Source: Lawsonibacter sp.
GTDB lineage: Bacteria > Bacillota > Clostridia > Oscillospirales > Oscillospiraceae
NCBI GenBank assembly: GCA_050943895.1
Contig: JBMNQA010000008.1
Coordinates: 26,351 to 90,350 of the forward strand
Length of the DNA stretch: 64,000 bases
Direction of reading: 5' to 3'
Shown: positions 1 to 64,000 of the stretch, piece by piece
Layout: the number at the start of each line of letters is the position of its first letter
Numbering within the stretch: the stretch's first letter is position 1
The notes under the pieces: generated by a model
What the model was told of the DNA's origin: nothing
Database searches by the model: none
What the model saw: only the letters and a program-made list of their open reading frames with translations
Program-made: the position numbers and the translations under genes

Positions 1-1
1 T

Positions 2-664
2 GCTCCCGCTTATGTGATGGCGAAACATATTATTCACCTGATCTTATGCCTACAGCAACTTATTGAGTCCGATCCCCAGGTGCGGCCTTGGTTGCGGGTT
101 GCAATGGTGGAAAATTACAACGTAACTTGGGCGGAGGCCCTGATTCCTGCCTGCGATTTGTCTGAACAAATTTCTTTGGCATCAAAAGAGGCCAGTGGTA
201 CGGGGAATATGAAGTTTATGGCAAATGGTGCAGTTACTCTGGGGACTATGGACGGGGCCAATGTAGAAATTGCTCAACTGGTAGGAGCGGAAAATATTTA
301 TACCTTTGGTGCCTCCAGTGATCAGGTGATAGAATTGTACGCACAGAGCAGTTATGATCCCCTGGTATACTACCATCGACCGGAAGTGGAGCGGTTGGTG
401 GACTTTTTGGTTTCTCCTCAGTTGCTGGCCATCGGCGATTCGGAAAGCCTGTCTACTCTGTGGCAGGACATGAAACGGAAAGATTGGTTTATGGCTTTGT
501 TGGATACCCAGTCCTATATCGCGGCCAAAGAACGGGCTATAAGTGACTATCGGGACCGGAAAACCTGGGCAAGAAAGATGTTAGTCAATATCGCAAAATC
601 AGGGTATTTCTCCTCGGATCGCACAATCCGGCAATACAATGAGGAGATCTGGCATTTGGGTTAA
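2..664 (+). CDS. glgP: Glycogen/maltodextrin phosphorylase, C-terminal part (5' end lies before the window)
   Basis: Frame is open from base 2 ([11 protein letters not shown]). Contains the PLP-lysine motif [21 protein letters not shown] and the C-terminal FSSDRTI. Confidence 0.95.
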
Positions 665-731
665 GGTCCTGCAAGTACGGCTGACCGCGCCCTGGACTTT
701 TTTTGGGCGCAGTTTTTACATGGAATATGGG

Positions 732-758
732 GAAAACTTTTTTGGTGTTTCAATCGTC
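732..758 (+). promoter_or_regulatory. ECF (sigmaV/M/X-type) autoregulatory promoter
   Basis: GAAAAC (732-737), a T-rich 17-nt spacer and CGTC (755-758), ~30 nt before the ECF sigma start. Matches the AAC...CGTC ECF pattern. Confidence 0.6.
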
Positions 759-789
759 TATCTCTATGACGGGGGAAAGGAGGCTCGGA

Positions 790-1278
790 ATGGGTCCCGC
801 ATTGCTGCAGCAAGAAGTGGAAGAAGAACTTTTGCGCTCCTATCAGTCCCTTTACCGTCTGGCATATACCTATGTCAAAAATCCCGACGACGCCATGGAC
901 GTGGTGCAGGAGAGCGCATATAAAGCGATTCAAAATGCATCCGGTGTGCGCAGCAGCGCAGCCATCAAAGGCTGGCTGTGCCGGATTGTAGCGAATACAG
1001 CCCTGGATCTCCTACGTACCCGCGCCCGGGAGGTCCCAGTGGAAGAGGTTCCGGAGTCGGGCCGCGAAGATACCTATCAGGATTTGGATACCCTCCGGGC
1101 ATTGGATCGGTTGGAGGATCGTGAGCGACTGGTAGTGGTTCTACGCTTTTTTGAAGATATGAAGCTTCAGGATATTGCTCTGGCCACCGGAGAAAACTTA
1201 AATACGGTTAAAACCGTCCTGTACCGGAGTTTAAAAAAACTCCGGGTTCAACTATCGGAAGGAGAGTCACTTGAATGA
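790..1278 (+). CDS. sigV: ECF RNA polymerase sigma factor, SigV/CsfV-like
   Basis: Region 2 (DAMDVVQESAYKA...WLCRIVANTALD) and region 4 (LRFFEDMKLQDIA...NTVKTVLYR). AAAGGAGG RBS before ATG 790. Stop overlaps the anti-sigma start. Confidence 0.85.
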   Translation: MGPALLQQEVEEELLRSYQSLYRLAYTYVKNPDDAMDVVQESAYKAIQNASGVRSSAAIKGWLCRIVANTALDLLRTRAREVPVEEVPESGREDTYQDLDTLRALDRLEDRERLVVVLRFFEDMKLQDIALATGENLNTVKTVLYRSLKKLRVQLSEGESLE

Positions 1279-2174
1279 GAGATGACCGTCTGGAGTCTAT
1301 GAGAGGGGAGTACCACTCCATCCCCATCCCCGACCAGCTGGAATTCCGGGTCCGCTCCAGTATCCAGCAAGCCAAACGAGATTGTAATCCCTCAAAAAAT
1401 ACCAAAGGAGGCCTCTATCGGGTGCTGAAACGCACCGGGTTAACCACCGCCGCCGCGATGCTGGGCATTGTGATACTGGCCAACGCCAGCCCCTCTGTGG
1501 CCTACGCTATGGAACAGGTGCCTGTTTTGGGAGCCATCACCCGCGTCTTTACGTTCCGTACCTATGAATATCAAGGGGATAAGACCTCCGCCCATATTGA
1601 AGTTCCTCAAGTGGAAGGTGGCAGCCAAGAATTGAATGAAGCAATTGTGGCCTACACCGACACGATTATTCAGCAGTACCAACAGGATGCTGGTCTGTAT
1701 CAAGGCGCTCCGGAAGGAGAGACGGATCATTATCTTCTAGATCTTACCTACACCGTGGTTACGGACAATGATACACTCTTTGCTCTGCGTTTTGACCAAA
1801 CGGAAATTACGGCCAGCGGTGTGGAGTCAGCTAAGGTTTACAATGTAGACAAGAGGACTGGAGAAATTTTAACCTTGGAAGACTTGTTCCAGCCGAACAG
1901 CAGCTATCTGGAGGTACTCACTCAGGCAGTCCAAGAGCAGATGGCGCAGCGCATGGAACAAGATGAAGAGCAGTACTACTGGTTAGATGATCCGGTAGAG
2001 GCATGGAACTTTACGCAACTGTCCCCAGATGCCGACTTCTATGTAGATGAGCAAGGAGATTTGGTGCTGGTCTTTGATGAGGGAGAGGTGGCCCCTATGT
2101 ACATGGGGCTAGTGGAATTTACCATTCCCGCCAAGGATTTGGAAGGACTGGCCATTCCAGACTATTTGGGATAA
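1275..2174 (+). CDS. rsiV: Anti-sigma-V factor RsiV-like (DUF3298-type ectodomain)
   Basis: 4-nt overlap with sigV. Has Y..IPIP..L at the N-terminus, one TM segment, an AYA|MEQVPVLG signal-peptidase site like RsiV, and C-terminal FYVD..G.LVLVFDEGEVAPMYMG. Confidence 0.85.
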   Translation: MRDDRLESMRGEYHSIPIPDQLEFRVRSSIQQAKRDCNPSKNTKGGLYRVLKRTGLTTAAAMLGIVILANASPSVAYAMEQVPVLGAITRVFTFRTYEYQGDKTSAHIEVPQVEGGSQELNEAIVAYTDTIIQQYQQDAGLYQGAPEGETDHYLLDLTYTVVTDNDTLFALRFDQTEITASGVESAKVYNVDKRTGEILTLEDLFQPNSSYLEVLTQAVQEQMAQRMEQDEEQYYWLDDPVEAWNFTQLSPDADFYVDEQGDLVLVFDEGEVAPMYMGLVEFTIPAKDLEGLAIPDYLG

Positions 2175-2197
2175 GATCCTATTGCAGCGTAGAAAAG

Positions 2198-2235
2198 AAA
2201 AACCAGAACCAGGATATCCTGGTTCTGGTTTTTTT
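2198..2235 (+). terminator. Intrinsic terminator after rsiV
   Basis: AAAAACCAGAACCAGG-ATAT-CCTGGTTCTGGTTTTT followed by a T tract. Confidence 0.85.
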
Positions 2236-2473
2236 GTAGGGACCAAGCGAGGATAATTTGAACTACATTGATTCTGGTGGAATGGTGTTCGGATTTATCC
2301 GTTCGATTGAAAATGTCACGAGATGAAAATGGGAGAGGAGTTTCTATTGCACGCTCCCATGTGTTTTATGGAATCGGCCACATGATTATATGGAAGTAAC
2401 AATTAGAAGCGTACAAGTAACAATACTTAAATTATTTTTATGGTATGATTGTGAACGACAAGGAGGCGTTCAT

Positions 2474-3133
2474 GTGGAATTCGGCAAGAAGTTAAAAAAG
2501 ATACGATTAGAGAATGGACTCTCACAGCAGAAGTTGGCAGATAAGATTTTTGTGAGCCGAAGTGCTGTTGCGAAATGGGAGAATGGGTTGGGATTCCCCT
2601 CAGAGGAATCTCTAGAACAATTAGCAAAAAATTTCTGTGTATCAAAAGAATTTTTTGCAACGGAAGAAGCAGAAAAGACAATTATCAATAAAAACCGAAA
2701 GATTTTAAAACTGTCTAGTTCATTATATGCTGCTGTAGCATTGTTTATTGCCATATTTATTTTATATGCATTGTTTCACCCGGTACACTATAGTGTAACA
2801 GCAACCTGTAATGAAATAGAAGTTCAAAAATGGGATGAAAGGCCAATGTCTTTTAAAATCACCGATGAGGAAACGATAGAAGCGCTGATTGATATACTGA
2901 ACAATACGACATTCCAAAAATCCTTGCGTGTAAATGCAGGAGAAGATTATCCGCCATCAACGGAAGCGATCTTGATGTTAAGGGCTGCAAACGGAATGGG
3001 GTGTACGGTTATGTTCTGCTCAACGCCTCAACACGCCTGTGTGTATGTGTCTCATAGTGGTGGAGAACTAGTAGCGGTTAATCCGGAAATTTTGAGTAAT
3101 TATATTGTCCAACTATTGAAAAAAGAAGCCTAG
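2474..3133 (+). CDS. XRE-family HTH regulator with a transmembrane helix and C-terminal extracytoplasmic domain (AT-rich)
   Basis: AGGAGG RBS then GTG 2474. HTH: LSQQKLADKIFVSRSAVAKWENG. Hydrophobic stretch AAVALFIAIFILYALF. Confidence 0.8.
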   Translation: MEFGKKLKKIRLENGLSQQKLADKIFVSRSAVAKWENGLGFPSEESLEQLAKNFCVSKEFFATEEAEKTIINKNRKILKLSSSLYAAVALFIAIFILYALFHPVHYSVTATCNEIEVQKWDERPMSFKITDEETIEALIDILNNTTFQKSLRVNAGEDYPPSTEAILMLRAANGMGCTVMFCSTPQHACVYVSHSGGELVAVNPEILSNYIVQLLKKEA

Positions 3134-3178
3134 GGTTTTGGATATAATCTTAATTCCTTGTATTCAAGAAGGGCGAGA

Positions 3179-4501
3179 TTAGGATGAAAAGTCAAGATGC
3201 CGTTTTCTTTGCTGATAGAGCAAACATGCCAGTAAAAATACAAAGACTTCAGTAAGAGGAAAGGCAAGCCAGAGCCCGGTAATGCCCCAAAACGCTGGAA
3301 GTAGGAATGCCAGAGGAATGATAAGCAAGAATCCACGTAGCAGGGAAATCGCATGAGCGGGACGAGGGTATGCAGTAGAGGTAAAATACATAGATAAAAC
3401 AATGTTCCAACCAGCCCATGGGAAGGCGGTAAAATATAGCCGAAGCCCTTTTACTGCAGTGGCCTGTAGAGCGGGATCGCCGCTTTCATTGAATATAGAG
3501 GCAATTGGGCCCGCCCAGATGGATACCAACAGATTGAGCGCAACTGATACAACTCCCACCGTGATCATGGCATAGCGTAAAGCAAATCCAATTCCGGTGG
3601 GAACGCCAGTGCCCCAGTAGCGACTGAGCAGGGGCTGAATCCCCTGTGCAATGCCGGTGAAAATGGCTAGTACCACCAGGGATAAGTTGGCGACCACCCC
3701 GTAGGCTGCTACCCCCAAGCTGCCTTGTAGATATAGCAAGATGAAATTAAAAACAATCATCACTACCCCGGAAGATACCTCTGTGACCAAAGAAGGAATT
3801 CCGGCCCCCGTACATAGCCCCACTAAGGATGGAGAAGGACGGCAAGGAACTGGATAAAAGGTGTTGCGTCGGCGGAGGAAGAAGGGGGACAGAATCCCTA
3901 AGCTGATAAGAGGTGCCAGCCCAGTGGCAAATACTGCGCCAAAGATGCCCAGATTCAATGGGGCCATAAACAAGTAGTCCAGTACGATATTGGATAAACT
4001 GCCGGATACCATAGCAACCATGGCGCGTTGAGGGGCTCCATCGTTGCGCACAAAACAAAGCAGCAGATCATTTAATAAAAAGGCTGGAGAGAAAAAACAC
4101 AGAACTTGAATATAAGTCTGTGTCATAGGTAAGACGGCCCCTTCCGCGCCCAACCAAGTGGCGAGATGTTGAGCGAAGAGCCCGCCGCAGGCAAAAAAAC
4201 ATCCTGCAAATATTGCAGCAATGGTTAAAACATGAGTAAAGACGACACAACTCTCATTCTCTCGGCCCTGATGCTTTAAGATGGAAAAACGGGTAGCCCC
4301 GCCCATTCCCAGCATCAGGCCGGTTCCGTGAATAAAGCTATAAACGGGGATTGCTAAATTCAATGCAGCCAGTCCATCTTGCCCCAAGGCGTTGGCGACA
4401 AAATAGGTGTCGGCCAAAATATAGCAGGAGAGAGCTAACATTCCTAAAACGTTTAAAGTGCAGTATTGGGCAAAATCTCGAAAACAAGTGCGGCGATCCA
4501 A
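3179..4501 (-). CDS. MATE family efflux transporter (MepA-like)
   Basis: ADTYFVANALG..GLAALNLAIP, FVRNDGAP, NIVLDYLF, GIAQGIQPLLS; ~12 TM segments. GGAGG RBS 8-9 nt before TTG. Confidence 0.9.
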   Translation of the reverse strand: MDRRTCFRDFAQYCTLNVLGMLALSCYILADTYFVANALGQDGLAALNLAIPVYSFIHGTGLMLGMGGATRFSILKHQGRENESCVVFTHVLTIAAIFAGCFFACGGLFAQHLATWLGAEGAVLPMTQTYIQVLCFFSPAFLLNDLLLCFVRNDGAPQRAMVAMVSGSLSNIVLDYLFMAPLNLGIFGAVFATGLAPLISLGILSPFFLRRRNTFYPVPCRPSPSLVGLCTGAGIPSLVTEVSSGVVMIVFNFILLYLQGSLGVAAYGVVANLSLVVLAIFTGIAQGIQPLLSRYWGTGVPTGIGFALRYAMITVGVVSVALNLLVSIWAGPIASIFNESGDPALQATAVKGLRLYFTAFPWAGWNIVLSMYFTSTAYPRPAHAISLLRGFLLIIPLAFLLPAFWGITGLWLAFPLTEVFVFLLACLLYQQRKRHLDFSS

Positions 4502-4519
4502 CAGGACATCCCTCCAGAC

Positions 4520-4606
4520 AAAAAGAATGCGCCACAGCTTCCCACCTGCTAGGGCCTACCGGCGGGAAGTTGGGCGCACTGCCCTTCAACCCGGCGGCTG
4601 AAAGGC
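4520..4606 (-). ncRNA. Guanidine-IV (GGAM-1)-type riboswitch in the MATE leader
   Basis: P1 is GCCUUUCAGCC-[GCCG]-GGUUGAAGGGC. It is followed by a long terminator hairpin UGCGCC..ACUUCCCGCC-GG[UAGGC]CC..GGUGGGAAG..GGCGCA-UUCUUUUU. Loop GCC can kiss loop GGC. Lies between a sigmaA promoter and the MATE RBS. Confidence 0.8.
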
Positions 4607-4629
4607 ACAACATTTCTATAATCGGTGGT

Positions 4630-4658
4630 ATCATACGATACTCTACTTCAAAAGTCAA
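4630..4658 (-). promoter_or_regulatory. sigmaA promoter for the riboswitch-MATE transcript
   Basis: TTGACT-N17-TATGAT on the minus strand. Confidence 0.75.
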
Positions 4659-4674
4659 GATGGAAACATAGCAA

Positions 4675-6300
4675 TTATTCCTCTGTTTTCTCTTGTAGTT
4701 CCTTTCTCGTTTTGGCTGCCGCTACAAAATCCCGAAAGAGAGGATGAGCGCGGTTCGGCCGGCTTTTTAATTCTGGATGGAATTGTACTCCAACAAACCA
4801 TGGGTGGTTAGGAAGTTCTACAATTTCTACCAGGCGACCATCTGGAGAAAGACCGGTTAGACAAAGTCCGGCATCGGTGAGGGTTTGGCGGTAAGCATTA
4901 TTGAATTCATAGCGGTGGCGGTGACGCTCCGCAATCTGATTGGTGGCGTAGGCGCGGTAGGTAAAGGTATCATGACTGATAATCTGGCAGGGATAGGAGC
5001 CTAGGCGCATGGTCCCCCCTTTATCGGTTACCTCACGCTGGTCCGGCATCAAATCAATGACCGGATGACGTGTGGTAGGATTCAATTCACTGGAGTGTGC
5101 GTCGGTCAGACCACAAACGTGGCGTGCATATTCAATGACTGCCATCTGCATCCCTAGGCAGATGCCGAAAAAGGGCACCTTGTGTTCTCGTGCATAGCGA
5201 ACAGCACGAATTTTTCCTTCAATGCCACGGTCGCCGAACCCGCCAGGTACTAGAATCCCATGACAGCCTTCTAAAATTTGATCTATATTTTTTTCATGGA
5301 CTGTCTCGGAATCAATCCAACGCACGGTGACCTTCACATCATTTTCAATTCCTCCATGGGTTAGTGCCTCGACTACGGACAAATAGGCGTCATGGAGGGA
5401 GACATATTTGCCAACAAGTCCAATTTCTACTGTCCCATTGGGATTTTTGGCGCGGTGAACCATGGTGGCCCATTCTGTGAGGTCTGGCATGTGGCAGATA
5501 AGTCCCAGCCGGCGTACTACCACGTCCGCTAGACCTGCGCGCTCTAGCATCAAAGGCACCTCATAGAGCAGATCAGCTGTTAGATTGGGGATTGCATTTT
5601 CTCGGGGAATGCCGCAGAACAAAGAAATTTTTTCTAATATTTCGTCGGGAATGGGAGTATCGCTGCGGCAGATAATAACATCTGGTTGGATGCCGAGAGA
5701 GAGCAGTTCCTTTGCGGAATGCTGGGTGGGCTTAGACTTCAATTCTCCGGTGCCAGGTATGGAAACGATAAGGGAGACATGTAAAAACATTACGTTTTGC
5801 CGCCCTCGCTCTGCTGCCACTTGTCGGATAGACTCCAAAAAGGGCTGGGATTCAATGTCGCCTACCGTTCCACCAATTTCCACAATGGCCACATCGGTAT
5901 CCGGAGTATCTAGCGCATAGATGTGAGCCTTGATTTCCTCTGTAATGTGAGGAATAATCTGAACGGTGCCTCCCAAATAATCTCCGCGACGTTCACGATT
6001 TAATACATCCCAATAGACACGACCGGAGGATACGGAGGAGTGGATCGTTAGATTTTCGTCAATAAAGCGTTCGTAGTGGCCTAGATCCAGATCCGTTTCC
6101 GCTCCATCGTCCGTAACAAAAACTTCTCCGTGTTGGTAGGGACTCATGGTGCCCGGATCCACATTTAGATAGGGATCTAATTTTTGAACTTTGATTCGTA
6201 GGCCCCTCTGCTTGAGCAATCGACCTAGCGAGGCGGCGGTAATGCCCTTTCCTAGGCCAGATACTACGCCTCCTGTAACAAAAATGTATTTTGCACCCAT
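4675..6300 (-). CDS. pyrG: CTP synthase
   Basis: [56 protein letters not shown]. Confidence 0.98.
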
Positions 6301-6372
6301 GATAATCGTCCTCCGTTTTCTTTAGTATGCCATCCTTTTCCGGAAATAAATACAATGTAGTCAAATAGATAA

Positions 6373-6403
6373 GCGCCCCTGGGAGATCCTTCTCCCGGGG
6401 GCG
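6373..6403 (-). terminator. GC-rich hairpin after the DUF1846 gene
   Basis: GCGCCCCTGGGAGA-TCCT-TCTCCCGGGGGCGC. The U tract is weak. Confidence 0.55.
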
Positions 6404-6415
6404 CCTCATTGCGCA

Positions 6416-7903
6416 TTACGGATGATACAATTTGTTCGTCTGATATTGGGGTTCACACGTCAGCTGTAGGCCGAGTTTTTTATATGTTGTCTCATCAGCA
6501 GGAGACAGAATGACAGAGCAATGAGCCTGACACCCTTTTAAACGGGCCAACACATTCAGCGCCTTTGCTGCTCTGGGATCCAAATTAGCCGAAGCAGCCA
6601 GCGCAATAAGCACTTCGTCGCTGTGCAAGCGGGGGTTATTGGAACCCAAATATTGGACTTTAACTGTCTGGATGGGCTGAATCGCACTCTGGGCGATGAG
6701 GTGAACTCCATGTCCGCCAGCACCGGATAGTCTCTTGAGGGCATTGAGGAGTGCAGCGGCGGAGCATCCCATAAGTTCAGAGGTTTTTCCAGTGACAATT
6801 TCTCCGTCAGACAGCTGAATCGCCATAGCTGGCTGACCAGTTTCATCCGCTAGACGGTTGGCTTCCGCCACCACAGGGCGAATGCTGGGAGAGATTCCTG
6901 CCTGCTGCATAAGCAGTTCCAGTTTATACACTGTGTTGTCGGTTCCCTTCCCTTGACGCCGCTCACATAGTGCGTCATAGTACCGCCGCACAATTTCCTG
7001 TTGGGCGGCCTGCTGGCACACCTCGTCATTGGTGATGCAGTTACCTGCCATATTGACGCCCATGTCTGTAGGAGATTTATAGGGACAGCTGCCAGTAATT
7101 TTCTCAAACATTGCAGCTAAAACCGGGAAAACTTCAACGTCTCGATTATAATTGACGGTGGTCTGTCCATATGCCTGGAGATGGAATGGATCAATCATGT
7201 TCACATCGTCCAAATCGGCAGTAGCTGCTTCGTAGGCTAGGTTGACGGGGTGCTTCAATGGTAGATTCCAGATAGGGAAGGTCTCAAATTTGGCGTATCC
7301 AGCCACAATACCTCGCTTATGGTCGTGGTAAAGTTGAGACAGGCAAGTGGCCATTTTACCGCTCCCCGGTCCAGGGGCAGTGACAACTACCAGAGGGCGG
7401 GAAGTCTCCATATATTCATTTTTGCCGAATCCCTCATCGCTTACAATTTTTGTAATATTATGGGGATAGCCTACAATGGGATAATGCCTACGCACCTGAA
7501 CGCCTAACGATTCTAGGCGCTGCTGAAAAGCGTCGGCAGCAGGCTGCCCGGCGTACTGTGTAACCACTACGCCGCAAACAGGGAGACCGCGGCCGCGAAA
7601 AACGTCAATAAGCCGGAGAACGTCACTGTCATATGTAATACCAAGGTCGCCACGTACTTTATTTTTTTCAATATCTCCCGCATTAATGACCAGGATGATC
7701 TCCGCTTTATCTTTTAGCTGCTCCAGCATCCGGATTTTACTATCTGGTTCAAAGCCGGGAAGGACCCGGGAGGCATGGTAGTCGTCAAACAATTTGCCAC
7801 CAAACTCTAAATACAGCTTGCCGCCGAACTGGGCGAGCCGATCCCGGATATGCTGCGACTGCAGATGCAGGTATTGTTGGTTGTCAAAACCTGTTCTGGC
7901 CAA
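6416..7903 (-). CDS. DUF1846 / UPF0371 family protein (P-loop, function unknown)
   Basis: KLYLEFGGKLFDDYHASRVLPGF, VVVTAPGPGSGKMATCLSQLYH, YAKFETFPIWN, RLHSDEVLIAL. Confidence 0.85.
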   Translation of the reverse strand: MARTGFDNQQYLHLQSQHIRDRLAQFGGKLYLEFGGKLFDDYHASRVLPGFEPDSKIRMLEQLKDKAEIILVINAGDIEKNKVRGDLGITYDSDVLRLIDVFRGRGLPVCGVVVTQYAGQPAADAFQQRLESLGVQVRRHYPIVGYPHNITKIVSDEGFGKNEYMETSRPLVVVTAPGPGSGKMATCLSQLYHDHKRGIVAGYAKFETFPIWNLPLKHPVNLAYEAATADLDDVNMIDPFHLQAYGQTTVNYNRDVEVFPVLAAMFEKITGSCPYKSPTDMGVNMAGNCITNDEVCQQAAQQEIVRRYYDALCERRQGKGTDNTVYKLELLMQQAGISPSIRPVVAEANRLADETGQPAMAIQLSDGEIVTGKTSELMGCSAAALLNALKRLSGAGGHGVHLIAQSAIQPIQTVKVQYLGSNNPRLHSDEVLIALAASANLDPRAAKALNVLARLKGCQAHCSVILSPADETTYKKLGLQLTCEPQYQTNKLYHP

Positions 7904-8039
7904 AGCAATCCCTCCTAACAGAAAATGGTCTGGAAAAAATACCTGATTATTTTACATCCGTCAAACCGACAGCGTCAAGGGCTTTTCCAAAATAAATTCC
8001 TGCCCGTTTTTTCGTAGTATATAACGGGCAGGAATAGGA

Positions 8040-9068
8040 TTAATCCAAGTCATCGAAAGAAAACAGGTTGGCAGGGAGAATGTCGGACAGCCCTACCAAC
8101 AAGGGAGAAAAACCGCCGTCCTGTTGAAGGTGAGGGGCATTTACGGTAAGATGTGGATCCAGGGGAGTAACGGGGAGAGAAAGGACTAGAGTGGGCGATG
8201 CCTGGTCCCAATGTACCAGCAGCGCACCTTGGTGCAAAGAGGTAATGTGTCGCGCGACAGTAAGACCAAGACCTGCGCCGGAGGTGGGTGTGGGCAAATA
8301 TTGGTCGGAATCTTGTTGTAATAGAGCAGCCAACTGTCGGGCGGTAAGGGCGGACCCACTGTCAGATATGGTGAGTACGGCGCGACTTGGCGGATTATTA
8401 AGGCGTAATTCAATGTGGCCTGTGCCAATGGCCCGGGCTGCATTGGCAATTAACTCCACAAGCAGCCGACGCAATAAAGTCGGGTCTCCGGGGAGCAGTA
8501 GGGTGTCTTGGGGTGTAAAAAACGACAAAGTAATGCCAGTGTTTTTCAATAAGTGGTTGGCTTCTGACACAACATCCCGACAAAGCCGGACAAAGTCCAT
8601 AGAAGATGGGGAAAAGGCGGGATGATTTGAGTCGCTGGAGAGGCGAATATAATCCAAATTGTCCACTAATCGAAAAAGCTGATAAAAGCTTTTTTGGAAT
8701 AAACCGCGCTGTTGGCTTGGAATGGCATCCGCCTGTCCCAACAGTTGTGTTAATAACGTGCGCAACTGGCGTAAAGTTCCATCCAGCTGAACGTCGCTCA
8801 ACTGAGTCTGGGGGGCAGGGGAAAAGAACATCCATAAACCCTCGGACGTTTTTGCTGTGCGGAACATATAGGTACTAATTCCGTGGGTAAATGTTCCGGA
8901 CTGACAATTTCCCTCAAAAGGAGGAAAGTAGGGGGGAATAGGATCCTGGTCATTTAGATGGGGTAAATAGTGCCGTGCCAATGCATTTGAAACCAAAATC
9001 CGCCCGCCGTCTAGCAGCACCGCGGCTTCCGGGAAAGATTCCCAAAAAGATTGATTTAAATCAGACAT
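8040..9068 (-). CDS. Soluble histidine-kinase-like protein (HATPase) apparently lacking the phospho-acceptor His
   Basis: N box (ELIANA), G1 (ISDSG) and G2 (GAGLGL) are present. The H-box position reads TLRQLRTLLT instead of xxHELRTPL. No TM segment. Confidence 0.75.
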   Translation of the reverse strand: MSDLNQSFWESFPEAAVLLDGGRILVSNALARHYLPHLNDQDPIPPYFPPFEGNCQSGTFTHGISTYMFRTAKTSEGLWMFFSPAPQTQLSDVQLDGTLRQLRTLLTQLLGQADAIPSQQRGLFQKSFYQLFRLVDNLDYIRLSSDSNHPAFSPSSMDFVRLCRDVVSEANHLLKNTGITLSFFTPQDTLLLPGDPTLLRRLLVELIANAARAIGTGHIELRLNNPPSRAVLTISDSGSALTARQLAALLQQDSDQYLPTPTSGAGLGLTVARHITSLHQGALLVHWDQASPTLVLSLPVTPLDPHLTVNAPHLQQDGGFSPLLVGLSDILPANLFSFDDLD

Positions 9069-9437
9069 AGCGCTCCTCTTTTTCTTTCTTGTTGCCTGGC
9101 AATCATACAATGTGGAGACAGGGATATTTTTAGCCAGGCATCTTATCTTATATCATACGAAAGCATTCTCATTCACGCAAACTGAGTATAACAAAGTTTT
9201 CCAGTTACAACAAGAGGCAGGCGAAAAAAGTTGAAATAAGACGAGTGCAATTCAACCTGGGAGTTAACGGAAAAAAAGAGGAAAAATATCGCTTAAGCCC
9301 TTCCTTGCTTGCGGTATGGCTAATTTTAATTGGAAAATTTTCTGAATTCTGGGAAAAAACACACTATCAAAAACCGGGAAAAAAGGATATAATATACCAT
9401 GAACCAAAGAAAAAGTGTTTTTTGATTTTGAAATTGA

Positions 9438-10466
<1,029 letters not shown>

Positions 10467-10607
10467 TTTTATTAGGAGAAGCCATTTAAATAACTTTTTG
10501 AATTACTTTGCTCGATGTGAACTTCATGATGCTTTGAGCAAACCATAATAATTGGAGTAACGGTGTGTTTCGTTGTTCCAATAACAGAATTCCTCAAAGG
10601 ACAAAAG

Positions 10608-10652
10608 AAACACTCCTTTTTCGGTAACTTAGCCGGAGAAGGAGTGTTTTTT
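10608..10652 (+). terminator. Intrinsic terminator downstream of gap
   Basis: AAACACTCCTT...AAGGAGTGTTT followed by T residues. Confidence 0.75.
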
Positions 10653-10942
10653 GTGTGGTATAATAGTTATAAAAAAGTATACGGCTAGGAGAAAAAACTT
10701 TAAAATTTGGGACAGCTTGAAGGAGGCCATTTGAAGAGCGTTATTAGGGGATGTAGAATTTGGGAAACAGAGACAAACAGGAAAGAAATAGTAGGCAAAT
10801 ATTATCTAAGCAATAAACGTATTTGTAAGTTATTTGCTTCAAACAAAGTCTACGCAATATTATAAAAAAGCAAATAATTGACAATAATTAAAAAATATGA
10901 TTGAATTGAAATGTAAAATTTTAATAAAAGCGGAGTGTACAT

Positions 10943-11641
10943 ATGCTAGAATATAAAAGTTTAAATGAACTTGTATATGAAGAAATAAAAAAGAGGATCG
11001 TTACGCGTTATTATCAGCCAGGAGAACGGCTTGACGTAGATCAAATTGCATCTGAATTTCAAGTAAGTCGGACTCCAATTACAAATTCTTTAAAAGCTCT
11101 TGAACGAGATGGATATGTTACCATTATACAAAGAAGTGGTACTTATGTAAGAAAATACTCGAAAGAAGAAATTGAAGCGTTGTTCGATTTTCGAGCAGCG
11201 CTAGAAGAAGTTGTCGTGAGTAAGGCCATTAAAAATGCAGATCCGATAAATTTGAAGCGATTTATCAATAGTTTTGAAGGCTGCATCAAAAATTTAAGTA
11301 TAGATTCTTTGGCGGATAAAATGAAATATTTTGATGAAATGCAGTCAGATTTTCATAGTTATTTGTGGAAGTTATGTCCAACTATAATTTATAACGAGAC
11401 GCAAAATGTTATGCTTTTAACCAGACAAATTACGGCTCGTCATATTAATTTTTACATCCATAGTCCTTTTGCTCTTGAATTTGCAAAAAATGAAATTAAT
11501 GTTCATATTGATATTGCTCGCGCAATTCTGAACAAAGACGAAGAAAAGGCTAGAGCAAGTATTCGATCTGATATTCTTGGGAGTAAAGAAGATATTTTAG
11601 CGCATTTTGAAGAAATTGAGGCAACTGAAAATTCATTTTAA
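10943..11641 (+). CDS. GntR-family regulator with FCD-type C-terminal domain (AT-rich)
   Basis: SLNELVYEEIKKRI..YQPGERL...EFQVSRTPI..L..DGYV; C-terminal H.DIARAI. Confidence 0.9.
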   Translation: MLEYKSLNELVYEEIKKRIVTRYYQPGERLDVDQIASEFQVSRTPITNSLKALERDGYVTIIQRSGTYVRKYSKEEIEALFDFRAALEEVVVSKAIKNADPINLKRFINSFEGCIKNLSIDSLADKMKYFDEMQSDFHSYLWKLCPTIIYNETQNVMLLTRQITARHINFYIHSPFALEFAKNEINVHIDIARAILNKDEEKARASIRSDILGSKEDILAHFEEIEATENSF

Positions 11642-11832
11642 ATAGTCATTGTGTTAATGCATAAAAAAGTTTGTATTTTTTGTCTAATTATTAGGATTAA
11701 AACTCGAAAATATTTGGTGTTATACTAAATCTAAAATTAAAGGTAGGTAAGTTTAGGACTTTTTTATTTTATTTAATCTAAAATATCAGATTTAAAATCT
11801 AAAACCAAATATAAGGAAGGGGAATGTAACAA

Positions 11833-13170
11833 ATGGAAGAAAAAGAGAGTCGTGTATTTTATAAGGCGTTATCCAAAAAATATAAGCGGATTTCGCATGG
11901 AGAAGGTGTGTTTCTTTTTGACGAGGATGGAAAACGGTATTTGGATTTTGGGGCAGGTTTGGCGGTCACAAATATCGGAAACTCAGTTAAAGAAGTTATT
12001 GATGCCATTACAGACCAGGCTCAGAAGATTACTTATTTAAATGGTGGTGCCTTTACCAGTGACGTCCGAGAAGAGTTAGCCAGCCGTATGATAAGCATTG
12101 CCCCCAATGGGATGGATAAAGTGTTTTTCTGTAGTGGGGGCTCCGAAGCAGTTGAGTCAATGGCGAAAATTGCTAGACAGTATCAAATTGAATGTGGACG
12201 CCCGAGTAAATACAAAATTATTACAAGATGGCAGAGTTATCACGGGAATACATTTGGGACGTTATCTTTGGGCGGAAGACCTTCCTGGCGTGGCTGCTAT
12301 GAAGATTTCCTGTTACATATGCCTCACATTGCTCAGTGCAACTGTTATAGGTGTCCCTATGGATTAGAGTGCGAGCATTGTAATTTGCCATGCGCAGAGG
12401 AATTGGAACGAGTCATTAAGTATGAAGGGGCAGATACAGTTGCTGCGTTTATGATTGAACCGATTACTGGAACCACTGCAACTGCGACTGTCCCTCCGGT
12501 CGCATACATGAAACGGATTCGGGAAATTTGTGATCAATATGATATTTTGTTATGTTGTGATGAAGTAATTACTGGTCTAGGCAGAACAGGAAAAGCCTTT
12601 GCAGTTGATCATTTTGATATTGTGCCAGACCTTATTTCCGTAGCAAAAGGGCTTGGTGGTGGCTATGTGCCAATTGGCGCAGTATTAGCAAGCAAAAAAG
12701 TAGTAGATGCAATTGCCAACGGCTCCGGGGTTTTGGAACATAGTTATACTTTTGCAGGAATGCCCATTGCCTGCGCGGGAGCCAATGCAGTTTTGAAATA
12801 CATCATTGAAAACAATATCATTCAAAAAGCAGAAGAAAATGGAAAGCTTTTGCTGAAAAAGTTACAGGATAAACTGGGCAATATTCCTGCAGTGGGCGAT
12901 ATTCGTGGCAAGGGGATGCTTCTTGGGGTAGAGTTGGTTGCGGATCGGGAGACTAAAAAGCCCTTTGACCCCAAGGAGAATATTTCGGGGAAAATTGCAT
13001 CGTACTGCCTGGAACACGGAGTAATTGTTCTATCTGGGGTTGTTGGAACTGCAGATGGTGTTGCGGGAGAAGCTCTTCAAATTTCACCTCCGCTAACCAT
13101 TACGCCTGAGGAGATGGACTTTGCGGTTGATGTCTTGAGGGAGTCTATTGTCCACGTAACACAGGCTTAA
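11833..13170 (+). CDS. PLP-dependent class III aminotransferase (omega/beta-amino acid type, YodT-like)
   Basis: SGGSEAVE, RWQSYHGNT, EPITG, DEVITGLGRTG, PLP lysine in SVAKGLGGG, HSYTF. Confidence 0.92.
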   Translation: MEEKESRVFYKALSKKYKRISHGEGVFLFDEDGKRYLDFGAGLAVTNIGNSVKEVIDAITDQAQKITYLNGGAFTSDVREELASRMISIAPNGMDKVFFCSGGSEAVESMAKIARQYQIECGRPSKYKIITRWQSYHGNTFGTLSLGGRPSWRGCYEDFLLHMPHIAQCNCYRCPYGLECEHCNLPCAEELERVIKYEGADTVAAFMIEPITGTTATATVPPVAYMKRIREICDQYDILLCCDEVITGLGRTGKAFAVDHFDIVPDLISVAKGLGGGYVPIGAVLASKKVVDAIANGSGVLEHSYTFAGMPIACAGANAVLKYIIENNIIQKAEENGKLLLKKLQDKLGNIPAVGDIRGKGMLLGVELVADRETKKPFDPKENISGKIASYCLEHGVIVLSGVVGTADGVAGEALQISPPLTITPEEMDFAVDVLRESIVHVTQA

Positions 13171-13189
13171 TGGGCAAGGGAGGATGGAT

Positions 13190-13693
13190 ATGAAGCGCTA
13201 TCTACAGAAGTTTGACTTGTGGCTCGGAAGCATTATTTTAATCTTGATGGTTTTTGTGGTTGTCTTACAGGTGGTGTTTCGTTACTTTGGTCATCCATTG
13301 TCTTGGCCAGAAGAGGTGGCTCGATGGACAATGATCTGGGTTACATTTGCTGGAGCAAGTTACAGTTTTCGAAACGGTGGACTTATTCGAGTTGAATTCT
13401 TTGTAACAAAGTTCTTTCCTAAGAAAGTGCAAATGGTTATCAATGCAATCAATATGGTTTTAATGATGGCTTTTTTTGGACTTTTAGGATATTCCTCATT
13501 CTGTTATATGATGCTAACAGTACGGAAACATCAAGTTTATAACGTTACAAGAATGCCTTATGCGATTGTGATAAGTGCGCTGATTTTGGGCAGCATTTTG
13601 TGCATTATTTTTGCGGCGAAACAACTTATACAACTTGTTTTGGCATACCGCCAAAGTGATAATTTAAAACAACAGGGGGAGGGAACAGAATGA
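13190..13693 (+). CDS. dctQ: TRAP transporter small permease (DctQ)
   Basis: LQVVFRY...SWPEEVARWTMIWVTFAGA; 4 TM segments. Confidence 0.92.
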   Translation: MKRYLQKFDLWLGSIILILMVFVVVLQVVFRYFGHPLSWPEEVARWTMIWVTFAGASYSFRNGGLIRVEFFVTKFFPKKVQMVINAINMVLMMAFFGLLGYSSFCYMMLTVRKHQVYNVTRMPYAIVISALILGSILCIIFAAKQLIQLVLAYRQSDNLKQQGEGTE

Positions 13694-14976
13694 CGCCGCT
13701 TAATACAACAATTTTGCTGTTTGGAATGCTCTTATTCCTCTTGTTTTTCAATGCACCTCTAATTGTAGCCATTGGCCTTCCAACCGCTCTTGTTATGCTT
13801 ATGAGTGGGATGAATGTGGCTACATTTGGACAAAGAATGTTCGTGGCAGTGGACTCTTTTACTATGATGGCAATTCCGTTTTTTATGCTGGCAGGCAAAC
13901 TAATGGAAGTTGGCGGAATGTCAAAACGTATAGTGCGTTTTGCAAATAGCTTGGTTGGGTGGATGCAGGGTGGATTAGCTCATGTTGTAGTAGTTGCCTG
14001 TGCGTTTTTTGGCGCATTATCTGGCTCTGCGGCAGCAACCTGTGCAGCAATCGGATCGACGCTAATTCCAGATATGAAAAAAGAAGGATATCCTTCTGAT
14101 TTTGTTGCGGGTCTAACCGCAGTATCTGGAGGCTTGGGCGTAATTATTCCTCCAAGCATTACTATGATTATGTATGGCGTTTGTTCCGGGACTTCCATTG
14201 GAAAGCTGTTTGTAGCAGGGTTTGTTCCTGGTATTTTATTGGCAATTTTTTTAATGGTTACAGCACGTATTGAGGCTGGAAAACGAAAGATTCAACAAAC
14301 CTCAACCTTCAATACGAAAGAACTAGTTGTTAGCTTTTTGGATGCAATCCCAGCATTGCTTGTCCCAATTATCATTTTGGGCGGAATTTATGGGGGATTT
14401 TTTTCTCCCACAGAAGCCGGAGCGGTTGCATGTGTCTATGGTTTCCTTATAGCAATTTTTTGGTATAGAGAAGTCAACAAAGAAAATATTGGCGAAGTAA
14501 TGGGTGGGGCATTAACAAATACCGTTTTAGTATTAATTATTGTAAGCGCATCTGGAGCCTTTAGCTGGTTGTTGACAAGTAATGGTGTTGCATCTCTTCT
14601 CGGTGATGCAGTTGGAAGCATTGCCACCAATAAATTTGTCTTTTTACTTATATCAAATTTAATTTTCTTGTTTGTGGGATGTTTTATTGAATCTGTAGCT
14701 GGAATTTTGATTGTAACTCCAATTCTGCTTCCACAAGCAGAGGCTCTGGGGATAGACCCGGTACACTATGGAATTATTATGGTTGTAAATTTGGCGCTGG
14801 GACTTTGTACTCCTCCAGTGGGAGAAAACCAGTATATTGCTGCTGCAATTGCGGAGATCCCGTTTGAAAAAGAGTTTAAAGCATCTGTTCCGTTTTTAAT
14901 TGCCAATTTTGCAGCGCTTATCGTCATTACATATGTGCCGCAACTGTCTCTGTGGCTTCCGTCTTTGCTGGAGTAA
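13690..14976 (+). CDS. dctM: TRAP transporter large permease (DctM)
   Basis: MAIPFFMLAGKLM, FFGALSGSAAA, IIPPSI, PTEAGAVA, GLCTPPVG. Confidence 0.95.
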   Translation: MTPLNTTILLFGMLLFLLFFNAPLIVAIGLPTALVMLMSGMNVATFGQRMFVAVDSFTMMAIPFFMLAGKLMEVGGMSKRIVRFANSLVGWMQGGLAHVVVVACAFFGALSGSAAATCAAIGSTLIPDMKKEGYPSDFVAGLTAVSGGLGVIIPPSITMIMYGVCSGTSIGKLFVAGFVPGILLAIFLMVTARIEAGKRKIQQTSTFNTKELVVSFLDAIPALLVPIIILGGIYGGFFSPTEAGAVACVYGFLIAIFWYREVNKENIGEVMGGALTNTVLVLIIVSASGAFSWLLTSNGVASLLGDAVGSIATNKFVFLLISNLIFLFVGCFIESVAGILIVTPILLPQAEALGIDPVHYGIIMVVNLALGLCTPPVGENQYIAAAIAEIPFEKEFKASVPFLIANFAALIVITYVPQLSLWLPSLLE

Positions 14977-15026
14977 GGTAAGATATTGAGTCTAAACAAT
15001 ATTGTAATGTTTGAAGGAGGATAACA

Positions 15027-16004
15027 ATGAAAAAGGCAATAAGTATTATGCTGGCGTGTGCAATGATTATTTTGTGCTTTTCCGGTTGTGGTTCAAATAC
15101 GGATACAAAAGGAAAAGACGGAAGTTCTGGCAGCAACGATTCCGACTATAGCTATCATTGGAAATTAGCAACTACTGAGACTGCCGACTATTATATGGCA
15201 GTGTTAGCGCAAGATTTTATTGACTTGGTTAACGAGCGCACCAACGGAAAAGTCACAGGTGAAGTGTTTGCGTCAGGGCAATTGGGTGGATTAGTGGATG
15301 CATTGGAAGGATTGGAATTAGGAACAGTAGATATTGTAATGGATGGTTTTAGTTCTTTGGGAGAAGTCAACCCCATTTTTGATGCATGGGGCATGCCCTA
15401 TCTTTATGACAGCAGAGAACATAGATATAATTTCTGGGACAATTATTTTGATGAGTGTGCAGAACTTGTTGCAGATGAAGCCAACATCCGAATGGTGACT
15501 GTATTGGATGGGTTGAACCGAAATCTATGTACAACGCAACCAGTGTATGAACTAAAGGATCTAAAAGGATTAAAAATTCGTGTACCAACCATCACAACGT
15601 ACATGAGGGTTTGGGAGTGCTTTGGAACGGCCCCAGTTCCCATGGCTCTGTCGGAAGTGTATACATCAATTCAAAACAATGTAGTCCAAGGTCAAGAGAA
15701 TGACATTATGCTTACTATGAGCATGAACTTTTATGAAGTGGCACCATATGCAATAATGACAGAGCATGTTCCATATGAAGGTTCACTGTTTTTCAATGAA
15801 GAAACATTCCAATCTTATCCAGAAGAGTTACAGCAAATTATTTTGGATGTGGGAAAAGAAATCACTGAAAAGAGCCGAACTGTAATCGCAGCTGAGGAAG
15901 AAAAGACTCTTCAGGAGATGGAGGATATGGGTGTGACAATCATCCGGCCTGATTTGGAAGAGTTCAAAGCAGCTACTGCAGTTACCCAAAGCACAGATAC
16001 TTAA
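15027..16004 (+). CDS. dctP: TRAP substrate-binding lipoprotein (DctP), C-terminus possibly truncated
   Basis: Lipobox FSGC, SGQLGG, LKGLKIRVP (carboxylate-binding Arg), EVYTSIQNNVVQGQEN. Overlaps the convergent HD gene by 23 nt. Confidence 0.9.
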   Translation: MKKAISIMLACAMIILCFSGCGSNTDTKGKDGSSGSNDSDYSYHWKLATTETADYYMAVLAQDFIDLVNERTNGKVTGEVFASGQLGGLVDALEGLELGTVDIVMDGFSSLGEVNPIFDAWGMPYLYDSREHRYNFWDNYFDECAELVADEANIRMVTVLDGLNRNLCTTQPVYELKDLKGLKIRVPTITTYMRVWECFGTAPVPMALSEVYTSIQNNVVQGQENDIMLTMSMNFYEVAPYAIMTEHVPYEGSLFFNEETFQSYPEELQQIILDVGKEITEKSRTVIAAEEEKTLQEMEDMGVTIIRPDLEEFKAATAVTQSTDT

Positions 16005-16521
16005 AGTTCATCCAGTCCGCGTTGTATACCACAAACGATTCCGGCGTGTGTTTCTTATCCGGTGACTCGTCGGAGTGGTTTAGGATGGTATAGACCACGT
16101 TCCAGGGGCAGTTACAATGCTGAGCAAAATACGCACCCCACCAACCGTGTTTCAAATATTCATTGTCTGGAGTGTAAATACCTTTATGATCTAAACCATG
16201 TTCCTTTAGCTTACCCACATCATGCAGTGCGGCTGCACATAGAACCACGTCTTCATCTGCGGGAATCCGATCACCATAGGTCTTGTTGAATTGAGTACAC
16301 AGCAGAGATGCTACCTGCATCACTGTCCGTGTGTGCTCCATCAGATTCATGTCGCACCCCTTCAGAACATGTCCGGCAAAGGTGACTTTGTCCAGATCCT
16401 CCTCTGTTACACCGGAAAACTCCGCCGCATATAGCCACGTGTCCAGGCATTGATTACGCAGGGTTTCGTCCTTAATCCACTGAATCTCCGGAAGTTGCTT
16501 TAAGATGTCTTCTCGTTCCAT
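15982..16521 (-). CDS. HD-domain protein
   Basis: EHTRTV...AAALHDVGKL...HG..GAY...ILNHS...NAD. Confidence 0.85.
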   Translation of the reverse strand: MEREDILKQLPEIQWIKDETLRNQCLDTWLYAAEFSGVTEEDLDKVTFAGHVLKGCDMNLMEHTRTVMQVASLLCTQFNKTYGDRIPADEDVVLCAAALHDVGKLKEHGLDHKGIYTPDNEYLKHGWWGAYFAQHCNCPWNVVYTILNHSDESPDKKHTPESFVVYNADWMNFKYLCFG

Positions 16522-16547
16522 GTCTCTACCTCCATACCCTTCTTTCT

Positions 16548-17222
16548 TTATTTCGGAAGCGCGGCTATAATTGCCTCCGTTGTCATCACATCCGCCATCT
16601 GCCGGTCCATATCGGCCAAATTTACCCGATGGGACTCCTCTGACCGATCACATACCCCGTCAGAGACCACAATGGTGTGGTAGTCGTAAGAAGCACAATC
16701 AAATACGGTTGCTCGCACACAGGTACTGGTCGATCCTCCTGTTACTACAATGGTGTCTGCCTGCAGCTTCTCAAGAACGGTGCGAAGATCGGTCCCGAAG
16801 AATGCGCTTGGTCGCGTTTTGCGTAGCACAATTTCACCAGGTTCCGGTTGGAGCAGCGGTGAGATCTCCCAGCCATGCGTTCCCTCAATTAGCCAGTTGT
16901 CTGCCCCATACAGAAAACTTCGCTTGCCCTTATACGGTCCGGCATTGCTGCCATCTGGTTTAAGCGATTGCTGGGTATACACAACGGGAAAATGCCTGGC
17001 CCGAAATTCTCGGATCAGCTGCTGAATGTGTTCTGCGGCGTCCCATGCCTTTTCTCCACAGGAACTGGGATAGGTCTGAATGGAGTGCTCAATGTTCTGA
17101 CGCTGATCTCCCATCATGTACACCTGCATATCAATAATCAGTAAGACCGGAGAATGACCCATGCCAATGCGTTTTCCCATGGCAGCCGTTTTCACAATTA
17201 AGTCCATAGATGCTCCTGCCAT
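16548..17222 (-). CDS. Isochorismatase/cysteine hydrolase family amidohydrolase
   Basis: Catalytic triad elements IIDMQ (D), RKTRPSAFFGT (K), GGSTSTCVRAT (C). Confidence 0.9.
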   Translation of the reverse strand: MAGASMDLIVKTAAMGKRIGMGHSPVLLIIDMQVYMMGDQRQNIEHSIQTYPSSCGEKAWDAAEHIQQLIREFRARHFPVVYTQQSLKPDGSNAGPYKGKRSFLYGADNWLIEGTHGWEISPLLQPEPGEIVLRKTRPSAFFGTDLRTVLEKLQADTIVVTGGSTSTCVRATVFDCASYDYHTIVVSDGVCDRSEESHRVNLADMDRQMADVMTTEAIIAALPK

Positions 17223-17283
17223 TGTATTACCCCCTTTTTTTATTTGGATAAGCAAGTTTAATAAAAAGTAAAATTTTGACAAA

Positions 17284-17296
17284 TTGGTAAGACCAA
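17284..17296. promoter_or_regulatory. FadR-type operator upstream of the hydrolase gene
   Basis: Palindrome TTGGT-AAG-ACCAA fits the TGGT-N3-ACCA FadR-subfamily consensus. It abuts a TTGTCA -35-like hexamer on the minus strand. Confidence 0.6.
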
Positions 17297-17354
17297 ATTG
17301 GGTAAAAATTCCTCTTTTGAACTTCTGCAAGTATCTCCGATAGGGGGATACTCC

Positions 17355-18044
17355 TTAAAATTTATGAGTATAGCGGCGGCGCAGATTTCGGTTATGGATT
17401 CGGGAGGCCAGACGTGCAGCTAATTCATCTCGATCTAAGATAGCCTCTACAATATCCATATGCTCTTTTAACATGGATTTGCGCTCTTTGGCCCGCTGGA
17501 GAGTGGATTTGCGGATTGGAGGAGTATATTCATATCCCATGCGGTAGATGGCCTCCAGCACTCGGTTGTGAGTGGCACTGGCAATCACCATATGCAACTG
17601 GTTGTCCTTTAAAACTACCCCGTCAGGAGGTGTTTTCCCGTAATATTGGGTTAAAAATGCGGCGGTATCATGAATTCGTTTTAAATCCTCTTCTGTAGCA
17701 CGTTTGCAGGCCAAGGTGACCACAACATCATCCAGATACTCTCTGGCCTCCAAAAAATCTTCTAACTCTGAGTGCTGAATCTGGGTCAGCACGGAATCAT
17801 AGATATCGCTGTTGCCTCCGTTTCGGACTAAAACCCGTCCTCCACCAGGGGTGCTTTTGATGTATCCATTTTCCTCCAAAATGCGCAAAGTTTCCCGAAG
17901 ACTCCCACGGCTGACTTGATAATTTTTGGCCATTTCCCGTTCGGTTGGCAGTTTGTCCCCCACAGAGATAACGCCGGAGTTGATTTTTTCCATTAAGTCT
18001 GCCAGAACAATTTCATACACATAGGCCTTGGAAGGAGTTGGCAT
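17355..18044 (-). CDS. FadR/GntR-family regulator
   Basis: GDKLPTEREMA..YQVSRGSLRE.LR.LE..GYI; FCD motif LH..IA.ATHN. AAGGAGG RBS before ATG 18044. Confidence 0.92.
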   Translation of the reverse strand: MPTPSKAYVYEIVLADLMEKINSGVISVGDKLPTEREMAKNYQVSRGSLRETLRILEENGYIKSTPGGGRVLVRNGGNSDIYDSVLTQIQHSELEDFLEAREYLDDVVVTLACKRATEEDLKRIHDTAAFLTQYYGKTPPDGVVLKDNQLHMVIASATHNRVLEAIYRMGYEYTPPIRKSTLQRAKERKSMLKEHMDIVEAILDRDELAARLASRIHNRNLRRRYTHKF

Positions 18045-18493
18045 AGAATACCTCCTTGGACTGACCGGTTTTACGAAAAATAAAAAAATGATAATTTTGT
18101 CTGTCCAATATAATGCAAGTATAAAAGCTAAGCAACCACTTGTCAATTGACTATTTTGGAAAAAAGAACCGTCTTTTTTTGCTATTTTTAACAGAAAAAT
18201 AGCAAACTGAAGCGGCTATGTGGAAGAGATGACAGGTTGGCGTTGTCTTTGGTTAAAAAAGTAAAAAGAACCAAAGATAAAAAATGTCATTTTTTTATTA
18301 TGCGGTTTAACCAATAGAATCTCTGCAACAGCTGCAGCAAGCAAACAGCCCCCTGCTGTTCATGGGAACAACAGGGGGCTGTTTGTGCGTACATCTGAAA
18401 GCGAATAACCTTGGGAGTGCGCCAAAAGGCTTCGGAATTATGGCGCAGCCTGGAAAGCCAAACGAAGCAAAGGTGCAAGAGGGAGTTGGGTCC

Positions 18494-19306
18494 TTAGTTA
18501 TCTAATTGTGCGGCCACGTCTGTCAGGTAATTTGGTTCTACCTGCTCTACTTTGCCCTGATCAACCAGAGCAGCCAGGGCAGGATCAATGGGCAACTGCG
18601 CTAAAACAGGGACCTCCATCTCTGCTGCCACCTGATCAAGATGGCTCTCACCGAAGATGGTATGTTTGCTACCACAGTCCGGACATTGGAAGTAGCTATA
18701 GTTTTCCACTAGGCCCAACACGGGGATGTCCATCATCTTAGCCATATTTACAGCTTTGGTCACTATCATAGAAACCAGGTCTTGGGGAGAGGTGACCACA
18801 ATGATACCATCCACCGGCAGAGACTGAAATACAGTCAGAGGCACATCGCCTGTTCCAGGAGGCATATCCACAAACATGTAGTCCACGTCGCCCCATACCA
18901 CATCTTGCCAAAATTGTGTTACGACGCCGGCAATGATGGGACCGCGCCAGAGGACAGGGTCGGTTTCATTGGCAGTGAGCAGGTTTAGGGACATCACTTT
19001 GATTCCGGTAGAAGTTACAGCGGGATCAATCCCGGTGTCATCTCCACAGGCTTTCTCATGGATCCCAAAGGCAGTGGGAATTGAGGGGCCGGTAATGTCG
19101 GCATCCAGCACAGCCACTTTTTTACCCCGGCGGGCCATGGCCACGGCAAGGGAAGCGGTTACTGTGCTCTTGCCCACGCCACCTTTCCCGCTGACAACGG
19201 CGATCACTTTCTTAATGCTGGATTTGGCGTTGGCTGGGACATGCATGTCCCGGGAAGAACAGTCCGCGCTACAGCCGGAACAGTTGTGGGAACAAGATTC
19301 AGACAT
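18494..19306 (-). CDS. Mrp/NBP35 (ApbC) Fe-S cluster carrier ATPase
   Basis: N-terminal CSHNCSGCSADC, SGKGGVGKST, WRGP, DMPPGTGD, CPDC. Confidence 0.95.
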   Translation of the reverse strand: MSESCSHNCSGCSADCSSRDMHVPANAKSSIKKVIAVVSGKGGVGKSTVTASLAVAMARRGKKVAVLDADITGPSIPTAFGIHEKACGDDTGIDPAVTSTGIKVMSLNLLTANETDPVLWRGPIIAGVVTQFWQDVVWGDVDYMFVDMPPGTGDVPLTVFQSLPVDGIIVVTSPQDLVSMIVTKAVNMAKMMDIPVLGLVENYSYFQCPDCGSKHTIFGESHLDQVAAEMEVPVLAQLPIDPALAALVDQGKVEQVEPNYLTDVAAQLDN

Positions 19307-19412
19307 GGTGTAGGCATCTCCTTGCATATTTTATGGAATATTCCAAAAATTTATTGGCTCGATTTTTAAGTTTACCTCTTTTTTTAAACTGCGTCAAGTA
19401 TTTGGGAAGAAG

Positions 19413-21737
19413 TCACCGGACAAGAATATTTTCTGTTGGTAAATCTTCCCGCGTTTCCTTAGAAGAAAAATAATAGGAGAGAATATCCGCGGCCATGGTC
19501 GCCAATTCAGAGCCACTACCACCGTGTTCCACCACGATCGAAACTGCAATCTCTGGATCGTCATAGGGGGCAAAGCAGACAAACACGGCATTGGACTCAG
19601 ACTGGGCACTGATTTGAGCGGAACCAGTTTTCGCGCCCACTGAAACGTTTAGGCCACTAAATGCCCGGGCAAGTGAGGTCGTGGTCAGGTCCAGCATGCC
19701 CTTCTTCACTGCCTCCAGGTTCTTCTCCTGAATTTCAATGGTGTCCATAATCTGGGGCTCATAGGAATAGAGAACCTGGGAAAAATCGCTGGATTTGACC
19801 TCCTTGAGCAGATGGGTGGAGTACCGGGTGCCTCCATTGGCCAATGTTGCAATGTAGTTGGCCAACTGGATGGGGGTGACCTGGGTGCTCTCCTGGCCAA
19901 TGGCCACAGATAGTGTGCTACCCTCGTACCAGGTGCCTCCCATACTTTCTGTAAATTCTGGGCCAGCCATAACACCGGCGTTTTCGCTCAATTCAATTCC
20001 TGTCTTTTGCCCTAAACCAAACATAGCGGCGTACTTCTCCAAAGTCTCTATACCCAAACGACGACCTACATCGTAAAAGAAATAGTTGCAGGAGTTGGTG
20101 ATTGCTTGGGTTACGTTCTGGTTGCCGTGGGTGCGACCGCCATTTTGACGGTAAATCCAGCACTTTGGTTGGGGACTGGAGTAGTAGGTGTATACACCCT
20201 GATCCTTAATAATGGTAGAAGGAGTAATAATGGGGTTTCCATCTGTATCCTTTTCTTCCAAGCCTGCGATAGCGGTTATCATTTTAAAAGTAGATCCGGG
20301 AGGATAGAGACCCATAAGAGCCCGGTTTAAGAAAGGACGAAGGGGATCTGCAGCATTTTCGTTATAGTCCCGGCTATAGTTTGCCAGATCGAAGGTTGGA
20401 TAAGAGGCGGAGGCCAACACATCTCCGCTGTCCACATCCAACACAACACAGGCAGCGCCCTCTACCTCTTCACTTTCCAAGTTAGGTAGGGAGGAGGCTA
20501 GAATATCTTCGACTGCCATTTGTAGATCCAAATCCAAAGTAAGCACTACGTTATTCCCTGGCTCTGGTTCGGTGATCCAGGTCTCAGAGAGGACTTTTCC
20601 ATTGGTGTTTCGTTCCAACGCCAAGCTACCTGGGGTACCTCTTAGATAGGACTCAAAGGCCAGTTCTACGCCCTCTTTTCCCACTGTATCGTCCATCTGG
20701 TAATCGACGACTCCATCTCCGTCCAGATCCACCGTTTTATAGTATGCCCACTCCTCTGGACTCATGGCGGCTACCCGCCCCAACACATGGGCGGCGTAGG
20801 TAGTGTGATACTCTCGCACGGTGGTGGCCTGGATGTTCACTCCGGGCAAAGAAAGTTCTTTTACCCGGGAAATAAAGTCAATCCCTACGTCCTCAGAAAA
20901 GACATAAGAGGCAGCTTGATAGATCCCTTTAGAGCGCAATGTCAATTCGTAGAGAATTCCTGCCACCGCGCGGGCATCGGAGGCGTCTAAATCTCCAATA
21001 TTCAAGGCAGGAACTTCCTGCCCGGATTTTTCGTCTACAACTCCCTCTCCCTGCAGTTCGAAGGAGGCGCACATTTTTCCAAGTAGTTGTTCAGCTGTGG
21101 GCAGGGATGTCTGATCGGGAGCAGAAGAGTTAGCAGAGGTAGAAGTGGAGGTGGGGGCAGAGGAAGCTCCTTCGCCTCGGAAAAAGTTTTTGATGGAGTT
21201 CCAAAATCCACCTTCTGGTTCTGGGGTTGGGGTAGAGACAGTGGGTTGGGGGTCCTTAGTTGGGTCAGAGATCCAGTCCATAGTTACTGCCAGCTTCCCC
21301 AGGCGAGTGAGATTTTTTTGTTCCACACCATCTTCATCGATTGAGGTGGTATAGTAGGGATCGGCAGTTGTAAAAACGAAAGGCGGCTGAGCGGAGATGG
21401 GAAGCGTATCGTTCCAAGACACCCCGTTTTCACGTGCCACCTGGACCAGGGTTAAGAGTGTGTCGTTACGTTGTTGTGTATCCCCCATACGGGAAGTGTC
21501 CAATGTAACTTGATACACGGCGCGATTGGAGACCAAAACCCTGCCATTGCGGTCTAGAATTTGTCCGCGAGCGGCCTCTACAGTTTGAATTTCCGCAATT
21601 TTTCGTTGGGATTTTTCATAATACTCTTCCCCTTGGTTGATTTGTAGATCGTAAAGGGCGGATCCCATGGATAAAAAGGCGACGGATAGGGCCAGAATAA
21701 CTGCCCACACCCGGCGCCGAAATTGTTTTGAATCCAA
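19413..21737 (-). CDS. mrdA: Class B penicillin-binding protein (PBP2/MrdA-type)
   Basis: AARGQILDRNG; active-site STFK, SCN and KTG motifs; downstream of mreD. AAGGAGGTG RBS before TTG 21737. Confidence 0.9.
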   Translation of the reverse strand: MDSKQFRRRVWAVILALSVAFLSMGSALYDLQINQGEEYYEKSQRKIAEIQTVEAARGQILDRNGRVLVSNRAVYQVTLDTSRMGDTQQRNDTLLTLVQVARENGVSWNDTLPISAQPPFVFTTADPYYTTSIDEDGVEQKNLTRLGKLAVTMDWISDPTKDPQPTVSTPTPEPEGGFWNSIKNFFRGEGASSAPTSTSTSANSSAPDQTSLPTAEQLLGKMCASFELQGEGVVDEKSGQEVPALNIGDLDASDARAVAGILYELTLRSKGIYQAASYVFSEDVGIDFISRVKELSLPGVNIQATTVREYHTTYAAHVLGRVAAMSPEEWAYYKTVDLDGDGVVDYQMDDTVGKEGVELAFESYLRGTPGSLALERNTNGKVLSETWITEPEPGNNVVLTLDLDLQMAVEDILASSLPNLESEEVEGAACVVLDVDSGDVLASASYPTFDLANYSRDYNENAADPLRPFLNRALMGLYPPGSTFKMITAIAGLEEKDTDGNPIITPSTIIKDQGVYTYYSSPQPKCWIYRQNGGRTHGNQNVTQAITNSCNYFFYDVGRRLGIETLEKYAAMFGLGQKTGIELSENAGVMAGPEFTESMGGTWYEGSTLSVAIGQESTQVTPIQLANYIATLANGGTRYSTHLLKEVKSSDFSQVLYSYEPQIMDTIEIQEKNLEAVKKGMLDLTTTSLARAFSGLNVSVGAKTGSAQISAQSESNAVFVCFAPYDDPEIAVSIVVEHGGSGSELATMAADILSYYFSSKETREDLPTENILVR

Positions 21738-21771
21738 GAAAGGACACCTCCTTCTTGTGTGCACATATGTC

Positions 21772-22284
21772 TTAAGCTAATTTGGTTCCTCCCACTCGGC
21801 GATAGACACATCGGAAGAGAAAATAGATCACCGGTGTCCAAGCGAGAGAGAGAAGAAATTCAGGCCCGGCGACCCAAAGTAACTCTGGGAGGGAGGCAAG
21901 GCCTGTGAGCATCCGCCCGGCAATGCGAAAAAACTCCAGTGCAGCTAATGCTCCGGCACAGCATACCATACAACCTGGAAGAGATTGAGACAGCGCATAC
22001 TGAGCCGCTCCTCCCGTAACTGCGCCGGTGAGCGCGAGGAAAAACACCAGACCTCCGAATCCACCAGGGTAGGCCATTTCCCACAGTAGACCTACGGCCA
22101 AACCAAAGCCGGTGCCGGCATAAGCCCCCTCCAACACTGCAACAGACACTGCTGCTACTGGCAACAAAACGGGAGTAAAGCCGGCCAAAGGGATTCGAGG
22201 GAGCAAATAGGCATCTACAATCCACACGAAAAACAGTGCCAGGGTGTAAACGGACCACTTGTGGATTAAGTCCCGACGGGTCAT
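21772..22284 (-). CDS. mreD: Rod shape-determining membrane protein MreD
   Basis: Hydrophobic ~170-aa protein between mreC and pbp2; LEGAYAGTGFGLAVGLLWE. Confidence 0.75.
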   Translation of the reverse strand: MTRRDLIHKWSVYTLALFFVWIVDAYLLPRIPLAGFTPVLLPVAAVSVAVLEGAYAGTGFGLAVGLLWEMAYPGGFGGLVFFLALTGAVTGGAAQYALSQSLPGCMVCCAGALAALEFFRIAGRMLTGLASLPELLWVAGPEFLLSLAWTPVIYFLFRCVYRRVGGTKLA

Positions 22285-22320
22285 AGAGGAAGCCTCCTTT
22301 CCAATCACCCTCAGGTGGGA

Positions 22321-23163
22321 TCATTCCACAATGTCGAAATCTTTAATCACAAATACTTCGATAAGGGAATCAAACTCTGCTTCGGGAATGATCACAGCGT
22401 ATCGTGTCATGCCGGAGGGATCGGTGAAGACTCCCTCTACCTGACCCACCACCAGACCGGAGGGATAAATATCTCCTTTTCCGGAGGTGACTACTTCATC
22501 GCCGGAAACCAACTGAGCACCCTCTGGGAGATAACTCAATTTCAATCGACCTTGGCCCATCAAGGCAAAATTTCCCTCTAAAATTCCGGCGGAATAAGTG
22601 CGAGTGACAATGCCACCCATCTCAATGTCAGTATTGATGATGGTGGATACGGTAGACCAATTGAGGCCAACTGCTGATACCACGCCCACCAGTACTCCTG
22701 TTTCAGTGATTACACAATTCCCCACTGCCACTCCAGAGGAAGAACCTTTGGATAAAGTCAGGGTGGATTCCCAGTTGAAGGTAGAGCGGGCGGTGACCCG
22801 AGCGGACTCAAACGTAAAGTCTTGCCGCTTGGCCTGCAAGTCCAGCAGCTGCCGCAGTTGTTCATTTTCACGGCTTGCCTCCTGCCCTTGACGCACCTGT
22901 TCCTCCAGATCAGCTACTTGCTTACGCAGATCGTCCAACTCATCGTGGAGTTCCTGGTAGTGGAAGACGTAGGTATATACACCTTCCGCCCAGTCTGCCA
23001 CCCTTGACACCGCCCCGCGTACCGGAGCAGTGATCGTGTTAAAAGCGTTTGACAGGGGGTCCGTGTTCCCACCCAGCACTGCGGAACCCACTCCGATGAG
23101 GATGGAAAGCAGCAGCGCAATTACCAACAGCAATATTCCGTTTTGGCGGAGAAAATCTTTCAC
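22321..23163 (-). CDS. mreC: Rod shape-determining protein MreC
   Basis: N-terminal TM, coiled coil (ENEQLRQLL), GVLVGVV, GDEVVTSG..IYPSGLVVG. GTG start overlaps the maf stop. Confidence 0.92.
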   Translation of the reverse strand: MKDFLRQNGILLLVIALLLSILIGVGSAVLGGNTDPLSNAFNTITAPVRGAVSRVADWAEGVYTYVFHYQELHDELDDLRKQVADLEEQVRQGQEASRENEQLRQLLDLQAKRQDFTFESARVTARSTFNWESTLTLSKGSSSGVAVGNCVITETGVLVGVVSAVGLNWSTVSTIINTDIEMGGIVTRTYSAGILEGNFALMGQGRLKLSYLPEGAQLVSGDEVVTSGKGDIYPSGLVVGQVEGVFTDPSGMTRYAVIIPEAEFDSLIEVFVIKDFDIVE

Positions 23164-23762
23164 GTTTTTTGCTCCTTTTGGGCGCACTGGGCCAATACAT
23201 CCAGTCCGAATTCGGCCAGCATCTGTCCCAACCGACAAACGGGCAGACCTACTACATTGGAGTAATCTCCCTCAATAGCCTCCACAAACAGCGCACCATA
23301 GCCTTGGATGCCGTAGGCCCCTGCTTTATCCATGGGTTCTCCGGTGGCCACATAGCAGCTGATTTCTTGTGCGGTGAGAGGGCGGAAACGGACGCGGGTG
23401 GCCTCGTGCTGGGTAAGAATCCGGCCATCTTGCAGAATTGTAATACCGGTATAAACTGTATGGGAGCGGCCGGAGAGGGTAGAAAGCATCTCTTTGGCCT
23501 GCTGGGTAGAGTGCGGTTTTCCTAATACCTGGTTAGCAACTGCCACCACGGTGTCTGCCGCAATTACCAAGTCGCCGGGCTGTACGGTACGTCCCACTTC
23601 CAATGCTTTCTGCCGGGATAGTTCTTCCACCAATTGATCCGGAGACAACTCTGGGTGAGGGGATTCTTCTCCGTGAGCCGGACGAATTTGAAAACCGGAT
23701 AACCCAATTTGTTCCAGCAACTCCCGCCGACGTGGAGACTGGGAGGCGAGAATGATGGCCAT
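23160..23762 (-). CDS. maf: Maf nucleoside triphosphate pyrophosphatase
   Basis: ILASQSPRRRELL, IAADTVV, GEPMDKAGAYGIQG, NVVGLP. Confidence 0.97.
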   Translation of the reverse strand: MAIILASQSPRRRELLEQIGLSGFQIRPAHGEESPHPELSPDQLVEELSRQKALEVGRTVQPGDLVIAADTVVAVANQVLGKPHSTQQAKEMLSTLSGRSHTVYTGITILQDGRILTQHEATRVRFRPLTAQEISCYVATGEPMDKAGAYGIQGYGALFVEAIEGDYSNVVGLPVCRLGQMLAEFGLDVLAQCAQKEQKT

Positions 23763-23766
23763 AGTC

Positions 23767-24654
23767 CTATTCCTCCATCTGGGCGTTATTGGGACCGCCA
23801 GTCAGGGTGCCGGAGACCTGAATGGCATGGCCCCAGAACAATTCTGCATCTTGGAACCAAAATGCAAAACGGTCATCTCCCCAAACCTGAAGGGAGTCCA
23901 ACTCCATACGTTGCGTAAAGTCCTCGCGGGTTACCGGTTGAGATTCCTCCTCTTCAGTCCCTTCGTTTTGTACATAGTCATTTGCCAGAGACAGCAAGGA
24001 GTCAGCGGCATATCTGCGTACCACCTCATCCCAATGTGCCTGGTCGGACATCAGAATTTGGGCGGTCTCCTGGGCAGACTTCTGTTCCGCCTCAGTGCCG
24101 TTGTCGTACACCAACTGAATTCCCTGTCCCAGCCACTCTATATCGGCTTGGAACCAGTTTACCGAACGGTTAAGAGTAAAGGTCCCCAGTCCTTCTACCC
24201 AGTGACTGATCTCTTTCACCTGCTCATCTAAAATGACTTTTAATTCCGCGTCCATAATTGGGGTAGGCAGACCAACGAGTAGAAAACGATGGTCCTCGAG
24301 CCCCTGACGAACTCGGGCCTGAATAATGGAATCTTTAGGGGCTCTGCGGCGCAGGTATTCCAATAACGTGTCGTCCGCCAGAGCCATCAGACAAGTATCC
24401 TCTTGATGGATGGGACCATCCCCTTCCCGCCAGGCAGTGAGTGGGAGGGTGGCCGTCCAATAGGATGCGTCTGGAGCTTTTTCTCCACCAAAGCGATTTG
24501 CGCCCGTAACGGCTAGAATTTCAAACTCTTCCGTGCCGAATTGGGCGGCCAGTGCCGCAGCTTCCGGGTGTTTAGGCTGAACGGTAGGCTGCTGTTCCTG
24601 GAGAGGAGTGGAGGAGGATGTCTCCGCTTTCTTTTTGCCGAATAGTTTAAACAT
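23767..24654 (-). CDS. DUF2262-like protein of unknown function
   Basis: C-terminal GTFTLNRSVNWF...F.FWF.D.ELFWGHAIQVSG pattern recalled for DUF2262. Confidence 0.6.
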   Translation of the reverse strand: MFKLFGKKKAETSSSTPLQEQQPTVQPKHPEAAALAAQFGTEEFEILAVTGANRFGGEKAPDASYWTATLPLTAWREGDGPIHQEDTCLMALADDTLLEYLRRRAPKDSIIQARVRQGLEDHRFLLVGLPTPIMDAELKVILDEQVKEISHWVEGLGTFTLNRSVNWFQADIEWLGQGIQLVYDNGTEAEQKSAQETAQILMSDQAHWDEVVRRYAADSLLSLANDYVQNEGTEEEESQPVTREDFTQRMELDSLQVWGDDRFAFWFQDAELFWGHAIQVSGTLTGGPNNAQMEE

Positions 24655-24698
24655 GGTCAAACACTTCCCGTTTTGTGGATATCAAAGCCAGCAGGGTG

Positions 24699-25148
24699 TC
24701 ACGTTCCGGTGGAACCAAAGCCACCTGCACCCCGTTGTGTGGCAGGCAGTTCTTCTACTGGAGTAAGTTGGGCCTGGAAAACCGGAGTAATCATTAACTG
24801 AGCAATCCGATCGCCGGGCTGGATGGTATAGGCTACATCGCCGGAGTTTTGAAGCCCTACTAGAATCTCACCCCGGTAGTCGCTGTCAATGACCCCTACA
24901 CAGTTCGCTGGAGCAACTCCGTGTTTAATGCCTAAACCGCTGCGGGCAAAGACCAGTGCCACATAGTCTGGAGAAGGGAGAGCAATGGCAATCCCAGTAG
25001 GAATTACCGCGCGGCCGCCAGCAGGAATGGTGACGGCTTCCTCCACACAAGCGTGTAAATCCATGGCCGCAGCCCCGGGAGTGGCATAAAAAGGAGCGGG
25101 AATTTCCCGGCCAATTTTTGGGGAGAGGGCCTTATAACATAGTTCCAT
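24699..25148 (-). CDS. dut: dUTP diphosphatase
   Basis: AAMDL, ARSGLG, GVIDSDYRGEI, DRIAQL, RGAGGFGSTG. Confidence 0.97.
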   Translation of the reverse strand: MELCYKALSPKIGREIPAPFYATPGAAAMDLHACVEEAVTIPAGGRAVIPTGIAIALPSPDYVALVFARSGLGIKHGVAPANCVGVIDSDYRGEILVGLQNSGDVAYTIQPGDRIAQLMITPVFQAQLTPVEELPATQRGAGGFGSTGT

Positions 25149-25181
25149 TGGAATCTCCTTTATCTGTAATGATTGAGGCTG

Positions 25182-27266
25182 TTATTCTACGTCGCGGTAG
25201 TACAGTCCTCGGGTATATTCATTGGGCAAGTCACCGCCCTGTCCGAGATAGCGCTGCAGGATGCGCACGCACTCCGGGGCACTCTCAGTGGTAAACATGA
25301 GTCGAATACCCCACAGCCCTAGACGGGCGTAGTCGGAGGATTTGTCGGCTAAAAACAATTTTTTCGCATTTAAAATTTCATTACGGCAGCCCCAGGCTTT
25401 GACTACAGGGAAGCGCTCACCCTTTCGGTCTACCAACAAGTTGGAGTTGGAACACGTGTGCTGCCCAGTATGGTTATGGATAATGCAATTTTCTGTAATC
25501 ATAAGTGGAAGGCGGCCATAAGCAATCAATTCCAGGGGAATGGCTTTGGACAGATCCCGAATTTGAGCAAGTTTCAATTCAAAGGAGGCGGTAGCAGCAC
25601 AGAAACCTAGACGTTTCAATTCTTTTATGGTCTGGCTGTTGTACACGCCCAGGCCGAAATCCCCCCGCACGCGAAATCCCAGCTGCATTCCTCGACGGGC
25701 CACACCCAGAGTGCCGGCAAGGGCTTGCTCAACCCCTAGGTGGCGAAGTGATACCAATGCATTTTCCAGAGCCTGGGTTTCTCCGTCTGAACAGATGCGA
25801 GGGAGCAAAACGGCTGGTTCTATCCCTGCCTTGCGACAGGCGTCTAAAATCTCTGGTTGAGCGGCAGCTTGATCGGGAGGAAGGTAGAGAAGGGCGGGAG
25901 CCAGGGACAAAAGAACGGGAGTAATCTGACTCAGGTCTCGAACCGATACCGTAATTTTGGGAGGCTGTTTTACATTCTCGTAGCGCACACCGGGGTGGAA
26001 AGGTTCCTGTCGGCGTGTGGGCAGGCGTTGCCTTTGGGCGGAGAGTTCCCCTAGACAGCGTCGACGCAGGTCGTTGAGGGCGGACAGAGGCAAAGAGAGC
26101 CCCTCTTCCACGCGAGCGGTGGCTTTTACGCAGATGTAAGGAGTGCCACCAGTACGAGAAAGTTGACCTTCCACTTTCTCCCGGGTAAGGGGAACTGTGC
26201 GGGCTGCTTCCGGAATTGGACCTTCCACCCGGGCGACCCGGCCTTCCTTGTCCTCTGCAGCTACCTGTGTAGGAACTCCTTCCTCTACCAGAGCGTATAA
26301 TCGTACCGGCTCTTTCCGATGTTCCCCATTTTCATAAGTAGCCCGAGCCTGGGCATACAAATCCCGAGGTTCTACTTCCTCCTGGCGGATGCCAAACATT
26401 TCCGGTCCTTTTTTCCCTTGATAATACCCGTCGGTAAAACCTTGGCGGGAGAAGGCACGTTCCAGCTGATCCAGTTCTTCCTGGGTGGGTTCCCGTCCTT
26501 CCCGCAAGGCTCGGGAGTAGATACCGGTGACAATGGCTACATATTCCGGACGTTTCATCCGGCCCTCCAGCTTCAGGCAAGCTACTCCCATCTCCTGTAG
26601 CTCTTGCAGGTGGCCCGCCAGAGACATGTCCTTTAAAGACAGGGGGTAGGAATTGGCTTTGGTTCCCCAGCCGTATTTCATTCGACAGGGCTGGGCGCAA
26701 AGGCCACGATTACCGCTGCGTCCTCCTAAAACAGAGGAAAAGTAGCATTGCCCCGAGTAGCACATGCACAAAGCGCCGTGAGCAAAGACCTCAATTTCAA
26801 TCGGGGAATTGCGGCAAATATAGGCAATCTGATCACGGGTCAATTCCCGGGCCAACACGACCCGCTGGATGCCCAGGTCAGCACATAGTTTTACCCCGTC
26901 CAAAGAGTGAACGGTCATCTGGGTAGAACCGTGGATGGGAAGATCAGGAACCGTTTGGCGGAGCATGCGCATGACGCCTAGATCTTGGACAATGACCGCA
27001 TCGATGCCAATTGCGCTGGCGTGGGCGGCCACCTGAGCGGCCTGAACCAGTTCCCGGTCCGTGAGCAAGGTGTTTAATGTTAGATGGACTTTGCACCCTC
27101 TCAAATGGCAATAAGAAACCGCCGCCGCTGCCTCCTCCTGAGAGAAGTTCTTTGCGTTGCGGCGGGCGTTAAAGTCTCCGTATCCAAAATAGACCGCATC
27201 TGCCCCGTTTTGTACCGCGGCCACCACCGATTCCATAGAGCCGGCTGGGGAGAGAAGTTCCAACAT
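25182..27266 (-). CDS. U32 family protein with DUF3656-type extension (RlhA-like RNA hydroxylase)
   Basis: ELLSPAG, GADAVY, HGSTQMT, HGALCMCYSGQC..S...RSGNRG.CAQPCR, LKLEGRMK. Confidence 0.88.
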   Translation of the reverse strand: MLELLSPAGSMESVVAAVQNGADAVYFGYGDFNARRNAKNFSQEEAAAAVSYCHLRGCKVHLTLNTLLTDRELVQAAQVAAHASAIGIDAVIVQDLGVMRMLRQTVPDLPIHGSTQMTVHSLDGVKLCADLGIQRVVLARELTRDQIAYICRNSPIEIEVFAHGALCMCYSGQCYFSSVLGGRSGNRGLCAQPCRMKYGWGTKANSYPLSLKDMSLAGHLQELQEMGVACLKLEGRMKRPEYVAIVTGIYSRALREGREPTQEELDQLERAFSRQGFTDGYYQGKKGPEMFGIRQEEVEPRDLYAQARATYENGEHRKEPVRLYALVEEGVPTQVAAEDKEGRVARVEGPIPEAARTVPLTREKVEGQLSRTGGTPYICVKATARVEEGLSLPLSALNDLRRRCLGELSAQRQRLPTRRQEPFHPGVRYENVKQPPKITVSVRDLSQITPVLLSLAPALLYLPPDQAAAQPEILDACRKAGIEPAVLLPRICSDGETQALENALVSLRHLGVEQALAGTLGVARRGMQLGFRVRGDFGLGVYNSQTIKELKRLGFCAATASFELKLAQIRDLSKAIPLELIAYGRLPLMITENCIIHNHTGQHTCSNSNLLVDRKGERFPVVKAWGCRNEILNAKKLFLADKSSDYARLGLWGIRLMFTTESAPECVRILQRYLGQGGDLPNEYTRGLYYRDVE

Positions 27267-27293
27267 GGATCAGTCCTCCTTTGGGGCGGTAGG

Positions 27294-27605
27294 TTATTTT
27301 CGATTTTGTAGCTTGAAGATTTCTCGTTTACACTCAGATAACTCCATTTTTAATCGGCTGGCTTCTTCCAAGTTTTCTTTAATCTGTCGGCGCAAATTTT
27401 CAGATGCCTCCAATTCGCGGAAATACTCATCGGCGATGTTCATGGCGGCCAGTACCGCAGCGTCAGCTTGAGAGATGCGGGTGCTGGCCACTTCCTTTAC
27501 CCGCGTATCCACGTGGGCCGCGCACTTACGCACATATGCCTCGTCCTCCACAGCTACCATGGTGTATTCCCGGTCGGCAATGGTAACTACGACTTTATTT
27601 TTCAT
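27294..27605 (-). CDS. zapA: Cell division protein ZapA
   Basis: VVVTIADREY...YVRKCAAHVD...AVLAAMNIADE plus a coiled coil. Confidence 0.88.
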   Translation of the reverse strand: MKNKVVVTIADREYTMVAVEDEAYVRKCAAHVDTRVKEVASTRISQADAAVLAAMNIADEYFRELEASENLRRQIKENLEEASRLKMELSECKREIFKLQNRK

Positions 27606-27859
27606 CCCAATTCCTCCCTCTCTCTCATTGCGACTGCCCTATGGGTAGAAAAGCTCAACTTTACCCTTCATTATAACACACCTGTCCCAATTTGAAAAAT
27701 AAATAATCCATGAATTTTTCTTTTTTTGTGGGGAAAGAAAACTGGCAATGTGTGCGGATTTTCCTGTTTACGAAATGGGGGTTTTGCGATAAAATGAAAA
27801 ACGACACAACTCCTGCTGTTTACAGAGCAGAGAAATGAGAGAGAAGAGGTGGCGTCCCT

Positions 27860-28819
27860 TTGGCACAGACCCTGATTCCAGGCGAGATCTTGGCCCTGTC
27901 CGGGCAGGCGGCCGATCGGCTGCTGCGGCTGGACAATGGCGACGCCGCTCTGTTGTATTTATACCTGCTTCGCCGGGGAATGGGGGAGAGACCGCGCTGG
28001 TCCGCGCAGCGGCTGGAAGCCGCTATGCAACTGCTTCAGGAGCAGGGATTGGCCCCTCGAGACCTACCCCTTCCTGACCCAAAGCCTCAGGAACTGCCGC
28101 CTCCAGAATATGCCCTGGAAGATATTACCGCAGAGTTACAGCAGCCGGACTCCTCGTTCCCTGCACTGTGCGATGCAGTGGAGCGCCGGTTGGGGAAAAA
28201 ATTGACTGCAAACGATTTAAAAGCGCTGTATACGCTTTACGATCACCTCTCTTTGCCTGCAGAAGTTATTTTGATGCTGGTGGGCTGGTGTGCAGAGGAG
28301 ACAGAACGTCGATATGGGCCTGGGCGCCGGCCCAGTCTTTCCTACATCAGCAAAGAGGGGTTTGGCTGGGCTCGTCGAGGAATCGATACCATGGAACGGG
28401 CAGAGGAACATCTGCGCCGCTTAACTCGGCTGCGCAGCCGAGAAGGAGAGGTACTGCGCTTACTGGATATTCCGCTGCGTCCTTTGGTGGAACGAGAAAA
28501 AGCCTACATAGAAGGATGGGACGATATGGGTTTTGATGATGGAGCCCTGCGTCTGGCCTATGAAAAGACTGTGATGAAGAAGCAGAGTATGGACTGGAGT
28601 TATATGAATGGTATCCTTCGGCGTTGGCATGAGAAGGGACTTCATACTGCAGCCGCAGTTCAGACCGGGGACCGAGAACCGCGGCCGGTGCGGGCAGGGG
28701 GGCCGTCCTCCCGTCCTTTTGCTCCGCAGGAGGAGACTCGGACGCGGGAAGATATGGAACGGATGCGCCGGTTAATGGAGCAGATCAAGCAGGAGGGAGG
28801 CGGAACCGGTGGGGTATGA
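27860..28819 (+). CDS. DnaD domain protein
   Basis: Two DnaD-like repeats (YISKEGFGWARRGIDT; WSYMNGILRRWHEKGLHT). Confidence 0.85.
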   Translation: MAQTLIPGEILALSGQAADRLLRLDNGDAALLYLYLLRRGMGERPRWSAQRLEAAMQLLQEQGLAPRDLPLPDPKPQELPPPEYALEDITAELQQPDSSFPALCDAVERRLGKKLTANDLKALYTLYDHLSLPAEVILMLVGWCAEETERRYGPGRRPSLSYISKEGFGWARRGIDTMERAEEHLRRLTRLRSREGEVLRLLDIPLRPLVEREKAYIEGWDDMGFDDGALRLAYEKTVMKKQSMDWSYMNGILRRWHEKGLHTAAAVQTGDREPRPVRAGGPSSRPFAPQEETRTREDMERMRRLMEQIKQEGGGTGGV

Positions 28820-29813
28820 TCCCAATGTACTGCGTCGTGCAACCCAGCGGCTAGATGAAGAGCGGCGGGCGCGAGGAGAGCGGATTGAGCGGCTACGCCG
28901 TCAGGCGTATGAGAAGCAACCCGGTTTGGAGCGCTTGGACAGAGACTTGCAGGCCACCATGTCTCAGCTGGTAGCGGCCGCTTTGCGCCAAGGAGAAGAC
29001 CCGACCCAGGCGATACGAGAGATTCGAGCGCACAATTTAGAGTTGCAGAAACAGCGTGCCCAGATGTTGGAGAACTTAGGCTTATCGGTTGATGCGCTGG
29101 ATAACAAGCCTGCCTGCCCCCTGTGCAACGACAGCGGATGGCAGGGGGCTAATATGTGCCAGTGCCTAAAAAAGCGCTACGCCCAGGAACAAATTCAGGA
29201 GTTGTCTAAACTGCTTCCCTTGGGAGAGCAGTCTTTTGATACCTTCTCTTTAGACTACTACAGTCAGACGATTTGGCCCGGGCGAGGCGCATCCCCCCGG
29301 GAAAATATGGAACTGGTTTACGAAGTGTGTTTGAATTATGCGCAGAAATTTGGCCGTTTTTCGGTGAAAAATCTCTTCCTCTCCGGAGCACCGGGGCTGG
29401 GAAAGACATTTTTGTCCGCTTGTGTGGCTCGCACAGTATCCGAATCTGGTTTTTCTGTGGTCTATGACACAGCTGGTAGCATTTTTGCCCAATTTGAAAC
29501 ACGAAAATTTCAACGAGAAGGGCAAGATGCTTTGGAAGCGCGGGATGAGACACGCCGTTACCTAGGCTGTGATTTGTTAATTGTGGATGACTTGGGCAGT
29601 GAATTGACCACCCAGCTGACCCAGTCGGCTCTTTATGAATTGGTGAACACTCGACTGCTGACCGGACGGCATACCATTATCTCCTCCAATTTAACCATGG
29701 AAGATGTGGCGCGGCGTTATGTGCCTCAAATTGCCTCCCGATTAGAGGGAGAGTACCATATACTTCACTTTTTTGGAGACGATATCCGTCTGCTGAAAAA
29801 ACAAAGGCTGTAA
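28809..29813 (+). CDS. DnaC/DnaI-like helicase loader ATPase
   Basis: Zn motif CPLCNDSG...CQC, Walker A GAPGLGKT, Walker B LLIVDDLG, IISSNL, IASRL. Confidence 0.9.
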   Translation: MGYDPNVLRRATQRLDEERRARGERIERLRRQAYEKQPGLERLDRDLQATMSQLVAAALRQGEDPTQAIREIRAHNLELQKQRAQMLENLGLSVDALDNKPACPLCNDSGWQGANMCQCLKKRYAQEQIQELSKLLPLGEQSFDTFSLDYYSQTIWPGRGASPRENMELVYEVCLNYAQKFGRFSVKNLFLSGAPGLGKTFLSACVARTVSESGFSVVYDTAGSIFAQFETRKFQREGQDALEARDETRRYLGCDLLIVDDLGSELTTQLTQSALYELVNTRLLTGRHTIISSNLTMEDVARRYVPQIASRLEGEYHILHFFGDDIRLLKKQRL

Positions 29814-29879
29814 AGCAGCACTTTGTATCTGAATAACCAACCCGGCGCCTGCGCCGGGAAGATAAGAGAGGAAATTCCC

Positions 29880-30377
29880 ATGCCCTATGCCCTTCTAGCT
29901 TTGGCCCTGGTCGCTTTGGATCAATTGGTAAAATATTTGGTTTTGGAGTACATCCCTCTGGGGGGACATGTTCCCTTTATTCCTTATGTGCTGGAACTAA
30001 CCTATGTTAAGAACACCGGTGCGGCATTCTCCTTATTTGCGGAACATACTTGGCTGTTGGCTTTGGTATCTCTGGTGATGTCTGTGGTGTTGGCCGTTGC
30101 TCTGTGGAAAAATTTCTTCCGTCATCCACTGGGGAAAGTGACCTTGACGCTGCTGCTGGCTGGAGCAGTGGGGAACCTGATCGATCGGGCATTCCGGCAC
30201 TATGTTGTGGATATGTTCAATGTATTGTTTATGAACTTTGCGGTATTTAATGTGGCAGATATCTGCGTGGTAGTGGGTGGTATCGCCGCAGCAGTGTATT
30301 ATCTGTTCTTGGCCGAACGGTTGGAGGGCGGAAAGGAAGCGGAGAATCGACATGGAGATGTGGACGCTGACCGCTGA
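29880..30377 (+). CDS. lspA: Lipoprotein signal peptidase II
   Basis: LDQLVK, NTGAAFS, GAVGNLIDR, VVDM, FNVADI. Confidence 0.96.
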   Translation: MPYALLALALVALDQLVKYLVLEYIPLGGHVPFIPYVLELTYVKNTGAAFSLFAEHTWLLALVSLVMSVVLAVALWKNFFRHPLGKVTLTLLLAGAVGNLIDRAFRHYVVDMFNVLFMNFAVFNVADICVVVGGIAAAVYYLFLAERLEGGKEAENRHGDVDADR

Positions 30378-31260
30378 CCGTCCACAGGAACGAGTGGACA
30401 TGTTACTGGCTCGCCAAATTCCAAACCTAACCCGTTCCGCCGCGCAACGACTGCTGGAGGAGGGCGCGGTGACGTTAAGAGGACAAGCGGTAAAGAAAAA
30501 TTATAAAACGGTTTTAGGAGATCAGTTCCAGGTGAGCCTTTCCGAGGCGCAGCCTGTGCAGGCAGTCCCACAAAATATTCCACTGGATATTGTGTATGAA
30601 GATGCGGATGTGATCGTGGTAAATAAGCCGGTGGGTCTGGTGGTCCACCCTGCTCCCGGGCACCCCGACGGAACTCTGGTCAATGCGCTGCTATACCATT
30701 GTGGTACTTCCCTGTCGGGCATCAACGGAGAACTTCGCCCGGGCATTGTGCACCGTATTGACCGAGATACATCCGGCTTGATTATTGCAGCGAAAAATGA
30801 CCGATCCCACGTGGCGCTGGCCACCCAACTTCAGGACCATTCCTTAGCGAGGGTCTATGAGGCGGTTGTGGTGGGCGGACTGAAAGAGGATATGGGGACC
30901 GTGGATGCTCCCATCGGTCGCCACCCGGTAGAGCGGAAAAAAATGGCGGTGGATTGGAAAAACGGCCGGCGGGCGGTGACCCACTATACGGTCTTGGGCC
31001 GTTACCCTGGCTATACCCATGTAGAGTGTCGGCTGGAGACCGGCCGTACCCATCAGATTCGGGTCCATATGGCGTACTTGGGGCACCCCCTATTGGGCGA
31101 TACAGTATATGGCGCAAAAAAAACCTGGCCCGGCCTGGCCGGACAGTGCCTACACGCACGGAAATTACGATTTTGCCATCCCACCACAGGAAAGATGGTG
31201 GAGTTGGAATGTCCTCTCCCCGGTTGGTTTCTCCAGGTACTTCGACAGATCGATTCATGA
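30352..31260 (+). CDS. rluD: RluA/RluD family 23S rRNA pseudouridine synthase
   Basis: S4 domain, VNKPVGLVVHP, catalytic HRIDRDTSG, LETGRTHQIRVH. Confidence 0.92.
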   Translation: MEMWTLTADRPQERVDMLLARQIPNLTRSAAQRLLEEGAVTLRGQAVKKNYKTVLGDQFQVSLSEAQPVQAVPQNIPLDIVYEDADVIVVNKPVGLVVHPAPGHPDGTLVNALLYHCGTSLSGINGELRPGIVHRIDRDTSGLIIAAKNDRSHVALATQLQDHSLARVYEAVVVGGLKEDMGTVDAPIGRHPVERKKMAVDWKNGRRAVTHYTVLGRYPGYTHVECRLETGRTHQIRVHMAYLGHPLLGDTVYGAKKTWPGLAGQCLHARKLRFCHPTTGKMVELECPLPGWFLQVLRQIDS

Positions 31261-31264
31261 CCAG

Positions 31265-31297
31265 AAACGGGCCTTTTTGCAGAAAAGGTCCGTTTTT
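31265..31297. terminator. Intrinsic terminator after the RluA gene
   Basis: AAACGGGCCTTTT...AAAAGGTCCGTTT. Confidence 0.7.
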
Positions 31298-31379
31298 ATT
31301 TAAAAATTTGGGAGCAAATATGATTTGCTTGCCCAAAACCATCAAAGCTGCTAGGATGGAGGCACAGCAAGGAGGAGAA

Positions 31380-31853
31380 ATGATGAACCAGATTGCCAAT
31401 AATATCAAGGTATTGCGTAAAGAAAAAGGGTTGTCTCAAGAACAGTTTGCGCAGGCGCTCCATGTCACTCGACAGACGGTGTCTGCCTGGGAGCGGGGGA
31501 TGTCTCGGCCGGGACTGGATATGTTGGAACAGATGGCCCAGGTGCTGGGCGTAGAAGTGGAGACTCTTCTCTATGGAAGAGAAGGTGGGAAAAAACCGGA
31601 ATATCATCACGTATCTTACTGGCCTGTTTTAGGGGTGGCTCCACTGTTTTTTTTCATGGTATTCTGGGTTATCCCGATTCCTATGAGCATGTTGGTAGGC
31701 ACTTTTACCGATACTGCCTTTGTCCTGTGTGGACAACTGTTTTTAGCTATGGTCAGCCTGTTCGTCTATTGTTCTTTGAAGGATGAGATTCGAAACCGAG
31801 ACTATTATGAAATGTATCCGCCTGAAGAAGAACCGCCTCAGGAAGAAAAATAA
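31380..31853 (+). CDS. XRE-family HTH regulator with two C-terminal TM helices
   Basis: LRKEKGLSQEQFAQALHVTRQTVSAWERG followed by two hydrophobic segments. Confidence 0.85.
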   Translation: MMNQIANNIKVLRKEKGLSQEQFAQALHVTRQTVSAWERGMSRPGLDMLEQMAQVLGVEVETLLYGREGGKKPEYHHVSYWPVLGVAPLFFFMVFWVIPIPMSMLVGTFTDTAFVLCGQLFLAMVSLFVYCSLKDEIRNRDYYEMYPPEEEPPQEEK

Positions 31854-31910
31854 AGAGACAGATCTGTCACCGGAGAGCTTTGGGAGACAGATCTGCCTTG
31901 GTAAGAGAGT

Positions 31911-32339
31911 TTAGCGGATAATAATATTTTCGGAAATTTCACACAGGGCTTGAGCAGCCTCCATGTCGAAGCGGCGGCTGCGGGCCAAATCTGCCAAGGA
32001 GATCATGCCCACCAGCTTGCCTTCTTCTACCACAGGCAGACGCCGCACCTGTTGCACCGCCATGAGGCGAGTGGCCTCACGGCAGTCTGCTGCAGGGGAC
32101 ACGGTGGCACAGTTCCGGGTCATAATGTCACGGACCATAGTCTGGGCCGGGTCTTCCTCTGCAGCCACGCACCGCAGCACAATATCCCGGTCGGTCACCA
32201 TACCTCTCAAACGCCGGTCCTCTGAACACACCGGCAAAGCGCCCACGTTGTGCCGGCTGATGAGTCGGGCGGCTAGGGCCGCTGAGGAAGTGGGCTCAAT
32301 GGTGACAACGCTGGGATTCATTAAATCCTTTACTACCAT
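31911..32339 (-). CDS. Tandem CBS-domain protein (YhcV/YlbB-like spore protein)
   Basis: VKDLMN, HNVGALPV, GMVTDRDIVLR, VRDIMT, QVRRLPV, GMISLADL. Confidence 0.88.
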   Translation of the reverse strand: MVVKDLMNPSVVTIEPTSSAALAARLISRHNVGALPVCSEDRRLRGMVTDRDIVLRCVAAEEDPAQTMVRDIMTRNCATVSPAADCREATRLMAVQQVRRLPVVEEGKLVGMISLADLARSRRFDMEAAQALCEISENIIIR

Positions 32340-32379
32340 GTAAATTGAACCGCCTTTCCGGTAAAACTTGGTCTTTCGC

Positions 32380-32409
32380 CATTGTACCCGGAAAGGCGGT
32401 TTTTTATTC
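32380..32409 (-). promoter_or_regulatory. sigmaF/G-type promoter of the CBS gene
   Basis: GAATA-N15-GGGTACAATG on the minus strand. Confidence 0.55.
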
Positions 32410-32425
32410 CAATGGATGGGCGTTG

Positions 32426-33676
32426 TTATTGCTCCAGCCAGTGGGTGTAATCTTGGGAGGAGGAAACCCGCCCTACCGCAGACAGTGAGGCAAGGTCCCA
32501 GCGAAACAACTCTCCAGCCAGTTCCCGCAATTGATCACAAGTAACGCTGTCATATAGGGACAGCAGTTCTTCCACTTCCCGCACCCGGCCGTAGAGCAGC
32601 TGGGAGGTGCCCAGATGACTCATTCGGGACTGAATGGACTCACTGCCCATGAGCAGATTGGCCTTTGCTTGCTCTCGAACCCGATCCAATTCTTCAGGAG
32701 TAGGGCCGTGTTCCGCCAGATCGCACACCACCTGACGCACGGTCTCCAAGGCCTGTCCCTCCTGTTCCCGATTCAGTGCAGTGTAAATTCCCAAAAGACC
32801 GGTGTCTGCGTGGTCGGAGACATAGGAGTATACGGTATAGCAAAGTCCTCGCTTCTCCCGTACCTGCTGAAAAAGCCGAGAGGAACAGCCTCCACCCAGC
32901 AGGGAGTTAAACAGAAGTAGGGCAGGGCGGCGGGGATCTAGATAAGAGGGGGCAGGAAAGGCAAGGATAAAATGGTTTTGCTCAATGGCTTTTTTTCGTA
33001 CGGTGACGGCGGGACGATAGGCGGCGGGCTTTTGCAGTGGGGCAGGACCTGGCTCCAGCGCTGCCAGACAGTCCTTCAAATGCTCCACCTGGGCCTGAGT
33101 AAAGCTGCCTGAGAGAGCAGCTACCAATACTCCGGGACAGTAGTGTTGCCTCTGCCACTCCTGCAACCATGCCCCAGACATCTGGCTCAGGGTGGACTGG
33201 GTACCTAAAATGGGGCGGGCGAGGGGGGTGCCTTTGTATACAGCAGCGGACAATCGTTCTGCTACCAGGTCCTCGGGCGTATCCTCATACATTCCGATTT
33301 CCTCAAATATGACCCCGCGTTCGGTGTCCACATCCTCCTGGTCAAACCTGGAATGAAAAAGCATATCGCTTAACAAGTCGAAACTCCGGTCTAGGTGCCG
33401 ATCCAGGCTGCGGGCATAGAAACAGGTGTGCTCCTTGGTCGTATAGGCGTTGACCTGACCACCGATGGCGTCCATATCCATAGCCAACTGTGCAGCGGTA
33501 CGGCGCTGAGTTCCTTTAAAGAGCATGTGTTCAATAAAGTGGGCAGCTCCATTTTCCTCTGGCCGTTCGTGTCGGGAACCAATTCCCACAAAAAAACCCA
33601 GTGCAGCGGACCGCGCTCCAGGGACCTCTTCTGTGAGCAACTGAGCGCCATTGGGCAGGATAATGTGTTGATACAT
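32426..33676 (-). CDS. M16 (pitrilysin) family zinc peptidase
   Basis: Inverted zinc motif HFIEH, NAYTTKEHT, SRLFQQVREKRGLCY. Confidence 0.93.
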   Translation of the reverse strand: MYQHIILPNGAQLLTEEVPGARSAALGFFVGIGSRHERPEENGAAHFIEHMLFKGTQRRTAAQLAMDMDAIGGQVNAYTTKEHTCFYARSLDRHLDRSFDLLSDMLFHSRFDQEDVDTERGVIFEEIGMYEDTPEDLVAERLSAAVYKGTPLARPILGTQSTLSQMSGAWLQEWQRQHYCPGVLVAALSGSFTQAQVEHLKDCLAALEPGPAPLQKPAAYRPAVTVRKKAIEQNHFILAFPAPSYLDPRRPALLLFNSLLGGGCSSRLFQQVREKRGLCYTVYSYVSDHADTGLLGIYTALNREQEGQALETVRQVVCDLAEHGPTPEELDRVREQAKANLLMGSESIQSRMSHLGTSQLLYGRVREVEELLSLYDSVTCDQLRELAGELFRWDLASLSAVGRVSSSQDYTHWLEQ

Positions 33677-33778
33677 AAACCGTCCTCCCAGAATTGCTTT
33701 TTTCAAGCGAAAAGCAGTATACCACAAAACCACACATCCGTCCACCGCTTGGCCGCCAGGAAAAATTTTGCCGCTGGT

Positions 33779-33808
33779 GTATAACTGTCCTGCAGCCTGT
33801 CCACAATA
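33779..33808 (+). promoter_or_regulatory. sigmaF-type promoter of the spoIIQ-like gene
   Basis: GTATA-N15-GTCCACAATA. Confidence 0.55.
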
Positions 33809-33830
33809 GGGGCACGGAGGTGGTTTTTCT

Positions 33831-34616
33831 TTGAAGAACCGGAATATATTTGAAAAACTAGGCGACTTTGTGCTGGGAAAGGGCTTCTACATAGTCCTAT
33901 TCCTATGTGTCGCCACCATCGGAATTTCGGGCTATTATCTGATCCAAACTATGACTGGGGATCCTCAGCCGGTAGAACAAGCAGGGGGTAGCGCATCGGT
34001 AGAACTCCCTGATGACTGGAGCAATGCATCCCTGCCGTCGGGAATCCAAGAACTGGAACCAAACGGGGTTGGACAGGAACAAGAGGAGTCGTTGCACCAG
34101 GAGTCAGCGGGATCCTCCTCTGCTGTGGCAGAGCAGCCGGATGACCCAGAGCCAGTGAGCCAAACGCAGGAGGAATCGGCGGCTCCGGAGCAGCCAGTGG
34201 CCACAGTTTTCACCTGGCCGGTGAAAGGGGAAGTGCTGCGAGATTACAGCATGGAAGCCCTAGCACTGGATCCCACTTTGGGGGATTGGCGTACCCATGA
34301 AGGGCTGGATATCGCTGCCCAGGTGGGGTTGGAGGTATTGGCTATTGGCGCCGGTACAGTGACTGAAGTGTTTGAGGATGGGTTGATGGGTACCACTGTG
34401 GTAATTGACCACGGAAATGGACTGACCTCTACCTACTGCAATCTGGCAACTCAGCCAACGGTGTCGGTGGGAGAGACAGTGGAACCTGGGACAATCCTGG
34501 GTGCAGTGGGGGAGAGTGCCATTGCGGAGAGCGGAATGGCGTCCCACCTGCATTTGGAAACCTGCCTGAACGGGGAGCGAGTCAATCCTATGGAGTATCT
34601 TCCTGATCTGCCTTAA
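33831..34616 (+). CDS. spoIIQ: M23/LytM-domain membrane protein, clostridial SpoIIQ-like
   Basis: N-terminal TM GFYIVLFLCV, acidic low-complexity linker, M23 motifs HEGLD and HLH. Confidence 0.65.
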   Translation: MKNRNIFEKLGDFVLGKGFYIVLFLCVATIGISGYYLIQTMTGDPQPVEQAGGSASVELPDDWSNASLPSGIQELEPNGVGQEQEESLHQESAGSSSAVAEQPDDPEPVSQTQEESAAPEQPVATVFTWPVKGEVLRDYSMEALALDPTLGDWRTHEGLDIAAQVGLEVLAIGAGTVTEVFEDGLMGTTVVIDHGNGLTSTYCNLATQPTVSVGETVEPGTILGAVGESAIAESGMASHLHLETCLNGERVNPMEYLPDLP

Positions 34617-34628
34617 TGAATAAAAAGC

Positions 34629-34659
34629 GAGGGCCACTGCGAACGTTGCAGTGGCCCTC
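34629..34659. terminator. Hairpin between the convergent M23 and flavodoxin-like genes
   Basis: GAGGGCCACTGC-N7-GCAGTGGCCCTC, with an A run on the left (U tract for the minus strand). Confidence 0.75.
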
Positions 34660-34667
34660 AGTTCTTG

Positions 34668-35735
34668 TTATTTGGTGTTTGCCCCCATGACCTGAGCGAT
34701 GTGAGAGGCAAAGACGTCCAGACGTTCTTGAATGCCTGGAAGTGCCAGAGCCTGGCCGGGGTCATTGGCCGTTTCCAGCAAAGCAAAATGGCTGGGAAGG
34801 TGAAAGGATTTATTCATGTTGAGTGCAGCGATTAGCTGACGGGCTACAATATCGCCACCCGAGTAGCCTGAGACCACAATGGCAAAAAGCGCCTTATCAT
34901 AAAAACGGGTTTGCCGAAACAAGGCGGTGAGCCGGTTGATACAGGCAGTCAGGTTCGCGGAAAGTGCATCGTTGTAATTGGGACACAGCATCACCAGGGC
35001 ATCAGCGGAGCGAACGGCAGGATAGACCTCTTCTTGCATTACGCCGCCATAGAAACAACCTCCCCGCTCTCCAAAATGGAGGCACATGGTGTAAGGGCAG
35101 CCGGAGCAGTCGGACAGTGTGCCGTTGCGCAGGCCAATTTCTTGACAGGTTACGCCATTTCCCAGCCTCTGGCGCACCTGATCCCACAGGGCCATGGTGT
35201 TGGAGGTGTGGTGGCTGGAGGCATGAAGAACCACTAACTTTGGCTGTGCCCGGCGGGGAAAGGGAGGCCCCTCCAACCGCACGATTAGATCCTGGGCCGC
35301 CCGGCGGTATGCTTCAATGCAGGAGATGCCCTGAACCTGAGCTTGAATTCGAAAGGTAGAAAGATCTCCGGTGCCTTCTACCAGAGGCCGTCCCAAGAAG
35401 GTGCAGCCGGCCAAATTTGCGGCCAACACCAATTCGGTGGCCGCTGACTTGGTGTATAGAGGAGAGACTCCGTCCACCAGTAGGCCGGCGGTGCAGCCAT
35501 CTAATAGTCCCGGTTCTCGGCGCAGGCGGGAAAGCATCCGAGTGTATTCCAGATTAACCCCTGTTTCACCCAAAGAAAGGACAAAGAGAAGCGTATTCCC
35601 TGTTAGATTGGTCAAATCTTGAACACGAGCCACTGTACGAAAGTTACGACCTGCCAGCGCGCAACGTAACACATCGTCCACCCGAGCCTGCGCCACCTCT
35701 GGCTCCGGTGTGGGACGAATCAATACCAGTGCCAT
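34668..35735 (-). CDS. Tandem flavodoxin-like / iron-sulfur flavoprotein-like protein
   Basis: C-terminal domain has VVLHASSHHTSNT, CxxCx4Cx8C (CSGCPYTMC...C), ADALVMLCPNY and VVSGYSGGD. The N-terminal half resembles a degenerate flavodoxin fold. Confidence 0.75.
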   Translation of the reverse strand: MALVLIRPTPEPEVAQARVDDVLRCALAGRNFRTVARVQDLTNLTGNTLLFVLSLGETGVNLEYTRMLSRLRREPGLLDGCTAGLLVDGVSPLYTKSAATELVLAANLAGCTFLGRPLVEGTGDLSTFRIQAQVQGISCIEAYRRAAQDLIVRLEGPPFPRRAQPKLVVLHASSHHTSNTMALWDQVRQRLGNGVTCQEIGLRNGTLSDCSGCPYTMCLHFGERGGCFYGGVMQEEVYPAVRSADALVMLCPNYNDALSANLTACINRLTALFRQTRFYDKALFAIVVSGYSGGDIVARQLIAALNMNKSFHLPSHFALLETANDPGQALALPGIQERLDVFASHIAQVMGANTK

Positions 35736-35804
35736 TAAACTTCACCTTCCTGTGTATTCCGGAACCAAGCGAAGTAAATTCGTTCCAGATAGGGCTTCTT
35801 TCGG

Positions 35805-37046
35805 TCACAAAATTTCTTTTAAATGTTCGGCTGCTTCCTGAATGTGAGCGAAAAGAGGATCGGGAATTTTGGGAAGCAGTTCCGTTTGGATACCTGCTGG
35901 GGTGAAGCGGTTTTTGACCCCCATATATACGCCATCTAAAAATACAGAGCCACAGTGCCACTCCCCACGTAAAGTGAGCAGGAGGGACAGGGCGCCGGAA
36001 GACAGGGCTGGGGCTACATAGGGCTTAAATCCCAGTTCTCGCATTTGCAAGTTGGCGGTGACCGTACGTTGTGTCAGTTCCTGGGAGAGTGTCTCATCAT
36101 AATGTTCAATGGAGTTAGCAATAAACAGACCTGTGCCGTGGGGCCCAAAGGAGCGCCCTTCCGTCAAGAAAGAGGCCAGGCGTGCGTCCCGCTTAGCATA
36201 ATAGGCAGCTCGGGCATTCATTACTCCAAGGCCAAATCCCTGCACTTGCTCCGGGAGAAGCCCTTTGCCGTCCCATACTCCTGCGTCATCCAGGTTGCTC
36301 TCCAAATAGGCGGTTTTGGCCAGTGGATCCACTGGATCAGATACGGCTGCCCACAATCCCTGGAACTTAGATTGGCGGGCTAGGCGTGCGTAGTGCTTGA
36401 CAATGGCAGCATTTTGTTCAAACTGAGCCATACGCACATCTTTGATTGCCGACCCCACAGGAGGGATTCCTTTGGAGGCCACAAAGACGAATAGGTCACA
36501 GTCGAAGAGCTTCTCCGGTGGGATGACCTCTACCTCAGGAAAGGCGTCGTAGGCCCATGGCAAGGAAACCTGTCCCATCTCAAATTCCCATCGAGCGGTA
36601 ATCTGTTGACTGAGATCGCAGATGCCAATGGAAGAAATGACGTCTCCCCCCAGCAGTTTGAGTCCAGTGAGGAGGGTAGAGCCCACATCCCCAATGGCTA
36701 AAAGGTTCACTCGTTTTTTTCTGCTGTGGGCAGCAGGACGGGTAAGCCGTGCCTCCCAGCCGGGACGCCCTATATTGACTGCGGTTACACGGCCCTGGGC
36801 GATGGCCTGGTCCAGATAGAGATCCATAGACACTGCCGGCAGACGGGAGGCATCTAGAACTTCCAGCCCGTGAGGGCAAACAAGTTGACCCGGGTGTTCC
36901 ACGCGGAAGGAACCTCGGCCCAGCACAGGATCTCCGTCCACCAGAAAGAAGACTGGAACGTTGGGGACAGGCTGGGCGGGGGTAAGGTCCGGGCGTACTT
37001 GGAAAGAGGCGACAAAAGCCCCGGAGTGAGTATAGTAAAAAATCAT
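35805..37046 (-). CDS. LDH/MDH-fold NAD(P)-binding protein with N-terminal extension and non-canonical active site
   Basis: LLAIGDVG...GICD, DLFVFVAS, R...FEQNAAIVK, VSDPVD, GLGVMNARA, GPHG. Confidence 0.75.
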   Translation of the reverse strand: MIFYYTHSGAFVASFQVRPDLTPAQPVPNVPVFFLVDGDPVLGRGSFRVEHPGQLVCPHGLEVLDASRLPAVSMDLYLDQAIAQGRVTAVNIGRPGWEARLTRPAAHSRKKRVNLLAIGDVGSTLLTGLKLLGGDVISSIGICDLSQQITARWEFEMGQVSLPWAYDAFPEVEVIPPEKLFDCDLFVFVASKGIPPVGSAIKDVRMAQFEQNAAIVKHYARLARQSKFQGLWAAVSDPVDPLAKTAYLESNLDDAGVWDGKGLLPEQVQGFGLGVMNARAAYYAKRDARLASFLTEGRSFGPHGTGLFIANSIEHYDETLSQELTQRTVTANLQMRELGFKPYVAPALSSGALSLLLTLRGEWHCGSVFLDGVYMGVKNRFTPAGIQTELLPKIPDPLFAHIQEAAEHLKEIL

Positions 37047-37088
37047 GGCAGACACCTGCTTTCCGCTAGATTACAAAATTGTTGAAAA

Positions 37089-40000
37089 TTAAATGTGAGA
37101 AATAGTAGTATGCTGAGTGCGCAGGAGTTGTTCCAAGTCATTTTCCAGGTATACCGAGGCAGATAGATTTGGGTCATAGTGTAGACAAGTGCCCTTATCT
37201 GGACACAGTGGTAGAATGACTGCCTCTGGCAGTCGACTGAGGGTCAGGTTGCGACCGTAGAGGACACGGTATTCCTGTTCCAGGGTGGAGATGACATCCA
37301 GTGCACATTCCAAACAAGTCTCCGAAAGACGGAAAACCGCCTCCTGTCCACACTCTGCTTGGTAAGATGGGAGAGCATAGGGCAGGATATGGTTGATGCC
37401 AGGAAGCAATCCGGGTACCGGCGAAGCAGAGCGGCGTACGGTGTTGCCACCAATGAAGGGATAAAGGGTGGACTCCACAAACCACTGCCGCAGCCGGGGC
37501 AGAAAATAGACGCTGTCCACCGGCCGATCCCAGGAGGCCATTAAATCTTTCCCGTAACCGGAGAGGACACCTACCAACACCATTCGAATGGGGACCTGTT
37601 CTTGCCGCAGAATTGGGTCCAGTGCTCGCATGCGAAAGCCAGGGTGCATCAAATCATCCACTAGGATTACCGGCCGATTGAACGATTTGATGGTGCGAAT
37701 TTGGCAAGGGATAGGGGAATAGTAGGGGAAAGCCTCGATTGTGCTATCCATTAAATTAGGAGAATAGACTTTGTCGGTATGAATAGTTTTGGTCACTGTA
37801 TTTGGAACAATTTTCCCGCGGAGTAGTTTGCCAAAGGGAACACACATATTCTCCCCCAGCACCCGGGGGACGGTGGGGACAGCAGGAACGTTATTATAAG
37901 CAGTGATTTTCTCTAACAACCGATGGTGGATAATATCAGCGGATAGGGTGAGAACTAAGGAACCAGGGTAGAGGCCGGTTAGCGCCTGTTGTAGGCGTTG
38001 ATGGCTCCGACGAATGGCCGAGAGAACGCGGGGATTTCGGGAGAGAGGTTCCTGAATTGCGGTCTCCAGATTCTGAATGAGTACCGTGGGCGCATGCATA
38101 TCTACTTCACGAATGGGGCGGTCCCCCTCATAAGATAGAAATCCCATCCGAGCCAAGTTGTTCTCTAATTCGGACGATAGATGCCCGTCATGAGGAGCAA
38201 AGACAGCATAGACGTGCTCCTCTTCCAGTGCGCGGGAGAGAAGTTCACTCAGCAGCAGTTGACCGTAGTCTTTGTAGCGGTCGGAGGTGTCCGCGTACAG
38301 GGCAGTAATCAGAACTGTTTTTCCGGCTGCCCGTAGCCTTACCCGATTTGCCAGCTGAGGGTCGCCAAGAGCGGAAAACAGGTCTGATGTGGTAAGATAC
38401 CGGTAACTGGCAAAGCCCAGTAACTGGGACTGCGCCCCGGTCCGACGCAGCAATAGCACACGGTCGCTGCATCGGGAAATAGAATTGCGCACAATGTCTC
38501 GCTCTGGCAGCCCTGCCGTTAAATCCGCCAACAAGAGAGGGGCGGGTGCATCGTCCCACTGGAATTCCAGATCTCCGGCATAGAGCAGAGGTTTCTCCTG
38601 GGCGTCTCGAAGATAGAGTCCGTTTTGGTAAATAAAGTCCTGAATTACAGGGTCGATAAAGTTAGAAATATCCCGGTTTAGGTCCACATTTTCTCGGATG
38701 CGAGAAGAACTGATGTCTTCCAGGTGGGGAGGAAGTTGCAGACGAATCACATCTCCGGTGATGGGTAGGGTTTTCGGCAATTCCGCTTCTCCCACCCGGC
38801 GGAAAATGACGTGGTTCATCTGGTGGACAGAGAAAGGCTGAGGTGGAGCTTTGTAAGAAGAGGCATTGGCGACTACATCGCTGCCCGCCACCAGGTAAAC
38901 TTTTTGTCCAGGAAACAGATTCAAAAGGCGGTGCAGGTCCTGGGGGTTGGCAATGTTGACGGGAATGTCGTCGGGGAACAGGTGAACGTGAAAATCACCA
39001 GCCACCGACAAGTTGACAATCTGGCGCCGGATTAGGTGGGGTTGAGCCTTTTTGGACCAGGAGAACTCATCCACGGCCAGATATACCTCAAATCCTAAGT
39101 CACGGATGGCATGGACAATGCCTTTGTGAGAGAGGGTGAACGGGTCAAAAGTGCCTGGGAAAAAGGCGATCTTTCGGGGGCGTTCGAAAGTAAAGGGACC
39201 GTGGTCCAGTCGCCGCAGGGCAATAAAACGGTTGATGTGAGCCAGTGCTGCTGCTCGGTAGAAGAACGTTAGATGATCCTGACCGGGGGATTCCTGGATC
39301 AGAAAAAGTAGTTTGCGGTAACACAGGGCGAACAGTCGCCCCTTCTCTTCCATATCCAAGACGGAGGATTCAAAGAGCATTTTGCCGATAACCAGCAAAG
39401 CCTCTTGGCGCACTGCTTCTCGGTAGTGAGCCAGCCCCTGAAGCAGCAACCCCAGGAGTTCTTGTCGTCGATTTTCGTAAGCTGTATCCGACTCGGCAAA
39501 TCGGTCTCGGTAAGCTGGATAATGCTGTAAAAGTACCCCAATGGTGTTTAACGCTCCAGACACTGCCGAATCATTGGGAGAGCCTAGTAGCGATTTGAGC
39601 CAGAGCACCTGTTCATCCAGTTCGCTGGGGTGGAGGTAAAGCGCGGCCTCTCCTAGGTATTGGGGAATGTATTTGGAGATCTCGTACTGCCCCATCTCCA
39701 GACCTTTTCCTAATTCCACCACCACTTCATTGCGTTGATCCCTGCGCAGGATGGACAGCGTGCGAACCAAAGCGGAGCCGGCGGAGTGTCGTACCACGAC
39801 CCGCTCAGACACTTTAACTAAGTTGGAAAAATGGGTGGCAATATGAAGAATATGAGTTTTGACACCATGTTCTACTTGGTCCCGGAGCAATTCGACTCCT
39901 GCTACCTTCACAATCCAGGGAGTGGCATTTTTTAGGTTATCCAGAAACACCTCGCTGGTGATATCCAACTGATAGAGCATTTGCTCCATGGCATCTACGT

Positions 40001-41903
40001 TCTGCCCGGCGCGGCGCAATATTTTGCATTTGAGGAAGATGGTGGTCAGTTGGCTGTCTTGAACTTGTTGGGTAACCTCAACAATACGCTGCATGTGGGG
40101 GTGAGAACGGGGCAGAGAGCGCTCTGCTTCCCGGAAAAATTCCAATGCCGCAGTGATAAGACGCAGATCTCCAGAGAGAGCGAAATGGGTGGCAAAGGCA
40201 ATGAGCTTTTCCCGTACTTCCTCCCCATAATACTGGGGTGGCAGGTAACGAATGGCATCCAAAAGTGTGAAAGCGGTGTCGGGGGAAATCTGTTGGGGAT
40301 TCTCATAGTAATTTAAAAAGGCGCCCAAAAAACGGGGAATATCTCCTGGACGGGCGTGGGAGAGCATGGAATCTACCACTAACTTCAGGGTGTAACCAAT
40401 GTGGGAACGCTGTTGAGGGGTGGTCTTGTGGTCGGGAAAGATAATCATGTCTAGATACTGTCCCCACAGAGTAAAAGGAACTTCCTCTGCTGGATCGTTT
40501 TGCGCGTCTGCTGGGACCTCCTTACGGTACACCAGGTGGAAGCGGGCAATAAGCTGTCCAATCAGTCCTGCTGCCTGACGGCGGATATCACCTTCACGGT
40601 GGATCAGAAGTTCGTGAAAAAACGAGAGAGCTTGCGTCTTTTGCCGCACGGAGAGATAGGTAGAATACTCCCCAAATATATTGAGATAAGCGCGCAGCTG
40701 CTGCCAACTTTTGGCGGAACGGGCGGCTTCTATGATGTTGCCGAAACGCTGTTCGTTGGACAACATATGCATAAGACGCAGGTTGTGGTCCACGGAAAGT
40801 AAAATTAGACTGTCCAGAGTCTCTTCGGGGTTCATCAAAGCCGGGTCTTTTACCGGAGTTGGAGGTTGAGGCTGACCCACTAGGTCCACATCTACCCCAA
40901 GACGGCGCATGTAGTCCTCGAAATCGTGTAGTTTTCCATAGACGAACTCATATCGCCGGCGCTTTTTTCTATCCACATTGTCGAGTTTAGACAATATGAC
41001 TTGGAAAGATTGATCCAGGGGATAGAGGACGGTAATTTCATGCCCGTCTGCGTCCCGACTCTGTTTGGAACGAAAGTCGGCGTAAATGAGCAACAAAGAC
41101 TCCACCGAAAGGGATTCTAGTTCCAGATCCCAAGTGGAGTGGTTGGATGCAATGTGGCTAATGCCGTCCATCTTCCGTTCCAGCAACCACTGGTCGGTAT
41201 AGTAGTAATGGAGATAAGGAACTCGTTCTCCTGGACGGCAGCCAAATTTTCCTACATCATGGGCGGCAGCTGCCCCAGAAATAAGGGACAAGTCCACCTC
41301 CACACCAGCATCCACCAATCCCCGAGCTGCGGTCATAGCAATGAAATGAACTCCGGCAATATGGCTCAAAGTACGAAAGGGAGTGACTTCCAGTCCCAGG
41401 CGCATCAACTCATAAAGAAATTCGTCTCGCCAGGCGGTTAAAAAACGGTGGTACTCTTTGCCATGGTCGCACCCTTCATATTCTTCTCGGGATAGGAGTT
41501 GAAAATCCAGCATGGGATCAAAGGGAAGGGCGGCGCGCTCTTGGTCCAACAAAAGCTGAAGGACGGTCAAATAGACGATTGCTCCCTCTGCATAAGGCGC
41601 ACAATCTGTGGCAAAGCCGCCTCCGGGAAACATCCGATGGCAGATATAGCGATAGCAAAAGGGGAGCCAGCCGTCTTCCGGGGCATTGGGAGACAGAGGG
41701 GAGAGCAGAGGAGTACATACCTGAAGAACCTTTGTACAGGTCAATCGCTCTCGAACAGGAAGCAAAGTAGCAAGTCCCTCTTGCCAGGATTGATTTCGCA
41801 GCAATGCGGCCAATCCCTTTCGGCTGGATAAGGAGGGGAGATGGCGAAGAGACAGAGCCTCTGCCAGGGTGTGGTTAAACTGTCGAATCAGCTTATCATG
41901 CAT
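37089..41903 (-). CDS. ~1600-aa multidomain protein: HD hydrolase + helical region + HIGH-type nucleotidyltransferase + GNAT-like + PRTase-like
   Basis: HD: HIAGVH..AAHDVGK..H..NH..YAD. NTase: FFPGTFDPFTLSH, LVAGSD, ISSSRIRE. GNAT-like: LLGFASY...YGQLLLSELL...LARMGF. PRPP-loop-like VILVDDLMHPG. Confidence 0.8.
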   Translation of the reverse strand: MHDKLIRQFNHTLAEALSLRHLPSLSSRKGLAALLRNQSWQEGLATLLPVRERLTCTKVLQVCTPLLSPLSPNAPEDGWLPFCYRYICHRMFPGGGFATDCAPYAEGAIVYLTVLQLLLDQERAALPFDPMLDFQLLSREEYEGCDHGKEYHRFLTAWRDEFLYELMRLGLEVTPFRTLSHIAGVHFIAMTAARGLVDAGVEVDLSLISGAAAAHDVGKFGCRPGERVPYLHYYYTDQWLLERKMDGISHIASNHSTWDLELESLSVESLLLIYADFRSKQSRDADGHEITVLYPLDQSFQVILSKLDNVDRKKRRRYEFVYGKLHDFEDYMRRLGVDVDLVGQPQPPTPVKDPALMNPEETLDSLILLSVDHNLRLMHMLSNEQRFGNIIEAARSAKSWQQLRAYLNIFGEYSTYLSVRQKTQALSFFHELLIHREGDIRRQAAGLIGQLIARFHLVYRKEVPADAQNDPAEEVPFTLWGQYLDMIIFPDHKTTPQQRSHIGYTLKLVVDSMLSHARPGDIPRFLGAFLNYYENPQQISPDTAFTLLDAIRYLPPQYYGEEVREKLIAFATHFALSGDLRLITAALEFFREAERSLPRSHPHMQRIVEVTQQVQDSQLTTIFLKCKILRRAGQNVDAMEQMLYQLDITSEVFLDNLKNATPWIVKVAGVELLRDQVEHGVKTHILHIATHFSNLVKVSERVVVRHSAGSALVRTLSILRRDQRNEVVVELGKGLEMGQYEISKYIPQYLGEAALYLHPSELDEQVLWLKSLLGSPNDSAVSGALNTIGVLLQHYPAYRDRFAESDTAYENRRQELLGLLLQGLAHYREAVRQEALLVIGKMLFESSVLDMEEKGRLFALCYRKLLFLIQESPGQDHLTFFYRAAALAHINRFIALRRLDHGPFTFERPRKIAFFPGTFDPFTLSHKGIVHAIRDLGFEVYLAVDEFSWSKKAQPHLIRRQIVNLSVAGDFHVHLFPDDIPVNIANPQDLHRLLNLFPGQKVYLVAGSDVVANASSYKAPPQPFSVHQMNHVIFRRVGEAELPKTLPITGDVIRLQLPPHLEDISSSRIRENVDLNRDISNFIDPVIQDFIYQNGLYLRDAQEKPLLYAGDLEFQWDDAPAPLLLADLTAGLPERDIVRNSISRCSDRVLLLRRTGAQSQLLGFASYRYLTTSDLFSALGDPQLANRVRLRAAGKTVLITALYADTSDRYKDYGQLLLSELLSRALEEEHVYAVFAPHDGHLSSELENNLARMGFLSYEGDRPIREVDMHAPTVLIQNLETAIQEPLSRNPRVLSAIRRSHQRLQQALTGLYPGSLVLTLSADIIHHRLLEKITAYNNVPAVPTVPRVLGENMCVPFGKLLRGKIVPNTVTKTIHTDKVYSPNLMDSTIEAFPYYSPIPCQIRTIKSFNRPVILVDDLMHPGFRMRALDPILRQEQVPIRMVLVGVLSGYGKDLMASWDRPVDSVYFLPRLRQWFVESTLYPFIGGNTVRRSASPVPGLLPGINHILPYALPSYQAECGQEAVFRLSETCLECALDVISTLEQEYRVLYGRNLTLSRLPEAVILPLCPDKGTCLHYDPNLSASVYLENDLEQLLRTQHTTISHI

Positions 41904-42024
41904 AGCAGTACCGCCTTTCGCTCGCATAAAAGGTGAAGGGGCGCTGGGTAAGTTGTAATTTCTTGTCTCAACTATATCACATTTTCCGCCACCTGGAAAG
42001 ATAAGTGAAAAAATACGGAGCCCG

Positions 42025-42894
42025 TTAGGACTCCGTGCGCTGCTGCTGGCGACGATGATACACGTGGGAGATCACCGCCCCCAGCAGCAGAATATTTCCA
42101 CAAAAATAAAGCCACACCAAAAGCACAATCAATGAGGCGAGAGATCCGTATACCAAAGCATACCGGGAAGACATGTCAATAAACCAGGAAAACATCACGG
42201 AGCAACCCACCATAGCTGCAGCAGTGAGTAGGGCGGACAGGCGCAGTGTCCCGCGGGGAAGTCCGTTGCGCGGCATGCCCACCCGATAAACTGCCAGAAC
42301 CAGGAGCAGAACAAAGCAGAATAGGAGCAGATACCGAAGCCATAGCCACAACCGGGCCAAACTGCCCAGTGGAAACAGGGCACGGATTGCTTGAGGGAGG
42401 TTTTGCTCCAGAACGCTGAAAAACCAATCTCCAGTAAAAATAACTACTACCGAGAGATATACCGTCACCAAAAACAGGGCGGAGAGAATGACACTGGACA
42501 CAGTGCGCCGAAATCGGCGTGTCTGTTTGACCTGAAAAAGTACGTCCATGGTAAAAAATAGGGTCCGAAGTCCTGCAGATGCAGACACTAAAATGGTAAA
42601 TAAGCTAGCCCATAACAAGGCTGGGGACTGGATCCCAGCAATGTACATTAGGTAATCTTCTAATACGGACAGCGCCTCGGTGGGGAGAACTTGGTGTAGA
42701 GTCAATAAGGCTTGTTCCAAATCCATGTGAAACAAGCCGATAAAATAGTTGACACAGACTAAGAGGGGAAACAAAGTCAAGACCAAAAAGTAGGAAAGAG
42801 CAGCTGCCGAACGTGCTACTCCTACTCGGTGGTAAGTTTCTGCTGCGTCCAGGGCAAAGGAAACAATAGGAATCCGGCAAAGGCGCTCCAGCAC
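42025..42894 (-). CDS. YihY/BrkB family membrane protein
   Basis: AAALSYFLVLTLFPLL; C-terminal YALVYGSLASLIVLLVWLYF. Confidence 0.9.
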   Translation of the reverse strand: MLERLCRIPIVSFALDAAETYHRVGVARSAAALSYFLVLTLFPLLVCVNYFIGLFHMDLEQALLTLHQVLPTEALSVLEDYLMYIAGIQSPALLWASLFTILVSASAGLRTLFFTMDVLFQVKQTRRFRRTVSSVILSALFLVTVYLSVVVIFTGDWFFSVLEQNLPQAIRALFPLGSLARLWLWLRYLLLFCFVLLLVLAVYRVGMPRNGLPRGTLRLSALLTAAAMVGCSVMFSWFIDMSSRYALVYGSLASLIVLLVWLYFCGNILLLGAVISHVYHRRQQQRTES

Positions 42895-42960
42895 AGGGGT
42901 CCCCTCCTTTCTGTCCCTACTCTACCATCACACCGGTGCAAAAGATGGGGAAATACGGAA

Positions 42961-42987
42961 AAAGCCGTCTGTACCACAGACGGCTTT
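42961..42987 (-). terminator. Terminator after rpsT
   Basis: AAAGCCGTCTGT-ACC-ACAGACGGCTTT. Confidence 0.8.
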
Positions 42988-43000
42988 CATCGTTTGTTCA

Positions 43001-43264
43001 TCAGGCCAGCTTGTTGAGCTTGATGGTCATGCTGCTCTTTTTGTTGGCAGCGTTGTTCTTGTGCAGCAGCCCCTTGGCAGCGGCCTTATCCACCGCCTTG
43101 ACAGCCACCTTGTAAGCGACATCGGCCTCGCTGCGGTTGCCTTCCGCCACAGCGGCGTCAAACTTCTTCAGTTCGGTCTTCAGCGCGGACTTCGCGGCCT
43201 TGTTCTGCGCAGCCTTGGTCTGGGATACCAACACGCGCTTTTTGGCAGACTTGATATTCGGCAA
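43001..43264 (-). CDS. rpsT: 30S ribosomal protein S20
   Basis: PNIKSAKKR...KGLLHKNNAANKKS. GGAGG RBS before TTG. Confidence 0.97.
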   Translation of the reverse strand: MPNIKSAKKRVLVSQTKAAQNKAAKSALKTELKKFDAAVAEGNRSEADVAYKVAVKAVDKAAAKGLLHKNNAANKKSSMTIKLNKLA

Positions 43265-43454
43265 ACCAAACACCTCCTCCGATTTTCATCGTTAAATTGA
43301 GCACAGTACGCCTGTGCAGATACGTATTTTACCATTGCTCCAAGGAAAAATCAACTCTTTTTTTGATTTTTTTTGAAATTCCGGGATAGTTTTTTAGAAA
43401 CCGCTAAAAATAGGCGGGAAAGATGGATGTAGCACAAGATGTGGGGGGATTTTT

Positions 43455-44345
43455 GTGAAGCAGCGGCGGACGGATTTGGCCATGGAGAGCCGTGAACTGT
43501 GGCAAGAGAGTGCGGGGGCTACTACACGCCTATCTGGAGTTGAGGCCTTTAACGGAGAGAGGGAGGGTATCCCCGTCACAACGGTTCGCGTTTTGGATCG
43601 GGAGGGGGAACAGGCACTTGGAAAACCGCAGGGGACTTATGTAACGTTGACGTTGGAAGGCGTGGAGCGGAGAGAAGAGGATATTTTTGCTCGGGCTTGC
43701 CGGGCGGTGGCTGGGGAACTTACTGCGCTGCTAGGATCGTTGCCTCCCGATGGACTGGTTTTGGTTGCCGGTTTGGGAAACCGGGCTATTACTCCAGATG
43801 CAATCGGCCCCCGGGTGCATGAGCACGTTCTGGTCACCCGCCATTTGGTACAACATATGCCCCAGCAATTTGGTCACCTCCGGCCGGTTGCATCTCTGGC
43901 AGCTGAAGTGTTGGGTAACACTGGGGTAGAGAGCGGAGAAGTGGTGGGAGCCGTGTGTCAGAATATCCACCCGGTTTGCATCATTGCGGTGGATGCTCTG
44001 GCTTCTCGCTCGTTGGATCGCCTGTGTCGAACGGTACAGCTGGCAGATACAGGCATTGCTCCAGGATCAGGGGTAGGCAACCATCGCTTTTCATTAAACC
44101 AAGAAACATTGGGAATTCCGGTTCTGGCCATTGGGGTACCAACGGTGGTGGAAGGGGCGACCTTAGCTGCGGACCTGTTGGGTACAGATGACCTGCCCAA
44201 TTTGGGAGTGGGCCGGGATATGTTGGTTACCCCAAAGGACATTGACAGTCAGGTGGCGGATTTATCCAAAATTATTGGATACGGAATTAGTTTGGCGCTT
44301 CAACCGGGGATGTCAGTAGAGGATTTGGACCTGCTGCTGAGTTGA
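43455..44345 (+). CDS. gpr: Germination protease GPR (A25)
   Basis: RTDLAME, LVAGLGN..ITPDAIGP, IAVDALASR, GIAPGSGVGN, VTPKDID; divergent from rpsT as is usual. Confidence 0.95.
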   Translation: MKQRRTDLAMESRELWQESAGATTRLSGVEAFNGEREGIPVTTVRVLDREGEQALGKPQGTYVTLTLEGVERREEDIFARACRAVAGELTALLGSLPPDGLVLVAGLGNRAITPDAIGPRVHEHVLVTRHLVQHMPQQFGHLRPVASLAAEVLGNTGVESGEVVGAVCQNIHPVCIIAVDALASRSLDRLCRTVQLADTGIAPGSGVGNHRFSLNQETLGIPVLAIGVPTVVEGATLAADLLGTDDLPNLGVGRDMLVTPKDIDSQVADLSKIIGYGISLALQPGMSVEDLDLLLS

Positions 44346-44360
44346 CAGCCTAGTTGTATG

Positions 44361-44393
44361 AAAAGCCCCGGCGAAAAATTTGCGCCGGGGCTT
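44361..44393. terminator. Hairpin between gpr and the convergent small ORF
   Basis: AAGCCCCGGCG...CGCCGGGGCTT. Confidence 0.75.
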
Positions 44394-44395
44394 CG

Positions 44396-44485
44396 TTACA
44401 GCTGCTGGAACAGTAAAATAATGAAAATGTTGACGGCATACACCAGCGCCAGATCGACAACGTAAGTTTCCTCCCAGACCTTCAA
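44396..44485 (-). CDS. Putative 29-aa hydrophobic small protein (not in the ORF track)
   Basis: GGAGGG RBS 6 nt before TTG; MKVWEETYVVDLALVYAVNIFIILLFQQL. The stop is immediately followed by a hairpin. Confidence 0.55.
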   Translation of the reverse strand: MKVWEETYVVDLALVYAVNIFIILLFQQL

Positions 44486-44538
44486 TCCCATCCCTCCGTT
44501 TCTCCCCCGGAACTATAGTTTACGGGAGGTGACAGCAG

Positions 44539-44568
44539 GAATATACCGGGAAAAAATAGGACAAACTA
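44539..44568 (+). promoter_or_regulatory. sigmaF-type promoter of the 91-aa gene
   Basis: GAATA-N15-GGACAAACTA, a close match to the sigmaF consensus. Confidence 0.6.
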
Positions 44569-44616
44569 AAGCCAAGTACTGGGAACCTTGCAGTCCCTGG
44601 AAAGGATGTGACATAG

Positions 44617-44892
44617 ATGGTGAAAGGCATTACCCGTCAAGTTATTTTGGTAAAGTCCCCCGACCCCAAACTGTTTGAAGAGGCAATTTTTATTGTCAAA
44701 GAAGAGGCGTTGGCGCGGGAAGGAGTCAGTGCAGAACAGGTACTCAAGCAGGCGCGCCAGGCGGCTGACGGGTATCTAAAACAGGGCAAAAGCTGGAGTC
44801 GGCGGCTGGAACGCTTGCCTGGACCGGCTTGGGGCGCAGCTGGTGCTGTGTTGGCTTCGGCAGGATGGGCAACCTGGCTGCTGTTGCTGTAA
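44617..44892 (+). CDS. Small hypothetical protein with C-terminal membrane anchor
   Basis: MVKGITRQVILVKSPDPKLFEEAIFIVKE...; C-terminal hydrophobic GAAGAVLASAGWATWLLLL. Confidence 0.7.
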   Translation: MVKGITRQVILVKSPDPKLFEEAIFIVKEEALAREGVSAEQVLKQARQAADGYLKQGKSWSRRLERLPGPAWGAAGAVLASAGWATWLLLL

Positions 44893-45002
44893 CCTGAGGG
44901 GAAGAGGGGCATAGGATGGAAGGTCGGAGCGCTGGTGGCAGACTCCGCCTTCTCCCAGCCCGCTTTCATCGGGTATATAAGGAATGGAGGAGATTTGTAC
45001 TT

Positions 45003-46850
45003 ATGTGTGGAATATGTGGGTTTTGTGATTTTACCCGGAGTAATGCTAACTTGGAGTGGCAAGCAATTGGTCATCGTATGGGAAAACGGTTTGACCAAAG
45101 GGACTATGATGTGAAAGGGCTGTGGCAAGGAAAGGATTGTGTCCTGGTTTATCGAGAGAGGTTGAGGACAGATATCAACCAGGGCAATCAGCCTATGTAT
45201 TGGAGGACGGGGGACGACGAATTTGTACTGCTCTATGACGGCGAACTATATAACGCGCCCACCTTACGTCAACAACTGAAGCAGGAAGGAGTCCAGCTGC
45301 AGACCGACAGTGACACGGAGGTATTACTGTGGATGCTGATTCTATGGGGGGAAGAGGCACTGGCACAGCTGGAGGGAGTCTATGCCTTTGCCTTTTGGGA
45401 CACAACCAGGCGGCGTTTGCTGTGTGCCCGCGATCGCTTTGGCATGAAGCAGCTATTTTACGCTTGGCAGGGCGACACGTTGGTGTTTGCTTCTCAGCCA
45501 GAGGCGCTGTTTGAATATCCAGGTCTGTCACCGAGATTGGGAAAAGATGGATTGCGGGAAGTGCTGGGTCTTGGTCCTGTTCGTACTCCGGGAAAGGGGA
45601 CATTTCAGGGGGTACAAGAATTGCTGCCTGCCAATTTCCTGTTGGTTGCTCCTCAGGGAAGTACAATTCAACCTTATTGGGAATTGCATAGCAAACCCCA
45701 TAGCGAGGACTATTCCACAACGGTGGAGCGAGTGCGGGATTTGCTCACCAGCGCTATCCAGAGGCAAATAGTCCGTGATGCTCCTCTTTGTACATTCCTT
45801 TCTGGAGGCTTGGATTCCTCCTTTGTCACCGCAGTAACTGCGTGCACATACACCCGGGAAGGTAAGCCGCCGCTGGAGACCTATTCCTTTGATTCTATGG
45901 GAAACTCGACCAATACCCAATCTGGTATTTGTCAATCAGATCCCCACAAGCCCTATTTGCAACAGATGGTGCAGGCTTTTCACACCCGACACCGGGTAAT
46001 ATTATGTGATGTTCCAGCCCTGGCCCAACGCTTGGAAAAATCTATGGAGGCCCGGGGCTTACCTGGGATGGCAGAGATTGATGCCGCCTTTCTGTATTTC
46101 TGCGAGGAGGTGGCAAAAACCCATGTAGTGGCTTTGTCTGGAGTATGTGCAGACGAATTATTTGGCGGCTGCCCCTGGTTTGAATCGAATGCCATAGTCC
46201 AGACAGATACATTTCCCTGGTGCCCGGATTTGGTGCACCGCCGCGAGGTCATTCAAAAAGAAATATGGGAAGATTTAGAGGTTGAAGCTTACGTCCGCGG
46301 TCAGTTTAAGAAAGCGCTAGCCCAGTGCCCCCACTGGGAAGGAGAGCCAATGTGGGAACAGCGTTATCGGGAGATGGCGTGGCTGACGCTAAACTGGTAT
46401 ATGCCTTGTTTGTTGGAGCGGGAGAGCCGAATGAGTTGGACTTCCGGTCTAAACATACGAGTTCCATTTTGCGACCACCATCTTGTAGAATATGTATGGA
46501 ACATACCTTATGCAATGAAAGCGATGAATGGGCAGCCGAAGCAGATCCTGCGGGATGCGGCGCGGGGATTACTTCCTGAGCAAGTGCGCAGCCAGAAAAA
46601 GGTTTTCGTTCCGCAAAGTTATAATTCGTTGTATGGACAGCTGATGCGAGTAGCGCTCCTGCGAGTGTTGGAAGATTCCAATGCTCCCATCCATTCCCTG
46701 GTAGACAAAGCTGCGTTACTGAATATCCTGCTGAACCGAAACGATGAAAAGGGGTGTATCTGGTTTAGTCAAGAAATGCCAATCTCTCAAATGGCAGCAT
46801 ATCTTGTGCAACTAAACGCCTGGATGGTAAAATTTGGCCTATCCATTTAA
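45003..46850 (+). CDS. Asparagine synthase (glutamine-hydrolysing), AsnO-like, with many active-site substitutions
   Basis: MCGICG start, SDTEVLL, ARDRFG, LSGGLDSS, RVPFCDHHLVEY. Confidence 0.85.
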   Translation: MCGICGFCDFTRSNANLEWQAIGHRMGKRFDQRDYDVKGLWQGKDCVLVYRERLRTDINQGNQPMYWRTGDDEFVLLYDGELYNAPTLRQQLKQEGVQLQTDSDTEVLLWMLILWGEEALAQLEGVYAFAFWDTTRRRLLCARDRFGMKQLFYAWQGDTLVFASQPEALFEYPGLSPRLGKDGLREVLGLGPVRTPGKGTFQGVQELLPANFLLVAPQGSTIQPYWELHSKPHSEDYSTTVERVRDLLTSAIQRQIVRDAPLCTFLSGGLDSSFVTAVTACTYTREGKPPLETYSFDSMGNSTNTQSGICQSDPHKPYLQQMVQAFHTRHRVILCDVPALAQRLEKSMEARGLPGMAEIDAAFLYFCEEVAKTHVVALSGVCADELFGGCPWFESNAIVQTDTFPWCPDLVHRREVIQKEIWEDLEVEAYVRGQFKKALAQCPHWEGEPMWEQRYREMAWLTLNWYMPCLLERESRMSWTSGLNIRVPFCDHHLVEYVWNIPYAMKAMNGQPKQILRDAARGLLPEQVRSQKKVFVPQSYNSLYGQLMRVALLRVLEDSNAPIHSLVDKAALLNILLNRNDEKGCIWFSQEMPISQMAAYLVQLNAWMVKFGLSI

Positions 46851-47038
46851 CAGCTATTTGACTCATTGACTCCGCCGCCTGGTTTGACACCAGGCGGTTT
46901 TTCTTTTCTTTAAGAAAAACTTAATCAAATCCTTCGCTTTCTTTTAAAGCATTTGGGGAAACTGTATGATACTATCTAATACAGTTTGAACCTGCTGAGC
47001 AAATTCCGTTTTGCTCTAAGCGGGAAGGAGGCATTAAG

Positions 47039-47806
47039 ATGAAAGAAGTCTTAGTTGTGGGGGAACTGACGAAAACCTATGGAAAAGGCAGTGCGGCCAC
47101 CCACGCTTTGGATGGAGTATCGCTGGCATTGCAACCGGGGGAATTTGTAGGGATTATGGGGCCATCCGGGTCGGGTAAAACCACGCTGCTCAACTGTATT
47201 GCCACCATTGACCGCCCTACTTCCGGTTCCATCGTGATAGATGGCCGGGAGTTGACTCGGCTGAAGGGGAGGGAATTGACTCAGTTTCGCCGAGAACGGC
47301 TCGGATTCATCTTTCAAGACTGTAATCTTTTGGATACTCTGACAGCGTTTGAAAACATTGCCTTAGCTCTATCCATTGTGGGTGCACCCACGAAGGATAT
47401 TGCTCGACGGGTACAAGAAACCGCTCAGCGGTTGGGGATTGCTGACTGCTTGGAAAAATACCCTTATCAGATGTCTGGCGGACAGCAGCAGCGTTGTGCG
47501 GCTGCCCGCGCCATTGTTACCCATCCGGCTCTCGTGTTGGCGGACGAACCAACTGGCGCCCTGGACTCTCGCTCAGCCCGGATGCTTTTAGAGCGTATGG
47601 AGGAACTGAATCGAGATTTGGGGACCACCATTTTAATGGTTACCCATGACGCTTTTACTGCCAGTTGTTGCCGACGCGTAATTTTTTTGCAAGACGGCAA
47701 AATTCTCCTTCAACTTCATCGACAAGGAGAGGACCGACGAGCCTTTTTCCAGCAGATTATCCAGGTGGTGTCCAAAATGGGAGGAGAGATGGCGGATGTT
47801 TTGTAA
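47039..47806 (+). CDS. ABC transporter ATP-binding subunit (BceA/LolD-like)
   Basis: GPSGSGKT, MSGGQQQR, LADEPTGALD, MVTHD. Confidence 0.95.
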   Translation: MKEVLVVGELTKTYGKGSAATHALDGVSLALQPGEFVGIMGPSGSGKTTLLNCIATIDRPTSGSIVIDGRELTRLKGRELTQFRRERLGFIFQDCNLLDTLTAFENIALALSIVGAPTKDIARRVQETAQRLGIADCLEKYPYQMSGGQQQRCAAARAIVTHPALVLADEPTGALDSRSARMLLERMEELNRDLGTTILMVTHDAFTASCCRRVIFLQDGKILLQLHRQGEDRRAFFQQIIQVVSKMGGEMADVL

Positions 47807-49634
47807 ACTTGCCCTGCGCAATGTGCGCCGATCTTTCCGTGACTATGGGATTTATTTTCTCACACTGACCTTTGGCGTGTGCCTCTTTTATACCTTTAAT
47901 TCCGTTGACGGACAGGGAGCTATGCTCTATCTGACCAAGAGCCGAAGCCCTATGGTAGAGGTCATCCAGATGCTGATTGACATCTTTTCCGTCTTTGTGG
48001 CAGTGGTGTTGGCTTGCTTGATTTTGTACGCCAATCGGTTTTTACTACGACGGCGAAAAGGGGAGTTGGGGACCTACCTGTTACTAGGATTGAGCCAGGG
48101 TCAGGTGGCTCGGGTACTGTTTCTGGAGACCGGACTAATTGGACTGTTGTCTCTGGCGGTGGGATTGGGACTTGGCATACCGGCTTCTTGGGAATTGTCC
48201 TCGCTGACTTTGTCTATGTTTGATGTGGACATGTCCAATCAAATGGCAGTTCAGGTTTCACCCCACGCAATGGGAAAAACACTGTTGTACTTTGGATTGA
48301 TTTTTGTGCTGGTTATGGTTTTCAACGCTTTAGAGGTGTCCCGCTCTAAACTCATCGATTTAATCCGTAGCCAGAGAAAAAATGAGGTGTATAAACCCCA
48401 CTCCGTTACCGCCGCCGTGGTACAGCTGCTGGCGGGAGTAGTGTGTCTGATCGCGGCATATGCCATTCTTCTTACGTTTGGCATGGCAATTGCAGTGGCC
48501 GTGCTGCCCATTTGTATCCCCATGCTGGGACTGGGGACATTGGGAACGCTATTGATTTTTCGCTCCCTATCCGGCTTTGTGCTTCGCCTTGTGCAAAATC
48601 ACCCTGGCATCTACTATCGCAAGCTGAACCTTTTTACCCTTCGGCAATGGATGAGTAAGGTGCATACGACCTACCTATCTCAAACCGTCATCTGTATCCT
48701 TTTGTTGCTGGCTATGGGAATCACAGCCAGTTGCGTGGGCCTAAATTCCACGTTAGAAACTTTGACGGATACCAAGTCATCTTTTGATATTACCGTACAA
48801 AATCAGTCTGCCGATCAGATAGGACTCGTAGACTTCCCTGCTTTGTTGCAGCAGAATGGTGGTCCGCAGCTGGAGTGGCAGTACAGTACCACATTCTATT
48901 ATAATGACCCGGAAGTCACCGGACTGAAAAACGCCAGCGCTGCAATTGCAGTGTCCGACTTGGACGCCTTACGAAATCGGGTGGACAAGCCCGCCTATGC
49001 GGGAGAACTGCCCCAATACTTGGAGGATCTGGGGGAAATTCCCGTCACTGGAAGTCTGGGGTTAAGCTGCGTGGTGGTGCCAGACTCTATGGCGCAACAG
49101 TTGGAGGTGCGCCGCCAGGTGTGGAGTGCGGACTATGCAGGGGACCCTCAACAGGCTGAGGCGCAAATTCAACCCATTCTGGAGCAGTTGCAGGAGAACG
49201 CGGCCCTTCGGGTGGAGAGTCGAATATCCATTTATACGGATGTTATGGGAAATAAGATTTTAGCCCTGTTTTTAGGACTATATCTTGGGTTCACCTTCCT
49301 GCTGGCTGCTGCTGCGGTGCTGGCTTTACAGCAACTATCTCAGGCTGCCGACAACGTTTCACGCTATGCTGTGCTGCGTCGCCTGGGGGCAGAAGAGTCT
49401 CTGGTGGCACGTTCTGCTACCCAACAGGTAGCGCTGGCCTTCCTTCTTCCTTTGGGATTGGCTTTGATTCATGTTGTTGTAGGGATGAAGGCAGCAAACG
49501 ACCTCATTGCTCTGGCAGGTAAGGTAGACAGTGTGGAAAGCAGTGTAGTAACTGCGTTGCTACTCCTGGCTGTCTACGGTGGTTATTTCCTGGCCACTGC
49601 CCTGGCCTGTCGGCGGATGGCCAGACGGGGCTAA
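47796..49634 (+). CDS. FtsX-like ABC permease (BceB/YxdM peptide-resistance type)
   Basis: KLALRNVRRSFRDYGIYFLTL, RRKGELGTYLLLG, RYAVLRRLG; multi-TM with one large extracellular loop. Confidence 0.88.
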   Translation: MFCKLALRNVRRSFRDYGIYFLTLTFGVCLFYTFNSVDGQGAMLYLTKSRSPMVEVIQMLIDIFSVFVAVVLACLILYANRFLLRRRKGELGTYLLLGLSQGQVARVLFLETGLIGLLSLAVGLGLGIPASWELSSLTLSMFDVDMSNQMAVQVSPHAMGKTLLYFGLIFVLVMVFNALEVSRSKLIDLIRSQRKNEVYKPHSVTAAVVQLLAGVVCLIAAYAILLTFGMAIAVAVLPICIPMLGLGTLGTLLIFRSLSGFVLRLVQNHPGIYYRKLNLFTLRQWMSKVHTTYLSQTVICILLLLAMGITASCVGLNSTLETLTDTKSSFDITVQNQSADQIGLVDFPALLQQNGGPQLEWQYSTTFYYNDPEVTGLKNASAAIAVSDLDALRNRVDKPAYAGELPQYLEDLGEIPVTGSLGLSCVVVPDSMAQQLEVRRQVWSADYAGDPQQAEAQIQPILEQLQENAALRVESRISIYTDVMGNKILALFLGLYLGFTFLLAAAAVLALQQLSQAADNVSRYAVLRRLGAEESLVARSATQQVALAFLLPLGLALIHVVVGMKAANDLIALAGKVDSVESSVVTALLLLAVYGGYFLATALACRRMARRG

Positions 49635-49843
49635 TCATATCTGTGCGTAGGTTTCACCCTGACCACGGGGTTAAGCCTACGCTTTTTTTAACCTTTTGCG
49701 GTTCTCACAAGGAATACTGGGGGAATTGACCAGGAAGATTGTGCAAAAAAACGCTATGCACAGCCAGACGGGATGACTATAATAATCCGGTGTGCAGCGG
49801 GAGCGATCCGCTGTGTTTCTTTTTGGAAGGAGTGGTCTCCTAT

Positions 49844-51250
49844 ATGACCAAAGATTTAACCATTGGTAGCCCTATGCGCTTGATTTTAGGCTTTACACTG
49901 CCTACCCTACTTGGAATGCTGTTTCAACAGATGTATAATTTGGTAGACACCATGATTGTGGGGAAACTATTGGGTGCCCAGGCCCTGGCCGCGGTGGGCG
50001 CTACCGGGTCTATTAACTTTTTTGTCATCGGCTTCTGCATGGGGGTGTGCAGCGGTTTTGCCATTCCAGTGGCCCAGCGGTTGGGGGCAGGAGAGTACGG
50101 AAAAATGCGCCGTTATGTGATCAACGCAGCCTATCTATCCGGACTATTTGCCCTGATTTTGACGGTAGTCACTACCTTGGGCTGTCGTACGATTTTGGGA
50201 TGGATGCGCACTCCGGCGGATATTGTAGCCGACTCCTATGCCTATATCTTCATTATCTTTCTTGGAATTCCTACTACTTTTTTGTATAACCTCCTAGCCG
50301 GTATTATGCGCGCCCTGGGGGACAGCCGGACACCAGTATATTTTTTGGCACTCTCCTCCGGACTCAATATTGGGTTGGACTTTGGGTTTATTCTCCTGGC
50401 TGACGCAGGGGTGGCGGGGGCTGCATTGGCAACCGTTGTCTCCCAGGGGGTATCTGGAGCGGCTTGTCTGTTCTATATGCGAAAAAAATACCCCATTTTA
50501 CATCCATCTCAGGAGGAGCGGAGACTGGACAGCCACACATGCAAAGTATTGTGCGTTATGGGAATCCCAATGGGGCTTCAGTATTCCATTACTGCTGTGG
50601 GCTCTATCGTCCTACAGTCCGCCGTTAACACCTTAGGCAGTTCCTATGTGGCGGCGGTAGCAGCGGGAGCAAAATTGTTCCAGCTGTTGGCCTGTCCCTT
50701 CGATGCTATGGGTGCGGCTATGGCCACCTACTGCGGCCAGAATGTAGGTGCCTGCAAACTGGATCGCCTGGGGCAGGGCATTCGCGCCTGCTCTTTGCTG
50801 GGTTTGGGCTATGCTCTGGCCGCCTTTGTAGCCATGTTGCTGCTGGCACCTCAGTGCGCGATGCTCTTTTTGGATCCCAAAGAACCGAATCTTTTGCTGC
50901 TGGTGGACTTGACCAGTCGATATATTACGACGTTGACCGCTTTTTTCTTCCCGCTTGCTCTGGTAAATATTGTGCGGTTTTCAATCCAAGGAATGGGTTA
51001 CAGTCTGTTTGCAATTTTGGCTGGCGTGCTGGAGATGGTGGCTCGTACGGTGGTAGGTGCTTGTTTGGTACCTGTATTTGGATACTCTGCCGCATGCTTT
51101 GCCTCCCCTGCTGCCTGGATTTGCGCGGACCTATTCCTTTTGCCGGCCTGTGCGTTCTGCATTGCTAGACTGCGCCGCATCTACCCCAACCAAAAAAATG
51201 AAAACCCACTGCCTCAAGAGGAACAGTGCCCAGCCACTGTGGGGCTGTAA
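49844..51250 (+). CDS. MATE family efflux transporter
   Basis: QQMYNLVDTMIVG, LAAVGAT, MRALGDSRTP, NIGLDF, ATYCGQNVGA. Confidence 0.93.
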   Translation: MTKDLTIGSPMRLILGFTLPTLLGMLFQQMYNLVDTMIVGKLLGAQALAAVGATGSINFFVIGFCMGVCSGFAIPVAQRLGAGEYGKMRRYVINAAYLSGLFALILTVVTTLGCRTILGWMRTPADIVADSYAYIFIIFLGIPTTFLYNLLAGIMRALGDSRTPVYFLALSSGLNIGLDFGFILLADAGVAGAALATVVSQGVSGAACLFYMRKKYPILHPSQEERRLDSHTCKVLCVMGIPMGLQYSITAVGSIVLQSAVNTLGSSYVAAVAAGAKLFQLLACPFDAMGAAMATYCGQNVGACKLDRLGQGIRACSLLGLGYALAAFVAMLLLAPQCAMLFLDPKEPNLLLLVDLTSRYITTLTAFFFPLALVNIVRFSIQGMGYSLFAILAGVLEMVARTVVGACLVPVFGYSAACFASPAAWICADLFLLPACAFCIARLRRIYPNQKNENPLPQEEQCPATVGL

Positions 51251-51357
51251 TGTTGAGGTGTATTTGAGGTTGACATTCCTGGTAATTTATGATAAAACAG
51301 GTAGCGCAATACTTTACTGCTTTTAAGTGATAAAGTAAGCCCTTGGGAGGAATTGCC

Positions 51358-53340
51358 ATGGAGGGACAAAACCCGTTTTCGCAGCAGAAACAGGCAGAAC
51401 TGGAGAAGCGAGCGCAGAAATTGATGGAGGAGAAGGAAGCAGAGGCTCGAATCCGGACCTATTCTGGGCCTATGGGGACGGCAATTACCCTTTTGCTTTG
51501 TTTGTGGACCCTCTTTCAACTCTATTTTACCACTGTAGGGGTAATCAGCGCAGTAAATCTGAGAGCGTTTCACTGTATTTTCCTGTTGTGCTTTACCTTT
51601 TTGCTCTATCCCACGTATAAGAAGGAGCGCCGACAACGCAGCCTACCTCCGGTGTGGGATTTCATTTTAGTTGTGTTGAGTATTGCTACCTTCGGCTATC
51701 TGATTTTGAATTACGTCCGAATTGCGCAAAACGGCGGTCGGGTGACCGACATGGAACTGCTTTTAGCGGGGCTAGCACTGGCGTTGGCCTTTGAAGCTGC
51801 CCGGCGTGCTTCGGGAAATTTAGCAATCCTGGCGCTGCTTTTTCTGGCGTATAACTGGTTTGGGCAGTATCTGCCCGGCCGACTAGGACACAACGGCTTC
51901 ACCCTTAAGCGAGTGTTGGTGACTCAGTTTTGGGGGACCCAGGGACTGTTGGGGACTGGCGTGGGAGTATCTGCCACCTATATCTTTCTATTTGTCGTGT
52001 TCGGTGCCTTTTTGAAGTACAGTGGCTTTTCCAAATTCATTAATGATTTGTCGCTGACGCTGGTGGGACGCACCCCTGGAGGACCAGCGAAAGTAGCGGT
52101 ATTGGCCTCAGCCTTAATGGGTATGATTAACGGCTCAGCCATTGCGAATGTTGCCACAACAGGCACCATTACCATTCCTCTGATGAAGCAGACCGGCTAC
52201 AAAAAAGAGTTTGCCGGAGCAGTGGAGGCGGTAGCGTCGACCGGAGGACAATTTTGCCCCCCTATTATGGGAGCAGTGGGCTTCGTGATGGCAGAATTTT
52301 TAAATCTCAGTTATACAGCGGTCATGTTGGCTGCCATTATCCCTGCTTTCCTGTACTACTTAGGCCTGCTGTTTGCTGTCCATTTCGAAGCCAAACGGTT
52401 GGGACTATCGGGCCTGTCAAAAGAAAATATTCCGGATGCTGGAAAAGTATTGAAAGAGCAGGGACACCTGGCAATCCCGTTGGTGGTACTGATTGGACTT
52501 ATGTGCATGGGCTATACCCCACTCTACGCTGCGGTGATTGCGATATTTGCCACCATTGGGGCCAGTTGGTTGCGGAAAGATACGCGTATGACGTGGGACA
52601 AGGTTGTAGCTGCTACTGTGGAGGGGGCGCGAGGGGCCATTTCCGTGGGAATTTGCTGTGTTATTATCGGCGTTATTATTGGAACTGTCACCCTTACAAG
52701 CCTTGGCCTCAACATGGGCTACCTCATTTTGGAAATCGTAAACAACAATAACATCTACGTCACTGGGGTACTGGTGATGGTTATGTCCACGATTTTAGGT
52801 ATGGGAGTGCCGGGGGTGGCGGCCTATGTCATCGTGCAGGCGGTGGCAGTCCCGGTTCTCCTGAAGGTAGGTGTGTTGGATCTCTCTGCCCACATGTTTT
52901 GCCTTATTTATGCCTGCCTGTCCAATATTACTCCACCGGTGGCCATGAGTAGCTATGTAGCTGCGGGCATTGCCGGTGGAAATCAGACAAAAACTGGCCT
53001 TTTGTCAGTACGGCTGGGACTGATCGGTTTTTTAATCCCATTCTTTTTTCTGGACAACCCAGTATTGTTAATTGGGGCAGACCCCGCTTATCGCCTTTGG
53101 GATAGTCTGTGGCCTATGCTCACGGCCTGTGTGGGTACGGTAGCTCTGGTAGGTGGGCTAGAGGGATGGCTTGTCCGCAGATGCAATTGGTTGGAACGAT
53201 TGATATTGGTTGCGGTAGCTCCCTTGATGCTTTATCCAGGCCTAAAAACCGATCTGGTGGGTGTGGGCATTCTGCTGGCTGTGTTAGTATTGCAGCGGAT
53301 TCTGCGTCGTTCTGGGCCGTTTCCTTTGAAGAACACATAA
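51358..53340 (+). CDS. TAXI-TRAP fused 4TM/12TM permease
   Basis: GMINGSAIANVATTGTITIP, EAVASTGGQ..PPIMGA, LGMGVP, NITPPVA. Confidence 0.92.
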   Translation: MEGQNPFSQQKQAELEKRAQKLMEEKEAEARIRTYSGPMGTAITLLLCLWTLFQLYFTTVGVISAVNLRAFHCIFLLCFTFLLYPTYKKERRQRSLPPVWDFILVVLSIATFGYLILNYVRIAQNGGRVTDMELLLAGLALALAFEAARRASGNLAILALLFLAYNWFGQYLPGRLGHNGFTLKRVLVTQFWGTQGLLGTGVGVSATYIFLFVVFGAFLKYSGFSKFINDLSLTLVGRTPGGPAKVAVLASALMGMINGSAIANVATTGTITIPLMKQTGYKKEFAGAVEAVASTGGQFCPPIMGAVGFVMAEFLNLSYTAVMLAAIIPAFLYYLGLLFAVHFEAKRLGLSGLSKENIPDAGKVLKEQGHLAIPLVVLIGLMCMGYTPLYAAVIAIFATIGASWLRKDTRMTWDKVVAATVEGARGAISVGICCVIIGVIIGTVTLTSLGLNMGYLILEIVNNNNIYVTGVLVMVMSTILGMGVPGVAAYVIVQAVAVPVLLKVGVLDLSAHMFCLIYACLSNITPPVAMSSYVAAGIAGGNQTKTGLLSVRLGLIGFLIPFFFLDNPVLLIGADPAYRLWDSLWPMLTACVGTVALVGGLEGWLVRRCNWLERLILVAVAPLMLYPGLKTDLVGVGILLAVLVLQRILRRSGPFPLKNT

Positions 53341-53374
53341 CATCGTTTGGATCTTTTGAAAAGGAGAGAATGTT

Positions 53375-54409
53375 ATGAAGAAGATTTTGTCTCTGGTTTT
53401 GTGTGGGGTGCTGGCAATGGGTGCTCTGGTTGGCTGTGGTTCCAAAAGTAGCAACAGTGCCTCCTCTGTGGGTGGAGCGTCCAATTCTGCTACCGGTTCC
53501 GACGCCCAGGGCGGTGGGAGCCACGAAACAGTGACCATTAATTTTCCAACTGCGGATGCCTCCGGTGCACTGTATGCGGTGGGAGCAGCTATTACAAATT
53601 TGTGGGATACAAAAATTGACTTTGTAAACGCTTCCAGCCAGGCCTCCAACGGCGGCATTGATAACCTGACTCAAGTCTCCGAAGGGGAGGCACAGGTGTC
53701 CATTGCAATTTCCAGCAATTGCTACGAGTGCCTCAACGGACAAAACAGTTTTGAGGGCTATGCCTATAACGATTTGAAGGTCATTGCCGGGCTGTATTTT
53801 AATCCAAACCAAGTGGTGGTTACCGAGAATTCGGGCATCACCGACCTGGCTAGTGTGAAAGGGAAGCGTTTTGCCGTAGCTGCTGCGGGTTCCTCTGTGG
53901 AAGGGGAGTGCCGCAATCACTTTACTGCCGCCGGCCTGCAGTACCCAGATGAAATTCAGGTGGAGTACATCTCCTTCAGTGATGCCGCTGACATGCTCTC
54001 CAATGGTACGATTGACGGTGCTTGGATTATGTCCGGGGCACCTGCCGCCGCTGTGTCTCAGGCGCTATCCTCAGGATGTCATCTGGTGAATATCAGCGAC
54101 CAGATTATTTCTGCCCTTCAGGAACAGTATCCCTGGTACGCCTCCTATACAATCCCCGCTGGGACTTATCCCAACCAGGATACAGACATACAGACATCTG
54201 CCATTAAAATGGTTATGTTCTGCCGAGGTGACTTGGATGAAGAAACGGTTTATCAGTTGACAAAGGTGTTCTGGGAAAACATTGACCAGCTAGGCCAATC
54301 CCAGGGCAATCTGGCTGGGTTGACCCCAGAAGAGGCAGTAAAAGACATTGCGGATCTACCGCTCCACCCTGGTGCCCAGAAGTATTACACTGAGATTGGT
54401 GTAATCTAA
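53375..54409 (+). CDS. TAXI family TRAP solute-binding lipoprotein
   Basis: Lipobox LVGC, ASNGGIDN, VAAAGSSVE, DGAWIMSGAP, LPLHPGAQKYYTEIG. Confidence 0.92.
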   Translation: MKKILSLVLCGVLAMGALVGCGSKSSNSASSVGGASNSATGSDAQGGGSHETVTINFPTADASGALYAVGAAITNLWDTKIDFVNASSQASNGGIDNLTQVSEGEAQVSIAISSNCYECLNGQNSFEGYAYNDLKVIAGLYFNPNQVVVTENSGITDLASVKGKRFAVAAAGSSVEGECRNHFTAAGLQYPDEIQVEYISFSDAADMLSNGTIDGAWIMSGAPAAAVSQALSSGCHLVNISDQIISALQEQYPWYASYTIPAGTYPNQDTDIQTSAIKMVMFCRGDLDEETVYQLTKVFWENIDQLGQSQGNLAGLTPEEAVKDIADLPLHPGAQKYYTEIGVI

Positions 54410-54538
54410 AAACAACTGATAGGAAGCAGCTTGCTTGCACCTAGATGTGTATTTTGGATATTTGCAGAAGCACCACTCCGAAAAGAAAACGCCTGTTCTT
54501 CATGGCGAAGAACAGGCGTTTGTTGATTCGTGTTCCGA

Positions 54539-54784
54539 TTAGTCGGTCACATAGGGCAGCAGAGCGATCTGACGGGCGCGCTTGATGGCCTCAGTCAGCT
54601 GGCGCTGATGCATGGCGCAGGTGCCGGTGGTGCGGCGAGGCAGGATCTTTGCCCGCTCAGACGTGAATCGGCGCAGCTTTGCGGCATCCTTGTAATCGAT
54701 TTGCTCCACCTTGTCCACGCAGAAGGCGCAGACCTTACGGCGCTTGCGGCCGCGGGGGGCTTTGTTATCACGTTCCATAGCCAT
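54539..54784 (-). CDS. rpsR: 30S ribosomal protein S18
   Basis: RKVCAFC..IDYKD...[14 protein letters not shown]. Confidence 0.98.
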
Positions 54785-54822
54785 GGATTAAACCTCCTTT
54801 TACGACCATTGTCCGGTCAAAG

Positions 54823-55302
54823 TTAGAACGGCAGTTCGCCGTCATCATCAGTAAGCTCGGCAAACTGGTCCCCGTCCGCAGGAGGGGCCCCATAGCCGGA
54901 GGGTGCTGCGGGAGCGGAATATCCGCCAGAATATCCTCCCTGGCTGTAGCCGCCGGCATAGCCGCCGCCTTCGCCGTCCCGCTTGGAATCGCCGAAATAT
55001 ACGTTGTCGGCAACCACCTCGGCGCTGGTGCGCTTGTTGCCGTCCTTGTCCGTCCAGTCCCGCATCTGTAGCCGTCCTTCCACCACGGCCATACGACCCT
55101 TGGTAAAAAAGCGACTGACAAATTCAGCGGTGGAGCGCCAAGCTACCACATCAATCCAATCTGTGGAGCGCTCGCCGGTGGACTTATCCTTGAAGTCCCG
55201 ATCCACAGCCAGTCGGAAAGAGGCCACAGGGGTCCCCGTCTGGGTGCGTCGGAGTTCGGGGTCACGGGCCAACCGGCCCATGAGGATGATTCGATTGAGC
55301 AT
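54823..55302 (-). CDS. ssb: Single-stranded DNA-binding protein
   Basis: MLNRIILMGRLARDPELR; G-rich tail ending DDGELPF. Confidence 0.98.
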   Translation of the reverse strand: MLNRIILMGRLARDPELRRTQTGTPVASFRLAVDRDFKDKSTGERSTDWIDVVAWRSTAEFVSRFFTKGRMAVVEGRLQMRDWTDKDGNKRTSAEVVADNVYFGDSKRDGEGGGYAGGYSQGGYSGGYSAPAAPSGYGAPPADGDQFAELTDDDGELPF

Positions 55303-55314
55303 CTCCGCTCCCCC

Positions 55315-55611
55315 TTACTGATCCTTGCAGACGATCATGGAACGCATGACGCCGTCGGTGATCCGGAAAATACGATCCAGTTCAGCGGGGATGGCGGCGG
55401 CAGCCGTGAAGGTCATTAGCACGTAGTAGCCTTCCATCAGATCGTTGATGGGGTAGGCCAGACGCCGCTTGCCCCACTCGTCGATCTCGGAAACGGTACC
55501 GTTTGCCTCGACCACGGCCTTGAACTTTGCCACCAGAGCGGCAATCTGGTCCTCGCTCAGAGCGGGATCCAGAATGTAGACCGCCTCGTAGTTTGCGTTA
55601 ATCTTTGCCAT
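55315..55611 (-). CDS. rpsF: 30S ribosomal protein S6
   Basis: YEAVYILDP, WGKRRLAYPI, GYYVL. Confidence 0.98.
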   Translation of the reverse strand: MAKINANYEAVYILDPALSEDQIAALVAKFKAVVEANGTVSEIDEWGKRRLAYPINDLMEGYYVLMTFTAAAAIPAELDRIFRITDGVMRSMIVCKDQ

Positions 55612-55616
55612 GTTTT

Positions 55617-55670
55617 GCACCTCCTTATGGACATATGGCCCCTGCACAATTCCCGTCAGGGGCAAGGATG
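55617..55670 (-). ncRNA. rpsF leader (S6:S18-binding autogenous regulatory RNA)
   Basis: UCCUU-GCCCCUG..CAGGGGC-C...CCA-UAAGGAGGUG: anti-SD UCCUU, an inner helix, and a CCR motif just 5' of the SD. Confidence 0.65.
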
Positions 55671-55797
55671 TTGCCTGTTAAACGATAAAGCAGGCTTAAT
55701 TATTATATCGAAAACCGAAAAAAAGTCAAGGAAAATCTTCCTTTTCTTTAAAAATAGGGACACCCTGTAGAGAGTGTCCCTAACACTAAGGATATGG

Positions 55798-56901
55798 TTA
55801 CTGGGGCAGAGTAAGGTCACCTTCTTGAATCCAGCCGATTTTGCGGAAGAACAGGCCAAAGGCCCAGCAGAGGATGGCAGGAAGGAGGAAGCAAATGAGG
55901 ATGAGACCTGCCCAATCAAAAGCGGTAATGGCATCCTTGACGCCTGTAGCCACGTCGTTTACCCATCCAGCATAAATGCCGATCTGCCCCACGAAACCGC
56001 AGGTCCCCATGCCTGAAGCCACGCCGCCGGAGGGGTCATTCATCTCCAGATGAAACACACAGGTAGCAATAGGGCCAGTAATGGCGGAGGTAAGAATTGC
56101 GGGCAGCCAAATTTTGGGATTTTTTACAATGTTGGGCATCTGGAGCATAGAGGTGCCGATGCCCTGGCTTACCAGGCCACCCCAGCGGTTTTCCCGGAAG
56201 GATAGCACGGCGAAGCCCACCATATTGGCGCAACATCCAGCCACCGCAGCCCCACCTGCTAGCCCAGTAAGCGTAAGGGCTGCGCAGATCGCTGCGGAGG
56301 AGATGGGCAGAGTCAGTGCAATTCCGATGACGACAGAGACAATAATACCCATCCAGAAGGGCTGTAACTCGGTAGCCCATTTGATGAGAGCACCTACCTG
56401 AGAGGCTGCCGATCCAATGGCTGGGGCCCACCAAGCGGAAAGAAGTACACCGATAAAGATCGTGACCAGTGGGGTGACTAAAATATCTACCTTGGTCTCC
56501 TTGCTGACTGCCTTGCCACATTCGGCAGCGATAATGGCCACAAACAATACGGCTAAGGGTCCGCCCGCCCCACCCAAGGCATTGCAGGCAAAACCTACTG
56601 TGGCGAGGGAAAAGAGAACCATAGGGGGCGCCTGAAGAGCGTAGCCGATGGCCACCGCCATAGCGGGACCGCTCATGGCCTGAGCCAGACCACCTACAGT
56701 ATAGGAGATTTCGTTCTGTCCGCTGACCAGCGTGACTACCACCTGAGTAAGGAAGGGAATGTGAAACTGGGTACCAATGGTGTTGATGATAGTGCCAATG
56801 AGCAACGAGCAGAAAAGGCCCTGTGCCATTGCACCCAGAGCGTCAATGCCGTATCGTTTGGCGGAAAAGACAATGTTTTTACGGGCCAGGAATTCTTTCA
56901 T
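55798..56901 (-). CDS. Orphan PTS_EIIC_2/PfoR-like permease; candidate niacin transporter
   Basis: ALGAMAQGLFCSLLIGTI, LTLPISSAA, GIGTSMLQMPNI, SGMGTCG; ~10 TM segments; no IIA/IIB partner; NiaR box upstream and niaR adjacent. Confidence 0.7.
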   Translation of the reverse strand: MKEFLARKNIVFSAKRYGIDALGAMAQGLFCSLLIGTIINTIGTQFHIPFLTQVVVTLVSGQNEISYTVGGLAQAMSGPAMAVAIGYALQAPPMVLFSLATVGFACNALGGAGGPLAVLFVAIIAAECGKAVSKETKVDILVTPLVTIFIGVLLSAWWAPAIGSAASQVGALIKWATELQPFWMGIIVSVVIGIALTLPISSAAICAALTLTGLAGGAAVAGCCANMVGFAVLSFRENRWGGLVSQGIGTSMLQMPNIVKNPKIWLPAILTSAITGPIATCVFHLEMNDPSGGVASGMGTCGFVGQIGIYAGWVNDVATGVKDAITAFDWAGLILICFLLPAILCWAFGLFFRKIGWIQEGDLTLPQ

Positions 56902-56934
56902 CCGAATGCACCTACTTAATCTGTAATAAAAACG

Positions 56935-56978
56935 ACAATGAGGTTTACATGTGTCAAGACACATGTAAACCTCATTGT
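56935..56978. promoter_or_regulatory. NiaR (YrxA) operator within a 44-bp perfect palindrome
   Basis: ACAATGAGGTTTACATGTGTC-AA-GACACATGTAAACCTCATTGT. The core TACAnnTGTCnnGACAnnTGTA matches the Firmicute NiaR box. Confidence 0.8.
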
Positions 56979-57107
56979 AATCCGAAATTCGGATTTGTCA
57001 AGCTGTTTTTTTACTGGTAACAGACCAAACTCTTTTGAAAACAAGCCAACTGGATGTAAAGTAACTTTTCTAAGTGAAGTTTCCTCAGCAATGAGCGGAC
57101 GAATCCA

Positions 57108-57632
57108 TTAAAAAGGAGTGTTATCCTCCAAGAGAATTTTCAATTCCCCCAGAGAACGACGAACTCGGTCTAAGGCCTCCAAATCTGGGCAGGAGAGGGT
57201 ATGCAAATGAATGCCCTCTGTGAGCCTGGAGAGAGGAAGAGCCTCTGCCTGGCGGCAACGAGCAATGAATTGGCTGACCTCGTAGCGATTTGATATTTGC
57301 AGTGGGCCGGTAAGTTGGCCGTAAATGGGGTGTTCCACAATGACGTCCAGAACAGTGCAGCCCTGATCTACAATGGCGTTGAGTTCTGCCTCCATTTCCC
57401 CACCGGTGTGTTGCACCGCAATTTGGCGTACCAGTCCAATGGGGGAACGCTGGATCATATAACCACGGGGGGTGGCGGCGATATTGAGTCCACCTGCCCG
57501 CAGCAATGCCACATCCCCTACAATGATTTGGCGGCTGACGGAACACTCACGGGCCAGAGTGGATGCGCTGACAGGTCCGTTCGCCTCTTCTAGTCGTCGA
57601 GCCACCAACTGTCGCCTTGTTTGGGCATCCAT
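57108..57632 (-). CDS. niaR: Niacin-responsive repressor NiaR (HTH_11 + 3H domain)
   Basis: VSRQIIVGDVALLRA, ATPRGY, His ligands in VQH, VEHPIYG and GIHLHT. Confidence 0.9.
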   Translation of the reverse strand: MDAQTRRQLVARRLEEANGPVSASTLARECSVSRQIIVGDVALLRAGGLNIAATPRGYMIQRSPIGLVRQIAVQHTGGEMEAELNAIVDQGCTVLDVIVEHPIYGQLTGPLQISNRYEVSQFIARCRQAEALPLSRLTEGIHLHTLSCPDLEALDRVRRSLGELKILLEDNTPF

Positions 57633-57820
57633 GTGGACTCCTCCTTTCTGCATTTGGCTGTCGTGACACCCAGTATAGCACGTCCAACTGTCTCGAGCAA
57701 TGGGAAAACCGTGGGTTTTTGGCCAAACTTCTTGGGAAACCTTGACTTTTTCTCCGGTCCTCCATACAATAATGGTTACGAGTTTTCCAATCCATTCTGA
57801 TGATAAAGGACTGAAACAAT

Positions 57821-59266
57821 ATGGCTCAGAACGCCAATAAGAAACAAGTGGAACAGATTACCGACATGGAGCAAGATTTTGCCCAGTGGTACACCGATGT
57901 GTGCAAAAAGGCGGAACTGATTGACTACTCCTCCATTAAGGGAATGTTTATCTACCGTCCCTATGGGTACGCTATCTGGGAAAACATTCAGGCAGAGTTG
58001 GATAAACGCTTTAAGGAGACCGGACATGTGAACGTGTATCTGCCTATGTTAATCCCCGAATCCCTGCTGCAGAAGGAGAAGGACCATGTGGAGGGGTTTG
58101 CACCTGAGTGCGCCTGGGTCACCATGGGAGGCAGCGAAAAGCTAGAGGAGCGGTACTGTATTCGCCCCACCTCTGAAACTCTTTTCTGCGAGCACTATAA
58201 AAATGTCATCCATTCCCACCGGGACCTGCCCAAGTTGTATAACCAGTGGTGTAGCGTGCTACGCTGGGAAAAGACCTCCCGTCCTTTCCTGCGCCACCGG
58301 GAGTTTTTGTGGCAAGAGGGCCATACCATGCATGCCACCGAGGAAGAGGCACGGGAAGAGACGCAGCAGATGCTCAACATCTACGCCGATTTCTTGGAAA
58401 ATGTGTTGGCTATGCCGGTGGTCAAGGGCCGCAAGACGGAAAAAGAGAAGTTTAACGGAGCCGAGGAGACATACACTGTTGAGTGTATGATGCACGACAA
58501 GAAGGCACTTCAGTCTGGTACGAGTCATTACTTTGGCGATGGTTTTGCCCGGGCTTTTGACATTACCTTCACCGGCAGTGACAACCAACTCCACTATCCC
58601 CACCAGACCTCCTGGGGAGTATCCACCCGAATGATCGGGGGTATTATTATGACTCACGGCGACAATAACGGCTTGGTGTTACCTCCCCGTATTGCTCCCA
58701 TCCAGGCCATGGTCATTCCAGTGGCGCAACACAAGGAAGGGGTGCTGGAGGCAGCTTCTGCGCTTCTGGACCGGCTGAAAAAGGCTGGTATCCGTGCCGA
58801 GATGGATGATTCCGATCAATCTATGGGCTGGAAAGCGGCTCAGTATGAGATGAAAGGGGTCCCGCTGCGCGTAGAAATTGGACCCAAGGATATGGAGAAA
58901 AATCAGTGCTGCATTTGCCGCCGAGATTCCGGGGAAAAGGTGTTTGTTTCTCTGGATGAACTTGAGACAGTGGTACCCCAGATGCTGGATGCCGTTCACA
59001 ACGGGCTATACCAGCGGGCGAAAAAGAATCTGGAGGAGCACACGAAGGTCTGTCTTACGGTGGACGAGGTCAAAGCCTTTATGGAGTCTGAGGGCGGATT
59101 TGCCAAGACAATGTGGTGCGGCGAACAAGACTGCGAGTTGAAGATGAAAGAATTGGCCGGGGTTTCCTCTCGGTGTATGCCATTTAACCAGGAAAAGGTG
59201 AGCGATACCTGCGTGTGTTGTGGGAAGCCTGCCAAGCATATGATTCTCTGGGGCGTGGCCTATTAA
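57821..59266 (+). CDS. proS: Proline--tRNA ligase (short archaeal/eukaryote-like type)
   Basis: [43 protein letters not shown]-terminal CVCCG...WGVAY. Confidence 0.97.
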
Positions 59267-59269
59267 ATG

Positions 59270-59308
59270 AAATACAGCGGCGGGAAATAAAATCCCGCCG
59301 CTGTATTT
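59270..59308. terminator. Bidirectional terminator between proS and the HAD gene
   Basis: AAATACAGCGGCGGGA...TCCCGCCGCTGTATTT. Confidence 0.85.
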
Positions 59309-59322
59309 GTTCTTATTGCGAT

Positions 59323-59979
59323 CTACTCTAATTCTAACCATTGCGCCAAGTCATGGAGATTAGAGGCAATATAAACTGGTGCGTAAGATGCAAATTCCTG
59401 AGCTTCTGTGGTACCGTTAAGAACGGCGCAGAAAGAACAGCCGGCGTTTTTGGCGGCCCCAGCGTCCAGAATGGTGTCGCCACAAAAAAGTGTCTCCTCC
59501 GGTTTTACACCTAGATGTGCCATGGTGTCTAAAAGCCCCTGTGGATCAGGTTTTGGGTGATGGACATGTTCGCTTCCAACAATGGAATCTAAGGTATGAC
59601 GTACGTGAAAACGTTGCATAATATAGTCGATGGTGTCCCCTCGTTTTGTACTGACGATAGCAGCTTTTATACCTTGGGCCTTCAGCCCCAGTAGTAGTTC
59701 TACTGCACCCGGGAAAAGAACGGTTTCTTCCCGCTGTCGGTCACGAGCCACTGACAAAAACAGCGGACGAAACTGCGCCCGATGCTCTGGGTCGGAGTCT
59801 CCGGTCAACATGGTATAGGCATCCTCCAGTAAATATCCAATGGTGTTTCGCACATCTTCTCGGCTGGGTGCGGGCCAGCCCAGAAGGGGAAAAGCATATT
59901 GGAATCCCGCCACGATGGAATCGGTGGCATCCCCCAATGTATAATCAAAATCGAAACAGACCGCCTTATATGGTTTCAT
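59323..59979 (-). CDS. HAD family hydrolase (phosphoglycolate phosphatase-like)
   Basis: FDFDYTL, VSTK, KPDPQG, CGDTILD. Confidence 0.9.
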   Translation of the reverse strand: MKPYKAVCFDFDYTLGDATDSIVAGFQYAFPLLGWPAPSREDVRNTIGYLLEDAYTMLTGDSDPEHRAQFRPLFLSVARDRQREETVLFPGAVELLLGLKAQGIKAAIVSTKRGDTIDYIMQRFHVRHTLDSIVGSEHVHHPKPDPQGLLDTMAHLGVKPEETLFCGDTILDAGAAKNAGCSFCAVLNGTTEAQEFASYAPVYIASNLHDLAQWLELE

Positions 59980-60282
59980 GGCATGGCCCTCCACTTTTCC
60001 TGCAGTTTGGCTGCTATCATATCACAGCCTGGGAAAGTTGGCAAGGTGGATGACTATAAGGTTTTATAGATGTGCCTTTGCTATAATGGGGCCCGCCAAA
60101 GGATTTACTTTCTCATAACTGTGGTGCGATTTAACTTTCGTAATATGGAAGGGGCTATCCCAGATTGCTGTGTCATACCAGTAACGTCTGTTGATAATTC
60201 TTACAGTATGGGGAAAGAATTGGATTTTTGAATTCTTAATTTTGGCCCTACCCCTTAATGAGAAAGTTTTTTGGAAATTCTA

Positions 60283-60311
60283 TTGACAAATCTCGGTCTA
60301 TTTGATATACT
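60283..60311 (+). promoter_or_regulatory. sigmaA promoter of the tRNA-Thr/Tyr pair
   Basis: TTGACA-N17-TATACT. Confidence 0.85.
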
Positions 60312-60343
60312 ACCCCTTGCTGTTGGACAGCCATACTGATGAT

Positions 60344-60419
60344 GCTGGTGTAGCTCAGCCGGTAGAGCAGCTGATTTGTAATCAGCAGGTCGGGGGTTCG
60401 AATCCGTCCACCAGCTCCA
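60344..60419 (+). tRNA. tRNA-Thr(TGT)
   Basis: 76-nt cloverleaf GCTGGTG...CACCAGC-T-CCA, anticodon loop TT-TGT-AA, GTTCGAATC T arm. Confidence 0.97.
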
Positions 60420-60432
60420 TAGTTTTTTACCT

Positions 60433-60517
60433 GGAGGAGTTCCCGAGTGGCCAAAGGGGGCAGACTGTAAATCTGTTGCGTTTCGCTTCGGTGGTTCGAA
60501 TCCACCCTCCTCCACCA
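60433..60517 (+). tRNA. tRNA-Tyr(GTA)
   Basis: 85 nt with a long variable arm, anticodon loop CT-GTA-AA, 3' ACCA. Confidence 0.97.
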
Positions 60518-60694
60518 GAGCAAGGTCGCCGCAAACGTTACATCGTTTGCGGCGATTTTTTATGAATGTTAGAGGCTGCTTCGATAGGCAGACTGGTTGA
60601 TCTTTTTTGGCAGACGGTTTAGCCCCAAAACAGTAGAATTGGAAAAGCGAAAAACATCCCCATCAATGAATCGATGGGGATGTTTTCTGTGTGA

Positions 60695-61105
60695 TTATAA
60701 ATATTTTTTGACGCCGTCAGGGGCCAAAGAAACGTCGTCGCTGATGGTAATGGTAAACTTAATGTTATGCTGTTCACCAAATTTATTTAGCCAATCCAGG
60801 AACTTTTCTGTCTCCACATCACAGTCGCCACCTACGATTTTGGTCAGGCTATCAATAAAAATGTGGGTAATGTCATAATTCCCGGCATATAGACCGCTGA
60901 TGAACCCCTTGAGGGCGGTATAGTTGGCAATATCATATTGGCTGGACTCCACAAGACGGATCTGATAGTGAATATCAAAGGTCAACTTGTTGCCCTTCTC
61001 AATGCAGACCACGTTCCCGTGCTCGGTCTGGACAGCGCTGTTGATCAGTTCGATCATCTGCTTGGTCTTACCGGAGCCCTTTTTGCCCATGATGACTCGA
61101 ATCAT
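60695..61105 (-). CDS. Small P-loop NTPase-like protein of unknown function
   Basis: Walker A GKKGSGKT at the N-terminus and Walker B-like IFIDS; 136 aa; AAGGAG RBS. Confidence 0.75.
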   Translation of the reverse strand: MIRVIMGKKGSGKTKQMIELINSAVQTEHGNVVCIEKGNKLTFDIHYQIRLVESSQYDIANYTALKGFISGLYAGNYDITHIFIDSLTKIVGGDCDVETEKFLDWLNKFGEQHNIKFTITISDDVSLAPDGVKKYL

Positions 61106-61217
61106 GTGAATCACTCCTTCAACGTTTGGCGTAGGGAGAATCCCCCTTACTTATTTAACACTTTACCATATCGAGGGGGGTTTTTCAACCGTGTGTTTGT
61201 GAATTTTTTGTGGTAAA

Positions 61218-62576
61218 TTACAGTCGGGACTCCAGCTGTTCTTTTAAAGTTTCATAACCTGGTTTTCCGAGCAGTGCAAACATGTTTTTCTTGTAGGCTT
61301 CCACACCTGGCTGATTAAATGGATTGACCTGAAGCAAGTAGCCCGACAGACCACATACATACTCAAAGAAGTAGATTAGCCACCCTACACTCTCTTCCCC
61401 GATGGCAGGTAACTGCAGCAAAATATTGGGGACGCCACCATCCACATGGGCAAGAATGACTCCGCGCATAGCCTTTTCAGCTACAAAGGATAGCGGTTTG
61501 CCAGCAAGGAAATTTAGACCATCTATATTCTCTGGATCATTGGGAATGAGAAATTCTCCTTTTGGGGCAAATTGTACGACGGTTTCAAACATGAGGCGCT
61601 CGCCTTCCTGGATATATTGCCCCATAGAGTGTAAGTCAGCGGTAAACTCCACGCTGGCGGGGAACAGCCCCTTGCCATCTTTCCCCTCGCTCTCACCATA
61701 CAGCTGTTTCCACCACTCAGAGAAGAAGCGGAAATTCGGCTCATAGCAGGCAAGAAGTTCTACCTTTTTGCCGCTTTCATATAGGGCATGCCGGGCAGCT
61801 GCATACTGCCAGGCAGGGTTGTCTAAACCTGGAGTAGATAATTCTTCCATGGCCTTTCTAGCACCCGACATTAACTGGCTAATGTCGATTCCTGCCGCGG
61901 CAATGGGAAGCAAACCGACTGCAGTGAGGACTGAATACCGACCTCCCACGGCGTCAGGGACCACAAACTTTTCATACCCTTCTGTATCTGCAAGGCCTTT
62001 TAAGGCACCTTTGTGGGCGTCTGTCGTGGCATAAATCCGTTCCCGTGCCCCATCTTTTCCATACTTCTCTTCCAGCATGGATTTAAAAATGCGAAATGCC
62101 ACCGCAGGTTCTGTGGTGGTGCCGGACTTAGAAATGACATTGACGGAGAAATCGCGGTCACCAATAAGAGAGATTAGTTCCAAGAGCGCGTCAGTCGATA
62201 GACCGTTTCCGGCAAAGAAAATATCGGGGGTATCCTTTTTCTTCAAATTGTAGTAGGGAGAGGCCAACAGTTCAATGACTGCTCGAGCGCCTAGGTAAGA
62301 ACCGCCGATGCCAATAACCACCAGAACCTGAGATTGGCGCCGAATTTTTTCTGCTGCTGCCTGAATGCGAGAAAATTCAGCGCGGTCATACTCCTGAGGA
62401 AGGGCGACCCAGCCAGTGAAATCGCCGCCAGGTCCATTGTGGTTGGCCAGCATAGAGGCTGCTTGGGTCAATCCTGCTTGGCGGGAAGTAAGATAGTCCT
62501 GGGGAAGGAATGAAGACAATTTGGATAAATCTATATGCAGCATAAAAATCCTCCTAGTTTTATCTAGTATTCTCAA
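61218..62576 (-). CDS. pgi: Glucose-6-phosphate isomerase
   Basis: [43 protein letters not shown]. True start is probably a few codons downstream. Confidence 0.97.
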
Positions 62577-62741
62577 ATAATCCTAAGGTAAAATGCATTA
62601 AATAGTTTGAGTGGTGCTACACGCCAGAAATTGAGTCCGGATGTATTCCTTATTATACCATAATTTCATAAGCTTTTCATTGGGAATTTGCAACATTAAC
62701 CTGCGGGAAGAAAAAAGATTTTCTATCAACCAGAAAAAGTA

Positions 62742-62770
62742 TTGACAAAAAGGAAAAGTCCAGGTAAAAT
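62742..62770 (+). promoter_or_regulatory. sigmaA promoter of tRNA-Val
   Basis: TTGACA-N17-TAAAAT. Confidence 0.85.
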
Positions 62771-62784
62771 AATCTTCGCTGTTC

Positions 62785-62860
62785 GGACGATTAGCTCAGC
62801 TGGTAGAGCATCCGCTTGACGTGCGGGAGGTCACAGGTTCAAGTCCTGTATCGTCCACCA
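62785..62860 (+). tRNA. tRNA-Val(GAC)
   Basis: 76 nt GGACGAT...ATCGTCC-A-CCA, anticodon loop TT-GAC-GT. Confidence 0.95.
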
Positions 62861-62914
62861 TATAAAACCCTTGAAACCAAACGGTTTCAAGGGTTTTTTC
62901 TTTGCCCCGACCGC

Positions 62915-62936
62915 TTTTACCCTTATTTTACCCTTA
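62915..62936 (+). repeat. Tandem 11-bp repeat, probable integrase arm-type site
   Basis: TTTTACCCTTA x2 between the tRNA-Val terminator and the integrase stop codon. Confidence 0.6.
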
Positions 62937-62958
62937 TTGGGTCTTGCTCTGAACCAGG

Positions 62959-63795
62959 TTAGGCAGACACGCTTTGAATGAACTTCTCCATGCGGTCCGC
63001 GCTGGCCTGCTTCATCTGGGCTGTCACATGGCCGTACACATCTAAGGTAAACGCCGCCGTCGCATGACCCAGGTTCTCCTGTACCGTCTTAATGTCATCC
63101 CCGCTCTGGATTGCCATAACCGCGTAGGTATGCCGCAAGTCATGGAACCGGGTGACTGAAAAGCCCATTTTCTTTACAACTCGCTTAAAACAGTCATAGG
63201 CCGTCCGATAGGACAGATAGCCCCCAACCGCATTTGAAAAAATAAGATTGCTTTCCTGCCAGAGTTCGCCCGCCTTCGCCCGCATACCGTTCTGCCTGAT
63301 TTTTTGCAGTTGGAATATGCGAACCACAGAGGGAGCCAGAGTCAGTACACGGGGTTTGTTGTTCTTGGGCAGCGCGAAATAATATTTCCCGCCCTTCTGC
63401 TTTTCACGACAGAGTTGCTGCTTAACCGGGAGTGTCCTCTACTCCATGTCCAGACAGTCTCAGGTAAGCCCCAGTATCTCCCCTTGCCGCAGACCTGTAA
63501 ACATGTTAATTTGATACAGGTATTCATGAGGATGACCCCGGGTGGCCTTTAGAAGTGCAGAAACCTGCTCCGCCTCTAAGGGATTGATTTCCGCCTTAGT
63601 CACCTTTGGTGGCTTACATGCGCTTGTGGAATTGCGCCGAATATACCCAAGCAGAACCGCCTGTTCCAGAGCCTTATGGAGCACACCGTGGACATTCCGA
63701 ACCGTTTTGGCAGACAGAGGCTTGCCCTCTTTTCTGTCCGGGGCCATTAAACGATTATACATGCTCTGGACCTGGAGCGGGGTCAAATCCTGTAT
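62959..63795 (-). pseudogene. Tyrosine recombinase (integrase) remnant at tRNA-Val
   Basis: One reading frame carries TGLRQGE, LPKN, FHDLRH, LGHA and VYGH. It is interrupted by in-frame TGA (63460-63462) and TAG (63439-63441), and the N-terminus is missing. Confidence 0.9.
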
Positions 63796-63940
63796 CCTTC
63801 CCCATAAAAAGCCTCGCCTCTATGGGTGTGGCTTTTATTTAAAAAATTTAAATTGAATTTCAGATTATAAGAAAAGACCGGTTGAGGAAAAATTGCATAG
63901 AAATAAAAACGATACATATGCTATTCCTGGGTGATTCAAT

Positions 63941-64000
63941 GTGAAGAAAAAACGCTGGAAGTCGTATGCGGCCTGGATTTTGCTGGCAGAAGGGGTTGGG
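63941..64000 (+). CDS. Start of a membrane protein, possibly TspO/MBR family (runs off the window)
   Basis: GGTGA RBS, GTG, then KKKRWKSYAAWILLAEGVG. A sigmaE/K-like GCATA-N15-CATATGCT lies at 63895-63922. Confidence 0.45.
   Translation, partial: MKKKRWKSYAAWILLAEGVG

Follow-up and report, generated by a model that had tools for sequence, protein, structure and literature searches.

Between pyrG and a gene for a MATE-family efflux transporter, the window (the whole stretch of Lawsonibacter sp. DNA analysed here, 64,000 nucleotides) carries a leader for which a preliminary description had proposed a guanidine-IV-type riboswitch with altered kissing loops. We asked whether this leader belongs to the guanidine-IV class, whether its loops depart from that class, and what it may sense. 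Our analysis indicates that the element is very probably a canonical guanidine-IV riboswitch (mepA motif, GGAM-1) acting as a transcriptional ON switch for the MATE exporter; its ligand, the antitermination and the export of guanidine by the pump would follow from membership of the class.

All features of the leader lie on the minus strand, which the preliminary description had left unstated (Table 1). The promoter, P1, its GCCG loop, the terminator, the U tract and the RBS that it had listed were all found, but P1 comprises 12 pairs, two of these G-U, and not 11. The promoter is putative, a match to 10 of 12 consensus letters in a consensus scan, and transcription is predicted to start near 4623-4622. 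The P1 tetraloop (GCCG, 4595-4592) and its closing pair (C4596-G4591) read C-GCCG-G in the window, which fits the class loop (G/A)CCG with a closing C-G pair, as published GGAM-1 rows and 35 related leaders do too; a linker of 2 nt leads from P1 to the terminator. Fold and sequence together give a two-hairpin layout of P1, short linker, intrinsic terminator and U tract, and the 126-nt leader has a folding energy of -58.4 kcal/mol (z = -4.49 against shuffles).

The UAGGC that had been described as the apical loop of the terminator sits within a loop of 14 nt. This loop fits the family pattern nUAGGYCnURGnA of the published rows; its stretch GUAGGCC-C-UAG (4559-4549) satisfies the class letters UAGG(C/U)C-N-U(A/U)G, and the A, G, G and C, like the G further on, show little or no variation in any of the three alignments, namely those of the published rows, the relatives and the leaders of MATE homologues. 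The small inner pairs drawn by the MFE fold sit within this conserved loop. A simple terminator scan returned 0 sites, which is not evidence against the terminator because the scan's loop limit of 3-8 nt excludes a 14-nt loop.

Table 1. Features of the MATE leader and its neighbouring genes, in window coordinates
Feature	Position	Strand	Basis or remark
Whole element, as RNA	4607 down to 4518	-	Sequence, fold
Sigma-70-type promoter (putative)	4630..4658	-	-35 TTGACT 4658-4653, 17-nt spacer, -10 TATGAT 4635-4630
P1 hairpin of aptamer	4580..4607	-	MFE and centroid fold; aligns to P1 of model R1
Intrinsic terminator hairpin (expression platform)	4529..4577	-	Fold; about 18 pairs, one bulge, one mismatch
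Terminator loop GGUAGGCCCUAGCA, 14 nt, 3' half of split aptamer	4560-4547	-	Fold, family pattern
Kissing-loop pseudoknot (published P2), 5' half: G4595, C4594, C4593	4593..4595	-	Complementary to G4556, G4555, C4554
Pseudoknot, 3' half: G4556, G4555, C4554, inside UAGGCC	4554..4556	-	Leader alignment
G of loop triplet UAG	4549..4549	-	Equivalent of G72 in validated 95 Lla RNA
U tract UUCUUUUU	4520..4527	-	Sequence; aligns to U tract of R1
RBS GGAGGG	4510..4515	-	Sequence; 8 nt before TTG start codon
MATE-family efflux transporter, 440 aa (presumed regulated gene)	3179..4501	-	Pfam MatE 1.7e-35; TTG start codon at 4501
pyrG (CTP synthase), co-oriented upstream, outside the switch	4675..6300	-	Pfam CTP_synth_N 1.1e-118

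To assess membership of the class, we built a covariance model, R1, from nine distinct published GGAM-1 rows with no window sequence included. The rows came from three parts of a Stockholm file headed GGAM-1 in the supplement of Lenkeit et al. 2022 (PMC9788692), and the structure of the model, P1 and the upper terminator stem, was annotated from RNAalifold on the nine-row alignment. R1 matched the window end to end at 4605-4518(-) with 44.3 bits and an E-value of 9.3e-10, which is rough since the model has nine rows and a shortened calibration; the runner-up within the 64 kb reached 9.5 bits. The element is thus far beyond chance, because a model from published members finds it at an E-value of about 1e-9. 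The Stockholm file is described as the Gd4v alignment (PMC9788692, supplementary file 4), whereas its parts used here carry the header 'ID GGAM-1' and guanidine-IV rows, some of them sugE-linked.

Across the 2.28-Mb genome, R1 gave one convincing match, the MATE leader. A second match in the same genome (22.3 bits; locus L002 1501-1575, contig C10, 28394-28468, + strand) was discarded as chance, as it contains neither GCCG nor UAGG and falls within an ORF of 217 aa. Searches of the genome for guanidine-I and guanidine-II riboswitches found none, with the positive controls detected; the guanidine-III search also gave no match, and is uninformative because its positive control was likewise silent. 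The MATE leader is the sole guanidine-type switch found in this genome, which is about 94% complete.

The preliminary description had named a search with the Rfam guanidine-IV model as a check. Using Rfam 15, cmscan gave no match to the element in the window at the gathering threshold, and nothing relevant in 4400-4750 (351 bases) at E<=10. It was equally silent on 20 related-genome loci that carry the element and on the four strongest public loci (56-77 bits with R1), although these 24 comparison loci score 31-77 bits with R1. Rfam 15 includes Guanidine-I, -II and -III under those names, and the copy that we used appears to have no guanidine-IV model. Since Rfam was silent on 24 strong members, its negative result reflects the library and is uninformative on the element; membership by covariance model is given instead by the R1 match. 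Genome scans that depend on this Rfam 15 copy alone miss guanidine-IV elements.

We then examined how the RNA is distributed. R1 found exactly one copy each in 23 of 41 related genomes, the window's own counted, and 12 of the 22 relatives carry theirs immediately before the genome's best homologue of this MATE (33-53% identity). In 8 other relatives a PnuC-like transporter gene (PF04973) follows the element, a class that appears in the published table of associated domains. When public genomes were queried with the MATE protein, 12 bacterial homologues with 38-58% identity emerged, from Clostridium sp., Butyribacter, Dorea, Lachnospiraceae, Hominifimenecus, Eubacterium and Christensenella MAGs, and each of the 12 is closely preceded by a same-strand R1 match of 43-77 bits. 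The nearest MATE homologues come largely from gut-type Clostridia MAGs. These results demonstrate that the RNA is linked to this MATE subfamily in a conserved manner. Together with the R1 match, the same RNA before MATE homologues bears out the earlier proposal of a guanidine-IV-type riboswitch before the MATE gene.

The MATE protein itself had PRK09575 (MATE family efflux transporter) as its top NCBIfam match, at 9.4e-63 and below that model's cut-off, and MATE is one of the gene types associated with the class (MATE/mepA, sugE, B3/B4, PnuC-like and GNAT). An HTH_3 (XRE-type) regulator gene at 2390-3133 (+) converges on the 3' end of the MATE gene, with no evident link to the riboswitch. Two relatives carry the riboswitch before small ORFs without a Pfam match (L006 1037-1480 (-), 147 aa; L015 1127-1477 (-), 116 aa), which may be uncharacterised guanidine-related genes. 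Near the guanidine-IV/PnuC locus of another genome of the same order, a sub-threshold match to Gut-1 RNA (Rfam) was observed at L008 1847-1921 (-), scoring 38.2 bits where the gathering score is 50, and adjoining three tRNA genes.

The alignment of the 23 leaders was used to assess the pairing. Standard pairs filled 98.3% of pair cells, compared with 75% in shuffles and 24-44% with slid partners; changes on both sides occurred in 11 of 16 pairs, and both P1 and the upper terminator stem covary. The three loop-loop pairs were added as a pseudoknot afterwards; R1 does not contain them, so they had no part in shaping the alignment. At the first kissing pair, 16 leaders have G-C, 7 have A-U and 0 are broken, in agreement with the covariation that the preliminary description had proposed; the second and third are invariant C-G across the 23. 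Two MATE-linked leaders keep the kissing pairs through a wobble, L034 (1199-1285) through G.U, with GCC facing GGU, and L036 (1397-1482) through U.G at the second pair, with GUC facing GGC, and these resemble steps on the way from one state, G-C or A-U, to the other. On this sequence evidence, the pseudoknot is well supported. Covariation of the kissing pair has already been reported for the class (PMC7736828), and the clean alternation of G-C and A-U in close relatives fits the pseudoknot as published without adding anything new to it.

The two versions of the kissing pair were distributed unevenly between downstream genes. The A-U version (ACCG/GGUC) was observed in 6 of 7 PnuC-linked leaders (L003, L004, L007, L008, L011, L012 and L013, located at about 750-1500 on the minus strand of each locus), and the G-C version in all MATE-linked leaders of the same set of relatives. 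This split probably reflects shared ancestry of leader-gene pairs and not function.

The claim that GCC/GGC in the window replaces a consensus of ACC/GGU did not hold. Counts in the part of the published GGAM-1 alignment that was examined put UAGGCC and CAGGCC together at 169 and UAGGUC at about 92, and likewise CGCCGG at 170 and CACCGG at 54. Judged by this part, GCC/GGC is the commoner of two known covarying states, with no unusual kissing-loop change in the window. Both 95 Lla, the validated construct from L. lactis (GUAGGUC), and three Gd4v oligos have the ACCG/GGU state, which probably lies behind the consensus given in the preliminary description.

Compared with guanidine-IV as published (mepA motif, Salvail et al. 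2020, bioRxiv 10.1101/2020.10.21.349134; GGAM-1, Lenkeit et al. 2020, PMC7736828), the window shares the RCCG loop of P1, the intrinsic terminator with its loop UAGGYC-N-URG, the U tract, the pseudoknot of three loop-loop pairs with its G-C/A-U covariation at the first of them, the location immediately before a MATE (mepA-like) gene, and the occurrence in Firmicutes/Clostridia. Nothing of substance differs. The minor departures are a G in place of the usual U before UAGG, a C in place of A after the loop UAG, a long P1 of 12 bp and a linker of 2 nt, all within the variation of published rows or relatives; the G before UAGGCC, for example, also occurs in sugE-linked published rows and in the MATE leaders L027 and L030. 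The L. lactis RNA 95 Lla (PMC7736828 supplement) has the same architecture and the equivalents of its conserved G66 and G72 are present in the window, but it is the A-U kissing version (ACCG with GGUC), whereas the window carries the G-C version (GCCG with GGCC).

The closest competing assignment is Gd4v, a gut-enriched motif sometimes found before MATE genes whose ligand is not guanidine (Lenkeit et al. 2022, PMC9788692). An element of that kind would have the same two-hairpin kissing design as the window and a different ligand, and MATE is one of two gene classes common to both motifs, whose boundary the authors call fuzzy. Because MATE genes also follow Gd4v, gene context alone cannot fix the ligand; the typical Gd4v context is mostly a PRK07324 transaminase and never sugE. 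The G before UAGG in the window occurs in two of three Gd4v oligos, but it is found in sugE-linked guanidine-IV rows too. Two features strictly separate the motifs (PMC9788692): D1, which is always G in guanidine-IV, never G in Gd4v, and needed for binding according to the authors' earlier work, and D2, an extra hairpin inserted into the terminator loop of Gd4v. In our alignment, the Gd4v RNAs Csp, Dsu and Mja have an insertion of 12-13 columns that is missing from the window, which has a single C at that site, and from three guanidine-IV RNAs. We mapped D1 by comparing the 95 Lla mutants G62C, G66C, U67A and G72C with the three Gd4v oligos. Among the mutated positions, only G72, the G of the loop triplet that follows GGYC-N, is replaced by another base in every one of the three oligos (C, A and U), so we infer that D1 corresponds to G72 of 95 Lla and to G4549 of the window. 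The window also reads UAGGCC where Gd4v has UAGGUA. By D1 and D2, the sequence places the element in guanidine-IV, and we consider membership of Gd4v highly improbable.

Slightly less improbable, though still very unlikely, is that the fold is that of guanidine-IV while the MATE-linked branch responds preferentially to a substituted guanidine, to a different small cation, or to a small gut metabolite or xenobiotic, which the pump would export in place of free guanidine. What a MATE pump transports is not readable from its sequence, and one class member, the C. botulinum aptamer, does accept methyl-, amino- and ethyl-guanidine, albeit with binding 10- to 100-fold weaker than that of guanidine. 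The window also has UAGCAG where most relatives have UAGAAG, but this position after the loop UAG is variable in published rows, and all invariant or nearly invariant positions of the sampled members are retained. MATE is, moreover, the most frequent gene association of the validated mepA class. A biguanide had been suggested as an inducer; 1,1-dimethylbiguanidine (metformin) did not bind at 10 mM to the C. botulinum aptamer, a representative of the class, and this speaks against that suggestion. The least probable reading, which we regard as nearly negligible, is a plain intrinsic terminator of pyrG beside a chance hairpin with no sensing role. In its favour, pyrG ends (stop at 4675) 17 nt before the -35 box and lacks a separate terminator. 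A plain terminator, however, needs no conserved loop, whereas here both loops and their complementarity are conserved, and the element accompanies the MATE gene across families, whatever the upstream gene.

Under the preferred guanidine-IV assignment, transcription would start about 15 nt before P1, and P1 would fold and present its GCCG loop. As the upper terminator hairpin emerges, its conserved loop (UAGGCC-C-UAG) would pair with the P1 loop through three loop-loop pairs (G4595-C4554, C4594-G4555 and C4593-G4556), and both loops together would make the guanidinium pocket. Guanidinium would stabilise this contact before the base of the terminator zips up. Because the linker is only 2 nt long, the ligand-bound kissed state and the completed GC-rich terminator base would be mutually exclusive, so that RNA polymerase would read through into the MATE gene when the ligand is present. 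When it is absent, the full 18-pair terminator and the U tract would stop transcription at about 4520.

The element thus reads as an ordinary instance of an already published class. The MATE gene can be marked as a probable guanidine-induced exporter, and the importance of the finding beyond this annotation is slight. With no other terminator behind pyrG, the hairpin of the riboswitch probably ends pyrG transcripts as well, and guanidine could also permit read-through from pyrG into the MATE gene.

Follow-up and report, generated by a model that had tools for sequence, protein, structure and literature searches.

A widespread clostridial operon, joining a giant multidomain protein to two putative redox partners, that may make or maintain a novel nucleotide cofactor

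The window analyzed here, a 64,000-nt stretch of contig JBMNQA010000008.1 from Lawsonibacter sp., carries on its minus strand a cluster of three genes, encoding a giant protein (gene 1, 37089-41903 including the stop codon; 1,604 aa, 100% identical to database entry P0001), an LDH-like protein (gene 2, 35805-37046; 413 aa), and a flavoprotein (gene 3, 34668-35735; 355 aa). The giant open reading frame spans 37089-41927; its actual start is the ATG at 41903, preceded by a AAAGGCGG ribosome-binding site. Only 42 nt separate genes 1 and 2, and 69 nt separate genes 2 and 3. A sigma-A-type promoter-like site lies 5' of the giant gene (41971-41999, minus strand; TTTCCA, 17 nt, extended -10 TG-n-TATAGT); orthologues in many loci are likewise preceded by a TTTCCA -35 and an extended -10 of this pattern. 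Upstream of the operon, we saw neither a riboswitch nor a regulator site related to NAD. At the other end, a bidirectional intrinsic terminator (34628-34660; the 13-14 bp stem contains 9 GC pairs, and both strands have T tracts) is common to the flavoprotein gene and a convergent M23 peptidase gene, and a second terminator (42015-42036) closes the upstream BrkB gene. The initial annotation had described three co-oriented genes with gaps of about 42 and 69 nt and a terminator, which proved exact to the base, and the operon structure is likewise supported. Its view of the cluster as host-like in composition and remote from mobility genes also agrees with our data: the GC content of the cluster (0.51-0.55) is similar to that of most of the window, and the neighboring genes are housekeeping (BrkB, Gpr, AsnB, M23 and M16 peptidases, CBS, RluD-like), with no mobility gene among them.

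The giant protein consists, from its N-terminus, of helices, an HD domain, a ~550-aa HEAT/ARM solenoid, a NadD/NMNAT-type nucleotidyltransferase (NTase), a GNAT fold, and a PRPP-loop domain. The HD, NadD-like, GNAT, PRT-like, LDH-like, and Fe-S flavoprotein assignments of the initial annotation were all recovered, while the solenoid had been overlooked. The HD phosphohydrolase lies in an all-helical region (40869-41903, minus strand; residues 1-345; AF2 pLDDT 88), with motif residues H186, H215-D216, H232, H255, and D276 at 41067-41363 that are invariant in Oscillospiraceae-level orthologues and at least 80% retained over 79 divergent family representatives. Pfam HD matched 20 of the 39 orthologues (best E 3e-5), and the HD part of NCBIfam NF045665 matched all 39 (best E 1.5e-7). 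The HEAT/ARM-type alpha-solenoid that follows (39204-40856, minus strand; ~residues 350-900) makes up about one-third of the protein and consists, in its AF2 model, entirely of paired helices (pLDDT above 85 for the most part); among its Foldseek matches in the PDB are the PP2A A subunit, importins, beta-catenin, and designed armadillo proteins (E ~1e-4). This fold is typically protein-binding. A 550-aa solenoid is superfluous for small-molecule synthesis and suggests protein docking instead, so that its presence lends weight to models in which the giant binds a protein partner.

The NTase (38592-39179, minus strand; ~residues 909-1104) carries the HIGH-type signature, with motifs on the minus strand at 39120-39164 (FFPGTFDPFTLSHKG), 39048-39071 (DEFSWSKK), and 38691-38714 (ISSSRIRE), and is the best-conserved segment of the giant (0.92). 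It matches NCBIfam NadD models (E 1e-7) and, by Foldseek, NadD structures (E 1e-5), and its profile matches in the PDB were VPA0413 (1e-8), PfNaMNAT (7e-7), EfNadD (5e-6), human NMNAT1 (9e-6), and PPAT (6e-5), with no cytidylyltransferase among the PDB matches from either Foldseek or profile searches. The likeness to NadD/NMNAT (PF01467) includes the fold, both signature motifs (T-x-S-H-K and ISSSRIRE are retained), and matches that span the whole ~195-residue domain up to a NadD-type DP.IQ.FIY.NGLY tail. Some source annotations indeed name the giant a nicotinic acid mononucleotide adenylyltransferase, and NadD models are its top family matches, as would be expected if it were the housekeeping NadD with accessory domains. 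We consider this highly improbable. The domain is embedded in a 1,604-aa chain and scores 27-31 bits, far under the NadD equivalog cut-offs of 112-315; its HxGH reads T-L-S-H; and the substrate-side motifs of NadD, PPHK and SYTxDT, on the mononucleotide side, are changed to SWSKK and NIAN. Moreover, NadD is universal, whereas the giant family was found only in some Clostridia and a few Chloroflexi, and Crassaminicella thermophila contains two copies of it.

Between the NTase and the C-terminal domain is a GNAT fold (38061-38576, minus strand; ~residues 1110-1281), for which Foldseek returned AtaT, KacT, and GCN5 (E 1e-4 to 6e-4, TM ~0.6) as well as viral GNATs. It is the least conserved part of the giant (column conservation 0.43-0.58, and 0.30-0.38 family-wide), and it has no conserved acyl-CoA motif, including in the family-wide alignment; the acylation of a partner that had been suggested is therefore doubtful, and the role of this fold is probably structural or regulatory. 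The C-terminal alpha/beta domain (37092-38033, minus strand; residues 1291-1604) contains a PRPP-binding-loop-like motif, VILVDDLMHPGFR, at 37632-37670, with the pattern VILVDD..H.G.R, whose DD pair has an invariant second Asp and a first Asp retained in at least 90%. Pfam Pribosyltran matched 15 of 40 orthologues (best E 0.005); profile searches matched XPRT, PRPP synthetase (0.06), and HPRT (0.13) at the DD loop, and Foldseek against BFVD returned UMP synthase (2.9e-3), PRPP synthetase (4e-3), a PRT-domain protein (8.7e-3), APRT, and HGPRT. When the profile was compared with that of a canonical PRTase, no more than 25 columns could be aligned. Together, these individually sub-significant matches point to a type I phosphoribosyltransferase-like domain.

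PRT-like domains serve as PRPP sensors in some known regulators. By analogy with the PRT-like domains of PurR and PyrR and with amino-acid-binding GNAT domains, the NMNAT-like, GNAT, and PRT-like units could be ligand sensors that act through the solenoid to steer the partner oxidoreductases while catalyzing little or nothing themselves. The GNAT domain, which lacks conserved catalytic or CoA motifs, would fit such a regulator, as would a distant member (P0217, locus L089) whose NTase signature residues are replaced (SH to GQ, ISS to ITP). Yet the HD, NTase, and PRT-like motifs are the parts kept among the 79 family representatives at 28-65% identity, and their catalytic-type residues are the best-conserved positions family-wide, which argues in favor of catalysis and leaves a purely sensory giant quite improbable. 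These three conserved units, mounted on the solenoid, appear catalytically intact. No domain scored as high as the curated cut-off of a family with a defined function. Had the giant been an already characterized enzyme, this could have explained the cluster; none was found by any sequence or structure search or in the literature. Likewise, searches of Rfam, PADLOC, the PDB, and the literature matched the cluster to no characterized system, and we found no description of the function of the three-gene system in the literature.

The gene 2 product is a putative, divergent dehydrogenase of the LDH/MDH superfamily. Its Pfam Ldh_1_N match is weak (~15 bits against a cut-off of 27), and the best PDB match of its orthologue profile is the L-LDH 4m1q (E 7e-6). 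Its motifs on the minus strand are AIGDVG (36681-36698), D144 (within 36612-36626), KDVRM (36429-36443), GLGVMNARA (36207-36233), and FGPHG (36135-36149). In common with L-lactate and malate dehydrogenases it has a Rossmann AxGxxG, an Asp of the NAD type following beta-2, and counterparts of Arg109, Arg171, and His195, but it differs from them in a poorly conserved N-terminal extension of ~105 aa, an active-site loop with 5 inserted residues, a position 102 that aligns to Ile instead of Gln or Arg, and Asn in place of Asp168 (in at least 90% of the aligned orthologues). The gene 3 product comprises an N-terminal domain of ~160 aa and a C-terminal FMN_red domain (Pfam; E 1e-18, scoring 67.7 bits where the cut-off is 24), with no detectable similarity between the two. 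The latter contains an FMN-phosphate loop, LHASSHHTSNT (35196-35228, minus strand), and four invariant Cys, C210, C213, C218, and C227 (35055-35111, minus strand), and its profile matches the YhdA azoreductase in the PDB (E 5e-3). It resembles iron-sulfur flavoproteins (Isf) and NADPH-dependent FMN reductases (PF03358) in this clear FMN_red domain, whose four Cys form a tight cluster motif close to the FMN site, although the Cys spacing is CX2CX4CX8C instead of the CX2CX2CX4-7C of Isf, and the 160-aa N-terminal domain is an addition relative to Isf.

The operon occurs across many gut and environmental Clostridia. Its canonical gene order is kept in 64 of the 74 testable loci and, counted from the LDH-like gene, the giant gene is upstream in 65/67 loci and the flavoprotein gene downstream in 67/70; the module persists even in Caloramator, Acidaminobacter, and Crassaminicella, where identity is 33-35%. 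The shared arrangement therefore far exceeds chance expectation, and the three genes, which had been proposed to form one system, do co-occur in homologue neighborhoods, at the rates just given. They are also co-transcribed: at the Flintibacter muris locus, mouse-gut metatranscriptome contigs bridge every gene junction, and read depth drops sharply just 5' of the giant gene and past the flavoprotein gene. The three genes form one operon that encodes a self-contained nucleotide-plus-redox module widespread in Clostridia.

The giant family is much broader than the single gene set of this window, which belongs to subfamily A. The LDH-like gene is also found with an HD-less giant variant and with a 1,739-aa variant, and subfamily B giants exist without LDH-like or flavoprotein neighbors. 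In two distant genomes, subfamily B giants pair with an APH/choline-kinase-type kinase (the two kinases are 34% identical), and in three loci the gene immediately upstream of an HD-less giant encodes a PPDK_N dikinase (859-874 aa). With these kinase partners, a pathway that activates a phosphorylated alcohol fits no less well than the phosphoribosylation of a base. In logic similar to that of CDP-choline, CDP-glycerol, and F420 LPPG, the LDH-like protein could make or interconvert a hydroxyl compound (an alcohol or 2-hydroxy acid), which would be phosphorylated (by the APH-type or PPDK_N kinase in the sister subfamilies) and adenylylated by the NMNAT-like domain to ADP-X for transfer to an acceptor, with the PRT-like domain binding the phosphate-bearing moiety. 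PF01467-type transferases do include choline-phosphate and glycerol-3-phosphate cytidylyltransferases, but the NTase here is nearer to NadD/NMNAT than to TagD or CCT, the DD loop looks more like one that binds PRPP or ribose-5-phosphate, and subfamily A has neither a kinase gene nor an obvious transferase for the last step; we regard such a pathway as unlikely for the operon.

Instead, the operon may make or maintain a novel nucleotide cofactor, and our best, though tentative, reading is that an NAD-like or ADP-ribosyl nucleotide is synthesized and turned over for the two redox partners. The idea of a dinucleotide that is made, used, and recycled, already put forward in the initial annotation, is drawn from domain content; the chemistry of each step, like the nature of the nucleotide, is inferred. 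The PRT-like domain would form or hold a mononucleotide containing ribose-5-phosphate, which the NMNAT-like domain would couple with AMP (from ATP) into an NAD-like or ADP-ribosyl dinucleotide, and the HD domain would cleave the dinucleotide or a side product, for turnover or proofreading. The LDH/MDH-type dehydrogenase may then use the dinucleotide as a hydride carrier, possibly tightly bound, for a 2-hydroxy/2-oxo acid whose side chain is non-polar, and the Fe-S flavoprotein may link this reaction to low-potential electron transfer. This reading is favored by the NadD/NMNAT likeness of the NTase, the conserved HD, NTase, and PRT-like motifs, the cofactor-site features of the partner proteins, and the linkage and co-transcription of the genes. 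It is disfavored by the domain scores below curated cut-offs, the sub-significant PRT-like matches, the solenoid, the kinase partners of the sister subfamilies, the Asn replacing Asp168, and the lack of NAD-related regulatory elements upstream. ADP-ribose/NAD chemistry is hinted at by a TARG1/Poa1-like macro domain gene that separates genes 2 and 3 in two genomes, but this insert is limited to 2 of more than 60 loci, and the inserts seen elsewhere clearly have nothing to do with it.

This de-ADP-ribosylase-type insert would also suit a machine for cofactor loading or protein modification, in which the solenoid docks the LDH-like and/or flavoprotein partner, and the NMNAT-like, PRT-like, and HD domains attach a nucleotide-derived prosthetic group (of AMP, phosphoribosyl, or ADP-ribosyl type) to it, swap this group, or take it off. 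Such a machine would be comparable in logic, not ancestry, to GlnE/GlnD or the citrate lyase CitG/CitX/CitC. It could account for the high-confidence solenoid, for the very tight, reciprocal linkage of the partner genes, and for an LDH-like protein that is better conserved than the N-terminal half of the giant; elsewhere, NTase and HD pairs attach and detach one group. Nevertheless, we consider it somewhat unlikely: to our knowledge, HIGH-signature NadD/NMNAT-type transferases act on small-molecule phosphates or carboxylates rather than on protein side chains, neither a carrier-protein gene nor a conserved acceptor motif was identified, and subfamily B giants are found with neither partner gene nearby.

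Among known systems, CitC ([citrate lyase] ligase) resembles the giant in having a GNAT fold and a HIGH-signature NTase on one chain, but the order of the two is reversed in the giant, whose GNAT domain is poorly conserved; the giant has no Citrate_ly_lig Pfam match at E up to 0.1, and no citrate lyase or ACP genes are near the cluster. The analogies to CitC and GlnD drawn earlier thus do not extend to family membership, as the NTase of GlnD is likewise of a different superfamily. The DVU_1551 family NTP transferase (NF045665) also combines an NTase with an HD domain, and its HD part is the best match to that of the giant, but its NTase is MobA-like and of another superfamily, the giant scores 16 bits against a cut-off of 315, and the family is, judging from its name, functionally uncharacterized too. 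NadD-YqeK fusions (NCBIfam PRK07152), NadR, and NadM-Nudix each join an NMNAT-type transferase on one chain to a nucleotide hydrolase (HD in NadD-YqeK) or salvage activities. Of the 361 model positions of PRK07152, the giant aligns only to 1-191, the NadD half; its HD domain lies at the N-terminal side, 600 residues off beyond the solenoid, and is nearer to the DVU_1551 type than to YqeK. All three lack the HEAT, GNAT, and PRT-like domains and the partner genes of the giant; what NadD-YqeK and other multifunctional NAD enzymes would have in common with it is the general logic of making and trimming a dinucleotide.

Three consecutive ORFs occupy the minus strand of the window where the initial annotation had placed them, and the short gaps that it read between them (42 and 69 nt) are confirmed. 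The first ORF, 37089..41927 (-), starts from the ATG at 41903, which is preceded by a AAAGGCGG ribosome-binding site, and its 1,604-aa product (referred to as the giant protein) is 100% identical to the database entry P0001. Downstream are gene 2 (35805..37046 (-), 413 aa as called), gene 3 (34668..35735 (-), 355 aa), and a strong bidirectional terminator covering both strands at 34628-34660. On the other side, a promoter-like site (TTTCCA, 17 nt, TG-n-TATAGT) is present at 41971-41999, and the BrkB gene upstream has its own terminator at 42015-42036. Sigma-A-type promoters precede the giant gene in most of the loci that carry members of its family; the upstream regions inspected across these loci contain such a promoter and a short GC hairpin, and neither a riboswitch nor a recognizable NAD-regulator site. 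The putative hairpin is GC-rich and lies right before the ribosome-binding site, both in the window (41904-41970) and in the equivalent 5' UTRs of the orthologs (GCCGC...GGGGCGGC in Lawsonibacter-type loci, CCGGCCC...GGGCGG in Oscillibacter-type loci); its position is kept between groups and its sequence varies. A search of Rfam over the window found three tRNAs only (60344-60514 and 62785-62857), and no riboswitch or known RNA leader.

The GC content of the cluster (0.51-0.55) is like that of most of the window, which bears out the host-like composition described earlier, and the adjoining genes have housekeeping functions. Elsewhere in the window, a low-GC segment at 10900-16004 (0.37-0.43 vs. 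about 0.5) carries genes for a GntR/FCD regulator, a class-III aminotransferase, and the DctQ, DctM, and DctP components of a TRAP transporter; this segment is possibly an island for uptake or catabolism that was gained by horizontal transfer.

Homologs of the giant protein are numerous. At 90% identity they form more than 7,400 clusters; at 50% identity 934 representatives remain, of which 320 have E below 1e-30. They are present in at least 569 species-level genomes. The carriers include the Oscillospiraceae genera Lawsonibacter, Flintibacter, Pseudoflavonifractor, Oscillibacter, Dysosmobacter, and Faecalispora, as well as Lachnospiraceae-type clostridia and a few Chloroflexi (Flexilinea). 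When the homolog neighborhoods were checked for co-occurrence of the three genes, the order giant gene, LDH-like gene, and flavoprotein gene was found to be kept in 64 of the 74 loci with enough downstream DNA, 14 of the 64 containing unrelated inserts. Two of the remaining loci are rearranged, two do not contain the flavoprotein gene, and six contain neither partner, three of which belong to other subfamilies. The reciprocal test, starting from the LDH-like protein in metagenomes, gave the same picture, with the giant gene upstream in 65/67 and the flavoprotein gene downstream in 67/70 testable loci. The module is retained even at 33-35% identity of the giant protein, in Caloramator sp. E03, Acidaminobacter hydrogenoformans, and copy 2 of Crassaminicella thermophila. 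The surrounding synteny (BrkB, Gpr, M23) is confined to close relatives, and only in distant taxa does the module occupy different chromosomal sites. The three genes therefore form a unit, and it consists of three families only: all-against-all clustering of the ORFs from 81 loci detected no fourth conserved partner. An apparent fourth cluster was traced to antisense shadow ORFs within the giant gene. Three Chloroflexi MAGs (Flexilinea) carry a complete module in Anaerolineae-type genomes, with giant proteins 56-65% identical to those of Oscillospiraceae, which suggests that the whole unit was transferred horizontally between phyla.

The unrelated inserts in some genomes encode a SMI1/KNR4 (SUKH) immunity-like protein, a small secreted protein, a Dam-like methyltransferase, or a VanZ-like membrane protein. 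Genomes can therefore have the module interrupted and still keep it. The sites of these inserts, in numbered loci of the giant family, are L003:10217-11293 and L007:10189-11211; about 10160-10790 in L052, L058, and L070; L073:10177-12000; and L012:11480-12049 and L024:11486-12052. Further, in two genomes a 147-aa TARG1/Poa1-like macro-domain gene is situated between the LDH-like and flavoprotein genes (L007:12510-12950 in Flintibacter muris, and L002:6450-6890). Its product scores 23.6 bits against Pfam Macro (cut-off 22), and it is co-transcribed with the module genes in mouse-gut metatranscriptomes. Its macro domain is of the ADP-ribose-hydrolase type; the insert is a weak pointer to ADP-ribose-type chemistry, or may have arrived by chance.

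Transcription was read from the orthologous F. muris locus in four mouse-gut metatranscriptomes; the window sequence itself was found in DNA metagenomes only. The whole F. muris module is covered, contigs bridge every junction including those of two inserted genes, and depth is about zero immediately before the giant gene and drops past the flavoprotein gene. This pattern agrees with expression in vivo as a single transcription unit, with the proviso that the contigs are unstranded and may include some DNA carry-over.

Direct comparison of the whole proteins with PDB returned only weak matches (PPAT, LDH, and azoreductase), so that profiles built from orthologs were needed. Direct family scans of the giant protein also gave little (CTP_transf_like just under cut-off, and weak NadD models), and for this reason its anatomy was derived from AlphaFold models of its two halves, based on 30-sequence alignments, together with the ortholog profiles. 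The N-terminal half is modeled as all helical (pLDDT 88) and the C-terminal half as three domains (pLDDT 71). The domains named in the initial annotation were all recovered; what it had overlooked is a HEAT/ARM solenoid at residues ~350-900, with Foldseek matches including the PP2A A subunit, importins, and beta-catenin. Preceding the solenoid is the HD domain, in which the H...HD...D metal-binding motif of PF01966 is present and conserved family-wide (H186, H215-D216, H232, H255, and D276 are invariant in 39 orthologs). The giant protein of the window scores 14.8 bits against Pfam HD, under the gathering score of 22; 20/39 orthologs match this model (best E 3e-5). NCBIfam NF045665 (DVU_1551-type NTase-HD proteins) is matched, in its HD part, by all 39.

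Following the solenoid, the NTase domain contains the N-terminal (H/T)xGH signature of PF01467 as FFPGTFDPFTLSHKG (residues 914-928). Among 25 diverse members, D, P, F, L, and K of this stretch are invariant, S and H are found in at least 90%, and either Ser or Gly occupies the Gly position of the signature. The C-terminal ISxxxxR (ISSTxIR) motif is also present (ISSSRIRE, residues 1064-1071, with I, I, and R invariant), followed by a NadD-type tail. The NTase profile matched VPA0413 (1e-8), PfNaMNAT (7e-7), EfNadD (5e-6), and human NMNAT1 (9e-6) in PDB, and Foldseek aligned about 200 columns with NadD/NMNAT structures (E 1e-5). Against the NadD equivalog models (TIGR00482 / PRK00071), the NTase reaches 27-31 bits, below the cut-offs of 112-315, and the giant protein is therefore not filed as NadD; that it is a housekeeping NadD is highly improbable.

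The GNAT fold was recognized by Foldseek similarity to AtaT, KacT, and GCN5 (E 1e-4 to 6e-4, TM about 0.6) and to viral GNATs. No acetyltransferase match was obtained in the Pfam scan of the giant protein, and the acyl-CoA pyrophosphate-binding motif (Q/R-x-x-G-x-G/A) is not found in this domain, where the corresponding stretch, RYKDYGQLLL (1209-1218), has no Gly pair. GNAT is also the least conserved domain (0.30-0.58).

In type I phosphoribosyltransferases, the PRPP loop consists of four hydrophobic residues, two acidic residues, and a short Gly-containing phosphate-binding turn. A loop resembling it, VILVDDLMHPGFR (residues 1412-1424), is predicted to form a strand-loop-helix in the C-terminal domain; the second Asp of its DD is invariant, the first is present in at least 90%, G..R is kept, and T-G-x-T is replaced by H-P-G-F-R. 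Pfam Pribosyltran (PF00156) matches 15/40 orthologs, the best with E 0.005 and none reaching the cut-off. At the loop, the PDB profile matches are XPRT, PRPP synthetase, and HPRT (E 0.06-1.3), and Foldseek against BFVD retrieved UMP synthase (2.9e-3), PRPP synthetase (4e-3), a PRT-domain protein (8.7e-3), APRT, and HGPRT, with E up to 3e-2. An hhalign comparison with a canonical PRTase profile aligned 25 columns, i.e., the PRPP loop only. Designed toroid proteins, the top profile match for this domain, were dismissed as repeat artifacts. These several weak but concordant lines (Pfam, PDB profile, and BFVD) suggest that the C-terminal domain resembles a phosphoribosyltransferase (PRT-like).

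Overall, conservation in the giant protein decreases from the NTase (0.92) to the HD (0.85), the PRT-like domain (about 0.75), the solenoid, and the GNAT (0.43-0.58). The motifs of the HD, NTase, and PRT-like domains are all kept in 79 representatives that are 28-65% identical, in which the GNAT region is nearly devoid of conserved residues. Such motif conservation makes it less likely that the giant protein acts purely as a sensor, a role that we consider quite improbable.

Of the two partners, gene 2 encodes a divergent LDH/MDH-superfamily enzyme, its ortholog profile matching L-LDH 4m1q in PDB (E 7e-6). The Rossmann motif AIGDVG (117-122) and the acidic D144 after beta-2 are invariant, as are R205, R279, and H303, which align to LDH Arg109, Arg171, and His195 in an alignment made partly by eye from HMMER output. 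Asn277 stands in place of LDH Asp168, and Ile at LDH/MDH residue 102. The N-terminal extension of ~105 aa is poorly conserved and apparently absent from the Caloramator ortholog (331 vs. 413 aa). The gene 3 product scores 67.7 bits against FMN_red (PF03358; gathering score 24) and contains an FMN-phosphate loop, as well as four cysteines (C210, C213, C218, and C227; CX2CX4CX8C) invariant in 30 orthologs, a compact motif that is spaced unlike that of classical Isf and is a putative Fe-S cluster site. Comparing its additional N-terminal domain of 160 aa with the FMN_red half by hhalign revealed no detectable duplication.

Not all members of the family have these partners. Subfamily B, as in C. 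thermophila copy 1 (L083:7060-12884) and the protein entry P0217 (L089:8001-13776), does not neighbor the LDH-like and flavoprotein genes and instead adjoins a 308-aa APH/choline-kinase-type kinase, the two kinases being 34% identical. C. thermophila thus carries both subfamilies, B and the partnered form A, and P0217 has lost NTase signature residues (SH to GQ, and ISS to ITP). Subfamily C (1,218-1,259 aa; L087:699-8033, L088:1-4140, and L170:998-11735) lacks the HD region, and in the three loci a PPDK_N dikinase-type protein of 859-874 aa is encoded directly upstream. XdhC is encoded downstream in L087. In L170, true orthologs of the LDH-like protein (49.5% identity) and the flavoprotein (45.5%) are encoded 5 kb upstream on the same strand, with a LysR regulator, a 4HBT thioesterase, and a ferredoxin in between. 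A 1,739-aa form, 25-38% identical, is followed immediately by an LDH-like gene. Most forms of the giant protein are thus constantly accompanied by the LDH-like enzyme. From the subfamilies linked to kinases, one could propose that a phosphorylated alcohol or hydroxy acid is activated by an NDP-activation pathway, which we regard as unlikely.

The most economical reading, to which we give somewhat less than an even chance and of which we infer all the chemistry, is that the giant protein synthesizes and turns over an NAD-like or ADP-ribosyl dinucleotide for its partners. It is proposed because catalytic-type residues are kept in the three nucleotide-handling domains even between deeply divergent members, and because the transferase is specifically NMNAT-like. 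The PRT-like domain would make or hold a ribose-5-phosphate mononucleotide, which the NMNAT-like transferase would adenylylate to the dinucleotide; the HD domain would hydrolyze the dinucleotide or a by-product, and the dinucleotide would be used by the NAD-type dehydrogenase and the predicted Fe-S flavoprotein, which are obligate partners. A cofactor-loading or protein-modification machine, a rather unlikely alternative, could also explain why the solenoid is so large and the partners so tightly linked. In a further reading, possible though doubtful, the module may make, load, and recycle a new adenylylated ribonucleotide, either an analog of NAD in which the base is another one or a cofactor of the ADP-ribosyl type, reserved for a dedicated pair of dehydrogenase and predicted Fe-S flavoprotein in anaerobic Clostridia. 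The original proposal of an unusual (di)nucleotide is a reasonable hypothesis and has withstood both the neighborhood survey and the search for a characterized counterpart, with amendments for the solenoid, the weak GNAT, and the variant subfamilies.

A large family, including members in abundant gut Oscillospiraceae and Lachnospiraceae, is known under placeholder names only ("cytidyltransferase-related domain protein" and "NaMN adenylyltransferase"). Its members join three predicted nucleotide-handling catalytic-type domains to a predicted protein-docking solenoid, and their tie to a divergent dehydrogenase and a predicted Fe-S flavoprotein has held between distant lineages. If a new cofactor is indeed made, this would be a new cofactor pathway, with the kinase-linked and HD-less sister subfamilies making related compounds. 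Knowing what is made could bring to light a nucleotide cofactor, or a route of redox-enzyme maturation in strict anaerobes, that is new, and would correct many "NaMN adenylyltransferase" and "cytidyltransferase" mis-annotations.

Compared with known systems, the module is not a mobile element, nor is it a known defense system: PADLOC-DB models gave zero matches to the three proteins at E up to 0.01, and the genes around it are housekeeping. The analogies with CitC and GlnD drawn in the initial annotation do not hold, the giant protein not sharing the defining features of either. In CitC the GNAT is N-terminal, whereas in the giant protein the NTase comes before the GNAT, and no PF08218 (Citrate_ly_lig) match was found at E up to 0.1. 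GlnD combines a Pol-beta-type NTase with HD and ACT domains, whereas the NTase here is of the HIGH/Rossmann type, and neither ACT nor GlnD models matched. Family, PDB, and literature searches did not assign the giant protein to any characterized enzyme, and its architecture and gene set are not described in the searchable full-text literature. The module thus brings known enzyme folds together in a hitherto undescribed way, and is akin to multifunctional NMNAT-type nucleotide enzymes.

Follow-up and report, generated by a model that had tools for sequence, protein, structure and literature searches.

Enzymes of the lactate and malate dehydrogenase (LDH/MDH) superfamily share a conserved catalytic set consisting of Arg109, Asp168, Arg171 and His195, and their first-shell residues include Asn140, Leu112 and the segment 236-250 (PMC4109310). 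Loop insertions have re-defined specificity both in the apicomplexan LDHs, which arose from an MDH by such an insertion, and in the HicDH clade, where the loop features accompany an altered, bulkier 2-hydroxyacid specificity (PMC4109310).

We analysed a window of 64,000 nucleotides from Lawsonibacter sp. (GCA_050943895.1 JBMNQA010000008.1:26351-90350), in which an LDH-like gene occupies positions 35805..37046 on the minus strand. The ORF and its translation give a protein of 413 amino acids followed by a stop codon, encoded by the middle gene of a three-gene operon. The ORF starts with the ATG at 37046, and an RBS-like AGGTG lies 6 nt upstream. It is a genuine gene, and a search identified more than 6,100 homologues. 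Some of the orthologues are named 'lactate dehydrogenase' by NCBI, a label that is probably misleading for the family, and a literature search found no paper on either the family or the module in which it resides. In the explanation that we favor with moderate confidence, the protein represents a deep, uncharacterised branch of the L-LDH/MDH superfamily.

Fold and ancestry of the core

The core of the LDH-like protein, residues 108-413 (35808..36725, minus strand), is a member of the LDH/MDH superfamily by fold and by common ancestry, as found by structure alignment, Foldseek and profile searches. The AF2 model of the protein has a pLDDT of 96.2 and a pTM of 0.93. Its core superimposes onto the B. 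cereus L-LDH 4lmr with a Z-score of 28.9 and an rmsd of 2.6 Å over 275 residues (VIA-align), and onto L-LDHs and MDHs with Z-scores of 27-29 and rmsd values of 2.6-3.0 Å over 275-284 residues. A Foldseek comparison of the core gave an E-value of 9e-18.

Single-sequence searches turned out to be too weak to establish this homology, and profiles were therefore needed. The protein alone had no match in Pfam, scored 16.4 bits (E-value 0.0045) against the NCBIfam L-LDH model TIGR01771, whose curated cut-off is 303.55 bits, and reached an E-value of 0.066 against the LDH sequences of the PDB. The profile built from a 56-sequence alignment of the family matched the solved L-LDHs of the PDB with an E-value of 7e-13, and 1hyh was among its matches (E-value 1.2e-8). 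In an hhalign comparison with 27 canonical clostridial LDHs, residues 106-413 aligned with LDH residues 1-310 at a probability of 99.7% and an E-value of 2.8e-24. When the 56 family members were searched individually, Ldh_1_N was matched by 51 (best E-value 5.6e-12) and Ldh_1_C by none. L-LDH models were the top-scoring family for 48 of them (best E-value 7e-16), MDH models matched 33 (best E-value 1.9e-11), and an SbnB-family model was weakly matched by 13 (best E-value 4e-6).

A comparison with bacterial L-LDHs (4lmr, 3pqd and 1ldn; TIGR01771) brings out both the kinship and the distance. The two-domain fold is shared (Z-score about 29, rmsd 2.6-2.9 Å), as are the GxGxxG motif, the Asp53-type acid and the equivalents of Arg109, Arg171 and His195. 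However, the identity is only ~20%, Asp168 is replaced by Met and Asn140 by Asp, the active-site loop is five residues longer, the helix alpha2G is shorter by ~7 residues, and position 246 is probably a Pro preceded by a conserved Lys. Furthermore, the L-LDHs have no counterpart of the 107-residue N-terminal domain, the family lacks a match to Ldh_1_C, and its gene is not free-standing but belongs to an obligatory three-gene module. In a tree whose references are clostridial LDHs, the family is set apart from these by a branch of 3.8 substitutions per site, which measures this separation and not the place of the family within the superfamily.

The family also falls outside the described clades, because the residue and score tests that define them fail. 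The TIGR01771 score is below the equivalog cut-off, Asp168 is absent and there is no Gln102 in a loop of standard length, which sets the family apart from L-LDHs, whereas MDHs are set apart by a conserved Arg at position 102, which the family lacks at the equivalent position. Like the family, HicDH (1hyh) has a residue other than Gln or Arg at position 102 and carries an insertion between positions 102 and 109 (PMC4109310). However, according to the published residue description (PMC4109310), HicDH keeps the Asp168 that the family has lost, and it has neither the N-terminal domain nor the giant and flavoprotein partners described below. The apicomplexan LDHs show that five residues inserted into the specificity loop can re-define the substrate, and Plasmodium LDHs also have a Pro at position 246 (PMC4109310), but their origin is different and they retain the full catalytic set including Asp168, together with Asn140.

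Active-site residues and the N-terminal domain

Residue equivalences were derived from HMMER and hhalign alignments, which agree with each other, and conservation was counted in 109 family representatives clustered at 50% identity, with denominators that vary by column. The motifs AIGDVG, PPVGSAIKDVR, SDPVD, VMNAR and GPHG, which an initial annotation of this DNA had picked out, are all present, and their coordinates were verified. The dinucleotide-binding motif AIGDVG (A117-G122; 36681..36698, minus strand) has the family consensus G-L-G-D-V-G. The annotation considered this GxGxxG altered, which is correct for the present protein with its Ala at the first Gly, but does not extend to the family, where position 117 is Gly in 70 representatives and Ala in 37. 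G119, D120 and G122 are found in 107, 102 and 106 of the 109 representatives, respectively. At the end of beta-2, the acidic residue D144 (36615..36617, minus strand) aligns with the Asp of the LDH 'ID' pair at the Asp53 position, which is a marker of NAD over NADP, and is an Asp in 95 of 106 representatives. With G119 and G122 conserved and D144 in this place, the Rossmann site appears by sequence to be of the NAD type. The earlier proposal that the cofactor is not the usual NAD is not supported, as GxGxxG and D144 are conserved in the manner of NAD-dependent members.

The substrate side of the site combines kept and changed residues. In the active-site loop PPVGSAIKDVR (36432..36464, minus strand), which contains a 5-residue insertion, R205 (107/109) is the equivalent of LDH Arg109, D203 (107/108) and P195 (105/108) are conserved as well, and S199, the position-102 equivalent, is variable. 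The motif SDPVD (36327..36341, minus strand) aligns with sNPVD and has D237 in place of Asn140; the Asn to Asp exchange reported initially is confirmed, and an Asp occupies this position in 107 of 109 representatives. In the VMNAR motif (36210..36224, minus strand), the claimed exchange of the catalytic Asp for an Asn turned out to be a one-residue misalignment. The family block G270-F-G-L-G-V-M-N-A-R279 aligns with LDH G-S-G-T-x-L-D-x-x-R in both HMMER and hhalign, so that Asp168 corresponds to M276, a Met in 106 of 109 representatives, whereas the neighboring position 277 is variable (N37, Y29, H18, A8). The catalytic Arg and His are indeed retained: R279 is the equivalent of Arg171 (107/109), and H303 in GPHG (36135..36146, minus strand) is the equivalent of the catalytic His195 (103/107).

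Position 168 is fixed as Met in the same family that has position 140 fixed as Asp, which suggests a relocation rather than a loss of the acidic partner in the catalytic centre. The acidic residue near the His would then be D237 at the 140 position, with M276 at the 168 position, and D237 may contact H303 or R205. With these two exchanges fixed and the remaining catalytic residues kept, the family can be regarded as a natural experiment on rebuilding the His-Asp dyad.

The walls of the pocket have changed, too. An invariant Gln, Q208, is located at position 112, where LDHs and MDHs have the first-shell Leu112. The K341-P342 pair (36021..36026, minus strand) lies in the loop before helix alpha3G and follows a deletion of ~7 residues in the alpha2G pocket wall; Lys is found in 96 of 101 representatives and Pro in 97 of 102. 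The shortening of alpha2G is seen as a gap in the hhalign alignment and, in the model, as a helix at residues 331-337, a loop, and a helix at residues 344-359. The pair probably corresponds to LDH residues 245/246 (Thr246) in exact register. Because the loop is longer, the alpha2G wall is shorter and the polar residues Q208 and K341 are new, the pocket would be expected to take an acid that exceeds pyruvate and oxaloacetate in size and polarity.

The initial annotation had also noted about 110 extra residues before the Rossmann fold. Their number is about 107, and they are a genuine extension, since residues 1-107 (36726..37046, minus strand) fall outside every LDH alignment. Modelled alone, they form a small alpha/beta unit with a pLDDT of 88.8. 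Among 48,161 representative PDB chains compared in a Foldseek-independent search, no structural relative of this domain was found, the best Z-score being 3.3. PEPCK, HPr kinase and STAS were considered as possible folds and rejected, as they reached a Z-score of 3.3 at best, which is under any meaningful level. A protein-atlas search with the domain yielded no lead, and an HMM detected no second copy of it in the whole genome or at the loci with the short form of the protein. The identity of the domain in 18 orthologues is just 11-31%, although Y5, S14 and N91 are invariant, and the domain is missing in 3 of 21 complete orthologous loci, where the LDH-like gene starts right after the giant gene. 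As it is poorly conserved and dispensable in some lineages, the domain is likely to be an accessory, that is, a docking or regulatory add-on rather than a part of the catalytic unit.

The three-gene module

The upstream partner (37089..41927, minus strand) is a giant protein of 1612 amino acids. It contains an HD motif, helical repeats and a NadD-like nucleotidyltransferase, as annotated from Pfam and NCBIfam matches, and two unassigned C-terminal domains. Its probable true start is the ATG at 41903, which has an RBS in front of it. The NadD-like domain spans residues 917-1112. Searches with segments of the protein gave a weak Pfam match to HD (E-value 0.037) and hints of HEAT repeats, and a profile search of the C-terminal domains against the PDB gave nothing significant. 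The giant also contains the sequence ILVDDLMHPG, which to the eye resembles a PRTase motif. The downstream partner (34668..35735, minus strand) is a flavoprotein of 355 amino acids and two domains, with a Pfam FMN_red domain (E-value 1e-18) in its C-terminal half. Like iron-sulfur flavoproteins of the FMN_red family, it combines this domain with four invariant Cys residues (C210, C213, C218 and C227 in 21 orthologues), but it differs from them in its Cys spacing, CxxCx4Cx8C, and in its extra N-terminal domain. No pairing of the iron-sulfur flavoprotein/FMN_red family with an LDH-fold enzyme was found in the literature search.

In the window, the giant and LDH-like genes are separated by 33 nt and the LDH-like and flavoprotein genes by 69 nt. 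A promoter-like site, TTTCCA-17-TATAGT with an upstream TG (extended -10), was identified ahead of the giant gene by a motif scan and from the sequence (41971..41999, minus strand) and is the probable start of the operon. The operon is closed by a strong bidirectional terminator hairpin (34628..34660, minus strand) with a 13-14 bp stem that contains nine G-C pairs and has a T run behind it. The operon is flanked by unrelated genes, namely BrkB/YihY, which precedes the operon and has its own terminator (a terminator-like hairpin found by the scan at 42015-42036), gpr, an M23/SpoIIQ-like gene and an M16 peptidase gene. None of the three operon proteins matched a defence system in PADLOC.

Giant, LDH-like protein and flavoprotein constitute an obligatory three-gene module. 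In a sample of 301 genomes of the class Clostridia, of which 300 were scored, the family profile was positive in 21, with one copy in each, and the giant protein was found in exactly the same 21 genomes. The order giant, LDH-like protein, flavoprotein on one strand was preserved in all 21 loci. We also fetched 80 loci from named genomes and identified the neighbors by tblastn. The giant gene was found upstream of the LDH-like gene in 72 of the 75 loci that extended far enough to show it, and the flavoprotein gene followed the LDH-like gene in 75 of 80. The three exceptions for the giant are one locus in which its gene is adjacent but inverted and two genomes that carry it on another contig. 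A functional tie to the adjacent giant protein is thereby supported; the role with one of its products that was proposed at the outset would be one possible form of it. Because the co-occurrence is so strict, it is very likely that the two proteins serve a common pathway, and the linkage of the three genes offers a direct way to approach what the giant, an unstudied enzyme of 1,600 residues, does.

The link to the flavoprotein may be physical. The two genes overlap by 4 nt in 12 of the 21 loci, and an 837-residue in-frame fusion joins a full-length LDH-like protein to a full-length flavoprotein through a short linker. As the fusion comes from a single cluster and a 3-kb contig, it lends weak support to an association. 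A second apparent fusion was set aside as a probable frameshift artefact, for its LDH homology ends at residue 297 and is followed by ~100 residues rich in Ala, Gly and Arg. Translational coupling and the one fusion support a complex of the LDH-like protein with the flavoprotein.

Conserved neighbors and RNA leaders gave no clue to the metabolite in the window, in eight other loci or in the neighbor comparison of 21 loci. Ahead of the module, the searches identified no riboswitch or other RNA leader, either in the window (E-values up to 0.1) or in the eight other loci (gathering threshold). The search of these loci turned up T-box, c-di-AMP and 6S matches, the latter two antisense to the module. 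No other gene cluster was common to more than about 5 of the 21 loci. In 2 of the 21, the giant and the LDH-like gene are separated by an oppositely oriented ammonium transporter gene and three split glutamate-synthase genes.

Proposed function and its alternatives

The LDH-like protein probably acts on something other than lactate or malate. The Arg and His residues and the NAD determinants are fixed among members that differ by more than 50%, and hence the protein is likely to be an active NAD(H)-dependent enzyme working on a carboxylate with an oxygen, or possibly a nitrogen, at C2. R205, R279 and H303 would bind and activate a 2-oxo- or 2-hydroxycarboxylate next to an NAD-type Rossmann site. 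On balance, we favor a 2-hydroxy/2-oxo-acid-type oxidoreductase with a non-lactate substrate, which works together with the flavoprotein and the giant. It would be the redox step of a module that runs from the giant through the LDH-like enzyme to the Fe-S flavoprotein, and it would probably be complexed with the latter, with electrons being passed to or from its NAD(H). Such an exchange agrees with the fact that the enzyme is always paired with an FMN/Fe-S protein from the NAD(P)H:FMN reductase family. Against this reading stand the loss of Asp168 and, in the present protein, the Ala at the first Gly of GxGxxG and a sequence below Pfam detection. In classical LDH, the loss of Asp168 reduces catalysis, as reported for B. 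stearothermophilus mutants.

That the protein is an ordinary second lactate or malate dehydrogenase is the least likely alternative and highly improbable, even though L-LDH models score best for 48 of the 56 members and some orthologues bear the NCBI name. It fails the equivalog test by a wide margin (16 bits against a cut-off of 303, with a best E-value of 7e-16 in the family), it has lost both Asp168 and Asn140, its loop and pocket have been remodelled, a very long branch lies between it and the clostridial LDHs, and its gene is strictly tied to two others that are unrelated. Moreover, a canonical LDH is encoded on contig 12 of the same genome (Ldh_1_N, 148 bits), and the LDH-like gene is hence not the housekeeping one. 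In this respect the initial annotation, which had doubted that this is an ordinary LDH or MDH, was right. It is unlikely, too, that the protein is a non-catalytic NAD(H)-binding subunit, whose LDH fold would have been retained to sense the redox state or to act as a scaffold, regulating the giant and the flavoprotein or docking onto them. The broken His-Asp dyad with M276 at position 168, the docking-type N-terminal domain, the obligatory partners and the GxGxxG weakened by A117 in the window copy would all suit such a role. However, among representatives that share less than 50% identity, R205, R279 and H303 are each retained in about 96-98%, which is difficult to account for unless substrate chemistry is involved, and the equal fixation of D237 points to a compensating acid and not to decay.

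Two further readings change the chemistry and keep the enzyme active. In one of them, which we consider unlikely as well, an unusual dinucleotide (an NAD analogue or damaged NAD(H)) made by the NadD-like adenylyltransferase of the giant would be used or processed instead of ordinary NAD. The NadD-like domain is not the housekeeping NadD, since a canonical one (145 bits) is encoded on contig 7 of the same genome. D120 of the GxGDVG motif is nearly invariant and specific to the family, and the flavoprotein partner is a member of the NAD(P)H:FMN reductase family. Nevertheless, the determinants on the adenosine side, G119, G122 and D144, are of the ordinary NAD type, and the Arg171 and Arg109 equivalents indicate a carboxylate substrate and not mere nucleotide binding. 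The other, very unlikely reading is an opine-type imine or amine reductase acting on a 2-imino or 2-amino acid, in which the Asp at position 140 would bind the protonated nitrogen at C2. D237 does occupy a first-shell position (PMC4109310) that contacts the C2 oxygen of the substrate in LDH. An ammonium transporter and split glutamate-synthase genes are present inside the module in two genomes, but these amount to 2 of 21 loci and the genes are partly on the other strand. The SbnB-family model is weakly matched by 13 of the 56 members, but these matches may reflect the shared Rossmann region alone. To our knowledge, no LDH/MDH-fold enzyme has imine or amine reductase chemistry.

The favored NAD(H)-dependent oxidoreductase can be extended to a more speculative picture, which we put forward tentatively, of the three proteins as one machine. 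The giant would build or edit a nucleotide-linked acid or an unusual dinucleotide, the LDH-like enzyme would oxidise or reduce this product using its relocated acid, and the flavoprotein would couple the reaction to low-potential carriers. If true, this would amount to a previously unrecognised cofactor, metabolite-repair or signalling pathway in hundreds of species of gut Clostridia.

The family is widespread. A motif scan of GTDB species representatives found it in at least 589 species of the Oscillospiraceae, Lachnospiraceae and their relatives, many of which are abundant gut bacteria. Among the named carriers are Lawsonibacter, Pseudoflavonifractor phocaeensis, Flintibacter muris, Colidextribacter, Oscillibacter, Dysosmobacter, Yanshouia hominis and the Lachnospiraceae. 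Cultured strains are found among the carriers (Flintibacter muris DSM 110149, Pseudoflavonifractor phocaeensis and Oscillibacter sp. PC13), which makes bench tests feasible.

The dehydrogenase-flavoprotein pair

In two Oscillibacter and Dysosmobacter MAGs (loci L110 and L117), the gene of the giant HD-plus-NadD protein lies on a different contig from the LDH-like and flavoprotein genes, and hence the dehydrogenase-flavoprotein pair is the tighter unit of the module. At two further loci, the giant and LDH-like genes are separated by an insertion (L002:6419-11737 and L003:6243-11446), which contains an ammonium transporter on the other strand together with a split glutamate synthase of the archaeal type, whose three genes encode GATase_2, Glu_synthase with 4Fe-4S, and GXGXG, respectively. 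Despite these inserted genes, the LDH-like/flavoprotein pair is unbroken in both genomes. A protein of 837 aa from a 3.1-kb contig of a Logan assembly (P0274) is an in-frame fusion of the LDH-like protein and the flavoprotein, in which both parts are full-length and are connected by an acidic, Ala-rich linker.

The partner flavoprotein (window 34668-35735) carries four invariant cysteines, C210, C213, C218 and C227, with the spacing CxxCx4Cx8C, and a fifth cysteine is located in CPNYND. A Pfam search with its N-terminal domain of about 160 residues gave no match.

The giant protein and the canonical NadD

The start region of the giant gene (window 41903-41927) contains two candidate ATGs. The first ATG of the open reading frame, at 41927, has no ribosome-binding site, whereas AAAGGCGG is found 5' of the ATG at 41903. 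The giant protein is therefore probably 1604 and not 1612 aa long.

The canonical NadD of the same genome (145 bits) is encoded outside the window, at contig C7:67472-68068. The open frame around it spans 406 aa, a length that would accommodate a fusion of the NadD-YqeK type. If it does encode such a fusion, the genome would have two HD-plus-NadD proteins, one small and one giant.

Taxon labels of the carriers

Some MAGs with close orthologues (55-70% identity) are named Leptolinea, Chloroflexi or Bacteroidaceae in their record titles (L084, L085, L087 and L123). As the identity of these orthologues to the Oscillospiraceae copies is high, we suspect binning or labelling errors and not transfer.
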